Shown here: in pieces, positions 1 to 64,000 of the stretch | Position numbering within the stretch: the stretch's first letter is position 1 | Layout: the number at the start of each line of letters is the position of its first letter | Source: Ruditapes philippinarum | Lineage: Eukaryota | Direction: 5' to 3' | DNA: 64,000 bases | Assembly (NCBI RefSeq): GCF_026571515.1 | Contig: NW_026855453.1 | Span: forward strand, 1 to 64,000 | Position numbers and translations under genes: made by a program | The notes under the pieces: model-generated | What the model was told of the DNA's origin: nothing | The model's database searches: none | The model's input: only the letters and a program-made list of their open reading frames with translations

Positions 1-480
1 TTTTTTTTTAGATTTACAAAATATACATATTTTAATTAATAAAATACTAATTGATCAATTCTTACAAGATTGGAACAGTAAAATGAACATATCCTCGAAA
101 GGAAAAAAAAGTACTGGCTTTCTAAAAATAGTATTGAATTAGAAAAATACCGTACCATACTCCCAATAAAATTAAGAATATCAATGTTTAAATTCCGGAC
201 AGGGAACAACCGGTTACCGGTCGAAATGGGCAGATGGATGCAATCTTTTGTTCCGCTCGAGTCTAGGAAATGCACGTTATGCTCTTTAAATGATCTAGGA
301 GACGAATATCAATATACCCTAGTCTGCCCATTTTCTCTCAATCCAGACAACTATTTATACCTCGTCGATTTTATTCAAGACCAAATACATTACTTTTCAA
401 AGAATTACTAAATACTAATTCATATAATATCCTTAACGAATCGCTAAGTTTTTTACAATAATTCTAAAAAAAATCAATAA
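1..480 (+). mobile_element. Degenerate 3' end of a non-LTR retrotransposon (RTE-X/CR1-like ORF2 C-terminus)
   Basis: ORF 184-411 reads KFRTGNNRLPVEMGRW...RKCTLC...GDEYQYTLVCP. This matches the C-terminal motif of the LINE at 52-55 kb (FRLSSHSLEIEVGRY...RICKAC...ESEYHFLLTCP). Frameshifted. Confidence 0.8.
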
Positions 481-1160
481 ATTTCAATGATATAATTGCT
501 ATTCGTTGAGCTATACTATTTATTATTATTTCACTATTATTATTTCTGTAAATCGTTATTACTCACCGATGCAAAGCCATCCACTTATTATATTTACACA
601 GTCTTGATCTTCGTATACTATTCTGTCTATATTTCGAACATTCCGCGAAAGGAAATAGATATAGTAAATTATATATTTTTTTCCCTTTTTATAGTCTGAT
701 TTTATTGACCTGTCAATTATGAATACATTATAGGACTCATTTAAATATTCGATCCCACTTCGGTTTGGTCCGTGTAGTTTACGAGAATTAATGTGGAGTA
801 TATTAGTCATGGATTGAAAGTCACGCCAGTTTAATGTAAAGGTTTTCGTTAATTCACAATATGACAGTCGGTAAAGAGAATGCCTGATAATTGAGAGGTC
901 TGTGGTTCGATCCTTATTGTTGCCATTGTTTTAGTACTCTTTCTTTATTTTTGCAGTATATTTCAATGGAACAGATTTGTAGTGTGTTTTACGGCATTGA
1001 AAAGACATTTATTGATTTTAATCCGTTTTAATTTTAAACATGAATTCTTAAAAACATGTTATTTAAAAAGAGTATATACATAACAAATTAAGTAAAACAT
1101 AATAAAAAAACGAACAACATAAAATAATCATAATTATACATGTACATGTATTTACCCGTA

Positions 1161-2138
1161 GTTTACCCTATTGCGCTATAACGGTCATTATAGCATAAAA
1201 TCGGCTATTTTTCCCTCTTTTGGCCATGTTATAACGGGACCAAAACCATGTGTTAACATAGTCACGCGCTCTTGTTATAGCCCAGTTTTACCTATGCGCA
1301 ATACATACAGGGCCCAGTAAACAAACAAAAAAAATGATGATTTGGCCTTGTTTGCCAAAGAGTCATGCACTTTTGTTATATTGAAATTATTGATTCGAGG
1401 GCATCAATCGCATAAGTAACGGCGAGCAGCATTCAAGTAACTATGCCGGAAATACGGCGTATAGACATCGCCGCTAATCTTAGTTGTCGCCCTTTCTAAG
1501 AAACGGACCGTTGTCAATGTAAACAAACCCTCCGATTAACTTACAAAACAAGATAGCACAAAATGAATATGAGAAAATGTTGTTTTATTGATATTTGTAT
1601 TGATTAATGGTCTTTATATTTCTTTGAGAGAATAATGTTTAGTGCCTGATTTTTTTATAAACTTGTGTGCTTGTAAAAAAAACGATTCTGATGTCATTGA
1701 TCTTTTTTATACCGTCAATCAGAAATAATTCTAGGAATTTCTGAGGGTCATGTTTCATCTTGGGTAGAGTAATTTAATGTGTATTTTTTGTTAAATCAAT
1801 TAAAATTCCTAATTTCGTTCGGTTCTGAGCATTTGTATTTCCAAAGATGTTGGCCCCGGAAAAATAAAACGCATACGTAAAACATAATAACGTAAATCAT
1901 GTAGAATTGGATAAATACCGTCCAAGCACAAGGATTTAATGTATGTGTTTTGTATTAAATCGACACCATGAATCTGTTTTAAAAGTTTATGCTATAATAG
2001 CGTCAACGCACGTTTATTTCGTGTTATAAAGTCTGCAGAGTCCCTCGGAACTGTTGGAGCCCTCGCCCTACAGGGGTCGGGCACCAACCGTTCCTCTTCA
2101 GACGTTATAACACGGAAAAACGTGCGTTAACCCTATAG
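1161..2138. mobile_element. Non-autonomous hairpin-ended DNA element (possibly Crypton-like)
   Basis: About 140-bp imperfect palindrome at 1997-2136 (aacgcacgtttatttcgtgttataaagtctg / cagacgttataacacggaaaaacgtgcgtt). The motif accctat recurs at both ends. Left boundary approximate. Confidence 0.5.
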
Positions 2139-2689
2139 TGTAACTAATTCATAGAAACAAGATAAATTTAATCACACCTTACTGCGTACATCTCACGGAA
2201 ATTACCGATCATTTATTTATATTAATATATTTTGTGCATTGACCGTATAATCAGTATGGAATTGACAGGTTAATAAACTGGACTGAACATATTCAAGCAG
2301 GAAGGAACCTGGAGCTCAATTCATAACTTCTCATTTCGTTTTCCTGGCCAAGTGAAATGGATTAAACAATTTATGTATTGTATTGACGTAATTTCTGAAT
2401 TCATGTTTTTAAGGCACCGCCATTACTTGTTCCGAGTTCCCATGTCTGTATTTTTTACTTGCAAAATCATTTTGTCTAAACTTCTGACAAACCTTAAAAT
2501 TCCAATTCTTACATCTGTTTTTTTGACAATCTATTTGCCCACATAAAATTTTTCTATTTTCTAATTAAGTCTGTTTATATTCATTGAAATGAATTTTAAA
2601 GCAAAAAAAATGACATCGTCGGATACCAACGGTTGAATAACATGTAACACAACATGTAATCCGATAAATGTTAATGGCTCGGTCGTGGG

Positions 2690-2965
2690 TATCGGACGAT
2701 GAGTAAAACTTGTGAAGTGAACAAAGAAAGTAGTTTACAAATTGCCACAAAAAGCACTTACAATCTATTTTAGTTATAAAAAAGAGGGCAGAATATGCAA
2801 AATAGCCATTACTGCGTTAATCAGGCAGTAGAAATTTTGTGATTAATACTGCAAAATCATCAATTCACATAACATGTGAATTATAACTTAAATCTTGTTT
2901 CGTTTCTTTTAATCATATATCATTTTTCTCAAGAAATACTTTGGCTACATTTGAGGCATTCAGTT
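2690..2965. mobile_element. Partial copy of the TTAA-flanked MITE family (see 17703-18049)
   Basis: Shares internal segments (gtgaacaaag, ttactgcgtta..gcagtagaaat, atactgcaaaatca, tttggct.cat.tg.aggc) with 17703-18049. Confidence 0.55.
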
Positions 2966-5019
2966 TTTGTTGTTATATTCCCTTCTTTATGCCGTTCTAA
3001 TAAACCATTTAAATTATCCATGTTTAATAGGTCATACTTAATAAAATAAAAAATAAACGAAACTGCTATAATCATTTATCACGCATTACTTAGAAGGGCA
3101 CATTTTTGTCTGTACCAAAATAACTCGCATGAACATGTTAGAACAGTGGTGGGAACTGTGTGCCGTCACTGTACCACCTACGTCGTGTTTTTATTTTTGT
3201 GTATGTTCGTGTGTGTTTTTTGTTTCTTTTTTTGTTGTTGTTTTTTTGTTGTTGATTTTTAATGTGCATCGCAACGCAATATTTGCAGCAAAAAACACGC
3301 TCTCTGCTTCTGGTAATTCTGATTTACAACGATTTCTTTCTTGTTTTTATTAATATTATCCTGTCCCTTTTGAGCAAATCTACACTCATTTATAAACCAC
3401 TATCTCTAATCTGCATTTTTTATTAAGAAAAGAAAATTCTTAAAAATTCGCCTCTGCAAATATAAATATAAGACACTGCTCTATGAGCTGTTGTTTTATG
3501 AAAATACTTGACAGAAACAGCTACTATTCTAACTTTGTTTTGCACTAAAACATGTTTTGAAATTTTACAGTTTCTATATTTACATTTAATCATAAACTTC
3601 GATTGTCCGGAGGCAAGTGTGTACAAACAACTATGCGGAAAACGAAATAATAAATAAATAAAGGGAAAAATATTTTTCGTATAAATCAAACATGAAAGAA
3701 ATAAATAGTTTGTATCGCGGCTTCCCGACACCTCTATTTCATTGGTTCGGTAAAAAACTGTACCCTATCATGAATGGATACTTTTAATGGATAATAAGCG
3801 CATTGATTTCATTTTTGATTGCACGAAAGCAATATAACATTGCCATTAGCGATTTAAATACGAAAAAAAGATAATTAAGCATAGATATATCCAAGTTTTC
3901 AATAATCACAAACAAAAGTGAGTTTTACGAAACAAATAATGTTTTGTCTAATTTGTATAAACAGCATCAGTTTAATAAAGCTCTTAAGACACTCCCTATG
4001 TAGTTTGCTTTGTGTTTGCTCTCTTCCTTCCTGCACAGCGCATCATAACATACTTCACAAATAAATATTTAGCATTTTAGATTCTCAATAGATGCATTTT
4101 TAACACAAATCGCTCAGCAGTGAGCTTTTGTGATAAAAAATAAAAAAAAACATTTTTCTTTAATTACATGGATTTTGACCAAACAGGAACAACCCTTATG
4201 CAGCCGTCTTCAAAAGTTATCGATAAATATGTACACCAGGCATATACTGAATGTCTTATCATTTCTTGAATACATTTTATGTTTCTGCAAGTAAATTTAC
4301 AACTCGACTCGCACACAGAGCGACAATCTTAAAGTTAACTATGAACTTTAAATATAACACCCAGATGAAATTTTCTATACTTAATGATTCTAACCATAAT
4401 ATGGACTTGTGTTCCGTTGTGCGCACTATTTACTTGAAATACTTATTTCCTTTACTTTGCTACGTTTTGCTTTGCTTTGCTTTGCTATAGCATTAAACCA
4501 TGTAATTTGTGCAACGTGTAGTTGATAAAAATCTAACGCACGTAATTGAAAGTGCAAGTGTCTTTTGCGGATTCGGCCAATAAAACGATGAAGTTACTGG
4601 AGAGGTCATTACACCTTTCTACAGTATTAACCTTTCTACAGAGAACGATTGCTGGGTGCATCCATCTTTTACGTATCAACTTAAGGTAACGAATCTAATT
4701 TAAAAGTCTAAATCATTTCAAGCCTAAAATCATAAGAACCAGTCTAAAAAATTGTCATACGCATGCCAAGTTTCAAAATATGACTTTATTTAAACTTTAA
4801 AAAATAACATCGAGGTGAGCAAATCGGTAATAGTTGTTAAAAATCGGAAAATATCATTTGAACGGGTGTTGAACAATATAACAAATATTCTACGGCTACA
4901 AAAAAAAACAGCAACAAAAAACTCTCGCATGCTTCTTTTTCAAAAGAAAGCTTGTGTCATTACGCTTGAATTTCTTAAACACTATGTCTTAATAAAATTA
5001 TATTTATCACAAACCTCAA

Positions 5020-5296
5020 AAGCTGCACGCCTCCAGATGAGCTAAAATATTTCTAGAAATTCAATCTTTACATGTTATATGCGATTAATGACCGATTTTG
5101 CAGTATCAATCTCATTAATTATACTGCATTACTAACGCAGTAAGAGGCATTTATGTATATTTTGATGTCGTTTTGGTTAACGTGGATTGTCAGGGTGGTT
5201 TGCAAGTTGTACATTACTGTCTTTGTTCACTTCACAATATTTCACTTTTAAATACATTTTCAAAATTTGCATGAAAATTAGCATAAATCTGGAGGA
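5020..5296. mobile_element. Copy of the TTAA-flanked MITE family, opposite orientation
   Basis: Begins agctgcacgcctccagat and ends atctggagg. The internal ttactaacgcagtaag is the reverse complement of the segment at about 17866-17888. Confidence 0.65.
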
Positions 5297-6705
5297 TTTT
5301 ATCGAGAAAGATATTCAGAAGAAGGAAGTGGAATATAACTGAAATTTCAAGTATCGTTTTTGAACAGAGACGTCAATATTTTTAATTTTTGGCATACTTT
5401 TGAGATTCCGTTTTTCTCTATTCCATATCAGTTCTTGCCAATCCTAAAGTCAATAAGCTATAAATGACACTGATAAGGGGACTTCTAGAATATTTTTCTT
5501 TCCAAATAGCATATACATGTACTTAAACGTGGAAAATAAGTTTCGGCATTTTTTTTATAACCAAGCCTTTTCTAAAGTGAAAAAATTCTTAGCCGGAAAA
5601 TATTTGAAACGTCGCACAAGTGAGATAAGACGTTAGCTTGTCAACGATGGATTTTTGACTATCATTTCTCGTTCGTTTCTTAATTATTGTAAAGCTCTTT
5701 CAAGTATTTTGTAGAATTACCTTGTGATGATATAATACGAGATATCGTAAGATAGACAAGACCCCTAAACAAGTTGTTCCATTGAACGAAAGGAATCTCC
5801 ATACGTCAGAATTATTAAAGTAAACTTATCTTGGCAGTACAAATATGAGTTTTGTATCTTGAAACAACTGTTAATTATCGCCCTTTCTCTGATGATGCAA
5901 CTCAAATTTCACTAAAATGTCATCAGTAATGTGTTAGTTTAAGTAATCAGACTATCGTTGTTATTCTAAATATTCATACATATTCTCGGGTTTATTGAAA
6001 GCGTTAATTTTTATTCCGTTCGGCTTGCGAGCAAGTTATTTGTCTACGAAGAGCTTTACTTTCTTTGGTGTAATCGATGTTCAATTGTTTATCTTTGTCA
6101 TCGACATTCTCACATCACCGACCAATACTTTTACAAGAAAGATTTTGCCTTGGTAGGAGAGGTCTTATATCTTAACGTGCTTCTTTTTGGTGTTACCAAA
6201 ATCAAATATTTATTGTAATTAGCAAGTTTGAAATCTATTCAAATATGTATGGCCCTAACGCAGTGTAATCAACACAAACAATTTATGACAAGGCGTTGAG
6301 CAAAGTCTTTAGTTGATAACTCGTTTAGACACAACAACAGGATCAATAGGGACAAAATACAGAGACACAAATCGTTGAAAAAAAGTTTTTATTTCTGATT
6401 AGTTATAATTAAACATAAACGTTGAAGAAGAAAGAAATAGTTAGTAAAAGCTACAGCAAAATGAATCTCTTAATATAAAATACGAGTACATTTTCAATCG
6501 CATAACATATATGTTATAGACTTTTGTCATGTTAAATTGCAAGAAATCTATGTTTCATATCTTTATAAATGATTCGGCAAAGAATAGTAAAGTTCATTAC
6601 AGATATAGGTATATAATCACATTCAAAAAAGTAAGTCATTGAAAATATACGGTAATTTAAATTTGTTTTGAAAATAAACCTTTAGAAGCAAAAAAACATA
6701 TTGGT

Positions 6706-9624
6706 TTATTTTCTCCTTATCGGACATATTGGATTGAAACGGCCTGGAACACAATATATTTTGCACCCATACGCGTAATATGATCGGACGAGCCTTCCCG
6801 TGGTTCTGCAGTAGATTCTGACGTAACAAAGATAAGCGCATGGATATCTGTAGGGAACGCAGCGAACATATCTGTAATAGGACGGACATACATATCGTTT
6901 CTCCACACCACCGCTCTGTCTTTGTACCTCTACAATTGAAAGCACAAGTTTAAAGTTACCATAACACTCGATTCAAAATAAGTAATCATTTAAGACTTTT
7001 GTATGGCGCTGGTGAATATAAGTACCTTAAAAGTTCCTTATGTTTTTATTTATAAATTACATTAAATGGCTCGAAGAAAATATGTCTATATGAACGTTTA
7101 AATTGTTTGAAATAACAATGGAATACATAATATAAAAAATTTAGAAAGTGATTTAACAAAATATTACTTTTCATCCAATAGATTTTTGTTCCCCTTCACA
7201 TTCTTTCAACCTTTTCAGACGTAGGTATTATGTTGATGAATGTAGTTGCCTTAAAAGTGTCTGATGATTTTACTATTAGTTTACATAAAATGACTCGAAG
7301 AATATCTATATGATATATTTATTCGATCGAATTAACAATGTGATACATATAAACATAAGTGAATTTAACAATAATTACTTTTCATCCAATAGATTTTTGT
7401 TCCCCTGCACATTCTTTCAACCTTTTCAGAAATCAGATATTGCGGAACCTCGGTATCTGTCCTTACCCACTCTTGCTTCTCAGCCTCTCTTTCCTCGTTA
7501 TCCTCATTTTGGTGGATGTCAACCTGTGCATAAAACAACCACATGTGCTTTTTTTTTACCTTTTTTCAAATTACAAATTTTTCAGTTTTTACATTTTGTA
7601 TTTTAAAGAAACTATTTTATACTTCAACAAACCATTTAACAATTTTGTGTTAAAACGGCCGTTAGTTTAAGGATTTCTGTTTGTTTCTCTATATTTGAAT
7701 AAAGATTGACAAAGATGATTGTTTTTGCACATGAATTCGATTTCAAATATTTAATCAAAAATTTTTAATAATGTCCTGGGAATTCGATAACCAATGATTT
7801 TTGTCCAGGAAATATAAAGGAATCACGTTTAACAGCCAGTTTTTATGTATATAGATTAATATAGTAGTATACCTCTCCACTTGAATAATCGTTAGGGTCT
7901 CGACTTGGAGCTTCGGTCTCATTAATATGCTGTGCAATACATTCGCTTTGTGTATTGCTCTCTCTATCAACAAACCGTGTCACAACTATGCCCTGAAATA
8001 ATTACATAAACAACATTTTGTCCCTACTTGTATACGACGGTACAATATGATATTATAACAATGAATACATGATTTAAATCACATACATGTAACTGACCAT
8101 TTAATCAACAGCAAGTAAGTAAGTAGAGGATTGTTTATACCTACTCTCCAACATATCAGCTAAAATAATCATAAAGGACATTTTATATAACGTGTTTGAA
8201 GAGGAGGGTCATCTATAGATAAATTACATTCTGGTTTATATTCAGTTCATCTACATGGTCAACTTACATTTTTGTAATCATAGATGACCCCAGCCACATT
8301 AGGAATCCGCACGTCAACCTCTGTTTTGGTTACATTAGTTTCCTCTTCAATTACTTCCCCTTTGTCGGATTTGAATGTTTGCCGTACAGTCTATGTTATA
8401 TGGAATAAAATATGAATTTCAAAGTAATAATTTATGAACTCAGATCCTTTTTTGAAAATTAAAAAAAATGCAACAGAGAAATTATACTTATACAAAATTG
8501 AGAAGAATGGTTTTAATCAAATTCGATCAGGTGGTCTAGTACTAAATGTATTTCAGTAAGGATTACTGACAAATATGTCCAGAATATTATGACATTTCAA
8601 AATCACATAAAATAACAACCTTAAAACATTAACAGCAATTAGTAAACAATGGACTTTGCAATTAAATATGAAAAATAAAACAAAATAAAAAAGGGCCTAC
8701 CTTGAACGATTCTGTTGTTATTTCCGATCCAAAATAAACAGACACAAGGATAATAGTTGCAACAGCTGCCACGGCAACGACACCAGTTACCACTCCAACT
8801 ATTATTCTTTTATTTGAAAATCCCTTTGATGCTTCATTTTGAACCTTGAAACAATACATATGACATAATTTGATACAATTAAGTAAATATATTTGCGTCT
8901 TAATAATGCAATTAAGGTTATGTGTTGCCATTTCCAAGGAAACACAAAATGAAATATATACCCATATTCCTGTCTAAAATGTCATCGGACAACCATTGTA
9001 AGGTTAAATATTTATTCATTTCTTAGGTCTGGACCTTTTTTGCCATGTTCTGTATTTAAAGAAACTAGATTATTTCGCGAAAATTCAGAGCACTTATTTA
9101 ACGAGAAAAAAAAGAAACTGGTGTAGTGATATCTTTCCTTAACTTGGAACAACACATTTAATGTAACGTTTTTATTACAAGGCACACTACAAATAGTACT
9201 AATACATCCAGACGTTTTTAAGTCTAACATAGTCTGACATAATAACTAAACAGTTGTTATTATTAATAAGATTAAATTAAATGAAAAGAAAAATAACAAA
9301 CATATTGTCAATTCGTAAATTGTAAATGAACATATGGTCCATATGTTCATAATTTTCAGAATTGATTTGTATGTCCACTGGCGATGAGCTGAATTTTGCG
9401 ATCTTATTCATTACAAATTAATAAGTATCAATCCAGCACTTAAATTTATATTTGTGCCACATTTATTTTGCAACTCTCATGAAAATAAATGATGAATTTG
9501 CACAGCAAAATATATTGATAAATATATATAAAAAAAGTAACTTAAATACCTTTTCATGCGCATTCGTTCCAATCACCGTGCCAATATCAGTCTTTCCAGT
9601 TTCCATTCCTAAAGCTGGTTTCAT
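6706..9624 (-). CDS. BRICHOS-domain type II membrane precursor with a C-terminal Cys/Tyr/Arg-rich cationic peptide (putative antimicrobial peptide precursor), about 276 aa
   Basis: Exons complement(join(9550-9624, 8701-8844, 8268-8390, 7873-7992, 7379-7523, 6706-6929)). All introns are GT-AG with phases 0,0,0,0,1; 831 nt open. Layout: cytosolic N-tail, TM IIVGVVTGVVAVAAVATIILVSVYF, BRICHOS motifs VIYDYKNGIVVTR...C and LISEKVERMCRGTKIYWM, EKR site, then a 62-aa 8-Cys peptide. AATAAA on the minus strand at 6388-6393. Confidence 0.88.
7025..7430. repeat. About 200-bp tandem duplication covering the 3' end of BRICHOS exon 5 and the adjacent intron
   Basis: 7025-7219 resembles 7249-7430. The exon-derived part is near-identical. 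Confidence 0.8.
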
Positions 9625-9679
9625 CAGTAAACTATCAGAGAACAATATCTAACTTTGCTCGTTTGTTGATCACTGAGCT

Positions 9680-9775
9680 TATTGAAGGAGACTCTCGGAC
9701 TGTTGGCTTAAATACCTGCCCAAAGTCTGTCGGGTATGGCTCGGGGATTTTAAGTTTTAAACAATAGCCAATCAA
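9680..9775 (-). promoter_or_regulatory. Putative core promoter of the BRICHOS gene
   Basis: TATTTAA on the minus strand at 9714-9708, about 30 nt before an Inr-like TCAAT. CCAAT box (agccaatca) near 9766-9774. Confidence 0.4.
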
Positions 9776-10292
9776 AATGTAACATTTATATCATCAACAC
9801 GATCTGTTGAGAGTATTTCAAATATTTTGCAATAGCTTTTTTGCGTTATATCTTTCAATAGTAAAAGGGCTACCAGTTTTATATGTTCTTTGAAGTCCAT
9901 CTTGAACATTTTTCGGGTTAAAACTAATATATAAATAATACCCTTCTTACAAAAAATCAGGAAATTGCAAAATACTTGCTCTGCCTTCTGCGTTGATAAA
10001 GCGAATTTTATTTTGGTAACAAAAATACAACTATTTACACATATACTAGTATTGAACTAAGTATGTTTCAACTTTTTCAGACCAGAATTTATTTTGCGGG
10101 ATTTATAAATCAGTAAAGAATTATAACAAAACAAATCATGGGGTACAAGGCGCATACGTCGTACATTGCCAAATTAAAGGTAACGTTGCAGAATATAAAG
10201 GTGTTTGTTATAGATAATTTAATATTGGTTGAAACATTACAATATAATCATGATACAATACGAGAGTGATGACAAACAAGGAAGATTAAGAG

Positions 10293-10900
10293 ATTAATAC
10301 ACGGCAGAGTAGGGCCGGAAGGTGATTATCGGCCCGCAAAATGAATAATGGCCCCGAGGGCATTATTCATTTCAGGGCCGATTATCACATTCCGGTCCTT
10401 CTCTGACGTGTATTAATGTCTTTAATACACTTGATCTAATAGTAGCATTAAAAAACAAAAAACAACAACTACTTTGAAGTTCTTTCGTTGAAATTCTTGT
10501 ACACTTCTGTTCTGTACAGAGATGTTTACTGTTGTGTGTTCAAAGCAGTAGAATCTAGAAGTAAGTCTTATTTTCATTTTTTTCGGAATGAATTTGTCGT
10601 ATTATTTCTTCAAATTATAGTAACAATAGTAACAAAAATGTGTTTGTACTAAATACGCTTAAGCTCTCATAATAAAAATAAAGCGATTCGTGCTGACAAC
10701 CTACTTTCACTTTAACAGATAACTGTTTGATGACGTTAAATATGACGTCATTGCTTCAGTTTGTGCACGTGCACATGTTCTGCGGGCTGATAACTAGTTC
10801 TCGGCCCCGGGCCGCAAACTCATAATAGGTCACGTGACACTCATAATAAGTTGAAATCATAGGCAATTTTGTTACTATATATAGTAACAAGTGTATTAAT
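10293..10900. mobile_element. Non-autonomous hairpin-ended DNA element (possibly Crypton-like)
   Basis: 125-bp palindrome at 10293-10417 bounded by attaatacac/gtgtattaat. A second inverted pair, ttaatacacttg (10422) / caagtgtattaa (10888-10899), encloses the rest. Confidence 0.65.
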
Positions 10901-12463
10901 GCAGTCGTACACATCTATACATAAAACTGTCATCCAACGCAGCCACTACACAGGATCAGTGCATTTAATGGGGAGTGCACTTCAGGTTGAACAAGGAAGG
11001 AATTCATTATAACATACATTTTAGAATTTTTTTAAAAAATCAAGTGTTAGCAATTTATGTTTAAGTTTGTTCTGCGCGTAAAAGTGCAATTCACGCGTTA
11101 AGTGGATTTAGTCCTTCTTAAGATTATTTGCAGAGAGATAAAAAAATAAATCTTATTAGAATGTATAAACCTACCTATGATTTTTGTTTAATAAATGTTC
11201 ATATTATTTCAATTATTGTTAACTTTTATTAGTTTCGATTTCTGTTGTTACAAGACTAACTGAAAAAGGTCTACCTACATCAATGTTAAATGGCAGTTTA
11301 AAGCTATTTTTTTGTCTTAATTACATATTTGATTATAGGATAACTGTTTTTTTTCAAGGAAGTATGTGTGAACGTGATGGAATGTGAAGATTCATCATAA
11401 TTTCGGCGAAATCAAATCATCTTAAATATCCGAAATATAATTTATGAATACCTTGAACAGCAAACTACCCAATGAAAATTATCAACATAACCTTGCCAAA
11501 AATAAACGTAATGTTTTTTGTTCTTTTGCGTTTGAGTATTTTAACAAATGAAAAAGTACAACTGCACATTTTCAATGTCTGAATTTAATGAAGAGAAACG
11601 TTTAATATCCAATCATAAATGGTTACTAATGTTGTGAAATCCGGGACATTCTTTACCTCTTTCATAACATTTGCAAATATTAAGCAATGAACGTTACATT
11701 AAATATATAGCTTCATCTATTTTAAACCGATTTTCTCATAAATTTTAAAATCTTATACTCATTTGTTTATTGTAGCATTTTCTATGTTCATAATAGTCGT
11801 AGAAAGTATATAACTTTTCTTTAAATATCATTAATTTTACCATCCCCAACAATTAAGTTTTAAGAGGATAAATCAGCTTTGCCCGTCTATTTTGTCGTCC
11901 GTCCGTCTTGGCGCTTCTTATGGGCAGGACTTTAAATGTATTGAAGGTAACAAATTGAAACTGCATAATTATGATGAGGACAATTGGTGAAATGCAATTT
12001 CTTTTGCATAGATTCAAAGCTATTTTCCTTTGTCATTGTCATAAAAAATGTTTGAAATATTAGATTATTATATATCATTTAGAAAGAAAAAACTAGAAAT
12101 CCTTTCTGCACAATTTTGGAGGTTTATGCCAATTGTATTTTTTCTGCTAACATTTTTCTTTGGCATATCTCAGAATTTAATACATGGTATTAAACAAGGT
12201 GTTTTTGTTAGTGTTTTCTTATTTGTTTTCTCTTGTTTATTACAGATAAAAGCACGTAAAGTACTAATTGAAAACGATATATTTAATTTAACATAGCAGA
12301 ATAATACTTTTTAAATGCTTTTCCATATCACTCGAAGACCTTTTTTTTGGTGGAAAACACGTTCTCTATTGTACATTACATAACAACGCTACTGCACTTA
12401 TCAGTATAATTCTTTATGTTCTGAACAAAAAATTTGTATGAATGAGAAAATATAACGAATAAA

Positions 12464-12700
12464 TGAGCCGTGTCATGACAAAACCAACATAGTGGGTTTG
12501 CGACCAGCATGGATCCAGACCAGCCTGCGCATCCGCACAGTCCGATCTGGATCCATGGTGTTCGCTATCAGATTCTCTACTTGTCATAGAGTTTGTAAGC
12601 GAACAGCATGGATCCTGATCAGACTGCGCGGATGCGCAGGCTGGTCTGGATCCATGCTGGTCGCAAACCAACTGTGTTGGTTTTGTCGTGACGCGGCTCA
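12464..12700. mobile_element. Palindromic MITE family A, copy 1
   Basis: TIR tgagccgtgtcatgacaaaaccaac / gttggttttgtcgtgacgcggctca. Almost fully palindromic; four copies in the window. Confidence 0.9.
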
Positions 12701-14041
12701 AATCAGTATTTTAATAAAACTCTCAAACTTAATGTTCACATATTTTTTAAGAAACTTGATGTTAACATTATTTTTAAGACAGATGTCACCTTCATAAAAT
12801 CAGTAGTAAATTTACCGTTTGTCAGTACTGTACTCTGAACTACCCTTTAATATCAATGAATCAATATCAATCATTTTAAATGGTGTGTTAAACACACTGA
12901 ATATTAAGAGTTCTTAAGATCTTATCTTTGCAAAATAAAACAAGTTGGCTATTTCACAATATTGATAATCATGTCACTTACGATGATGTTAAATTATAAA
13001 TCCCCCAATTTGACTTTCTTCTTAAAATCCCCAGATCAATAATGAGTCATGATTGATACATGAGAAAAACTGTGCAAAATATATTTATACAAAAATATTT
13101 GCTATTTAACAATCGGGTTTTAAATGTAAAATGCATCATGAACAAGTTACATATTACGCTTATAAAGTGATGCTGCTAAGTTATTGTTAATTATTGAATT
13201 ACATGTACGTCAAACCAGTACATAACATTGTTATTTTGAGTATTCTTTCTTCTTTGTGACTCGGACAAGGTAGAATACAATTATTAAAGTTAAGTTAATG
13301 GATGAATATTTAGACAGACAAAAAGCTTTTTTATAATGATCAGATTGGACCCAATAATATATTTTTCAAATTATGTATTTTCTATCATTATCGCATGGTT
13401 TCGAACGTTTTCTTTGTTCTTACTCATTATACTCAGTACCCTTTCAATGAGCATTTGAAAACTGCATTGATATATAGCACTGTAGTTTTTTTCCATTGAT
13501 TCATATAGGAAAAAAACACAACTAATATATGACAGTTGAGTTTTTTTCGCACCTTGTATATATCAGTGTAGTTTTTCACAGAGGCTCCAATGGGGCAGGT
13601 GTAACGATCATTCCCAGTAGCAAAAATAAATATTATAAAATAAAATAAAAATAAATAAATAAATATAATGAAATATATAATAAACAAAGATAATTAATGA
13701 AATGAAATTTACTCTCATATAATCAAAATATACTTCCGCTGAATGAATTATTTCCGCTGTAAAAAGTCCTTAAATCTTTAATCAGCATTACTTTCTCTAC
13801 AAGGTAACAGTTTACAATCCGGTTTTAACATTAGTGGTCTTAAAGTTTTCAAGGGTTGTATCTTTTTTTTTTTTTGGAGGGGGGGGGGGGGCAGCGAAAA
13901 CAACATGAAACAACTGCCTTATCATCATTAAATAGCTGTAAGGGAGCTCACAATTTATTTATTTATAAATAAATTAATTTATTTCTTTATTTCCCTTTTC
14001 CAAAAAAAAATAATCAAAAGGAAAAAATATGACATTGCGAT

Positions 14042-14190
14042 ATAACAGTTATAGTATATGAAACTCGTCATCTCGGGATGTTTGCGTAAAATATTGTCAC
14101 TCGCTATTTTTTAGCAGAAATAACCCTTGATGTCGCCCCAGCCAGTGATATATCCTCGTAACAAACTCGTTTCATATATTATAACTATTA
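14042..14190. repeat. Short inverted-repeat element
   Basis: taacagttatagtatatgaaac ... gtttcatatattataactatta (22-bp IR with 2 mismatches). Confidence 0.5.
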
Positions 14191-14416
14191 CTTATTATGA
14201 ATTGAATCTTTAAGAATGTACATAAAAGTAAAAATTTTCACAAGAGTGACATTCACAATAAATGATGTATATTTCATGTGGCAGTGTACAAGTCAGACAG
14301 CCGACCGAAACAGACGGCATGTCAAAGCAATGCAAATAAAAATCATATACAGTCATGCGGGATTAGGTCTTATGCATCTGCAAATGTTCATTCCCTATTT
14401 TTTAAGTTCATATTAA

Positions 14417-16600
14417 AGGAGCTCCAAAGAGTCCGATAGCCTGAAAACATAAAAAAGAAAAAAATATTAAAATTCTGCATAAAGAAATATGTTCAAAAAT
14501 ACCAGAGACTTATATAACAGAGATAACCAGAGATACACAAATGAAACATCACTCATGCCTATCAAAAGTGAAAAATAGGCATTTTGTAGCAAATTAAACT
14601 TAATGCTCTTCTATATTTTACACCATTTGAAAGTTAAATCTTTTATCTATTGCTGTATACCAAAATATTGGCTACTTTCCATGCATTTCACTTAGAAAAA
14701 CATAGCAGAACATACCCACTGAGCCAGTTTTTATTTGTTTGGGTCGTCAGACCAAACAAATAATGGTAGCGAAATTTCAGAGTCTAATGTTGTTAATTGC
14801 AAATGCCGAAAGTAGTCCACTTTTTTGAAGCGGTTACTTCCCTTTTGTATGTACACTAAAGCCGAAAAATTCAGGGGAGATCACTGCGTAAAGATGGTCA
14901 AAGACAGGCGCATCAATTTTCAAGCAAAGTAATTCCCGAATGGTCGAATATTTCTAATATTGTTTTATTGTATTTTCTGATCGAAAAATAACTAAATACA
15001 AAGCGGACATTCAATCTCTGACACAGAAGTTTACGACAAACCTAACAACAAGTAGTTCTCAAAACAGCTTAAAACTAGCGATTTAAAAGAAAGAAAATAT
15101 TTTATTTGTTACAATATCCAACAAATTACAACGCATTTAAAGTTAAACAATAGCGTTGGCTTATAGAATTGTCAATAAATGCACAATCACAAATTACGCG
15201 GATGAATATGATTTTATCAATGAAAAATACTATTTATTACCGAATACTACACAAACCGAGTAGTGGAATATATAGATTCTACATGTCGGACTGTTTGGGC
15301 GAGAGGATTTTCGCTAAAATTTTACTTCAATTTTAAACAACAGGTTTACCCTGAACAAAATACTCGAAATTAATAAGGATTACAAACCCGAAATGCAATG
15401 GAAGTTCTAAATTTAGAATGACTTGATATTATTCAGAGTTTCTGTGTATAACTTCTCCGTGGTACAGTGGTAACGCGCTCGCTTAGTGAGTGAGAGGTCT
15501 CGAGTTGGAATCCCAGTCGAGGAACTTTTTTTTTTTGTTAAATTCTTTTTTAAGTGTTTTTGTTAAGGAAGTAGCCATGATATGCAAGGATAAAATGTGG
15601 CTGTCGTAAAAAATGAACATAAATGATTTTTTGATGCAACTCTAGTTATGCAGAATTCCGTATGTATCAAACTCTGGTGCCTTGCATGAATTATAATACA
15701 TAAAAATAAACCTATACAGGAAAATGCATACAGATATACAGTACGATTTAGATTGCAAAGATCAGAAAATACCACAGAACTTGCAGCCCTTTGATTCTTT
15801 ATAAATATAAATGCTTATAGTAAGCTCCAGGATTATTTACATCTGTGTTAAACAACAGTTAAAGTCGTTACAAGCCCTAATTTAGAATAATATGGTTTTC
15901 TTCAGCCCGTTCACATATAAATTCACCGTGGCTGAAGGGTTTTCGGGCTCGCTTAGGAAGCGAGAGGTCTGGAGTTCAAATCCCAGTAAAGGTAACTCAT
16001 TTTTTTTCAAATTGTTAAAGTCAAATAAACATTGGATTGAATATCAGTGTTGCAATTAGTCTTATAGCCAATTTACTACAATTAAAACGCTGTAAATGAA
16101 TAGGTGGCACTATACATATAATCTCACAACCTGCACCTTTCTTACATTCTGAGACCCAAACAAATTCAGCGCCTTCTGTGCTTTGATTTATCATATGAAT
16201 AGTTTTGTGACAAAAATCAATGAGTAGTTCTCTGCAAAAATTGATGTATCATTTACCTGCAGCCATATACAAATGCATAAAAAAATGTATTATTTTACTG
16301 GTTTTGATACCTGGTTAATAAGTTTTACTTGCTATAAGTTTTAGTTTTAGCAAGCACGTGTGATATTTTAACTAGCTAGGAAGTAGCCTATCCTTGTCTC
16401 TGGAAAAAAATTGAATATCGACTTGTGCGACTTTTTGTCAGATTTTAGTAAAATCGTTTAGTAATGCGTTTTGAGTCATTTTACACAATAAAACTGACTA
16501 TTCTGGAACAAAACGACTATGAATGATGAAAATAGGCAGTTTATTATTGTGAAGCCTCATTAACAAGAGTGTCTATTGATGAGAACCCCCGTAACTGCCT
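14417..16600. mobile_element. Possible TTAA-type (Kolobok-like) non-autonomous element containing two tRNA-like segments
   Basis: Starts ttaa|gggagctcc with a weak matching end near 16590-16600. tRNA-like A/B-box segments at 15455-15525 and 15925-15992. Confidence 0.3.
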
Positions 16601-17012
16601 AAAGCAAACATTCATTTCATGTAGTCAAACATTTGAAGAAAAAAAAATACTTAAACTATTTTAACACCCTTGCTGCGTGAACCTATAATTACATTTACCT
16701 TTGTCATAAGTATATAACTGAAATGTAAAACTGAGAGACTTGATTGGCGAATGCTTGAAAAACCAGTTGCACCAAAGGGACCGAAAATATATCTCTTGAC
16801 ACTTTTATGAATTATCTTGATACAAGGAATAATTCTTAAGACTCATTTGTTCAAGATGATGATGAACTTATATATTTTAACGAGAAAGATTTTCAAGATT
16901 TAAATGACATGTGTTCTGAATTAGATTAACCATTTACTGGTTTAGATATTTTGAAGGGCACATCGGATCTTAATTTGAATAAGAGCTGGAGCCCGGAATG
17001 TCGAAAACGATA

Positions 17013-17249
17013 TGAGCCGTTTCATGACAAAACCAACATAATGGGTTTGCAACCAGCATGGATCCAGACCAGCCTGCGCATCGGCGCAGTCTGATCAGGA
17101 TCCATGCTGTTCGCTTACAAACCCTATTGCAAGTACAGAAACTGATAGCGAACAGCATGGATCCTGATCAGACTGCGCGGATGCGCAGGCTGGACTGGAT
17201 CCATGCTGGTCGCAAACGCACTATTTTGGTTTTGTCGTGACGCGGCTCA
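17013..17249. mobile_element. Palindromic MITE family A, copy 2
   Basis: Same TIRs and body as 12464-12700. Confidence 0.9.
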
Positions 17250-17702
17250 TATATCAATCAATGTTTTGTACGAGAAGTGTTAAAATGTGAATGCATCTTA
17301 CAGATTTAACTGATTTTTTATTTTGTTTTCTCAAAGAATTCACCTCCAACAGATATAAAAGTTTACTATCTGGATCCAATCTTCAAAGAAGTTTAATTAT
17401 TGCAGAACCGAGGTGTTTGCGCGGAACAGATTTTCGACCTTAAAGGTCTTAGCTTTGGGAACAGAAAAAAGTAACAAGAAACAAGGCAGATAAATAGGGA
17501 GGATAGGGCTGCACAACGACTTTTCCCTGCATGAAGTTTGTACCGTAGGTTTGCATTTTAGGCGCCTTGCCCGATGACGCGTTGTGATACAGCAATCTGA
17601 CATTGGCCAAATATGTTGCGTGTCTTCGTTTTCGAAAACATTTGTTTTGTTTCCTTACAACATTTGTCTTGTTAAATTTTACATTAACATATTTGCCTTT
17701 AA

Positions 17703-18049
17703 AGCAGCACGCCTCCAGATTCATGTTGATTTTCATGAAAATTTTAGAAATGTATTTGAAAGTAAAATAGTGTAAGGTGAACAAAAATAGTAATTTGCAT
17801 ATTGCAATCGACACCTACAGTCACAGAAAATTTCCAAAAAGTGGTCAACATATGCAAAAACAGCCCTTACTGCGTTAGTAACGCAGTAGAAATATGATGA
17901 TAAAATACTGCAAAATCAGTCTTAAACCGCCCACAACATGTAAAATATAACTAGGATCTTGAATGTTTTTACCTTTCTTAAAATTTTAGTACATTTTTCT
18001 CATTATTTATTTCCTATAAATATTTTGGCTCATCTGGAGGCGTGCAGCT
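17703..18049. mobile_element. TTAA-flanked MITE (Kolobok-like termini)
   Basis: TTAA|agcagcacgcctccagat ... atctggaggcgtgcagct|TTAA. Confidence 0.8.
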
Positions 18050-21027
18050 TTAAGATTTTACATATTAGACCGTATTTCAATGGCATACTCTGAACTTCTT
18101 CCCGCCATATTGTATTACAGAATACGAGTAGACAATGTTTAGCGAGCTATAAACACACCTAAAGTTAACGGTGGTATCACTTAAGGTAAAATATGTATCT
18201 GCCCAATAACATTCGTTAACTTGTGTCTTTGGCAATATTGAACAATGCATTCATATTTGAACGATCCCCGTAATAACCCCAATATGTATATAACCGCAGT
18301 AATGAATTACTCTTATTCAGTACCAATCATACGTAGTTTAGCAATGTTTATCTATAAAGCCTTCGAAATTCGAAAATAATTCACGATAAATTTCGGCGAG
18401 TGATAAATAAATATATATCGTCAGACTCAAAATTATATTAATAAAGTTCCTTTGTTAAAATCCTATAAGAATTTTCATATGTTCTCATCATACATGATTA
18501 ACACTAATAGAATCATTTTCCTATTTTCAAATGTTACCATTTTAATGTATCATGTTCACTTTGTTTCTTTCTTTTATCATTATTATTATTATTCAATCCC
18601 TTAAGAAAATCAATTTGGTTTTGTAATGCAAAAAAACTAAAGGTAAACAAATCTTGATAATCGTTACACAATAAATACTATGGTTATTTCCCTTTTATAA
18701 TAAACTATAAGTAGAGAATTATTACCATTGGTTAATACCAACATTTACAATGAATTTATCAATGTCTGTCATTGTATCATATTGTATTATATTGTACTGT
18801 GTCAATGGCTTTTAAACATCAACCAGACTGGTGTTGTTCATATATGCAATTCTATTCTAATTTATTTCGAACAAAGTTTGTTGTTTAATAAGCGACTTAG
18901 TAAGCAACACCTTATCGCTTGTGATCATTTGTTGCACCAAGATATGTCCTTGCCGACCTGTTTAGGCTTTTATCTATGTTTTAAATCTATATTTCGCTAC
19001 TATTGCAAATAACTACTCTACAGTTTCTTTTTTATTGTTTTATATACAACACACACTTAATGACACATATAACTGTTATCTGTTCAATACAGCATAAAAA
19101 TTGACTTTTGTCCAATAATACAGGTTATCCTAGGTATGTAGATAAATAAATGAATTGGCTTTATTTTTAGATGAAAAAATAAGTAATAAATACACGTTAA
19201 GTAATACATAACTTTAGATCATATCATAAAACAGAAAACAGTAAGAACTCAAGCCACTTGCCTTGTTAAATTTCGTTTGGAAGCTTGAAGACTGATTTTT
19301 GCTTGAGTATAGGTAAATTATTTAAAATATTTTCATATCAAATCAAACGTGAATTAGTATATTTTTAAGAGTCATTTAAGTAGTTAACAAATTTAAAGTT
19401 AATACAATAGAATGTTTCGGGTGTAATATAAACCAAAATATTTTGACAGATTATATTCGTCTGTTCATACATTTAAAATCTGGTGAAGGGGAGATCTCCG
19501 GCTGTATTGTGATTGGTCATTCAGCAAAGCACCGTTCATATACCATTTTATGATACTGTTCATATGCTAGAAATTAATTAATGATTTTTATCAACCATTT
19601 ATGGTATTACAGGCGACATGGTAATCCAATGAGCATCGCCGTTACAAACATGCAGAAATTGGTGGCTAAATAAAGGCTCAACGATTTAGCTGTATTTTCT
19701 GTAGAAACAAATAATTGTAAAGCATTTTTAATGTTAAAAAAGATAAAAATGTGTAAAATTTGTATCTTTAACTGCAAATATAATGAGATAAGATTGATTG
19801 ATTCTAAAAATAAAGTATCTATTTTTATGTCTACGTAATACATATACATGTTTTTTGGTTTCCTTATAGAAAATAAGACGTTAAATCTACAAATATATTT
19901 TTGTTTGACTATGTTAAACCTTGCTGTCTGCTTACTTAATAGGTCATTTAATAATATATTATTGATCATGATTCATATATATGGGGACTCCAAATGGTAG
20001 CAGAGGGCAGCATAAAGACGATGCTTAAAACACAAACTTAATCTTTAGTTTTGTCTTATTGAAATAATGTTAGTTGCATTTATTTTAAAATAAAAACATG
20101 ATTTTATTGGTTTGTATACAGTACATTATCATATAGAATATCATGGAACATAAAAAAATGTTCAATACATTTTCTACAAACTGTTTAAATGCATGAGTAT
20201 TAGATATTCAAATAAAATGCCACGTGGAAAAGTAAGAACGCATCACGTTATCGGTACTTAAAAGACTGACGATAAACAGTTACGAAAGTAGTAAAAAATA
20301 TATCAAATTTGACTAACTGAAAAATATATTTGAAGAACACAAATCGAATTGATAGCATAAACAGTAGAAATTCTTTTATTTAATAAAGCCATAACATATT
20401 TTCAGAGCTTAAATAGTGTAGGTTACCACTTGATATCAGTTCAATACGTTTAAACTTTATAAAAGTATTTTAAAAGGACTCTACTGCGGTTATTTGACAT
20501 GCCGGGACTGGAAATATTTTTTGAGAATTTGATGCAGGCCTTGACCAGTAAATTGTGTACAAATTTAAGGATTCTTTTGTTTTGTTTTTCAGAATAACCA
20601 TATTCATATTGCAAACTGACCAAAAATTATAAGCGTCGCAACGTCTTACGCTCACACCGGGATAAGAAACCCAAAACATCGATATTCAATTTAAGTCTGA
20701 ATTTATTTGATAACTGTCCTTTGCAGATTTTTTTTTCATTTTAAGTGTTTCACTTGTCCTATTAAGAATTTTAAATATTATATTTTCAATCTATTTAACT
20801 TCAGTGGAGTTCCCTTAATATTGTTTATAATTTCATAACAAAAACAAAACAGCAACAACAACAGAAAACAAAACAAAACAATGGACATGTAAATATAAAA
20901 TGGTACTCGTCCTTAACATCAACAATGTTTCAACAAAGTGATTATCTATTATTTTGTAATAATCTATTTTTATAAAACTTTTCTGTTTTAGATACAGAAA
21001 TTGTTTCATCTTGAGTACTTCTGAAAA

Positions 21028-22515
21028 ATGGCGCGTAAAAACAAATCAACGAGAAATGCTAAACCCAAGGCAACTCATAAATCTCCAGAAAAACCAGTAT
21101 CTGAGAATTTACAAGACAAACAAAGAGGAAATATGCCACGGAGGAGAGCAACAAACTCATTGTCCCGCGACATTGAGAAAAAGAAAGGTAATGCTAATTA
21201 CCATAACACAGTGTTTCTTTAATTACTATTAAGTGTATATCATATAATGCTACAAAGTATATCTATTAATTTGTTACCCGCAGACGCAGTTCCACTTGTA
21301 GTTATCAAAGTTGATAATAAAGTCAAATATTCCGAGTAGTCAGGTTAGTTACAATTATAATTGTTTTTCAGATACAAATGAAAACGACGCTGCTCACGTC
21401 GTTGGTACCGTTGTTGGTATCATTGGTGGTACATTTGCAGGGATACTTGTCATGCAAGCAATGATGTTTATTTATGGACCAATATTCGGCAGTTTTGCAG
21501 GAGCAGGTACTGCCGGTTTGTTTGGTGTGGCCATTCAAAGTGAGTATCAAGAAATGGTTAAGTAGTTTAAAACAATATTTCCTTTGTTATTATATGTTAA
21601 AGAAATTAGTTTCAGTAATGATATCTGAAGAAACCGTTGTTTCAGCAAACGTGACTTTACAAGCATTGACCATTCCCTATCATTTAAAGCTGTTTTTCTT
21701 GAAACATGTAGACCTTTTGTAAATATTCTACAGTTTACTCTCCTAGTTTTATTCATTTTTCAGAATTATGGAATTGTAATATTTCTTATCTTTTGTATAT
21801 TCATTTCTGTGTCCATTTAGTTTATCATTTTCATTTTTAATAAAATGACCGAAAAATTTGTGTTCCTTTCTTTACAGGTGTTCTGTCGAAGCATGTTCAG
21901 CTTTTGAACGTTATTCTTCTCGTATTAGGCTTGTTACTTCTGCCTTTGCTTATCTACCTTGTGTTCGGTAAGAAACCATCTGATTTATTTCACGTACATT
22001 TGATAAAGTTTCCATTTGTAAAAGTCGTTATTGAATATTAATACAAAACTGGAATATTTTCTTTTGTCGTAACTATCAAACAAAACACTATAGAAAATAT
22101 AGAAATTATACATTCGGTTTACGACCTTTCAACAATTTTCTTTTTCATGACTTTTATAAGCACTGCGATAAATGGGATGCAAAAGGGGTCACAATAATCC
22201 AGTTGGTTTTGGTCAATCAGAACATCAACCTTTTGCTCCTGAAGTTTAACCAGAAATTGCTTTTTTTTTTAATTAGATACCATTGTTTTGTAAAATTATA
22301 TACCAAAAAGACATTGGCATGGACTCAGGTTAGCTTAAAGTCGAATAATGAATTTTAATAATAAAGATTTGAATGATTTGTCAGAAGTCTAAAGACTTGT
22401 AGTGTCCTAATGTTTGAGATAATTTGTGTCTTTTACAGGAGCAGCTACAGGAGCATCTACGTTTGATTATGTCCGGGAAAATAATGAACCAAGAAGCATA
22501 GTTAACTTGGAATAA
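21028..22515 (+). CDS. Small multi-pass glycine-zipper membrane protein, paralog A (164 aa, unknown function)
   Basis: join(21028-21187, 21372-21539, 21878-21967, 22439-22515), all phase-1 GT-AG introns, 495 nt open. Basic N-tail, two GxxxG-repeat hydrophobic helices, one Leu-rich TM. A 5'UTR acceptor ends at 20991. Confidence 0.8.
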
Positions 22516-22689
22516 AAGTTACAGATTACAGAATTATAATGATAGTCATCACCTCTATTATTCTACATTCAACGAGAAATGTTGTTTATCGAGAATGTAA
22601 CGTGTTTTAATTGTATTGGACTGTTAATAGTCCAGTTCATAAAAGAATTATCAGTTTACCTAGATTACAACTTCTTATGAGGAGCTTAA

Positions 22690-22854
22690 AGCAGCGTGCT
22701 TCCAGATTCATGCTTATTTTCATGAAAACATAGAAAATGAATTTTAAAGTACAATCTTGAATCTTGAATCTTTCTCACTTTTTTAAAGTCTTAGTACAAT
22801 TTTCTCAAGTTTGATTTTCTTGAAATGCTGTGGCTTAACTTGAGGCGTGCAGCC
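22690..22854. mobile_element. Internally deleted TTAA-flanked MITE
   Basis: TTAA|agcagcgtgcttccagat ... tgaggcgtgcagcc|TTAA. Confidence 0.7.
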
Positions 22855-23259
22855 TTAAAGTTCCTTTTTGCATCTTTGATTTTGGTTTTCATTTCAGTAA
22901 AACACATCGATTTTCTAAGTTACTAGTATTCATATACAATAACTCTGACAATTTAAGTGATGTAATGACAAAATCTCTCTGAGTTATCTTTTAACACTTC
23001 GACTTTTCTGAGATTTTTTTTCAACTTTGATTTTCAACACTGTTAGTATCATATGCCATTGATCCTACTATTAAATATATGAAATAACATTGAGCAATAA
23101 ACAAATAAAAAACTCTTCCAGAAATATAGCTTAATTTATTTAACTATTTTATTCCAGAGAAATAAATAATTTCGAGATATAGTCAGAATATGGATTACAT
23201 TTGATTACAATTTCTTCAAAAATCAAAGCTTTATAAATTATATTTAAGAGTTCTGTCTG

Positions 23260-24982
23260 TTAAATTAAGCATCTTGTAACTGACCCATTGATATCATTTT
23301 GTAATCGTTGAAGCCCGGACTTAACGTCATTAAAAACTTTTCTCTCTAGTGAATTTTCTGGAAATAGCTGTCGAATATTCTCCTCAGCAACATCAAGTGC
23401 AGCACTGATTCCAGCTTGTATTACCTTGTTTGTCGCTTCAGTCACCATACCTCTTGATTCTGGACTTTAATTCAGAAAATGAAATTAATATTGATCGGCT
23501 TAAATCGATGAAAGTAATGACAAAGAAACAAGGGAGAAGATAATTATGATAATGATTATAATTATGAAAGACTATTCATTCTTCTTTTTAAGAAAAATAT
23601 CATATCCTTATCTTTTTTGGTTTAAAACAGAAGGCAGAGTAGATATAATTATTTTAGACCCGTATTAAAAAATCACGATGCTTACCTCATTGAATTCCAC
23701 CGTCTTCTTAATGATTCTGTGGCCGTGTGTACAATATTTTTTGTCGCTACTGCAAGACCTCTTAACATTTCCTTAGCGTAGTTTGCCACATGTGTTATTT
23801 TCACGTTCACCCACTCTATGAAGTCCGTTAACAGTTTTTCAATTTGTCTTCTGTAACGCCACAATGAATATCCACCAGTTGCCAACACTTAAATGGAAAT
23901 ATCCATGTGATTAAAGAATGAATTCACAGTTTTTCTTCGAGGTATCATTGCAAAAATTCTTTTGTGACGTTTTAAAAATATCAGCATTTAGATCTTTAAT
24001 TTAGGTCTATGACACAATGATGTATTATTTGTAATACGAGTCTTTTTTTATATATCTTATTGATTATATTAGTTTGTTATTCTTGATTAATTCAAAACAC
24101 AGGGCAGAACTACAATGTTTTTTTAATAGAAACTAGAAATGTGTCCATAGGACACGGGTGCCCCCACTCTCCACTGGTTTTCAATCTTATGACTCTAGGT
24201 GAAATAATTTTTGGGCTAAATGTGCCACAATTTGAAAAATAATAATTTTTACAAAGTCAAGTACAGTAACTCTAGAAATACTGGATAAATCCACAAGCCA
24301 AACCCCATGTGCACAACTACACAAGCTAACCAACATTCCTGTTAAGTTTCATGACTCTAGGTTAAATACTTTTTGAGCTATGCACCACAAAAATTGAAAA
24401 TTGCAAATTTTCACTAAATCTAGGGCAATAACTCTTACAAAACAGAAAATCCACAAGTGAAACCCTAGGTGCACAACTTCACATGCTGTGCAACATTTCT
24501 GTAAATTTTCATGACTCTTGGTCAAATACTTTTTGAGGTACGTGCAACACAAGTTAAAAATTGCAAATTTTTACTAAGTCAGGGGCAAATACTCTGATAA
24601 AACACAATAAATCCACAAGTTGAAAATTGCAAATTTTTACTACTTCAAGGGCAATAACTCAAGAAATACTTAAAACATCCACACAAAAATACCAAGGTGC
24701 ACAGCTACACATGCTGAGCAACATTCCTGTAAAGTTTCATGACTCTAGGCCAAATGCTTTTTGAGCTATGTGCGACACAAATGAGAACGGAAAAACACAC
24801 ACCGCTTTTAAAATGTTGCTTTTTTCGGTGTGAGTAAACCAATATAAATATAAAAGAAAGATACCAATAGATATGAATAGTAATGGTTACTTTTACTATA
24901 CATTATTATACCATATACTTGTAAATGAATTAAACTTACCGAAACCAGCAGTGACACCTATTTTTACAAGATTCAGGGCCAT
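23260..24982 (-). CDS. Small signal-anchored alpha-helical protein (149 aa, unknown function)
   Basis: complement(join(24940-24982, 23686-23887, 23260-23464)), phases 1 and 2 consistent, 450 nt: MALNLVKIGVTAGFVLATGGYSLWRYRRQ...VTRCLI. An upstream non-coding exon ends at 25128 (GTAAGT donor). Confidence 0.8.
24131..24792 (-). mobile_element. Helentron-associated non-autonomous element (HINE) with about 160-bp internal tandem repeats, inside an intron
   Basis: aactag terminus with hairpin gtgtccataggacac. The unit marker atgactct recurs near 24189, 24351, 24511 and 24739. Confidence 0.7.
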
Positions 24983-25218
24983 AATTGTGATAACTGAAAA
25001 ATAAAATAAAAACAAACGCTATTTTCTCGTTTGCTGCCTAAAGAGAACAAAATAGCAAAACAAATAACACATATAGCAAGAAAGACCAATAAATCAATAG
25101 AGAAATAGTATTTTATTTTTTACTTACATTCGTCTTAATGTCGCAAAAACCGACTTCCTGTAAAATTCCGGTCGTACACAGAAATCTAAACAGAAAAGTG
25201 TCAATGGTGAAGGATTTC

Positions 25219-25297
25219 TTATAATTAAATGGGCAGAGGGGAATTCCCGGCGGAAAAAGCTTGAAATTTAGATCTATAAATAAGACACGGAAATTCC
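25219..25297 (-). promoter_or_regulatory. TATA box plus two NF-kB/Rel sites upstream of the 149-aa gene
   Basis: Minus-strand TATAAG near 25223. Palindromic GGGAATTCCC at 25239-25248. GGAATTTCC (minus) at 25289-25297. Confidence 0.6.
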
Positions 25298-25576
25298 ATG
25301 TTGATATATCGAATAATTGAGTAGCTCTTAAAGTAAACTTTGTCTTGACATAGAAATAAACAACATGATATATTTCCATTTTCCTTTATTATGGTAATAC
25401 GTATTCAATTAAATATATGATTGCATTTATAATCATCGCTATCAAACAAAGATCGAGGTTTTAGTTTACCTTAGTTTTACTATAATTTTAGTTGGCGCGT
25501 AGCCAGGTCAATAACTAGTACACCGACTATACCTTCAATTGAAATAAAGTCATTTCAAACATAACATAAATACATA

Positions 25577-25778
25577 TGAGCCGTGTCATGACAAAACCAA
25601 CATAATGGGTTTGCAACCAGCATGGATCCAGACCAGCCTGCGCATCCGCGCAGTCTGATCAGGATCCATGCTGTTCGCTATCAGTTTCTCTACTTGTAAT
25701 AGGGTTTGTAAGCGAACAGCATGGATCCTGATCAGACTGCGCAAACCCATTATGTTGGTTTTGTCATGACGCGGCTCA
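25577..25778. mobile_element. Palindromic MITE family A, copy 3 (about 35-bp internal deletion)
   Basis: Same TIRs as the other copies. Confidence 0.9.
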
Positions 25779-26379
25779 TATATAAAATAAAATATATATC
25801 ATATATATATAAAAATATGGGGGAAAAAGACTTCACATGCAATCAATTATTTAATATTAATCAAAATATCAAACATGTAATATACATATTTCTATAAATA
25901 TAATTTATTACAACAAGGGAAGTAATTATGATTTAACGTTTATTTAAATAGGCGGAGGGGAATACCAAAAGGAAAAATGTATATCTATAAATAACAGGGT
26001 AATTCCATGTCATAGATTTTGGTCGTTTGGTCGTTCTTACATAACATAAGCAATAAACAGCATTTAATACTTCCAAGTTCATTAATGGTAAAACTTTTAT
26101 AAAGCATAATAAATTATAAATGACATATAAATGAATATCGATACCAAGCAAAAAGGTTTAATTTACTTTACATTCAATGTATATATGTATTCAGATTTAT
26201 ATACTGAGACGATATATGTTATCATTTTTACTAATACCCGAGGTAAAATAACTTTGATATAGATCTAATTTTGACACAATTTGTCAATTATTTTCTGTAG
26301 GTTTTGAAAATGAAATATATTTTTCGTTATTTTACATTCGTCTATTTATAATAAAGATATTTCAAGGTGAAGAAAAAAC

Positions 26380-26630
26380 GTCTGTGGCTGAGTAGTGAAG
26401 GTCGGTGACTTTAAACCACTTGCCCATAACCTTGTGGGTTCCGATATCACGAGATACTATGGATTCTTGCGAAGAAGCTATCCGGTTAGCCTATAGAACG
26501 TTGATTGTTCTGCCCGGGTATGCGTTCGTGCCTGAAATTCATAGAGGGTCGCCTGAGACCTGTGTCTAACAGTAAAGCTTGAATGTCGTAATATGACCTT
26601 AACAGTGTTGGTGCGACGTAAAACCCAACA
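26380..26630 (+). mobile_element. tRNA-derived SINE
   Basis: A-box-like gtggctgagtagtg and B-box-like gggttccgat, with 3' tail tgttggtgcgacgtaaaacccaa. A homologous reverse copy lies at 36560-36810. Confidence 0.7.
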
Positions 26631-27344
26631 TGTATTTTGAATACATGTTGTACTGCTTAAATCGGATTTTCCAGATTTATTAATCAATCTAATCTATCAA
26701 ATCAATATAACAATTGTTTACAGCCAAACAGTTTTCCATTTTAATGTTTACTCGTTGAAATTGAATTATCTACCATGTAAGCATTAAACACTATATTGAT
26801 TACATTTTCTTTCGATATCAGTTTTTTTTCCATATTTATGTTTGCAATATATTTAACATGAAGGATAGGGTAACAGACTTGAAGTAAACAATAGGATATT
26901 GAATAATGTAAGTTTTAGACTTACTATTCTTTGACTGTCATAATCTCTTTATTTGGTATCGATTATGAAAGGAATACTAAAATAAAAATTGTAATAAAAT
27001 GGGAAATACTAAACCCTGAAAGGTCTTCATATGCGGCAAAATGAAAATGTTGCAGGTTCAACTTAATAAAACATGATTATTGACAGCAGTGGGAAATGCA
27101 AGTTTACAAAGTTTTGATATATATATATATAAATATAACCATTAAAAACGATGAAAAAAATAACTATCAACACAATTCGCTCAAATACATGTACATTCAA
27201 ACCGCACGCCTAGAGGAAAATTTGAAGATTGAAATTTAACCAGATATCTCATAATTTGTCATTTTACAAACTGACTTTCGAAACATTAACTAAAAACTAC
27301 CTTTTTATTTATGCTATATTGGAAAGAGACTTTATTTGTGCTAC

Positions 27345-28700
27345 ATGACTACTCATATTGATAAAGGTAACACACTTATTTAATTTAAAGATCACTGATC
27401 ATATTGCGAAAAAAATAATTAACTCAACATCTTTAACATACATGTATATTCTTTGGTATAAAAAGATAATTGTACCGGTTTATCTATCAAAACAGACTAA
27501 AAACATGCATTTTCAGGTTTTCAAATCATTGAACTTTGTTGTACTATTTAGCGATCATTTTGCAAGAGATTAGCATATTTATTAAATCAAAACATAACAT
27601 TTTATAGTCAATTATTTATAACTTGCCTTCTTTCAGAACTGTTTTATTTCTGTTTTTATGTCTGTAATCTAGTCAAATAAATGATAGAATATTTAAAGTT
27701 TTTCATCGTATAGGCAATGATGGCAACAGCGTCTCTGACGTGGTAGCTATTGTATTTGGTTTTATTGGTGGTATTACATCAGGAGCAATTGTATGGCCGG
27801 TGTTAATGTTGCTGTATGGTTATGTTGGTGGGGTATTATTAGGTGCATGTGTCGCTGGTATGTCCGGAGTAGCTATTCAAGGTGAGTAAAATAGTGCATT
27901 ACAACATTTTGCGAAAATATTTATTACGATTGTGCATCACTGTTACAACGTTTCCATAGTTACTAAACTGTCCTGGTATACAATAGAGAAGTTCAACCTA
28001 TGAAGGCAATATTAGATCGAAACACATAAATCAATAAAAGTTTTACATTCCGTCAGAACACATAAGTCGATGGGAGTTTTACATTAAAGGATATATTGAG
28101 GTATATTAAACAAAAATGTCATCGGTACGTACCAGAAGATATAATTATAAATTGTTTTCATATAGCAAACATGAAACATGATTAAGATATATTTTGTTGT
28201 TTCAGATAGTTTGTTACAAACAGATCGAAATCTGAGGTCTCTGATTCCTTTAACTACCTTTCTATTTTTACCCTTCCTGTTGCCTCTGATTTTAGGTGGG
28301 TATATAATTTATACTACAAATTTAAAAATACGATTTCAGTGCATTACATGTCGTTGAAAAAATATTGGAAGAACACCTTAAAAACACAAAGAAAAATATT
28401 CTTTAGGAAACGTTGAAACATATTATGTAAACTTTTCTTCGTCTTCATATGAGCGATAGGAAGATAAATGAATTGCAAAATTAAGACATGCCAAGTGTGC
28501 TTTTAGGCAGGCAATTACTGGAATAAGAATATTGATACATGCTTCAAAATATTGAAAAACGGAATCCCTAAAGAACGTACAAAACAATAAAATTGAAAAT
28601 ATTGCAGGCTTGGATTGATTAATATATATTTGCTGTATTTCTAATGAGTTGTCTGATTATTTTTTCAGGACCTGTGAATTTTGAACAGGAGAAATTATGA
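27345..28700 (+). CDS. Small glycine-zipper membrane protein, paralog B (about 103 aa; first exon tentative)
   Basis: Exons 27714-27881 (168 nt), 28206-28295 (90 nt) and 28669-28700. The two internal exons have the same lengths and phases as paralog A and share VV..V.G.IGG...G...M..YG...G...GA..AG..GVAIQ. Candidate first exon 27345-27366 (MTTHIDK, phase 1). Confidence 0.75.
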
Positions 28701-30334
28701 ATAAATCATTTACAAAAAATGCATTTTATATGGGACATTAAAAGGAAACGGTTCGGATTTCTGATGAACAATTATTTTGAATTATCCCATTTTATATTCG
28801 TATAAGAAATATACAGGTATTAGTTTGATTATCTGAAAGTTCTTTATCTTTTAAAATATTTCAACGCGATATTAACTTAGGACAACATAAACTTTACACA
28901 AAAGCAAAAACCATCAAAGTGTTGGTGAGGTACCGCATTTTAGTCAGTATGCGAATTATGGGTGCTGTACATATGTTGTATAGCAATACCGGGGTGTAGC
29001 ACACTAAATACATATATACATCTGTATCTTCCGTTGTCATGAAATGCTATACTCACAACAGAAGGTTTTCAGTACATAACTGTATGTCAGTTGTTATAAT
29101 GCAGGTTTGACACGGATTGCATTTTGTTGCCCATGTGATAAAAGAGACAACAATTGCCACAACTGTGGCCTCACATGTACCTACTGAGAAGTTTGTGTTC
29201 GGGTTTAGTTTTGAAATTGCATCACATATGTCGCCTTTATTTTTTATGAATCAGCATATCTTTCACTCATTTCGACAAAGTCCACTCCGGAGTTCAATTG
29301 ATAATATGAACGTAAGAAAAAGTTCCATAAACTGTTTCCATTTTACTGTGGTTTAGAAATTATAAATTCGTTTTGCAGCATCTGTATAGAATTCTGATTA
29401 TTATTATCTAAAGTGTTTTGCCAAAAATAACTACATGTAGATTATAAATAACAGCTCAACATTATATCAACCTTATACTCGTCTAATATGTTTTAAGATT
29501 CCATACTAAATGTCTGAGGATAATGTGTCTTTAATGTATTGCAATAAGAATTTCACCACAAATATTCGTTCACAAAAGAGCACATATCAACGTTTGTGGT
29601 TAAATCTTTTTATTGTTCAATAAAAGGTCAGAGTAGGGATTTATTAATGAATGTATGTGCTAAATAAACTATTTACTATTCTAAAACAAACGAAATAGCT
29701 CAGATGCTTTGTGTTTCCTGATTATGTTACAAATATAGATATTTATATTGTTATATTGTATTGTTGCTATGTAAACATACACTAATATCGTACAGTCGCG
29801 TTATTTCTCTCAGTTTTGTGCCGCTACAAATTATTGAAAATGCTTTTATCACATTGAAACATATCTGGTCCAATGGATGTTGTTAAAGAGCAATTAACAT
29901 ATTACGCCTAATGAACATGAGCCAAATAGAAAATTGAAATAATCTTTATTACCTATTCTGGAGAAAATAAATATCTACGAAGAAATGAAAATAAGTACTT
30001 ATAGTATTATATTTCTGTTAAAGAAAAGTTAAAAGTAAATATAGCATTGATTATCAATAAACTTGAATAGTATAAAATGTCAATTGTTGAAATGAAATGA
30101 AACGAAACAAAAGAAAAGAAATCCGTTACAAGATACACGATGAAAATTGTCGAGATTTCTAAAGAAAAAAATATGTATCATTAAAAAGCGACATCAATGA
30201 TGAGGTAATCAAATTGAGAATTCATCGTTGTTAAGCTATGTAAATTTTGAAATCTTATAGTTATATTTAAAGTGTTAATATCGTTGAAGAAAAAGCTGTT
30301 TTCTTGTTTAAGACAATACCAATACCAATACACT

Positions 30335-30485
30335 CTCGTCGATTACGTTCCTGGAACCAACCAGTACTGAACAATGAGTGTAGTGCATCTTTCTCAAGGA
30401 AACAACGGCTGGTCACTGACGCTGTTTGAACTTACGCGGACAGCGATTCAGATACTGGTCCGAACAACTCGACCATGCCGCCATC
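30335..30485 (-). mobile_element. Degenerate tRNA-derived SINE fragment
   Basis: The central-domain motif tctcaaggaaacaac is followed by a reversed B-box-like segment. A similar fragment lies at 40748-40850. Confidence 0.5.
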
Positions 30486-32068
30486 ATTATTATGTTTTGC
30501 AAACTAAACTGGAATCCAGGCCATTAAGGTCGATGTTATTGTTCTTAAGAACGCGCTTTTTACAATTCATTCACAGAGGTCCTTAATACATAACAGTTAC
30601 TAGTAAAAAGAATATTTACAAAATTCTTATGCATGCGTGAATTTATCAGTGCTGTATCTTTAAAAATTGTATACACAATAGGAAAATAATTGTAATAAAT
30701 ACTAGAAAACATTTTCTGATTTGATTCTGGGTAAAATATACCGGAACCATGACGCACAAATTGAGAGATGCTTTATGATGGAGATTTTAAGAAAATATGT
30801 AGTATGACACCAAGCAATTACATTACGTAATTTTCAAGAATGATTGAAACGCATGCACATTACTACCATATATGGTGCACATGCATTTAAATCTATCTAT
30901 TGGTTTTCATGCTATGACGAAAGGTGGAATGCATTACCACGGTGATTATGACTTTATTATGAAAGGTTTTGTCTTATATCTCAATTAATTTATTGTACAA
31001 CAGGCTCTATACTGTGTTTACTGTTACGACAATAAACTGTGGTAAAGGATTGTCAAAAAATTTTAATAGAAGAAAAATGTGTCCATATATGTAAGCATGT
31101 TAAAAGTCTCATTGTTTTGCATGTATATCACAGCAAGTAAACATCACGTTAAAGATTTCCAGTTGTAATATTTTAAAGTAGAATATTTGTTTTTGACTGA
31201 TGATATTTACCATTTGCTAGTAAACTATTATCTTGATAATTCACGATACTAGACAGTAATACTAGAAAATAAAGATAATAAATTAAATTAACCAATATAT
31301 ATTCAAATGTTCAATTGTTTATTTGTTACAGTAATTCGTCAAATTTTGACCAACAGACATGATGATAGTAATCAAAATCTATATTAAAACAGGACAAAAC
31401 AAATGTTAAAAAAATGGCTTAACTCATTCCTTTCAATCTCCTATGTTAAGATTGTTAAGTATTAAATGTAATAGCTGTAACATTCTTTACACATGTTTTG
31501 TACAATTGAAATGACGATTTTGTCAGGAATACACACTTTTTTTAAAAATCGAATTGATCTATAATTGAAGATCTGTAATACAATTACAATACCATGTCTT
31601 TGTATTGATAAATTGTACTTATTGCTATGGAACATGTTGTTTTAATGCAGTGAAATATTTGTAGTTTTAATGATAGTTACCTTGAGTGTCTGTCAGACAT
31701 AACAACAAACCACGAAATAAGTTTATGTATGTTGTTGGCAGGTGTGAGATACACAATACGACATATTACATATGTTTATACAGCAGATAATAAAATGTTT
31801 AAGAATAAAAATATAATGTATTTTATTTATCATATAAATGTCCAAACGGAATAACTTAGAACTAAGAATTTTATCAATTTTTTTCAAGCAAAATTATGTT
31901 GAAAAAATATACAAAATATATATCCAAATATTACATTTCCATTGTTTTTATTAATATCTGAGAACACCAGTCATATAGAAATATGCCATGACCGAGAAAA
32001 AAACTAGTAACGACGCGAATTAAGTAATGCGTTCTGATATCATATGTTGCGGTCAACATATACATTAA

Positions 32069-32305
32069 TGAGCCGCGTCACGACAAAACCAACATAATGG
32101 GTTTGCGACCAGCATGGATCCAGACCAGGCTGCGCCTCCGCGCAGTCTGATCAGGATCCATGCTGTTCGCTATCAATTTCTCTACTTGTTATAGGGTTTG
32201 TAAGCGAACAGCATGGATCCTGATCAGATTGCGCGGATGCGCAGGCTGGTCTTGATCCATGCTGGTCGCAAACGCACTATGTAAGTTCTGTCGTGACGCG
32301 GCTCA
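32069..32305. mobile_element. Palindromic MITE family A, copy 4
   Basis: Same TIRs and body as the other copies. Confidence 0.9.
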
Positions 32306-35295
32306 TTTATTATTCAATGTGGCTTTCTACCGTGATCCGGAGGGTAAACTACCAACACCACTACATATGGTCGCAACATTATCTGAACAATTTGTTAATA
32401 TTGATATTAATATCAAGCAGATGATCTTTTAAAGTTTTAACTATCAATATTTAAATCAGACACAATGAAGATTTATAATTATTCACCTTAAATTTATTAA
32501 AATAATACATATTTCTTATCGGTAAATTGTACTTTTCGGCGATTGACATTTGTGGTACAGCGTGTTCTGTTTTACATTTATTTAAAATAAATACTATAAA
32601 CATTTTTCTGTTTACGCGTGAAATTTCACGAATCCATGTGTACAATACTAAATGTAATTAAGCACGAAATATCTAATGCGTGATTGTGTTAGAATTTACA
32701 CTGCATTAAGATGATTAATGAATGATTAATGATACAGTGGACATGAAAGTGACTATATGCGATATAAAATACTTTTTCTAGATATGAAACATCAAGCGTA
32801 AAATCAATAATACGGTGATTTTACCTCGTGATATTATACTGTTTCCTTGACAATCAACGAGGATTTTTTATATTAAATTGTATGCTACAAATATATTTCA
32901 AAGCAGTGAAATGATAAGGAATTGCAGACAACAAAAGGTATTTGCTTCTATTTTCATTTTTTGTATAACCTGGGTGGTGAGATTCATTATTTAGCTTTAT
33001 TTAATATTTCTTTGATGTTTGATATTTCTCGCTTATATTATCCTAAATAATTTAATAATAAAAACTATGATGATATCAAATACTAACATACAATATGTTA
33101 AAATGCTAACTTCGTTAAATATAATTAAATATCATAATATTATAAATATGCTAAAATACTAACTACACTTATACTTAATATTATAATATCATACAATATG
33201 TTAAAATACGAAATATTAGAATATAAAATACTATAATACTTATTATGCTAAATGTTATAATGTTAAATAATTTGATTATAAATAAAGAAACCTTTAAAAC
33301 AGGATTTAACACTTAGCTTTAAAAATATTAAGACTGTGATAATTCGTATGTTGATTGTGTAAAACAATATTATGTTTCTCAAATTCAGAAATAGCATCAG
33401 AAATCATATAAAACAGATGTCCGATCATTATGCAATATCTAAAGGTATTAGATTAAATTAACACTGAATAATCAATATTAATTTATTTACAATGTTAAAG
33501 GACTCGACTCATACATCATGAATATAAAAGTAGAATGTAAATTGCTAAAACAATTACGATATAAAGTATGATTGATAAAATTAATGTGGCATAAAGGATT
33601 TAGAAGCAATTGTTATAACTTCCTTGTTTCTATAATAGATATCCGGATGCCACATTCCGGCAAGAGTTGACCGTGATATCATGTAAATTACAGTAAAATA
33701 ACAGAGAAATAAACTTATACGGCTTATCATTTATTAAGATTTATAAGGTTAATATCATTAAATTTTTGGTCAGAATTGAAATTAAAGTCATTTGTCATAT
33801 ATTCAACCATACGATCGTTACAAGGTGATATATTTCGCCTCTTTTTGTGTCCCTTTCAAATATAATAAAAGCGTGATCGTATAGGCATATATCTATTATC
33901 GTGCAAATTCTGTATATTCCGCCTCTTTTCGTGTCTTTAAATTATAACAATAGAGTTTATATAATATCGAACGATATAAATCTTGTTAATTTGTCGTTTT
34001 AAATAAAATAGAAATGAACGTATATTTACTTCAAAAAGGCACACCTGTATTATTTGGGTTTTACACGAAACTGAATTATAGAGGATTCCATTAAATGTAT
34101 ATTATAAATTTACTTTATGAACTATAAACATGACAATTGAATTTAATGAAAGAAGTTAAACTGTGTGATGTTACAAGTTCACCAAAAAATACCAGGTGCA
34201 AATGTAAATAGTAATCTTTGGATGATCAGCCTTTTATCGTTGTCAAACAGCAGAAGATCTGATTTGATCATCAGATCTTTGCATCCTGAATAATTACTCC
34301 CGTTTCCTATGGGTACCCGTTTTGATATAGCAATGTCTTGTAGTCGATGTTAAAATGTTGACATAATGTCGCCGCTCTCCGCTGCCTAGTTCTTGGTAGA
34401 TTGTTGACGGTACCTGAAGTAAGATGGTGCCGAGGAAGTCGATTGAAATCAAAACGATTGATGGTGACTTGTTGATATATACGCTGGTCTGTTTCTGTCC
34501 AAAGGCTATCAAGCTTCGATATTTTGGTAGCACCATAATCTTCAAGACATAGTTTCTTATTATGAAATGTGAAATTCATCAGTTTTTTGTTTGAAAAAAA
34601 AAAGAAATTCGCCATGCATGAACTGTCATATGAAATTATTGACTAGCGTCCATTATTATATTCTTCTTATTCTCATATAATATTACACTGTATATTACAT
34701 TTAAAAGAAAACATTGAATACCAAAGTATGTGTTGAACTCAATTATTGAAAGATGTGAAGTTTTAATGACTTCAAAAGTAGAAATAATTTTACGAAAACA
34801 ATGTTACAGTTTAGATAAATTTAGATACGAACACATCTTTCAGTAAGCACGAAATTTCGTTATGTTAACCGAAGACTAGCATTATTCTTTCTTTTCATAA
34901 CTACCGAAAAGTGCAACCTGATTAAAATAGGCTCCATAATAACGCTACATGTAAGAAATAAGCAGATGAAAACTTTAGTCAGATTTTTTTTTGTGGTACT
35001 ATTTTTAACATGCGATTTTTTTATAAATAAATTTATTTGAAATACTAGTATATTAGTCATATTGGCGTGTAATCAATGGCAAGAAATTCGTGAAAACAAA
35101 TGTATTGATATTCTAAGTGATTTCGTTGTAAAAACACTCTTTAACAATTAAAGCGTGCGTTTTCAAAGTTCTTTCGTTCTCGTATATATAAAAACTCATG
35201 ACGCACTTCACCTGATAAGGATATTTATGTTCCACACAATGTGTTTTAGTTCTCTTTTCAGACACACATACCCACTTTACGTGAGAAAATAAAAC

Positions 35296-38033
35296 ATGGC
35301 GTCAACCAAAAAAAGTAGATGTACCCGTCACGTGATAATATTCTCCCTCGTTGTGACTGTGTTAACGCTGTTATTAACAAGGAAACATGTATACAAGCAA
35401 GGTTACCTTTAAATTTTATATCTGATAAGTACATCTTGCGCTTTTATTAAATCATTTGAGAAGCCTGATTTAATTGAAAAATGATTTCTGGTATTATTTT
35501 GATACCATAGCAATGTACACTCTTTTAACAAATAAAACTCTACCACAATCATCTATATGCTCCCCGTTTCTCTAATTGCAATAACAAAAGAACAAAACTA
35601 TTTTGTGCAATAATGTGTTTATTTTTTATTGCTTACACCCATACATTAAATTATGATGAATTGGCATAAGTGTTTTAAACAAATTAAGTTTTTAGTCAAA
35701 GTTTGAAATCCACAAATAAAGTGACAATGAGTTTAATATAATCAGTGATGATAATAACGCTTTGCATTGATATTTTGTTTTTTAAATGCTTCACTCTTTT
35801 ACGATCACAATATAATTTTACATTATAATGAAGCATGGCTAATTTAATTTTACTTTCAGAATACAAAAATATTTACGAGTCTTATCGCCCTTCCGTCATC
35901 AGGAGCAGTAGTCAACCAATCAAAACACGGCTTATAGAAGATAACCAAACAAGAGGATATAACAAAAATAAATTAAATGTAGATGTTTTAAATATAACTG
36001 ATAATCAATCAACAAACGAAGAAACAGGTAACAAAAACTTTCAAATAAACATGGCTGAAAAATCAAAAAGTTTCTCATCAACTACTATACATACTTCACA
36101 TGTATCAGATAGGGAAAATCAAACACTACGTAATATGAATTCAGCTCAAGAGACCATAAAATCAAACAACACAGGTCCAGTTCTAGTTGTCATACTGGCG
36201 TACATGCATACAGGCTCCTCATATACTGCTAGGATTATACAACAACATACGGGCACATTCTACGAGTTTGAACCTTTACGAAGTTTACTAGAAAGATCCC
36301 GACGAAATTCGCCGATATTCTTTTTGAATGGAACATATAAGTAAAGTCATCTTTTCCTTTTAGCTATAGAGTTTTACATTTAATCAAATTGATTTCTAGC
36401 CGTAATTACATAAGTTTTGTTTTTCAATGAACAAGCAATAAAACTAAAATAACAAGAATACATATGTCATCCTTACAAAACTAAAGTATTTTTTCTCAAA
36501 TATGTTTTAAAACGAAATGAAATTAAATAATAGTTGTAGCATACTATTTTTTTTTAATTTTGAGTTGGGTTTTACTCCGCACTGTAAAGGTCATATACAT
36601 GTATCGGCTTTCCAGCTTTACTGGCTGAGGAATCCCTAAGATGCTCCTCCATGTATTATCTAAGGCACTAATGGGCACCTGAGTAAAACTATCGTGGGTC
36701 CGTTAGCTAGCTAGATAGCTTCCTGACATAAAAATCCAAAGTCCCTGGCTGGATTCGAACCCACAGCGGCGAGGGGCCAGTGGACCATAACCACGCAGAC
36801 ACGGATGTCACGTTGGACATAAGCCGCAACGTTTGGACTCGAAATTTTATCAAGAACTTTAGGTTTGCCTTTTGTGTATGCACATGAGTGTATATGCGCG
36901 TTGAATATTTTTTTATTTATCTGTCACTGAAAAATATAATTTTAAAGAACTTATATAAAATATTTGTTGTATTTTTTAACAGAAGAATATCGGGAGAGGT
37001 CCTTGACACTCAGATTGGAACAGACGCTGTAAGAAACACAATTACTTGCAATCATCACAAACTGGATATAGCGACCTTGTCTACACCGTATCAGGGGTTA
37101 GAGACCACCGATAATAAGGATATTGCTGATTTCTTTAAATGCCAGAAGAAAAATCAAAGCAAAAATAATATATTTTCTGGAACTAGAGGAAAGTATTTGA
37201 TTAATCATTCTGGGAGGGAGAATTTTCAGAGTTTCAGGAATAATGATAAAATCATATCGAGATTGAAACCTTACAAACATACAAATGGCTATGATACACA
37301 AATACCTGACGATGATCATCTGCCGCAACGGCAAACTATTAGAAATAATAATGATCTAGAACATATGAATTCAATCACATATAGAAACAGAAAACATAAA
37401 AATGGTTTTAAAAATATACCTTTGACAGATAAAATTGAAACTATCAATTCTTGTTTACCACAATTGATCAACAAATGCAGGAATGCAACTGTAAGATTGG
37501 CAAAATATATAAGAATGACTATGGAAATTGTTGAAAACATTATTCCTAATTTTCGGAATCTACGTGTCATACATTTATTGAGAGATCCTAGGGCAATGAT
37601 GGACTCTCAGTTGAGGAAAAACGACATGAATGTAAAATCATTGCCGTTATTTGTAAAAAGAACCCGATATATGTGTGCTCGTATGAAAAACGACCTTGAC
37701 ATTTCTGAAAGGCTAAGGAAGTCATACCAAAGTCAGATATACACTTTACGTTATGAAGACTTGGCAGACAATCCATTGAATATCGGACAGCAATTATTTA
37801 GGTTTATAGGTGTACCATTTTCATCAAATGATAAACGATTTATTATTTCAACAAGTTTAAAGCCCGTGAAGGATTCGAAATACCGAGCAGGGGTTTGGAG
37901 AAACCATATTACACCAAAACATTTACAAATTGTCGACAGACATTGCCACCACTTGTATAAACAATTAGGTTATAGACATTTTACTTCTATAGCGGATGTT
38001 AGAAATTTGACAATACCAGATCATTTTCTATAA
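35296..38033 (+). CDS. Golgi carbohydrate sulfotransferase, CHST1/GlcNAc-6-O-sulfotransferase-like (545 aa)
   Basis: join(35296-35401, 35860-36340, 36983-38033), phases 1 and 2 consistent. N-terminal TM VIIFSLVVTVLTLLLT, a stem region, 5'-PSB ILAYMHTGSSY...FYEFEPL, 3'-PB VIHLLRDPRA, LRYEDL and a C-terminal W...C...LGY. Confidence 0.9.
36560..36810 (-). mobile_element. tRNA-derived SINE in sulfotransferase intron 2
   Basis: Reverse copy of the 26380-26630 family. B-box ggttcgaatcc on the minus strand. Confidence 0.7.
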
Positions 38034-38488
38034 TATAATAACTAGGAAATTTCAGCCAGATAATTCGTTAGTCCCGGCCTCAGAACACGACAGGATAGAG
38101 GCCGGTTTGCGACTATTTATTTCTATTATTTTTCTACTGTAATAAAGTAGCATAACCACCATAATATTCATTCATATAATGCTAATGAAATAACATTTAC
38201 GAAAAAACTGATAATAATGTTTAAAAGATTAAATACCTGCAGACATCCGTCTTTTTTTGCAAAATATTGTGAATTTACGTGTAATAGTTTAAGATTGTAA
38301 ACGTTTATTATGTGCTTGTCGTGAAACAATTTTGACCATTTCGAAACAAATCTCTGTATTTCTGGTTGACATTTGTGAGAAATGTTCACAACTGCAAAAC
38401 TGTTGAATTTGAAAGTTTAAACATTGGTCTCGGCTAAATGATCTTCACTCTCAATTTTGAAATCATTTCCTTGCTACATGATGTTTAA

Positions 38489-38694
38489 CCCTTAAAGTGC
38501 TGGAACCGAAAATGTTACGCCTTTGCCACCAGTATAGATCCAGGCCAGCCTGCACATCCGTGCAGTCTGACCAGGCTCTATACTGTTGGCTGACACATTT
38601 TCAATATTCAAATTGATATCCCTAAAATTGATAATGGACAGTCCCAAAAATGGAAGTGGGACAAGTCCATTTAAGATATTCAGCATGTTCAGGG
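38489..38694. mobile_element. piggyBac-like MITE
   Basis: TTAA|CCCT ... AGGG|TTAA termini (TSD at 38485-38488 and 38695-38698). Confidence 0.8.
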
Positions 38695-39230
38695 TTAAGA
38701 AGCAGCACAAACAACTTGCTAAATTATAACGTTGTACACGCCTTATATCATGTTAAAAAGAAATGATTAAAGTCGAACAATTGTTTGATTAAGGAAAACA
38801 ATTAAAATCAAAAGAAACGGGGGATAACCTCTATGATGTTTTGCCTTTTTTGTCATAAAATATCAAGGTAAAATATTCGACAAGTGTACCAATGTATTAG
38901 ATCAAAGCAAAGAGAATGAAACAAAAGACATCGGCTCTTCGACTAAATATACCAACAAAAATTCGGGGCTACAATTTGTGTTTCATGTCCGATTTGCTTC
39001 AGAAATTGTATACAAATGCAAATCTTGGCGATAAATACGAGTTTCTAGCAATTAAAATAAACATAAAAAGATGCAAAAATAATTCTCTAAAACATAAACC
39101 GTCAACATGTTACTTTTTATGCACATGCCATCAGTGAGACAAAGAACATATCAAAACAATACAAATACCTACTGAAATATATATGTTTTCCGTTATACGT
39201 TTAACTCAGTTAGATTAAATTTGGATTTAA

Positions 39231-40187
39231 TTAATTATCAGGATTAGGTTTCTTCAGTTTCCGAAAGAACTTAAATGTGCCTTTTGGTTGCTTCTCGTAA
39301 GATCTGCAATATTTTATTAAATCTTTCTTATCTTGTCTCGCCTCTTGTCTTGTGAGTGCCTTATATTTTAGCACTCTATGTTTTGTTTGTCTATTCCGAA
39401 ATTCAATATTTGTTCCACCATCTAATGTGCTAAAGTGTTCCGGAAGATCCTTATATGGTCGTAGTTCTACCTTTATTGTAAAATCTTCACACACATCGAC
39501 ATAGTTGTCTTCCTGTAAATCACTGTTACCTGTTGCACCTTCATCAGGGTTCATGTCGTCATTTTTACTTGAATGAGACATAGATTGTATTCCCTCAGGA
39601 CCCATATAGTTAGATTCATACCATTGTTTAAGCATCCACAATTGTTCATTGTCTAGAGCATATAGAATATCTTGTTTTTTGACAACTTTAAGCACTGGTA
39701 GTTTGGCCGTTTCGTGGATATTACCAAACCTTGCGTCGAATTTCTTTTCCATGTTTTTTTCAGTAATACAATCGCTGCTGTAACGTATATCGGACAACTT
39801 AACAGTCAGAATATTCACATGGGCTTTAGCTGATCCATTATGTTGAACTTCAATAAACTCGCCTTCGCTCGTCGTTGTCAGCCAAGAAGGGCCTAACCTT
39901 GCCAAAGACTCAAATTTAACAGGTACTTGTAAAATCTCACTCCTGTTTTCTTGTAAGAATTTAGCGTATTGTTTAAACATCCATAGTCGCCGGTTGTCAA
40001 GTGTAAAGAATAATTTACCTTTCCTGACAACTGTTATTTTTGGCAATGTATCTAAATCTAAAAGTCCTGTCCTAAGATCACTCAGAACATCACTCATTTT
40101 CTTCCCATTATCAAATTTTTCATCGATAACATCTCTTGAATAGCGGATTTTTGTTACTTCTAGTCGCTCAGGATTTCTTTTAGCCAT
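39231..40187 (-). CDS. Tandem ParB/Sulfiredoxin-like domain protein, paralog 1 (318 aa)
   Basis: Uninterrupted ORF with two internal repeats: IRYS.D.I...P.I.VV....F/Y.LDN(RR/EQ)LW..KQ...T..G..I. Splice acceptor at 40207-40206, 18 nt upstream of the ATG. Confidence 0.8.
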   Translation of the reverse strand: MAKRNPERLEVTKIRYSRDVIDEKFDNGKKMSDVLSDLRTGLLDLDTLPKITVVRKGKLFFTLDNRRLWMFKQYAKFLQENRSEILQVPVKFESLARLGPSWLTTTSEGEFIEVQHNGSAKAHVNILTVKLSDIRYSSDCITEKNMEKKFDARFGNIHETAKLPVLKVVKKQDILYALDNEQLWMLKQWYESNYMGPEGIQSMSHSSKNDDMNPDEGATGNSDLQEDNYVDVCEDFTIKVELRPYKDLPEHFSTLDGGTNIEFRNRQTKHRVLKYKALTRQEARQDKKDLIKYCRSYEKQPKGTFKFFRKLKKPNPDN

Positions 40188-40747
40188 ATCTTCCTCTTGG
40201 TGTTTCTATTAAGTATAATATCAAATGATTTAGTTTTAATAAGTAATTATTTTCGCATAGTAAATGAACTCAAATTGTTTAAATTTGTGTAAAGTGCGAC
40301 ATTTCAATTACAACAAACAAGTACAGATTAGTTAATTTAGAAAACTGTTTTCAAAATAAATTGATTACCTTATCACTACAGCAGTAAATCAATAATTATC
40401 AAAATAACAATAATCACGAATGTTTGAACACTATTGAAGTCCCCACTTAAAAATATTCTTTCTCTATGAATGTAGTCATATTATATAATATCAAATTGTC
40501 TGCTTTACGATTTCTTTGTTTCAATTCAAAACAAAATTATAACGCATTCTTTTTTGTAACTAAATACCAATAAGTCAAACACTGTCAGTCAAGCGTTCAT
40601 TAACATTGGTTTAAGTTTCCAATACAAGACGTTTATAAGCTTACTAAATTTTAAATTATGACCAAATACTGATAAAAAGGTTACATAGTTTTTGCAGAAT
40701 TTGTTTCAGTTCTATTAGGATTATTATGTATAAACTTAAAGTTTTTT

Positions 40748-40850
40748 TCCTTAAGGAAATAACAGCTTGTCCTTGACGGGGTTCGATACACACAGCCTGC
40801 AAACCTTAGTCTACTAGTTCGAAGTGTTTATCACTCACCTACGCCTCCAC
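40748..40850 (-). mobile_element. Degenerate SINE fragment
   Basis: ccttaaggaaataacagc...ggggttcgat, similar to 30335-30485. Confidence 0.4.
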
Positions 40851-43292
40851 TACAGTTGACAAACTGTTTGAATGCCTGTCCTTAATACTATTTATATGTT
40901 TAATTGATTAATTTTTCATATATTGTGTTTATTTCAATTTAAATAAAATAGGGACAATCATGTAACTGTCCAATGCAAATTCTATTTTTATGAATAACAT
41001 ATACAAGTTGGCTAAAAAACCTACCCATCTATAACAAAGGAAGACAAGAGAATCACTACATATGAAACATAACGATATTATATTACGATTTTTATCCCCG
41101 GATAGGTACTCATTAATTTACCTGCCATAATCAAGATTCCGACGGAATATTTTTTAGGGTTTGACTACAAGTTTCATGCATATATATTGATTACAAAACA
41201 CTAAAGAAAACTTGTGTTGAAATTTGTTTGACGTCAAGCTACATATACTCATAACATTAGAGGCCTATAACAAAGCGGAACCAGTGTGCAAGGACAATAA
41301 TTGATTATATAACCATTCATAGGCCTTTCCTCCGAACATTAAAAAAATGCTCTAGTATTTTCTTATTTGATGAATTTCATGAATATTCAAGCTTCTTGAT
41401 TTTTTAATACAAATAACAAATAATGATGAATCAGAATAATTAAAAATACTTACATTATTACGTTTGTTTTAAGAGTTATATCGATTTTATTAAATTCAAA
41501 AGATAACTGACAGTGACTTATCCATGAACAGGCCCAATCACACACAACCTGCAACATTTTCAATTTTTGAATGTTCTTTTGGGAATTCGTTTAACCTCAT
41601 TTTGCTTTATTAATCAGGTTTGAACGAATGTGTTGTTTTTCCCCCCCGTTTAAATGCTTTTACAATGAAATCATTTCAGTTTTCGTCAAGGTTAAATCTT
41701 TGCTATTTTAATCATAATTGGCACGCTTATAAGCGTCGAAAAGAATCGTGTTTAAAACATTCGTTCTTCGTACATTTTACATTTTTAACTTTTATTATAA
41801 TTACATGATAATGACTAAAAGAAATATACAGTTTAAAGAGCTAAAGAAGCAAGTCGACGATTATTAAATAATAAACAAAAGGTATACGTTTGATGATGCG
41901 GTACATTTTGTTTTGGACCATCCCATAAATATTTCAGTATCGTTAATGTTAAAAATAGAAAAGTTGTAGCACTGCCTTGCTAGTTATAATGTTTCCTGTT
42001 TGTTTGTAATACCAAGCTAAAAATCTATAGGTAGATGCTAAAGAACAAGTATGCTTGTCTGTCCTTGAAATAATTAGAATATTTATTCTTATTTATTATA
42101 TATTTTTGGCGTACGCGCCAAAGCGCGACACCCTTTATGGAATGAAATGATATTTTATGAAAGAACAATTGCAAATTCTCGGGCCTTTTCGTCTGTCATA
42201 ATAGCCGATGATTCCGATTGGTACGAGGGTGTTTGATTATCAAAAATGAAATGTTGCGATATGTACAATGAATAGCGCACTGGAGAATTTCGCAATGCAA
42301 ACATATTCAAATGAAATTATCTTTTCCGTCAATCAACCGCGCTCTTCGGTTTTTTATCAATCGTGTGGGTTATTATGTATGTTATTGCTGTACCTATAAA
42401 TAGAATGATGACCTTAACATTGTGAAAGTTCGAAAATCTATTTATATAAGTAGTTTAAGTTGAACGAAACGGTCATTCGTTTCACGCCATGGTAATAAAT
42501 AACTAACTGGAGAATTTTGCAGGAAATGAAATGCAAACATATTCAAATAATGAATTGCACTCTTTTAGAATCAATAGAAATTGTTACATCGTAGTATTAT
42601 CATTTTGTAATGGTCTTTTCCGTAGGTCTCCGGTTTTCTTTGTTACGGCCCTGATTGAACTTATGACATTTTTACCGTAAATATACTATATTTTTGTTTG
42701 AATGCAATCGATTTTATGTTAGTTTGAGTGGAATGTTCATTTGCCGAATATTGTGACATTTTAACAACAGAAAGTTTCGTCTGTAATTTTAACATGAGTT
42801 GTTATGGGTTTATTGAAAGGAATGTCAACACATTGGTGGGTCAGACAAGGTTTTTTGAAGTAATTCATTAAGATAGTAGATTGACCTCCCAATAAATCAA
42901 TTAACAGACTTTGTTCATTTTGACTACTAATTTTTTTATGTTCCAAAGAAAATACCACATAAACTCAAAATTCTATCAAATAACCAATATGAATGATAAT
43001 ATCCAAAAATACCCCCTATATAATATAAATAAACGGAAACCATATAGGGGTATATTTTGGATGTTATATACCTGTATATTTTGGATATTATCGTTAATAT
43101 TGATAGAATTTCATGTTCCTGTGGAAAAAAAATTAATATTCTAATCTCTAGCATGCCTACCAAGATTCATGATGAACAATGTCTTTTGTCTGTCCATTCA
43201 CAAATGATATACAATACTGGTAAAAACCAATTAACCATTGAAAAGTTTATAAGAATATATGGTCATCAGATGTCTATTAGTTCATCTTCACT

Positions 43293-44950
43293 TTTTTTAG
43301 CTCACCTGAGCTTGCTCAGGGTGAGCTTTTAGGATCGATGAATGTCCGTCGTCCGTCGTCCGTCCGGCCGTCCACAATTGCTTGTGAACACACTAGCGGT
43401 CGCATTTTTGCCTCAATCATCATCAAACTTGGTCAGGATGCTTATCTAGTTGAAAGCTCGGATGAGTTCGAACATGGGTCATCTCAGATGAAAAACTAGG
43501 TCACAAGAGCTAAAAATAGAAAAACCTTGTGAACACTCTAGAGGTCACATTTTTGACCCAATCATCATCAAACTTGGTCAGGATGTTTGTCTAGGTGATA
43601 GCTCGGATGAGTTCGAACATGGGTCATCTCGGATGAAAAAGTAGGTCACAGGAGCTATAAATAGAAAAACCTTGTGAACACTCTAGTGGTCACATTTTTG
43701 AACCAATCATCATCAAACTTGGTCAGAATGCTTGTCTAGTCAATTGCTTGGATGAGTTCGAACATGGGTCATCTCTGATGAAAAACTAGGTCACAGGAGC
43801 TAAAAATAGAAAAACCTTGTGACCACTCTAGTGGTCACATTTTTGACCCAATCATCATCAAACTTTGTCAGGATGCTTGTTTAGATAATAGCTCGGATGA
43901 GTTCGAATATGGGTCATCTCGGATGAAAAACTAGGTCACCGGAGCTATAAATAGAAAAACCTTGTTAACACTCTAGCGGTCACATTTTTGCATCAATCAT
44001 CATCAAACTTGGTCAGGATGCTTATCTAGTTGATAGCTTGGATGAGTTCGAACATGGGTCATCTCGGATGAAAAAGTAGGTCACCGGAGCTAAAAATAGA
44101 AAAACCTTGTTAACACTTTAGCGGTCACATTTTTGCATCAATCATCATCAAACTTGATCAAGATGCTTGTCTAGGTAATAACTCCGATGAGTTCGAACAT
44201 GGGTCATCTCGGATGAAAAACTAGGTCACAGGAGCTAAAAATAGAAAAACCTTGTTAACACTCTAGTGGTCACAATTTTGACTCAATTGTCATCAAACTT
44301 GGTCAGGAAACTTGTCTAGGTCATTGCTGGGAATAAATCGAACATGGGACATCTCGGATGAAAAACTAGGTCACAGGAGCTAAAATAGAAAAATCTTGTT
44401 AACACTCTAGTGGCTACTGTTGTGATCCAAATATTCTGTTAATTGGTCTGAAGTTTGTTTTGATGATTTCTAAGTCAAGATCGAACATGGGTCATCTTGG
44501 ATGAAAAACTAGGTCACACCGCCCAAATATGGAAAAACCTTGTTAACATTCTAGTGGTCACATTTTCGACTCCATTATCATCAAACTTGGTCAGAATGCT
44601 TGTCTAGGTAATTGCTTGGATGAGTTCGAAATCGCATGTGAAACTAGGTCACCGGAGCTAAAAATAGAAAAATCTTGTTAACACTCTAGTTGCTACTGTT
44701 TTGATCCAAGTATCCTGGAAATTGGTCTGAAAGTTTGTTTTGATGATTTCTAGGTCAAGTTTGAATATGTGTCACCTGGGTAAAAAACTAGGTCGCACTG
44801 CTCAAATATGGATAATCCTTGTTAACACTGTAGTGGTCACATTTTTGACTCACCTGTCATGAGACTTGGTCAGAATGCTTGTCTAGGTAATTGTTTGGAT
44901 GAGTTTGATAATTCAGGTGAGCGATCTAGGGCCATCATGGCCCTCTTGTT
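43293..44950 (+). mobile_element. Helentron-associated non-autonomous element (HINE / pearl-like) carrying a 145-bp satellite array
   Basis: T-rich insertion site, 5' agctcacctgag..ctcagggtgagct hairpin, gtcc/gtc microsatellite, about 10.6 units of 145 bp (43381-44910), 3' sub-TIR caggtgagc, and terminal hairpin agggccatcatggccct followed by cttgtt. Confidence 0.9.
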
Positions 44951-45278
44951 TTATTTCTTGCTTGGACGCCCTTTGATGCTTTGCATCAATTTTTTCTTGT
45001 ATCGTTTGTAATCCATAAGAATATATAACGTAATGAGCAATCAAACCGGGTCGGCAATACACAATATTCACCTATTGAAATTTGGTTTCTTTGATCTCAA
45101 GTGATCTTGTTTTTTTTACAGAATTTTATTGCATGTACATGACCAAGGATATTCTCAGGCTTCTGCAGATTACGGATGAGCCAATTGATGGAGGTAAACA
45201 TAACAGTTATCATTAAACGCATTTTTTTAAATAAATTCTCGATCATACTTGATATTGGTCAACCATCCGTTAGTATAC

Positions 45279-45657
45279 TTTATACGGGGAAGTCAAAGTC
45301 CGGGCCCGCGAAGCGGGTCCGGGCTTTGGCTTGCCCGGCTATAGACTGCACGTGTATATTTAAAAGAAAATGAAATTAAAAACAATTAAAAAATATTTAG
45401 AATTCTATACCTATCAATGAAATTTTCAGTGTCAGTTCTAGTCGGGCGCCGCCATTTACAATGTAACGCAATGATAATAGGCGGGGTATTCCGATAATGG
45501 AACATATCTCAACTTTTCGGATAAATGACAATTGTCGAGTGTTCCGAGTGAAAACGGAATCGGTGCTTATAATACCGAATGACACTTTTAAAACGGAAAG
45601 AATGTAAGGAATTTATAACGACTTCTCCGTTCATAGGCTTTGCCTAATTTCATATTA
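45279..45657. repeat. 380-bp hairpin-headed repeat, copy 1
   Basis: GC-rich stem-loop with a GCGAAGC cap at the left end. Direct copy at 46003-46381. Confidence 0.85.
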
Positions 45658-46002
45658 ATCAGTTTATTTAAATCCTGATGTTCCTATAGCAAACCAAACT
45701 TATTTGACCAAACATAATAGGGAACTATTTTAATAAGCTACAGTTTAGTTTTATTCCTTGTTGGTATTCTCATATTATTAGTTTCTCGAGAGAAAATCAT
45801 TGTTTTGTCAGACACCCCACCATCCATCTGGTGAGCTTATCATTGTTTTTAATTGATATTTTATGAAGGATAATTTACCGTGATTAATGAAAATTCTTTT
45901 TGCACCACCATTTGTACTCCCCCCTGCTGTATTCGGTGTCCTGCCTTACCGGTGGTCCTGTATGGTCGGGTTTTCTGGGGCTGCGTTTTCTGAATCTTTA
46001 TA

Positions 46003-46381
46003 TTTATACGGGGAAGTCAAAGACAGGGCCCGCGAAGCGGGTCCAGGCTTTGGCTAGCCCGGCTTTAGACTACACGTGTATATTTAAAAGAAAATCAAAT
46101 AAAAAACAATTAAAAAATATATTGAATTCTATACCTATCAACGAAATTTTCAGTGTCAGTTCTAGTCGGGCGCCGCCATTTACAATGTAACTCAATGATA
46201 ATAGGCGGGGTGTTCCGATAACGAAACAAATCTCAACTTTTCGGATAAATAATAATCGCCGAGTGTTCCGAGTGAAAACGGAAGCGGTGCATGTAATACC
46301 GAATGACAACTTTAAAACGGAAAGAATGAAAGGAATTTTTAACGACTTCCCCGTTCATAAGCTTTGCCTAATTTCATATTA
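46003..46381. repeat. 380-bp hairpin-headed repeat, copy 2
   Basis: Highly similar direct repeat of 45279-45657. Confidence 0.85.
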
Positions 46382-48471
46382 TTTTGTTATATTGTTTTTG
46401 GCCGTTCCTTATAATTGATTTTAATATATATAGTGTCGAATATTTTGTTTAAAATTTTCGATCATCTCTCATATACGGAGTCTGAAAGTTTCACTCTTTG
46501 CTAGGGATCTTGCGTGTTTAGACTTTTATACTCACAAGGACATTTGCAAATTGTAAACACAGTTTCCCCGCACATTGTCACAAAGTTGATTAACGCTGTA
46601 TCAGCTTTATAAATCTAGACCTTCGGGTCATTAATTCCAATATGTTGAGTGTTGAAGAGATTTTTATGCTTAAGAGTAGAATACATTTTCATTTTGTGTA
46701 CGGAAACGAACTGAATCATCAACCGATACTGTGGCTTGATTTAATTTTCTTGGTGTTAGATAGGAGAAATTGTAATAATCTCTCAGTTTCTAATATGAGC
46801 AAATACGTATTCAGTGTAATATTATGTGATACTTCTCAATCTATGTGCAAATCTTCAAACACTCGTTAGAAGATAAATACAACCAGACACATTTTATGCC
46901 CGGCTTAAAAATGGGAACAACCTGTTATGAAAACAGTACGGTCGTACTGACGTACGGTGTTTCTTTTTTAAGAGGGTATAAGGCGCGGTTTGTGTTACTT
47001 GGGACGGACATAGCCTATGGTCAGTGTATGACCCATATTGATTTTCAGTCAGAAAATATAAGGTCACCATGACATTTACGTTTTAAAATGGATTTTGAAT
47101 GAGAACTATATCTTAGAAAAAACAATGTCCAGTAGCCAGGCCCCTTTTACGAGCAGTTCATGAAGGTAGGGATACATTCAACCGTAACTATTGTTTTAGC
47201 GCAAATTTCAATCATGAGGAAAACCAAATTTAGGCGAAGAATAGAGAAAATAAGTACCTTCAATGTGACACTAAGTGCCATTCCATGGAAAGTGGCATAT
47301 GGTTCCCAAGTAAAAATATGCGTGTGCCCTAAACGAGAAAACAATGGGTGGAACTAACTGAAATGGAATTTTGCAAGGGCATCAGAGGTTATGAAGCCTG
47401 CATATCACAGATAATACGTCAAAAGACAAATATAAAAAGCATGTCCTAAGGTGATTCAACAGTATTCAAGTGAGGAATAATGGAACCACCCAACAAGAAA
47501 AAAGCCGAATAGAAATAATTAAATTATAAGCACAACCAAAATGTCTTGCTGAACGATCTTTAAGGATCGGAAATATAACACCTCTGATTGCATGTACGTG
47601 GCGACTTTTTACAGCCTCCATTTGTCACAAACAACGCCGATGTGACTATAAAATAGAGAAAATAAAAACCCCTACAGAAATACCAACACGGCAAAATTGA
47701 AAATGTTGCAGGCTCGGTTTGATTGAGCCTTTTTATGGACGATACTATCAAAAGCAAACTACAATATACATGTATGCCCTCTAGCACTGGCTTAAGAAGT
47801 TCATGTATTGGTTAAATACATCCCTTAAGTCCTTTATATTATAAGAGTTGTTTTATTACTCTATGTTTCAAACATACAGAACGATGCGTCTTTTTTGGTT
47901 TCATTAAGTGCATGGAATCGATTCTTATTTTTTTAAAGAATTTAAGAATTTTCACTACGAAGCAATTAGGTAGCTTTTAATCCTTAAATGATTAAATTCC
48001 AAAATTCTGATGGTAACCTTTCCAACTGATAGATGACAAAACCTTTTTGAAACCATCCCCATTCTATTTCATCTAACCAATATATCTGTTTTCAATTATC
48101 AAAATCTAAAAATAATTAAAGATAATAATTTTATATGCTTTTTGGTTTGTTTCTTTTTAATTAAAAACTATTCAAACAAAATTCTTAAACTTAAACTGAT
48201 GAAAACAAAATTGTAGTTGTTCTATCTAACTAATTAAAAAACATAAATTGCTAATTTGTTCCTCATGAAGTATATAACAAAAATGATTGCAACGTTTCTG
48301 GCAATAATCACTAAAGTTAATTCAATCCAATAGTTTTATGTTTAACAATTTCTAAGACCTTAAATAAAATTATACCAAAAGATTTTGCCAAAAGATATCC
48401 TATAAAGAAATGCTACAGTAGTCATATATTCAAAGAGTATGTTGCTGAACATTCATCGAAATGTAGAATCT

Positions 48472-51134
48472 TGTTGTGCGGCCGAAAAATGATAAAATTC
48501 TTTTTAAAAAAATGAATAAATATGCATGATAATTTTGTTTTAAACACAAATATTTTTAAATATAATCATTTTCTAAAAGGTCAAATTTTCAGAACAATGT
48601 GTGAAATTTCGAATATGTTAAGTTGCAAATATTATATGTTTTAATAACAGAAGTCAAATTAATAATTATGTAACCGGAAGATTAAATATGGCTTTTCCTC
48701 TTTGTCCAATCAACTGTGCTAAAAGTTTTATTATATAAAGGTGATAAAGTCAATTAAGCTGTCTGTACTTAATAAGTTTTTAAACCTTATGACTGATAAA
48801 ATGTCCAGGTGGTGATTGTTGTTATAAATTCTATGTTGCTATGTTACCTTATTTTGTATTGAAACCTGATTGGTCATTTTGTTATTTAAGACACAAAAAT
48901 GTTAAATTTTTATTGGTCAGTTTAAAACGAAACCATTTTTAGAAATATTGTAAAGATAGAGAAATCGAATAGTGAGATTTTGGATTTCCAATTGATAACG
49001 TTGTGGCTCTCCACTAGAAATATTTGTTACTGCTTTTTAATATCTACATTGTATTTGTTAACGTCAGGATAACCTGTGTATATTTGATATATTATTAATG
49101 TTTGTGGTATTCCACTGAGAAAGAAACAATAAATGATTAAACGGAACATTGTGTTGAAATTCAATCCACCTCCAGAAGGACTATAAATTTAGCGCATAAT
49201 ATTTGGTGGGAATCAGTGTCTTTCCCAACCTCTCAATTTAGCAAGCGAGACTACGAATTCAACTTCCCCAAGAAAAACAACAATGAGTTTCATAAATGGA
49301 ATACCATTTAGAAGTGAAAAATCATGTGGACAATGTGGACATAATCATTATCACAGACAGAAGAAGTGTTGTGCGGAAATGGCAAGATGTAACAAATGCA
49401 AGAGAATTGGACATTTTGCACGAGTTTGCCGACATCAAGCAGTCAAGTCAAGTCTATCTAAACAACGGGATCAAGAACGAATGACAACTTTTATTAGACG
49501 CAAAACAGCAGAATGCACATTACCATTCTACAATGAAAACGATGCTTTCTTTCAGAACAACCAAACAAACAACTCTGTAAGTCATGTTTCAATAGCAGAA
49601 TTTCAAAAGTTGAAATCTTTAACTCATTCAATGAATAAAACAATTAACGGTTTGAAATCAGAAAATGTGGCTCTCAATTTGAAAAATCAAAGACTCAAGG
49701 ACTTTACTGAAAATCTGCAGAATGAGATTTCCCTCAAGAAATCACAAATATGTCATCTTCAAGAAACATTGATACTACAAAGAAACTCGCTAGAAGAAAA
49801 GTTTAGGGCTGACTCGTCAAAACTAGAAAAAATGGACAAACTCATAATAGAATTTAAGAAAATACATGACGATTATGAAGAACTGAGACTTGAATACAAC
49901 CGGAACACTTACGAAGCAATGGTGACAGAATCAATGAAAAACGACCAAATAGATGAACTTAAAAATAAAAATGAAAGCTTGAGAAATGAGATCGCTCAGC
50001 TGACAGACAAAACGAAATATTTATGTCGCAGAAGAGTAACTGAAAATGAAAACCAACAACACGATCGTTATAACACATGCGAAGCCGGATTCCAACATAG
50101 GGGAGGCAATTGTCACCGCGGAAGACAGCAAGGACATAGAGGGCAATACAACAGAAATAGACGTCATTAAGGGTGTATTGTTTACAAGAAGACAGTGATT
50201 AGGATATATATTATAAGTAAATGGTACTTACGCTTTTCAGCAAAATCGGTGCTTTATGTTCACAATATATTTCTGTAACTAAATATCTAACGTAAACAGT
50301 ATTCTAATTTAATAATATTTATTTTTGTTATATACATATTTATGCTCCATTTCACAAAAGTAAAATAGTCTTAAAGGAGAAAAAAGTGTTGTGCGGCCAA
50401 AAAATAAATGTGCGGCCAAAAAATAATCAAATTCTTTTAAAAAAAATAAATAAATATGCATGATAATTTTGTTTTAAACACAAATATTTTTAAATATAAT
50501 CATTTTCTAAAAGGTCAAATTTTCAGAACAATGTGTGAAATTTCGAATATGTTAAGTTGCAAATATTATATGTTTTAATAACAAAAGTCAAATTAATAAT
50601 TATGTAACCGAAAGATTAAATATGGCTTTTCCTCTTTGTCCAATCAACTGTGCTAAAAGTTTTATTATATAAAGGTGATAAAGTCAATTAAGCTGTCTGT
50701 ACTTAATAAGTTTTTAAACCTTATGACTGATAAAATGTCCAGGTGGTGATTGTTGTTATAAATTCTATGTTGCTATGTTACCTTATTTTGTATTGAAACC
50801 TGATTGGTCATTTTGTTATTTAAGACACAAAAATGTTAAATTTTTATTGGTCAGTTTAAAACGAAACCATTTTTAGAAATATTGTAAAGATAGAGAAATC
50901 GAACAGTTAGATTTTGGATTTCCAATTAATAACATTGTGGCTCTCCACTAGAAATATTTGTTACTGCTTTTTAATATCTACCTTGTATTTGTTAACGTCA
51001 GGATAACCTGTGTATATTTTATATATTATTAAAATTTGTGGTATTCCACTGAAAAAGAAACAATAAATGATAAAACGGAACATTGTGTTGAAATTCAATC
51101 CACCTTCAGTAGAACCATAAATTAGCGCATAATA
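48472..51134 (+). mobile_element. Complete non-autonomous LTR retroelement (Gypsy-related), 2.66 kb
   Basis: LTRs at 48472-49201 and 50387-51134 (TGT...ATA, highly similar). 4-bp TSD ATCT at 48468-48471 and 51135-51138. PBS-like tt-TGGTGGG follows the 5' LTR; PPT aaaggagaaaaaag at 50373-50386. No pol. Confidence 0.92.
49283..50170 (+). CDS. LTR-element ORF: Gag-type zinc knuckles, coiled coil and R/G-rich tail (295 aa)
   Basis: CGQCGHNH...C.A....CNKCKRIGHFARVC at the N-terminus, a heptad-rich middle and an RG-rich C-terminus. The ORF is intact and lies between the LTRs. Confidence 0.8.
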   Translation: MSFINGIPFRSEKSCGQCGHNHYHRQKKCCAEMARCNKCKRIGHFARVCRHQAVKSSLSKQRDQERMTTFIRRKTAECTLPFYNENDAFFQNNQTNNSVSHVSIAEFQKLKSLTHSMNKTINGLKSENVALNLKNQRLKDFTENLQNEISLKKSQICHLQETLILQRNSLEEKFRADSSKLEKMDKLIIEFKKIHDDYEELRLEYNRNTYEAMVTESMKNDQIDELKNKNESLRNEIAQLTDKTKYLCRRRVTENENQQHDRYNTCEAGFQHRGGNCHRGRQQGHRGQYNRNRRH

Positions 51135-51492
51135 ATCTACTCAATTTAAGATATAAACTGTTAATAGAACTTTCTCCGATTTTCCAAAATATACAGGCAT
51201 GTAGATAAATATTAATAAGGTTTTTTTTTCTGTTTCCAGAACATACAGCTTAAACAAGTTATAATCAAGATACTGATTTATTTTAGCTATAGTATATATT
51301 TGTTGTATCGTTGAACTGAAAGTCAGAAGAAATCAGTTTTATTACAATTTAATGTCATATACAGTCATCTAATGTTTAAGAGGAAAACTCAGTCATAGAG
51401 CAGCGTATAAAAAATATTCAGTCACAAAAAAGTAAGGTATCACTTATACAGGTCCAAAGCATTGAAACTAGCAGGCATTTTGACAGCCAAAC

Positions 51493-52044
51493 TTGAATGA
51501 AATTAAATCTAAACAGGCTTCAATAGATAAAAAGATAAACTCTGATTCCCAAAAGCTACAAAATGTCACCACGGATTATCAGCGTATTTCGGAGGAGCTG
51601 TTAGATTTACAGACGAGATCCATGAGGGATAACCTACTTTTTTATAACTTTCAGGAATGCGATACATTTGAGGAGAGAAAAGGTGAGAATTGTTCAAAAA
51701 AAGTGCTCGAATTTTGTGAGAATGACCTAAATATTGAAGGGGCTGCGACATCAATTAAGATCAACAGAGCGCATCGTATCGGAAAATATGAGAGCAACAA
51801 AACCCGCCCGATAGTGGTAAACTTCAGTCACACTCCAGATAAATTGAATGTGAAACATAAAGTTTTCTTAAGCAGTGAAACAACAGGAATAAAGGTATCT
51901 GATCAGTATCCTAAAGAAATCCAAGAACGTAGAAAAAAACTTATTCCAGAACTTATAAAAGCAAAAAATCAAAGTAAATCTGCGGTTCTAGTATATGACA
52001 AGCTCTATATTGATGGAAGACGTTTTTTCGCTACCACCGACTAG
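51493..52044 (+). CDS. LINE ORF1 (coiled coil plus RRM/CTD, L1-type ORF1p-like), N-terminally truncated
   Basis: Motifs RSMRDNLLFY, INRAHRIG, RPIVVNF, VSDQYPKEIQERRKKL and DKLYIDG. Confidence 0.85.
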   Translation: MNEIKSKQASIDKKINSDSQKLQNVTTDYQRISEELLDLQTRSMRDNLLFYNFQECDTFEERKGENCSKKVLEFCENDLNIEGAATSIKINRAHRIGKYESNKTRPIVVNFSHTPDKLNVKHKVFLSSETTGIKVSDQYPKEIQERRKKLIPELIKAKNQSKSAVLVYDKLYIDGRRFFATTD

Positions 52045-55000
52045 GAATCTACCGAGAAGCAGCTTAAAGTACTATTATGGAATATTCAAGGGATAAAGAA
52101 TAAGCTAGATGACCCAGATTTTTTGAACTTTGTAAACTCTTATGACTTACTTCTTTTGACAGAAACATGGAACTCAAAAATTGCTAATATTAATTTAGAA
52201 GGTTATGAATCTTTTGTATGTCCTCGTCCAAAAACTAACAAAAGAGCAAAACGCTTTAGTGGTGGCATCATTGTTTATTATAAACATGAATATGTGAACA
52301 AATTAGAACTTGTTCATTGAACGCCGCCTTTCCTTGTTGATCTTGTTTTTCATATTTTTTGTTGATTTAAATCATAAAGGTATTATATGGTTTAAATTAA
52401 ATGCTGAATGTTTCGGCTCTTTAAATGATTTATATTTTTGTACTTGTTACATTCCTCCTGAAGAGTCGACAGTTTACAAAAATGTTTCTTCGTGTCTATT
52501 TGAATTCGATTTCTTCGAACAATTAAATATTGATATACGTAAATATAGCTCTCCAGGTGACGTGTTCGTTACAGGTGACCTAAATTCAAGGACAGGTCAA
52601 CATGATGATTTTGTCAGGTGTATTAATCTTGACCGTTATGTAGATTTACCGTGCAGAAGTTATTCTTGTCTAGACATACCTGAACGTAAATCTTGTGATA
52701 ATCGTGTTAATCGTTTCGGTAAAAAGTTGTTATCTTTATGTAAGGAAAATGATGTTATTATTGTAAACGGCCGACTTGAGAATGGAGATTTCACTTGTTA
52801 CAATACTATTAGAAATCAAAATGCTGCAAGTGTTGTTGATTATATTATAACAAATATTAGTAATTTTCCACTAATTACTCAGATGGAAATCAATAGTCTT
52901 ACTGAATTCTCAGATCATTGTCCTATAACGTTTTCACTAAATGTTGAAAATGATTTTTTCTATAAAAACGATAACTTATCATATGATAAAATTATATGGG
53001 ATAATACAGACAAAGAAGAGTTATCAATGTTGTTGGATAACCATAAATATGTATTTGATGATTTAATAAGTAAATTAAGCTCTGATGATATTGATATTGA
53101 AACCTGTGTTAATCAATTTTCACAAGCTGTGTATGACATTTCATATAAGATACATGGTAGAACTATTACAGCTAACAAACCTAAACGAATAATAAAAAAA
53201 GCTCCTTGGTTTAATGAAGATTGCAGGCGGGCAAAATCATCTTTTCTTGACAAGAAAAGAGCATTTGGTTTAAATAAAGATGATAACAATAAAACTAACT
53301 TTCTTAACAGTAGGAAAGAATATTCAAAAGTGAAAAGGAATGCTAAGCGATCTTTTAATCTAAAAGAAAGGTCTAAACTCTGTAATATGAGTAAAAGCAG
53401 TCCACGTAAGTTTTGGAAACATATAAAAAAGTTCAATAAATATAATAAAGTAAATTCTAATGATGTGAGTCCTATGGACTTTTTAGAACATTTTAAAAAT
53501 ATTTCAAATACAGCTCATTGTGAGTTTATGCCTGAAAATATAAATTCTGATCAAAGTAACGAAATAAATATTGAATTGTTAGACAGCCCTTTTACAGCTG
53601 AAGAAATATCAAAAACTATTTCTACACTGAATAGGTATAAAAGTTGTGATATAAATAATAATGTTGCGGATTTTTTCATTGACTCTAACAACTTTATTGT
53701 GCCATATCTTGTTATTATATTTAATAAAATATTTGACTCCGGCTTATACCCGGAGTCGTGGTGTAAGGGTATTATAATACCAATACATAAAAAGGGGGAT
53801 ACTAGTAATCCGTCAAATTATAGGGGAATAACACTTGTAAACGTAATTGGTAAAATCTTTTCATTGCTGTTAAGAAACAGGTTGAATAAATGGTGTGAAC
53901 AATGTGATGTATTTAATGGATCACAATTTGGTTTTAGAGATAAGCATTCGACAACTGATTGTATATTCATTTTACATTCGATTATTCAAAAGGTTTTATC
54001 TAATAAGTCTAAATTATATTGTGCTTTTATCGATTATGAAAAAGCTTTTGATACTGTGATTAGGGATGCATTATGGGTTAAACTTTTAAAAACGGGTATA
54101 AGTTGTAAAATGATTAATATTATTAGGTCAATATATACGAATGTTAAATCATGTGTTAGATTGTCCCGAAACATGAAACTATCAGACTTCTTTGACGTCA
54201 CTGTGGGCTTAAAGCAAGGGGAACCACTCTCCCCATTACTTTTTATTTTGTTCATAAATGATATAAATGAAAGTCTTGATTTTAACCTGTTAACTGAAAA
54301 AGACTTAGATATGTTGAGTATGTATATGTTACTTTTTGCTGATGATATAGCTCTTTTTACCACTAGTCCTGATAGTCTTCAAGCACAACTAAACATGGTT
54401 CAAAATTATTCTACAAAATGGGGTCTTAAGATTAATGTTAAAAAGACAAAAATTTGTATTTTTGAGAAAAGAAAACAACCGTGTAATTATGTTTGGACAA
54501 TAAATGATGAAATTGTAGAAGTTGTTGATAATTTTACTTATCTTGGTGTAAATTTTACTTATACAGGTAATTTGAAAAATTCTGTTAAAAATTTATCAGA
54601 TCAAGCTCTCAAGGCTTATAATTCACTATTACAATTGTTTTATAGAGTGAACTTAGATATTAAAACTAAACTAGCTCTTTTTGATTCTATGGTTGTACCA
54701 ATAATTTTGTATTGCTCTGATGTATGGGGAATTTATGATTTTAAGGAGGTAGATAAACTTCATATCAAATTTTGTAAAATTGTTTTAGGTGTGAAACAAC
54801 AAACTCCAAATTCTGCGGTTTTTGGCGAGCTAGGAAGGTACCCTCTCTCCGTTATTAGTAAAGAGAGATCATTACAATACTGGCTAAAAATAATGAATAA
54901 TCAAAATTCACCAATGTATAAATTATATATTGAACATTGTAACACAAATAACAATAATTCATGGGCATCTAAGATTAAAACATTAGTAGATGATTTAGGA

Positions 55001-55516
55001 TGTAGTTATATTTATTTAACTTCCTGGGTCAATTACAACTTTGCACCTATTTTAAAGCAGAGGTTACGAGATCAATATGTACAAAAATGGCATGAATGTA
55101 TAGAAGACATGTCCAAATTGGAATATTATAGAATGTATAAACAATGTTTTGGTTTTGAAAAATATTTGGAATGTATTAATATAGATAAATTTAGAAAATG
55201 CATGACATGCTTTAGATTAAGTTCTCATAGTTTAGAAATTGAGGTTGGTAGATATCAAGGTATGCATAGAAATGAACGAATCTGTAAAGCTTGTAATACA
55301 AATTTAGTTGAATCGGAATATCACTTTTTGTTAACGTGCCCTATATATTCTGAAATAAGAACAAAATATTTAGGTAATTGTTCATGGCCTAGTAGGCAAA
55401 AATTTTCAAACATTATGTCCTGTAAGAGTAAGAATAAGTTATATAAAACTGCCAAATATTTGTATGAAGCATTTCAAATAAGGAAAAGATTTGTCGATGT
55501 AGAAGCTGCTTCTTAA
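52045..55516 (+). pseudogene. LINE ORF2 (AP endonuclease, reverse transcriptase, C-terminal Cys/His motif) broken by one 49-bp insertion
   Basis: EN motifs WNIQG, LTETW, GDLNSR, VDYII, SDHCP. RT motifs NYRGI, QFGFR, FIDYEKAFD, GLKQGEPLSP, FADD, YLG. Frameshift from the insertion at 52315-52363. Confidence 0.92.
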
Positions 55517-57641
55517 TCAGCATTATATAATTACACTTCACTATACTGTATATTTGTGACAATTTGTGTAGGTTATATGTATATTTATTATGTTCTAGCA
55601 CTGTATTATGTACTGTTTTATATGTTTATGTTGTCTTGGCCATATTCTTCACTTTGCAAATGTTAAATTGGCCAAAGGCATGTTATTATGCCGATTTGCT
55701 GAATAAACTGAAAACTGAAACTTAAATTTCCGCCGAAGCAGATAATGCTTATCTCTTACTTTACATTCTTAAGACAGTATCAATGATCCGCCTGTACTAC
55801 AAAGGCTCATTCTCCCACCTTTCGTTAGTTCGCAATTTATGTTTTCAAGCTCACGTAGGATCTCGTTGACTTTATGTGTGACTTGTCTAAAGAAGGCGAT
55901 TTCAATAACTCATCAACGGAGGTAATTAGTACAGACTGATACATTGTTTTGTTTGATTATTTGGGAAATATGGAAATAATTGGAAAGATAGAAGAAAACA
56001 TCTCCTGATTCAATATTGTGTATCTATGAATAACTTTTACTTGAATAATAAAAAAAAAAACATGTAAAGTGTTCAAGCAGTTAAATACAGTATGAAGTTT
56101 GATAGCAAGCAGATATGTCAATAATTACTCTAAGAAAGCACTATTATACATATGCATGTAAATCGTACTTATTACAGAAGTATTAAAAGCAGCCTGCAGA
56201 GGTCCAACTTTTTTTAATCTATGGTGGACTATGATGGATGTGCTCCTGTCCTTCCCTATTCAATTATCTTAGAAACGCTTAATTAGAATTTCCATAAGAC
56301 ATTTGGAAAGTATATAATTTACGATAATTAATAGACAGATGCGTTACTTTATGGTATTGTTAATTCATTTAGCTGAAAAACTTTTCAGGTTATAATATTC
56401 AATTTTCTTTGAATAGTGATTCAATATTTCTGCATCACTTTTATGATATGGTGTCCCTTTTGTCATTTGACAGCAGTTTTTTTATATTAATAGGAAATAC
56501 TCAATACCTCTGATGTTGTCTAATTTAGCTTATCAAAATATTGATGTTTAACTTCTCTTTCTATTTATTTCTTTTGGGGGTGGGAATGAATGGTATACAG
56601 CACATATTATGGAATTTAAAATTCAAATTACATGATCATCAATACATAAACATATATGCAGATGTTTAAAAACACATGTTATGTACCGACGATTGATGAT
56701 TATACTCAAATATTCAATTATGTTTTAAGTTTTAACCGGCACCAACGAACTCATGTATTATCGAACTGCCACTGGTCATGTGCCAATTTTTTATGTTTTT
56801 TTTTCTTTTGCACTAATTCATCAAATCAAAGATTTACAACAAGAAAGAAAACAGATGTCATTACCTGCTTTTCGAGTATTTATTTATTGATTGTTCATTT
56901 TTTGATACAACGATATGTGACATACAATATATATCAATTAAATATAATGTGTATTAACCTTTGAATAACAAATATAACAGTTAAATGAAAGTTAAAAAAT
57001 CTAATCCCTCGGAAGCATTAATCACAACTAAATTACAAGAGAATTGCAGACTCAGTTTGAGTCTGTACATGAGGGATAATGAAAACGTACAACATCCCTC
57101 ATGCCCCCTAGCACCGGCTTGAGCGGTACTCAATTCTCAACACTTAATAGTGCTGACATCAATGATCCCGAAGGAACAAAAAAATATAACAACACTGAAC
57201 TGAAGTGAAGTACGGGGCAACTTTTTTGCAGCTGCCACACAGCACTTGACATCTGCTGTTGTGAAGTATAAAAATCTGGAAACAGAGTGAGTTAAGTTTG
57301 TTTTTATCTTATTTTATCAACATCTCCTCTATACAACTTTGTTGTCAAGTTAAGTCAAAATGTGTAAAGCATCCCATAGAGAAGATAAGATATTTATGAG
57401 TTCAAAAATGTGTTTATTAACCTACATTGCTGCTTCTATTGTACAATCTTATATTGGAAGTGGTAAAGATTAAAAGAGTGTCATGTAATTAAATCAATTA
57501 ACAATTAAGATTCATTATAAAAGTCATTGTCATTTTCATATTTTACAAGCCCAAAATGTCAACTTGAACTACAAGACACCTTTACAGTTATGTATGTGTT
57601 CTTTCGGGTTGCTTGTGCTGAAATAAGCTGTGAAAGTTAAA

Positions 57642-58598
57642 TCATTGCTCGGAATCGGAACTATCATTTATTGGGTCAGAAATATTTTCCACATCAACAG
57701 AATCATGATCTATTGAGAGTCGTCTATAATGACTTCTTCTTATTCTTGGTTCTCCCTGTACAAGTGTTACAGATAAGCCTTCGTTTTCAATTAAGAAATT
57801 TGCTGGTAATTCACCATAAGGTCTCATTTCTACTTTTATAACATCGTTGATTTCTTCATAATTTGTGCTATTAGAACTTGCAACGGCACCCTCTAGTTCC
57901 TTGCTATTGACTTCGCTTTCCTTGTTCGGTCTACTAGAACTATCCACGATATTTTTTTGGAAAGAACTTTTTTGCTCTTCAGTATTAACAAAATCAAAAA
58001 TTTTCTGAAACCATTTCTTGACCAGCCAGAGTTTACGGTTATCTAAAGCATAAAGTTTACCTCTTCTTTGGACGACTTTCAGCACTGGTATTTTAAAAGG
58101 TTTTGTCGAACTGAATCTTTCGAATTCCTCTTCAATTGTGGAACGTTGATCAAGTCCGCCCGATCTAGTTAATCGAAAAAGTTTGTCAGTGCTGTAACAA
58201 ATCTTTGACAACGATATGTATTTTATATTCGGGAATGTTTTAGTCGCTCCTTGATGACGTAATTTGATATCCTCACCCTCTGTTGTTGTAGTCATTCCTC
58301 TAGTTTCCAAACAGTCTGATGTTCCGAATATTACAGGTACTTTTAATAAAACGTTTTCTTTTTCTTTCAAGTAGTTTGCATATTGTTGAAACACCCACAG
58401 TCGCCTGTTATCAAGAGAAAAATAAACTTCATCTCTTTTGACAACTGTTATTTTTGGTATCTTGTCCACATCATAGCGTTTATGGTGAAGATTGTCCAGT
58501 GTGTCCCTTAAACGTGTACCGTCATCGAATGTATCATGAATTTCATCTTGTGTGTATCGTATAAACCTCACTTCTAATTCTTTTCTGTGTCTAGACAT
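57642..58598 (-). CDS. Tandem ParB/Sulfiredoxin-like domain protein, paralog 2 (318 aa)
   Basis: IRYTQDEI..TFDDG...IPKITVV...YFSLDNRRLWVF, then a second repeat ICYSTD...IPVLKVV...LYALDNRKLW. Acceptor ttttattctacAG at 58614-58613, 14 nt upstream of the ATG. Confidence 0.8.
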   Translation of the reverse strand: MSRHRKELEVRFIRYTQDEIHDTFDDGTRLRDTLDNLHHKRYDVDKIPKITVVKRDEVYFSLDNRRLWVFQQYANYLKEKENVLLKVPVIFGTSDCLETRGMTTTTEGEDIKLRHQGATKTFPNIKYISLSKICYSTDKLFRLTRSGGLDQRSTIEEEFERFSSTKPFKIPVLKVVQRRGKLYALDNRKLWLVKKWFQKIFDFVNTEEQKSSFQKNIVDSSSRPNKESEVNSKELEGAVASSNSTNYEEINDVIKVEMRPYGELPANFLIENEGLSVTLVQGEPRIRRSHYRRLSIDHDSVDVENISDPINDSSDSEQ

Positions 58599-60169
58599 AC
58601 TTTACTCTTGATCTGTAGAATAAAAGTGTGCTTCATTTTAAGCCTATATCAAAAATGTAAAATTAATCTTGCATAATTTTTCATATAAAATGTATGACAT
58701 AACAGTGATATCATAAATACATGTAATACGAGGGATGATAAAAAATTAACCGGACTTTGTAGATGATTATTTACCTGTTGAATGCATTTACACAAAAATA
58801 CACGGAACAAAAACCGGAATCTATGCCCAAAATGATACAAAAATACTAACAAGAAATATTCTCAAATAAAAAAGTTATGCTGTTATTGGCATGTACATGT
58901 ATAGCAATGCGGCGCACGGTATAACTTTAAAATTGACGTTAACGACGTCAGAAGTGTATTGTCTTTAACGGAGCATCTTTTTACTTATTAATGAAGTAGG
59001 CCAATATGTCTTCCACATGTTGTTGACGGTGGCGGATTCATTGCCTATATATATTTATGTTCAAGTCGGTATCATATTTGTATTGTAATAGAATGGATGA
59101 TGATAAGGAGCTTCTGAAATGACGCAAATTACCGTTATTTCCTTCGGTAAACTTCATTGCTGGACAAATCGCACATGCAATAAACTACACTGGTCTTACA
59201 TTAATGTAATGTTGCTCAATGATAATGTATAATTAATGCGAGAAAATAAAAGAATAATACAACTTACAACAAAATTGCCATTATTTTAAAATAAATAAAA
59301 TGCATAGCCGATTTTGAACTGTGTCTGTGAAACTGTTGACACAATTTCCCCGTAAGATTATTATGTAAAATAATAAATTAATTTATACAATTGTGAACCA
59401 AAGAATATAATATATGTCATTAATGCATTGCCAATTATAATTTTAAAATTCTTTGCAATAGTTGACTGCACCGTCTTGTAGCTACTGTCGTAGATCGTTG
59501 ACAGGCGGCTGCCATGTTTCAACGTCTCGGCGATTGACGTCACCAACGTCCTTGGAAATATCTTCTTTTTGCTTCTCCCTTACTTGTTTTCCATTTCAAT
59601 ATTAAACTTTCTTAATCGTTTGTGCTAATGAAAAACTATGTTGTGGCTTCCAGGGACATTTACCTTTATAGTCACTAAATTTTCATACGTTTGAAACTGT
59701 TTCTCGCATTAGTTTTGACAAACTTTTCTTATTGGTCGATTTTCTAGACGTTCCGACGACATAATTTTAACAAGAGTATTTCTTTAACAAGTGACGTTTA
59801 AATTGTGATTGCAAATATAGATATGGCTCAAATGAAGTCATTTTTTCTGCCAACGTCAAAGGTATATTTCATGACGTTTTGGCGTATTTTAAAATCTAAA
59901 TGTGTCATATTGTAAAATATACGCATCATAAAGCGCCTGGTGTCAGCGCAAATTAACGCACTGCGCCGGGTGTGCGTTACCATGGTTTTTAAATTTGCTG
60001 TTATGGACAAGCTATTTGCGTTATCAGATTAGGTATAGCACCAGTTTACAGGTATTATTTTCCGAATAAGTTTGATATACAACAATAAGTGTTAGGTTGA
60101 AAATTCTTAAATTGACAGTCCCAGTCCGGTTTATTTTTGATCATCCCTCGTAGAAATAATAGATTGATC

Positions 60170-60730
60170 ATTAATCATAGAAATAACATGCACATCATAA
60201 ATTATAGAAAGAATAGGTACATGTTTATCATATATCATAAACAATGTATATCATAAATTGAAGACAAAATATGAATATCATCAAATCAGAGAATGAATTC
60301 AAAAATCATAAAAAATAGATTTATCATAAATTTAAGACAGAATGAATATGAATATCATAAGTTATGATATTCGATTGTCTGTCTACGATCAAAGAAAGAA
60401 TATTAATATCATAAATCATAGAAAGAATAGGTTTGTCAAAAATCGAAAAAGCAATAGGTTTGTCATAAAGATAATAAGTATGTCATAAATCATTGACAGA
60501 ATATGAACTTCATCAATCGAAGAAAGAATAGGTTTATCATAAATCATAGATGGAACAGGTATAATTATCAAAAATCCTTGACAGAAAATGATCATCCAAA
60601 ACCATAAGATAATATCATAAATCATAGAAAGAATATGTATATCATGAATCATAAACAGATTATGAATTTCATTAATCATAGGAAGAATATGAATATCATA
60701 AATAATACAACGGAAAGGTATATCATAAAA
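60170..60730. repeat. Degenerate AT-rich minisatellite
   Basis: Recurring atcataaatcatagaaagaata-type units of about 25-30 bp. Confidence 0.7.
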
Positions 60731-62129
60731 TATGATGAACACAATCAACAAGTAAGGGCGACGTTCAATAAACGCAACCCTAACAGGACCCAGCAACACA
60801 GGACCAGCACGGACGAGACAATCATTTTAATAATAAATAGTAGGAAATAATAGTAACCGATAAGGTAATTAAAGATTTATTAATAGGCCCACAAAGTAAA
60901 TGGGGAAGGCAACTCGAGATTCGTGGAAGGGAAGGGCAAAATTAAAAAATAAAACAATGGGCAAAAAGGAAGATACATCATAGACAGAATATGTATATAA
61001 TGGCTAATAGACAATTCAGGAGAGTAGCTTCCTAAAGATTATGAAGGCCAAACCTACACTTTCTTAAGCAAAGTAGAAAATGAGTGTTTTTTTTCCATAA
61101 CTGCAATTCTTATTATCCATTGAACGCATCAATTTGTGTTTAATGTCTGAACAACAATATCAAAACACATCTCCGTGAAGCAAGATTAGAGGAGTATGCC
61201 TTATTCACCAAACCCGAACCCTTCCTGGTAGCATAGCAATTGTCATAATGTACTTACTATATAAAGATGACTAAAATGTTTTAAATGTTTAATATACAAG
61301 CCTGTCGAAACTGAAATTTGTGTTTATATCACATATATATTACATCTTAAAATCACCTAGAACATTGTATAAGTCCACTAATACCTACCTTTCTATAAAT
61401 GACTTTCCAGTATCCAAATCGAAACTAAGCCTAACAACTTTGTCATGTTTTCAGAAAAACTATTTTTGGATAATGTGAGTGCACGGTTATTTCCGAAATA
61501 TTTATACATGTCTACATGAAATATCAAGCAAGCACGATCTGCAAATTTTGGCATGCTTTTTTCAACTTGCAATTGAATCTTACATTTGTCTATTAATAGA
61601 TAAATTTTAAGATGGAAAACCAGTTACAAACTTTGAAAAATATTAACTGCAAATGAAATTGGCATGTTTAGAAAAAATGTATGATAAAAACAAAAATATC
61701 ATAATTTTCGTCAAAGGCATTTATAAATATTCATTTGATTTGAACCATAAGCGAAAAATTCAATCTATGAATTATTAAACATTGATGTTTGTAAGAATTA
61801 ATTTCCGCATCGGTTTTTCAAAAACCCAAGTCTATAAATAGCTCTAAGGCAGACGAAACCTGATTGTTTTTGCTTTAGATATTTTAGGCAAATATATAGT
61901 AAGGAGATTATGACAAATTATTGTGCTAATGATGTGAAATGTTTTTGAGATATGTTAAAAAATCTTTAGATAAATTATTTAAATATCTATCGAAACACAT
62001 CATATTCGCCTTTGATAATTTGTTTACATATTACACTATAAAGACTAGATAATAAATTAAACATTGAATAGAATGTAGTACTCAATAACTTAGAAATAAC
62101 TTTTCCATTTTTACAATATTGGATAATAA

Positions 62130-62760
62130 ATAGAACAGAACAGAAACCTTATTTCGTAACTTATACAACACAGTATCTTGCTACACTACACATATAAGAT
62201 ATGATAAATAACTAAGCACATGATATAATTCAAAGTATGTACTAAAATAAATATATATTTCTGAAGAAAAAAAGAGAATACATATAAATTAAATGTATAT
62301 CAAAATAATCATATTTTATTATTACATATAACAGCATAAGCATGAACTGAACACCTTTAATATGAAAAACGTTTATGACATTAAATGTTAAAAAACGTAT
62401 TCACGACGTTTATAAATACTATTTGCAAAATAGATAAATTTACATAAATTTTAAAGTACAGACTTTCCGCATGACTGAAGTAATTCTATGAACTTATACA
62501 TACTAGGTCTTATAAAGATATATATTTTAGTGAATTTAGTACGGATTTCCTGGTACAGACTACAAACAAGTATAGAATGAAATTTGTCTCCAATATTTTG
62601 TGTATTACAAAGCTGACAAGCTCATGTCGTTCAAGTCTGTTTCTACCCTACATTCTAGAATCTTTTCTTAAAATTATGCGCAAATATTCTCAGAAGAATT
62701 ATGAATAAATTGATAATAATAAGAAACAAATTGATTGATATGCAAATACAAAGTATTCAA
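62130..62760 (-). mobile_element. Degenerate LINE 3' fragment
   Basis: The minus strand encodes CQLCNTQNIGDKFHSILVC. Short ttctg repeat tail near 62130-62146. Confidence 0.7.
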
Positions 62761-62995
62761 AACGTTGTTATTAACAGTGTCTGAAAACAACATGTTTATA
62801 AGAATTAATTACTTTTTTTTTGAAAAATGAAACAAATTCTATGAATTTCATACCTCAAGCAAACCTAATTCATCTAAACTTTCTTAAACTTTAAGCGCAT
62901 TTTTTTTACCCTTTTTACACTGCTTTAAATTAATTGTATTCACACATTTCACAATATTATTAGAATTTAGCACATTAAACCAATATTTCAATATA

Positions 62996-64000
62996 CGAGG
63001 GGTGTTCAAATGTGAATGCAACAAGGCTAATATCTCGCTTTTAACCACGTTTTGCACAAACTATGTACATGCATCGCATAGTTCGCTGTGTTAGCTCTCA
63101 ATTGATATAATACATGTGTAAATCAGTTCAGTCTAGCTTTGACACTAGCTCGATTAACGCTATCTACTCGTGTATACTAAAGCTAAAATGGTTGGGAAAA
63201 GATATTCTTTCACTGACCAAATATTGTCATATATCGAGAATCGCTGTATTCTTGGTATACAGGCGTCGTGTTTATGGATCTATTTCATCTGTCACAAGGT
63301 TGTGTAAGAAATGTAAAAGAGGTGTGGATTCAGTAAAAGATGCACCTCAGGCACGCCGTACGAAAACTGCAATAGAGGATTTGATTGCTACTGATGAAAG
63401 ATTTATAATTAGGTATCTCTGTAGGAGCCGCTGATGCAATTCTCCGACATTATTTAAAAATGAGAATGATAAGTGCCAGATGGATAGCCCAGCTCCTTAC
63501 AAAAGAGCAAACACTTGCTCATGTAAGAATCTCATAACAATTGTTGAAACACTTCCCTTAATACAACAATCCATCTTTCAAAAATATTTTCACTGTGGGA
63601 CTGCCAAAGCGAAAGATACATAACAAAATATGGGCAACCAAAGGAAGTCAAAGACCTTGCATAGCAAAACGCACCATGAGAGTCGAAAAAGCAATGTATG
63701 TAATTTTTTTACCAATCAAGGTCCTGCTATTCAAATTGCCGTGCCAAAGGATAAATCTGCAAATGCCAAGTTTTACAAAGTCAAGGTCCTTTATCAATTA
63801 AAGTAACAATTCAAAAACCGTCGACCAGCAACTGGTCTCCGTGGTGTCAAGGTGTTACATGACAATGCTTTGTCACACTAAGCGGCCATTGTACGAGAAT
63901 ATCTGAAACAGGAAAACGTTGTCGAGCTTCCTCAACCTCCTTGTTTGCTAGATCTTGCCCTCGTGACTTTTTTCCTTTTTCCGAGGCTCAAAGAACACTT
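62996..64000 (+). mobile_element. Decayed Tc1/mariner transposon (runs off the window)
   Basis: TA|CGAGGGGTG terminus. Frameshifted motifs ISARWIAQLLT (WVPHEL), LHDNA and LPQPP..LDLA...FFLFPRLK (YSPDLAP). Confidence 0.85.

What the first reader, a model, noticed from the sequence alone, without database searches (positions are those of the whole stretch)
6706..9624. BRICHOS precursor releasing a 62-aa, 8-Cys, Tyr/Arg-rich cationic peptide: candidate new antimicrobial peptide family
Seen: six phase-consistent exons, split across or missed by the ORF track, give TM anchor - BRICHOS (both Cys present) - GGVEKR - YVCPSYYRYVRCVPYRYPCAYLCYVRIYCRTTGRLVRSYYAYGCKIYCVPGRFNPICPIRRK. The tail has 8 Cys, 13 Tyr, 10 Arg, 2 Lys and no acidic residue (net +12), sits in its own exon, and follows an acidic pro-region. 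Known: this is the layout of polychaete BRICHOS-AMPs (arenicin, alvinellacin, capitellacin, nicomicin), where BRICHOS chaperones a beta-rich, aggregation-prone peptide released by proteolysis. Those mature peptides are about 20-35 aa with 1-2 disulfides. Inference: this is a much longer four-disulfide beta-sheet peptide in a probable mollusc, with a Cys spacing I do not recognise from defensins, mytilins, myticins or macins.
Basis: partly seen in the sequence, partly recalled or inferred. Interest (0 to 1): 0.88.

Follow-up and report, generated by a model that had tools for sequence, protein, structure and literature searches.

The report
Clam BRICHOS precursor with 8-cysteine peptide
This is an intact but unannotated Manila-clam gene for a membrane-anchored BRICHOS precursor whose last exon encodes a very basic 62-residue peptide with eight cysteines; it belongs to a small uncharacterised family shared with the hard clam and is a reasonable but untested candidate for a new mollusc defence peptide.

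Summary
Six minus-strand exons (9624-6706) with canonical GT/AG borders join into a 276-aa open frame: membrane anchor, BRICHOS domain, a KR site, then a 62-aa tail with 8 Cys, 13 Tyr and net charge +12. The genome is Ruditapes philippinarum.

A paralogue on another contig has the same exon structure. RefSeq annotates it (XP_060606769), transcript-sized assemblies contain it, and it passes Pfam's BRICHOS threshold. Mercenaria mercenaria has three proteins with the same KR site and the same Cys spacing (8,6,3,5,14,3,8).

Among paralogues the BRICHOS exons are 89-96% identical and the tail exon 54-60%. Tail charge ranges from +2 to +12, so cationicity is not a family trait. AlphaFold gives a three-stranded beta-sheet (pLDDT 78) with no match among solved structures.

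Three cautions:
- Long, Cys-rich, membrane-anchored BRICHOS cargo is already described in polychaetes.
- The layout also resembles chondromodulin/tenomodulin.

Antimicrobial function is plausible (about 0.4) but untested. The scan noted other BRICHOS precursors elsewhere in this genome, with different cargo peptides by their titles.

The parts
9550..9624 (-). Exon 1: start codon (9624-9622) and 25 cytoplasmic residues
   Evidence: A GT donor follows at 9549-9548. The start matches the paralogue's MKP.LGME start.
8701..8844 (-). Exon 2: signal-anchor. The hydrophobic 25-mer lies at 8731-8805, preceded by basic KGFSNKR, which implies type II topology
   Evidence: The positive-inside reading is an inference from the sequence. 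The exon is 87.5% identical in nucleotides to the paralogue's exon.
8268..8390 (-). Exon 3: linker and start of BRICHOS, with an NVT sequon and the conserved Asp in YDY (8274-8282)
   Evidence: The Asp column is invariant in alignment A2.
7873..7992 (-). Exon 4: middle of BRICHOS, with the first conserved Cys (SEC, 7939-7947) and an invariant NET sequon
   Evidence: The exon is 90-95% identical at protein level to three paralogous exons.
7379..7523 (-). Exon 5: acidic stretch and C-terminal half of BRICHOS, with the second conserved Cys (RMC, 7407-7415)
   Evidence: PF04089 E 0.0045, profile positions 52-91 of 91; 78-96% identity to the paralogues.
6706..6929 (-). Exon 6 (phase 1): 11 linker residues ending in KR, the 62-aa tail and the TAA stop
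   Evidence: It is the only exon that has diverged strongly among paralogues (54-60% aa, 72.6% nt).
6895..6900 (-). Lys-Arg codons, the predicted prohormone-convertase cleavage site
   Evidence: KR stands directly before the tail in all seven Ruditapes and Mercenaria sequences compared. Cleavage itself is inferred.
6709..6894 (-). Predicted mature peptide: 62 aa, 8 Cys with spacing 8,6,3,5,14,3,8, net charge +12
   Evidence: The AlphaFold model has three antiparallel strands and pLDDT 78.
6705..6710 (-). AATAAA overlapping the stop codon, a possible polyadenylation signal
   Evidence: No transcript data were available to test its use.
7169..7228 (-). Pseudo-exon piece in intron 5: a duplicate of the 3' end of exon 5 in which the Cys codon reads TGA. 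It is part of a ~211-224-bp tandem duplication (6984-7219 vs 7208-7430)

Best explanation
The locus is an intact member of a small, fast-turning-over gene family of venerid clams.

Proposed mechanism:
1. The gene encodes a type II membrane proprotein with a short cytoplasmic N-terminus, one anchor helix, and a luminal, N-glycosylated, acidic BRICHOS domain.
2. In the ER the BRICHOS domain keeps the beta-prone tail from aggregating while four disulfides form. About 55% of tail residues are Tyr, Val, Ile, Cys, Thr or Phe.
3. A prohormone-convertase-type protease cuts after the conserved Lys-Arg. This releases a roughly 7.6-kDa three-stranded beta-sheet peptide.
4. For this copy (net +12) and the two strongly basic Mercenaria copies, the most likely role is a secreted host-defence peptide acting on microbial membranes. 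This would be the mollusc counterpart of the polychaete BRICHOS-related peptides.

Shown: gene structure, BRICHOS identity, family membership, the conserved KR and Cys framework, and a divergent, polymorphic tail.
Inferred: topology, cleavage, disulfide formation, secretion and antimicrobial action.

My odds by layer: real gene in a BRICHOS family 0.95; tail released at KR 0.7; this copy expressed 0.6; antimicrobial role 0.4.
For: - Gene model with canonical borders and an open frame.
- Identical exon structure in the annotated paralogue, which equals XP_060606769. Proteins of that paralogue come from Logan/ENA contigs of 967-1476 nt. These are too short to be genomic copies of a 2.9-kb gene, so spliced mRNA exists for the family (inference).
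- BRICHOS profile hits: exon 5 at E 0.0045; P0009 30.5, P0001 33.6, P0004 27.1, P0006 29.2 and P0008 29.9 bits against a cut-off of 25. The Asp and both Cys are invariant.
- KR and the motif C-x8-C-x6-C-x-Y-x-C-x4-Y-C-x14-C-x3-C-x-P-G-x2-N-P-I-C are invariant in five intact tails of two genera.
- Tail against pro-region, window vs C8643: dN 0.35 vs 0.043 and dS 0.74 vs 0.23.
- Allelic forms of the paralogue vary at 5 of 62 tail sites against 3 of 208 elsewhere (p 0.017), including charge changes.
- Decayed copies have lost Cys or reading frame, whereas this one keeps all eight Cys.
- AlphaFold gives three long strands at pLDDT 78, and the same topology in an independent run on the paralogue.
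- Literature: polychaete BRICHOS precursors carry a dibasic site before cationic peptides, some have membrane anchors, and several peptides have been shown to be antibacterial (PMC10745061, PMC9756803).
Against: - No protein from this copy is in the 15-billion-protein collection, although RefSeq annotated its paralogues on the same assembly. It may be weakly expressed or silent.
- Tail charge is not conserved (+2 to +12), so a charge-dependent function cannot be the family's common role.
- Omega in the tail is 0.48, not above 1, and dS is raised as well. Gene conversion of the 5' exons, or an older 3' exon, explains the contrast as well as diversifying selection does.
- The P4 residue is Val, Ile or Ile... 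in short, no Arg stands at P4, so the site is not a furin consensus.
- Two long 11-Cys BRICHOS tails in Heteromastus are not cationic and have no known function.
- The tail shows no similarity to any known antimicrobial peptide fold.
Confidence: 0.45

Rival explanations
1. The family is the bivalve counterpart of the chondromodulin-1/tenomodulin type of BRICHOS protein. On this reading the eight-Cys, aromatic-rich C-terminal domain is a secreted or surface-exposed signalling or matrix-modulating domain, not an antibiotic. The high charge of this copy would be incidental or would serve matrix binding.
For: - Feature search of the ESM Atlas with paralogue P0009 ranks chondromodulin-1 and tenomodulin clusters first (0.92, with 205 and 207 shared features), ahead of SP-C and nematode BRICHOS clusters.
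- Chondromodulin-1 is a type II precursor with BRICHOS and a basic cleavage site. Its last exon encodes a domain holding all eight Cys in four disulfides, with a disulfide-closed loop rich in Tyr and Trp (PMC5390337, PMC3492907).
- The papers name Cys 68, 79, 83, 99, 103 and 109; positions 69 and 72 are from my memory. That gives five Cys before and three after the aromatic loop, and the sub-pattern C-x6-C-x3-C ... C-x3-C. The clam tail shares both.
- Tenomodulin and chondromodulin tails model as a separate domain (PMC9714404), as the clam tail does.
Against: - The Atlas match can rest on the BRICHOS part alone. The tail alone gave no usable hit.
- The clam tail lacks the hydrophobic C-terminal tail (Trp111-Val120) that the family is known for, and it lacks the glycosylated domain 1.
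- Cleavage is at KR directly before the Cys domain, not at RERR 120 residues from the end.
- Only part of the Cys spacing agrees.
- No sequence-level comparison could be run, because no tool supplied a vertebrate sequence.
- LECT1 and TNMD are described as vertebrate families (PMC2751770).
Confidence: 0.2
2. The tail is a structural, cross-linkable protein. A Tyr- and Cys-rich basic peptide secreted by mantle or foot would be incorporated into periostracum, shell matrix or byssus through DOPA/quinone or disulfide cross-links. BRICHOS would only prevent premature aggregation.
For: - Tyr makes up 21% of this tail and 24% of Mercenaria P0002, together with 13% Cys and many basic residues.
- From my own knowledge, such compositions recall mussel foot proteins and periostracal proteins.
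Against: - Tyr content is not conserved: two Mercenaria tails have only 4-5 Tyr.
- A fixed eight-Cys framework with invariant spacing and an ordered predicted fold suits a folded mini-protein better than a tanning substrate.
- No paper in the library links BRICHOS to mantle or shell in molluscs.
Confidence: 0.1
3. Whatever the family does, this particular copy is a silent or dying duplicate: an open frame kept by recency or chance in a birth-and-death family, and not a producer of peptide.
For: - RefSeq annotated three paralogues on this same assembly but no protein here. No Logan or ENA protein of this copy exists, although the C8643 copy has five variants.
- The family is full of wrecks. The C11591 copy A has a TGA in the tail and a lost Cys, the C11591 copy B lacks the tail, and C11120 is a frame-broken fragment.
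- Intron 5 of this copy has suffered a tandem duplication.
Against: - All six exons are open and all ten splice signals are canonical.
- All eight tail Cys, both BRICHOS Cys, the Asp, both sequons and KR are kept despite 45% amino-acid divergence of the tail from the nearest paralogue. At that divergence, keeping eight of eight Cys without constraint is unlikely (roughly 1 in 100 by my estimate).
- Pro-region omega is 0.19.
- Absence from assemblies may reflect tissue, induction or presence/absence variation.
Confidence: 0.25

Closest known systems
BRICHOS-related peptide precursors of polychaetes (arenicins, alvinellacin, capitellacin, nicomicins, the HfBRI series, AmBRI-44a)
   Same: Hydrophobic N-terminal segment (a membrane anchor in five HfBRI precursors), BRICHOS domain, dibasic site, and a C-terminal, mostly cationic, often beta-structured disulfide peptide. 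Tails of up to 91 aa and a four-disulfide member are on record (PMC10745061, PMC11767717).
   Different: The phylum is different: a 2022 review states that BRICHOS-AMPs are found only in polychaetes (PMC9756803). The tail has no detectable sequence relation to anything outside venerid clams. It has its own eight-Cys framework and a predicted three-stranded sheet rather than a hairpin. Activity is untested.
Chondromodulin-1 / tenomodulin (CNMD, TNMD)
   Same: Type II anchor, BRICHOS, basic cleavage site, and a last-exon domain with eight Cys arranged five before and three after an aromatic-rich loop. They are the top feature-based neighbours in the ESM Atlas.
   Different: The clam tail has no hydrophobic C-terminal tail and no glycosylated domain 1. 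It has KR instead of RERR, only partial agreement of Cys spacing, and strongly variable charge. Homology of the tails was not tested at sequence level.
Bivalve cysteine-rich host-defence peptides (defensins, big defensins, mytilins, myticins)
   Same: Small, cationic, disulfide-rich, multigene, with a hypervariable mature region next to a conserved pro-region (the last point is from my own knowledge of myticin C and related families).
   Different: Those peptides have a signal peptide and no BRICHOS domain, and the pro-piece usually lies C-terminal. Fold searches with the clam tail model gave no defensin-like or other match (best Foldseek E 0.25, best Z 3.7).

Membership tests
BRICHOS domain superfamily (Pfam PF04089) | Profile match at or above the gathering score | tested here: met
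   The joined window protein was not sent to any search tool. Exon 5 alone scores 17.6 bits, E 0.0045, on profile positions 52-91. Paralogue P0009, which shares 138 of 145 aligned pro-region positions with the window, scores 30.5 bits against a cut-off of 25 over positions 5-91. P0001 scores 33.6 bits.
BRICHOS domain superfamily (Pfam PF04089) | Strictly conserved Asp and two Cys (PMC2751770) | tested here: met
   YDY, SEC and RMC are present in the window. The columns are invariant in nine family sequences.
BRICHOS domain superfamily (Pfam PF04089) | Four-part layout: hydrophobic region, linker, BRICHOS, C-terminal region | tested here: met
   The layout is as described in PMC2751770 and PMC9714404.
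BRICHOS-related antimicrobial peptides | Dibasic site between BRICHOS and a C-terminal positively charged peptide | tested here: met
   KR at 6900-6895 and tail charge +12. The definition follows PMC10745061.
BRICHOS-related antimicrobial peptides | Sequence relation of the mature peptide to a known member | tested here: not met
   phmmer of exon 6 against 1.84 billion representatives found only two venerid clusters and one spurious hit. There was no Pfam, NCBIfam or PDB sequence hit. Known members are themselves mutually unrelated in sequence.
BRICHOS-related antimicrobial peptides | Proteolytic release and measured antimicrobial activity | not testable with these tools
   This needs peptidomics and MIC assays.
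Chondromodulin/tenomodulin family | Eight-Cys, four-disulfide C-terminal domain encoded by the last exon | tested here: inconclusive
   The Cys count, the last-exon position, the 5+3 arrangement and C-x6-C-x3-C ... C-x3-C agree. The other spacings differ: clam 8,6,3,5,14,3,8 against 0,2,6,3,15,3,5 in ChM-I, with two of the ChM-I positions taken from memory.
Chondromodulin/tenomodulin family | Conserved hydrophobic C-terminal tail after the last Cys | tested here: not met
   The clam tails end 1-5 residues after the last Cys, mostly with basic residues.
Chondromodulin/tenomodulin family | Sequence or profile homology of the BRICHOS domain and tail to CNMD/TNMD | not tested
   No tool supplied a vertebrate sequence. 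The Atlas feature ranking is a lead only.
Defensin-type, knottin-type or other solved Cys-rich folds | Structural match of the tail model | tested here: not met
   Foldseek against PDB gave no hit at E <= 0.001. VIA-align against 48,161 chains gave a best Z of 3.7, which is within noise.

The most novel reading that the evidence does not exclude
Venerid clams possess the first BRICHOS-chaperoned host-defence peptides outside annelids. These would be a new four-disulfide, three-stranded beta-sheet fold made from a membrane-anchored precursor. The family would evolve by birth and death, with a hypervariable, polymorphic cargo exon behind a conserved chaperone. It might also be distantly related to the Cys-rich domain of vertebrate chondromodulin/tenomodulin, which would tie antimicrobial and signalling BRICHOS cargoes to one ancestral module.
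Probability: 0.3. Interest if true: 0.75.

Novelty: new variant of a known kind. Interest (0 to 1): 0.6.

Why it matters
- BRICHOS-guided mining has been the most productive route to new beta-hairpin antibiotics, but so far only in marine worms. A conserved, uncharacterised BRICHOS cargo family in two farmed clam species would extend that route to molluscs.
- It would add a new disulfide framework to test against aquaculture pathogens such as Vibrio and Perkinsus.
- The family offers natural charge variants (+2 to +12) on one scaffold. That makes a ready-made experiment on what charge contributes to activity, and on how BRICHOS handles a folded, four-disulfide client rather than a simple hairpin.
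- If the tail proves related to the chondromodulin/tenomodulin domain, it would give that vertebrate family an invertebrate root.

Tried and rejected
Splice-junction and expression evidence for this copy is therefore missing.
- The joined six-exon protein was not sent to any search, fold or look-up tool. It was only translated, measured and compared with the paralogue inside local scripts. Searches were done exon by exon by reference, or with paralogue protein ids.
- Exons 1-4 and 6 gave no credible Pfam hit on their own; the only other hit was a weak, sub-threshold Mid2 match on the exon 2 anchor (E 0.062).
- A PF04089 scan of the whole genome found nothing because the domain is split over three exons. 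That result is uninformative.
- The search for homologous proteins with exon 6 found no short fragment.
- The full-length AlphaFold model of P0009 was too poor to use (pLDDT 45.6).
- A profile search of PDB with the family alignment gave only a chance hit.
- The Atlas search with the tail alone gave nothing usable.
- Positive selection could not be shown: omega is 0.48 in the tail.
- An allele or haplotig origin for the C8643 copy was rejected: introns are only 72-84% identical and the tails 55%.
- Alternative cargo exons near the gene were sought and none convincing was found.
- LOC identifiers of the family occur in no paper of the library.
Full report
**What is there**

Reading the minus strand of 6650-9760 and testing exon borders in scripts gives six exons: 9624-9550, 8844-8701, 8390-8268, 7992-7873, 7523-7379 and 6929-6706. 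Each intron starts GT and ends AG. Five exons begin in phase 0 and the last in phase 1. The joined frame is 831 nt, or 276 codons plus TAA.

The product has these parts in order:
- 25 N-terminal residues.
- A 25-residue hydrophobic segment (8805-8731) preceded by the basic KGFSNKR.
- A linker with an NVT sequon.
- A region with the Asp (YDY) and two Cys (SEC, RMC) that define BRICHOS.
- The stretch GGVEKR.
- A 62-residue tail (6894-6709) with 8 Cys, 13 Tyr, 10 Arg, 2 Lys and no acidic residue. Its mass is 7.59 kDa and its pI 9.6.

The part between the anchor and KR is acidic (pI 5.0). An AATAAA overlaps the stop codon.

It was only handled in local scripts, and all searches used single exons by reference or the protein ids of paralogues.

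**It is a real gene of a real family**

Searching the window's own genome (1.41 Gb, 15,874 contigs) with exons 4, 5 and 6 finds copies on four other stretches:
- C8643: all exons.
- C11591: two copies.
- C11120: a fragment.

A phmmer scan of 1.84 billion representative proteins with exon 6 returned two true hits. Follow-up word-based searches named them. P0001 and P0008 are Ruditapes philippinarum LOC132721150 and LOC132721145, on a contig of exactly C11591's length. P0009 is LOC132759064 (XP_060606769), on a contig of C8643's length. P0002, P0004, P0005 and P0006 are Mercenaria mercenaria proteins. So the genome is the RefSeq Manila-clam assembly.

I rebuilt the C8643 gene from the DNA. It has the same six exons, borders and phases as my window model, and its translation equals XP_060606769. 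Five allelic forms of that protein come from Logan and ENA contigs of 967-1476 nt. Those are too short to be genomic copies of a 2.9-kb gene, so I take them as spliced transcripts.

The window's own protein is in none of these collections. It is unannotated and has no transcript on record.

**BRICHOS**

- Exon 5 alone matches PF04089 positions 52-91 of 91 at E 0.0045.
- Full-length paralogues pass or touch the 25-bit threshold: P0001 33.6, P0009 30.5, P0008 29.9, P0006 29.2, P0004 27.1, P0002 24.9 and P0005 23.6.
- P0009 shares 138 of the 145 aligned pro-region positions with the window.
- The Asp, both Cys and an NET sequon are invariant in nine sequences.
- The ESM Atlas places P0009 among BRICHOS clusters only.

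**The tail**

In five intact tails from two genera, KR stands directly before the tail. The motif C-x8-C-x6-C-x-Y-x-C-x4-Y-C-x14-C-x3-C-x-P-G-x2-N-P-I-C never changes. Everything else varies. Non-Cys identity is 48% between the two intact Ruditapes copies and 24-34% between genera.

| Tail | Net charge |
|---|---|
| Window copy | +12 |
| C8643 copy | +4 |
| Mercenaria P0002 | +2 |
| Mercenaria P0004 | +11 |
| Mercenaria P0005 | +9 |

Tyr counts run from 4 to 14. Most tails start with Gln or Glu after KR, as expected for a new N-terminus that can cyclise. That is my inference.

AlphaFold with a seven-row alignment gives three long antiparallel strands (mature residues 6-14, 20-29 and 35-44) at mean pLDDT 78. 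The same topology appears for the paralogue's tail in a separate, otherwise poor full-length run. Foldseek against PDB finds nothing at E <= 0.001. An exhaustive alignment to 48,161 chains peaks at Z 3.7, which is noise for a small sheet. Pfam, NCBIfam and PDB sequence searches are blank.

**Evolution**

Between the window and C8643:

| Region | Nucleotide identity |
|---|---|
| Exons 1-5 | 87-93% |
| Introns | 72-84% |
| Exon 6 | 72.6% |

Nei-Gojobori estimates:

| Region | dN | dS | omega |
|---|---|---|---|
| Pro-region | 0.043 | 0.228 | 0.19 |
| Tail | 0.352 | 0.738 | 0.48 |

The tail changes eight times faster at the protein level, but its silent sites are also faster and omega stays below 1. 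Diversifying selection on a fixed Cys scaffold, gene conversion of the 5' exons, or an older 3' exon would all fit.

Within the C8643 gene, allelic amino-acid variation is concentrated in the tail: 5 of 62 sites against 3 of 208 (p 0.017). It includes charge changes.

The family also decays:
- C11591 copy A has a TGA and a lost Cys in the tail.
- C11591 copy B has no recognisable tail in its annotated protein.
- C11120 is an 82%-identical inverted duplicate of window 4729-7815 with a frame-broken exon 6.

Against that background the window copy keeps every functional landmark.

**What it most likely does**

The general BRICHOS rule is an anchor or signal, a chaperone domain, and a C-terminal aggregation-prone polypeptide freed by proteolysis (PMC9714404). 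The clam gene fits this rule. It also fits the specific polychaete pattern of a dibasic site followed by a positively charged peptide. In that pattern some precursors are membrane-anchored and tails reach 91 residues (PMC10745061).

I therefore propose this sequence of events:
1. Type II insertion into the membrane.
2. BRICHOS-assisted oxidative folding.
3. Cleavage after KR.
4. Release of a four-disulfide sheet peptide.
5. For the strongly basic copies, a host-defence role.

Only the sequence features are shown. Topology, cleavage, secretion and activity are inferred.

**Rivals**

1. The layout also matches chondromodulin-1/tenomodulin. Those proteins have a type II anchor, BRICHOS, a basic cleavage site and a last-exon domain with eight Cys in four disulfides around an aromatic loop (PMC5390337, PMC3492907). 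They are the top Atlas neighbours. The clam tail shares the five-plus-three Cys arrangement and C-x6-C-x3-C ... C-x3-C. It lacks the hydrophobic end piece and domain 1, and no sequence-level test was possible.
2. A cross-linkable structural role is suggested by Tyr, Cys and basic residues, but Tyr content is not conserved.
3. This copy may be silent.

**Novelty**

A 2022 review states that BRICHOS-AMPs occur only in polychaetes (PMC9756803). Full-text searches for BRICHOS with mollusc, mollusk, bivalve or mantle found no description of such a family. The genes are 'uncharacterized protein' in RefSeq.

The kind of system is known, however, including long, Cys-rich and membrane-anchored forms and a four-disulfide member. 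The scan's own notes list eight other BRICHOS-precursor candidates elsewhere in this genome. By their titles these carry different cargo. One was followed up and read as gastrokine-like rather than an antimicrobial precursor.

I rate this a new variant of a known kind, of moderate to good interest. It is limited by the lack of any expression or activity evidence for this copy.

Noticed in passing
window 6984-7430: Tandem duplication of about 211-224 bp inside intron 5 (6984-7219 vs 7208-7430). The downstream copy carries a pseudo-exon piece (7169-7228) of exon 5 in which the BRICHOS Cys codon is TGA. The C11591 copy A has three tandem copies of a related intron segment.
   Followed up: partly
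L012 (G000:C11120:132-3341) vs window 4729-7815: An inverted, 82%-identical duplicate of exon 5, exon 6 and 2 kb downstream. Its exon-6 copy changes frame several times and has lost the cysteines, so it is a pseudogene fragment.
   Followed up: partly
L009 (G000:C8643:3757-6595) and window 6706-9624: Both intact paralogues lie within 10 kb of the start of their contigs, in orientations that would make them tandem neighbours if the two contigs abut. The assembly may have broken inside a tandem array.
   Followed up: no
Proteins P0007, P0009-P0011, P0013 (C8643 gene): Allelic amino-acid variation is concentrated in the tail: 5 of 62 sites against 3 of 208 elsewhere (Fisher p 0.017). It includes K to T, L to K and G to E.
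   Followed up: yes
L010 (G000:C11591:18000-27999): In copy A the tail exon lies about 5 kb from exon 5, against 0.2-0.45 kb in the intact copies. It carries a TGA, and RefSeq models the protein as ending there (P0001, 240 aa).
   Followed up: partly
window 4167-4328, minus strand: A stop-free stretch of 54 codons with 7 Cys, 2.4 kb downstream of the gene on the same strand. Similar Cys-rich chance frames are common in this AT-rich DNA, so it is probably noise.
   Followed up: no
Mercenaria proteins P0006 and Ruditapes P0008: Both species also have annotated forms with the anchor and BRICHOS but no 8-Cys tail. These are isoforms or copies that end shortly after the BRICHOS domain.
   Followed up: no
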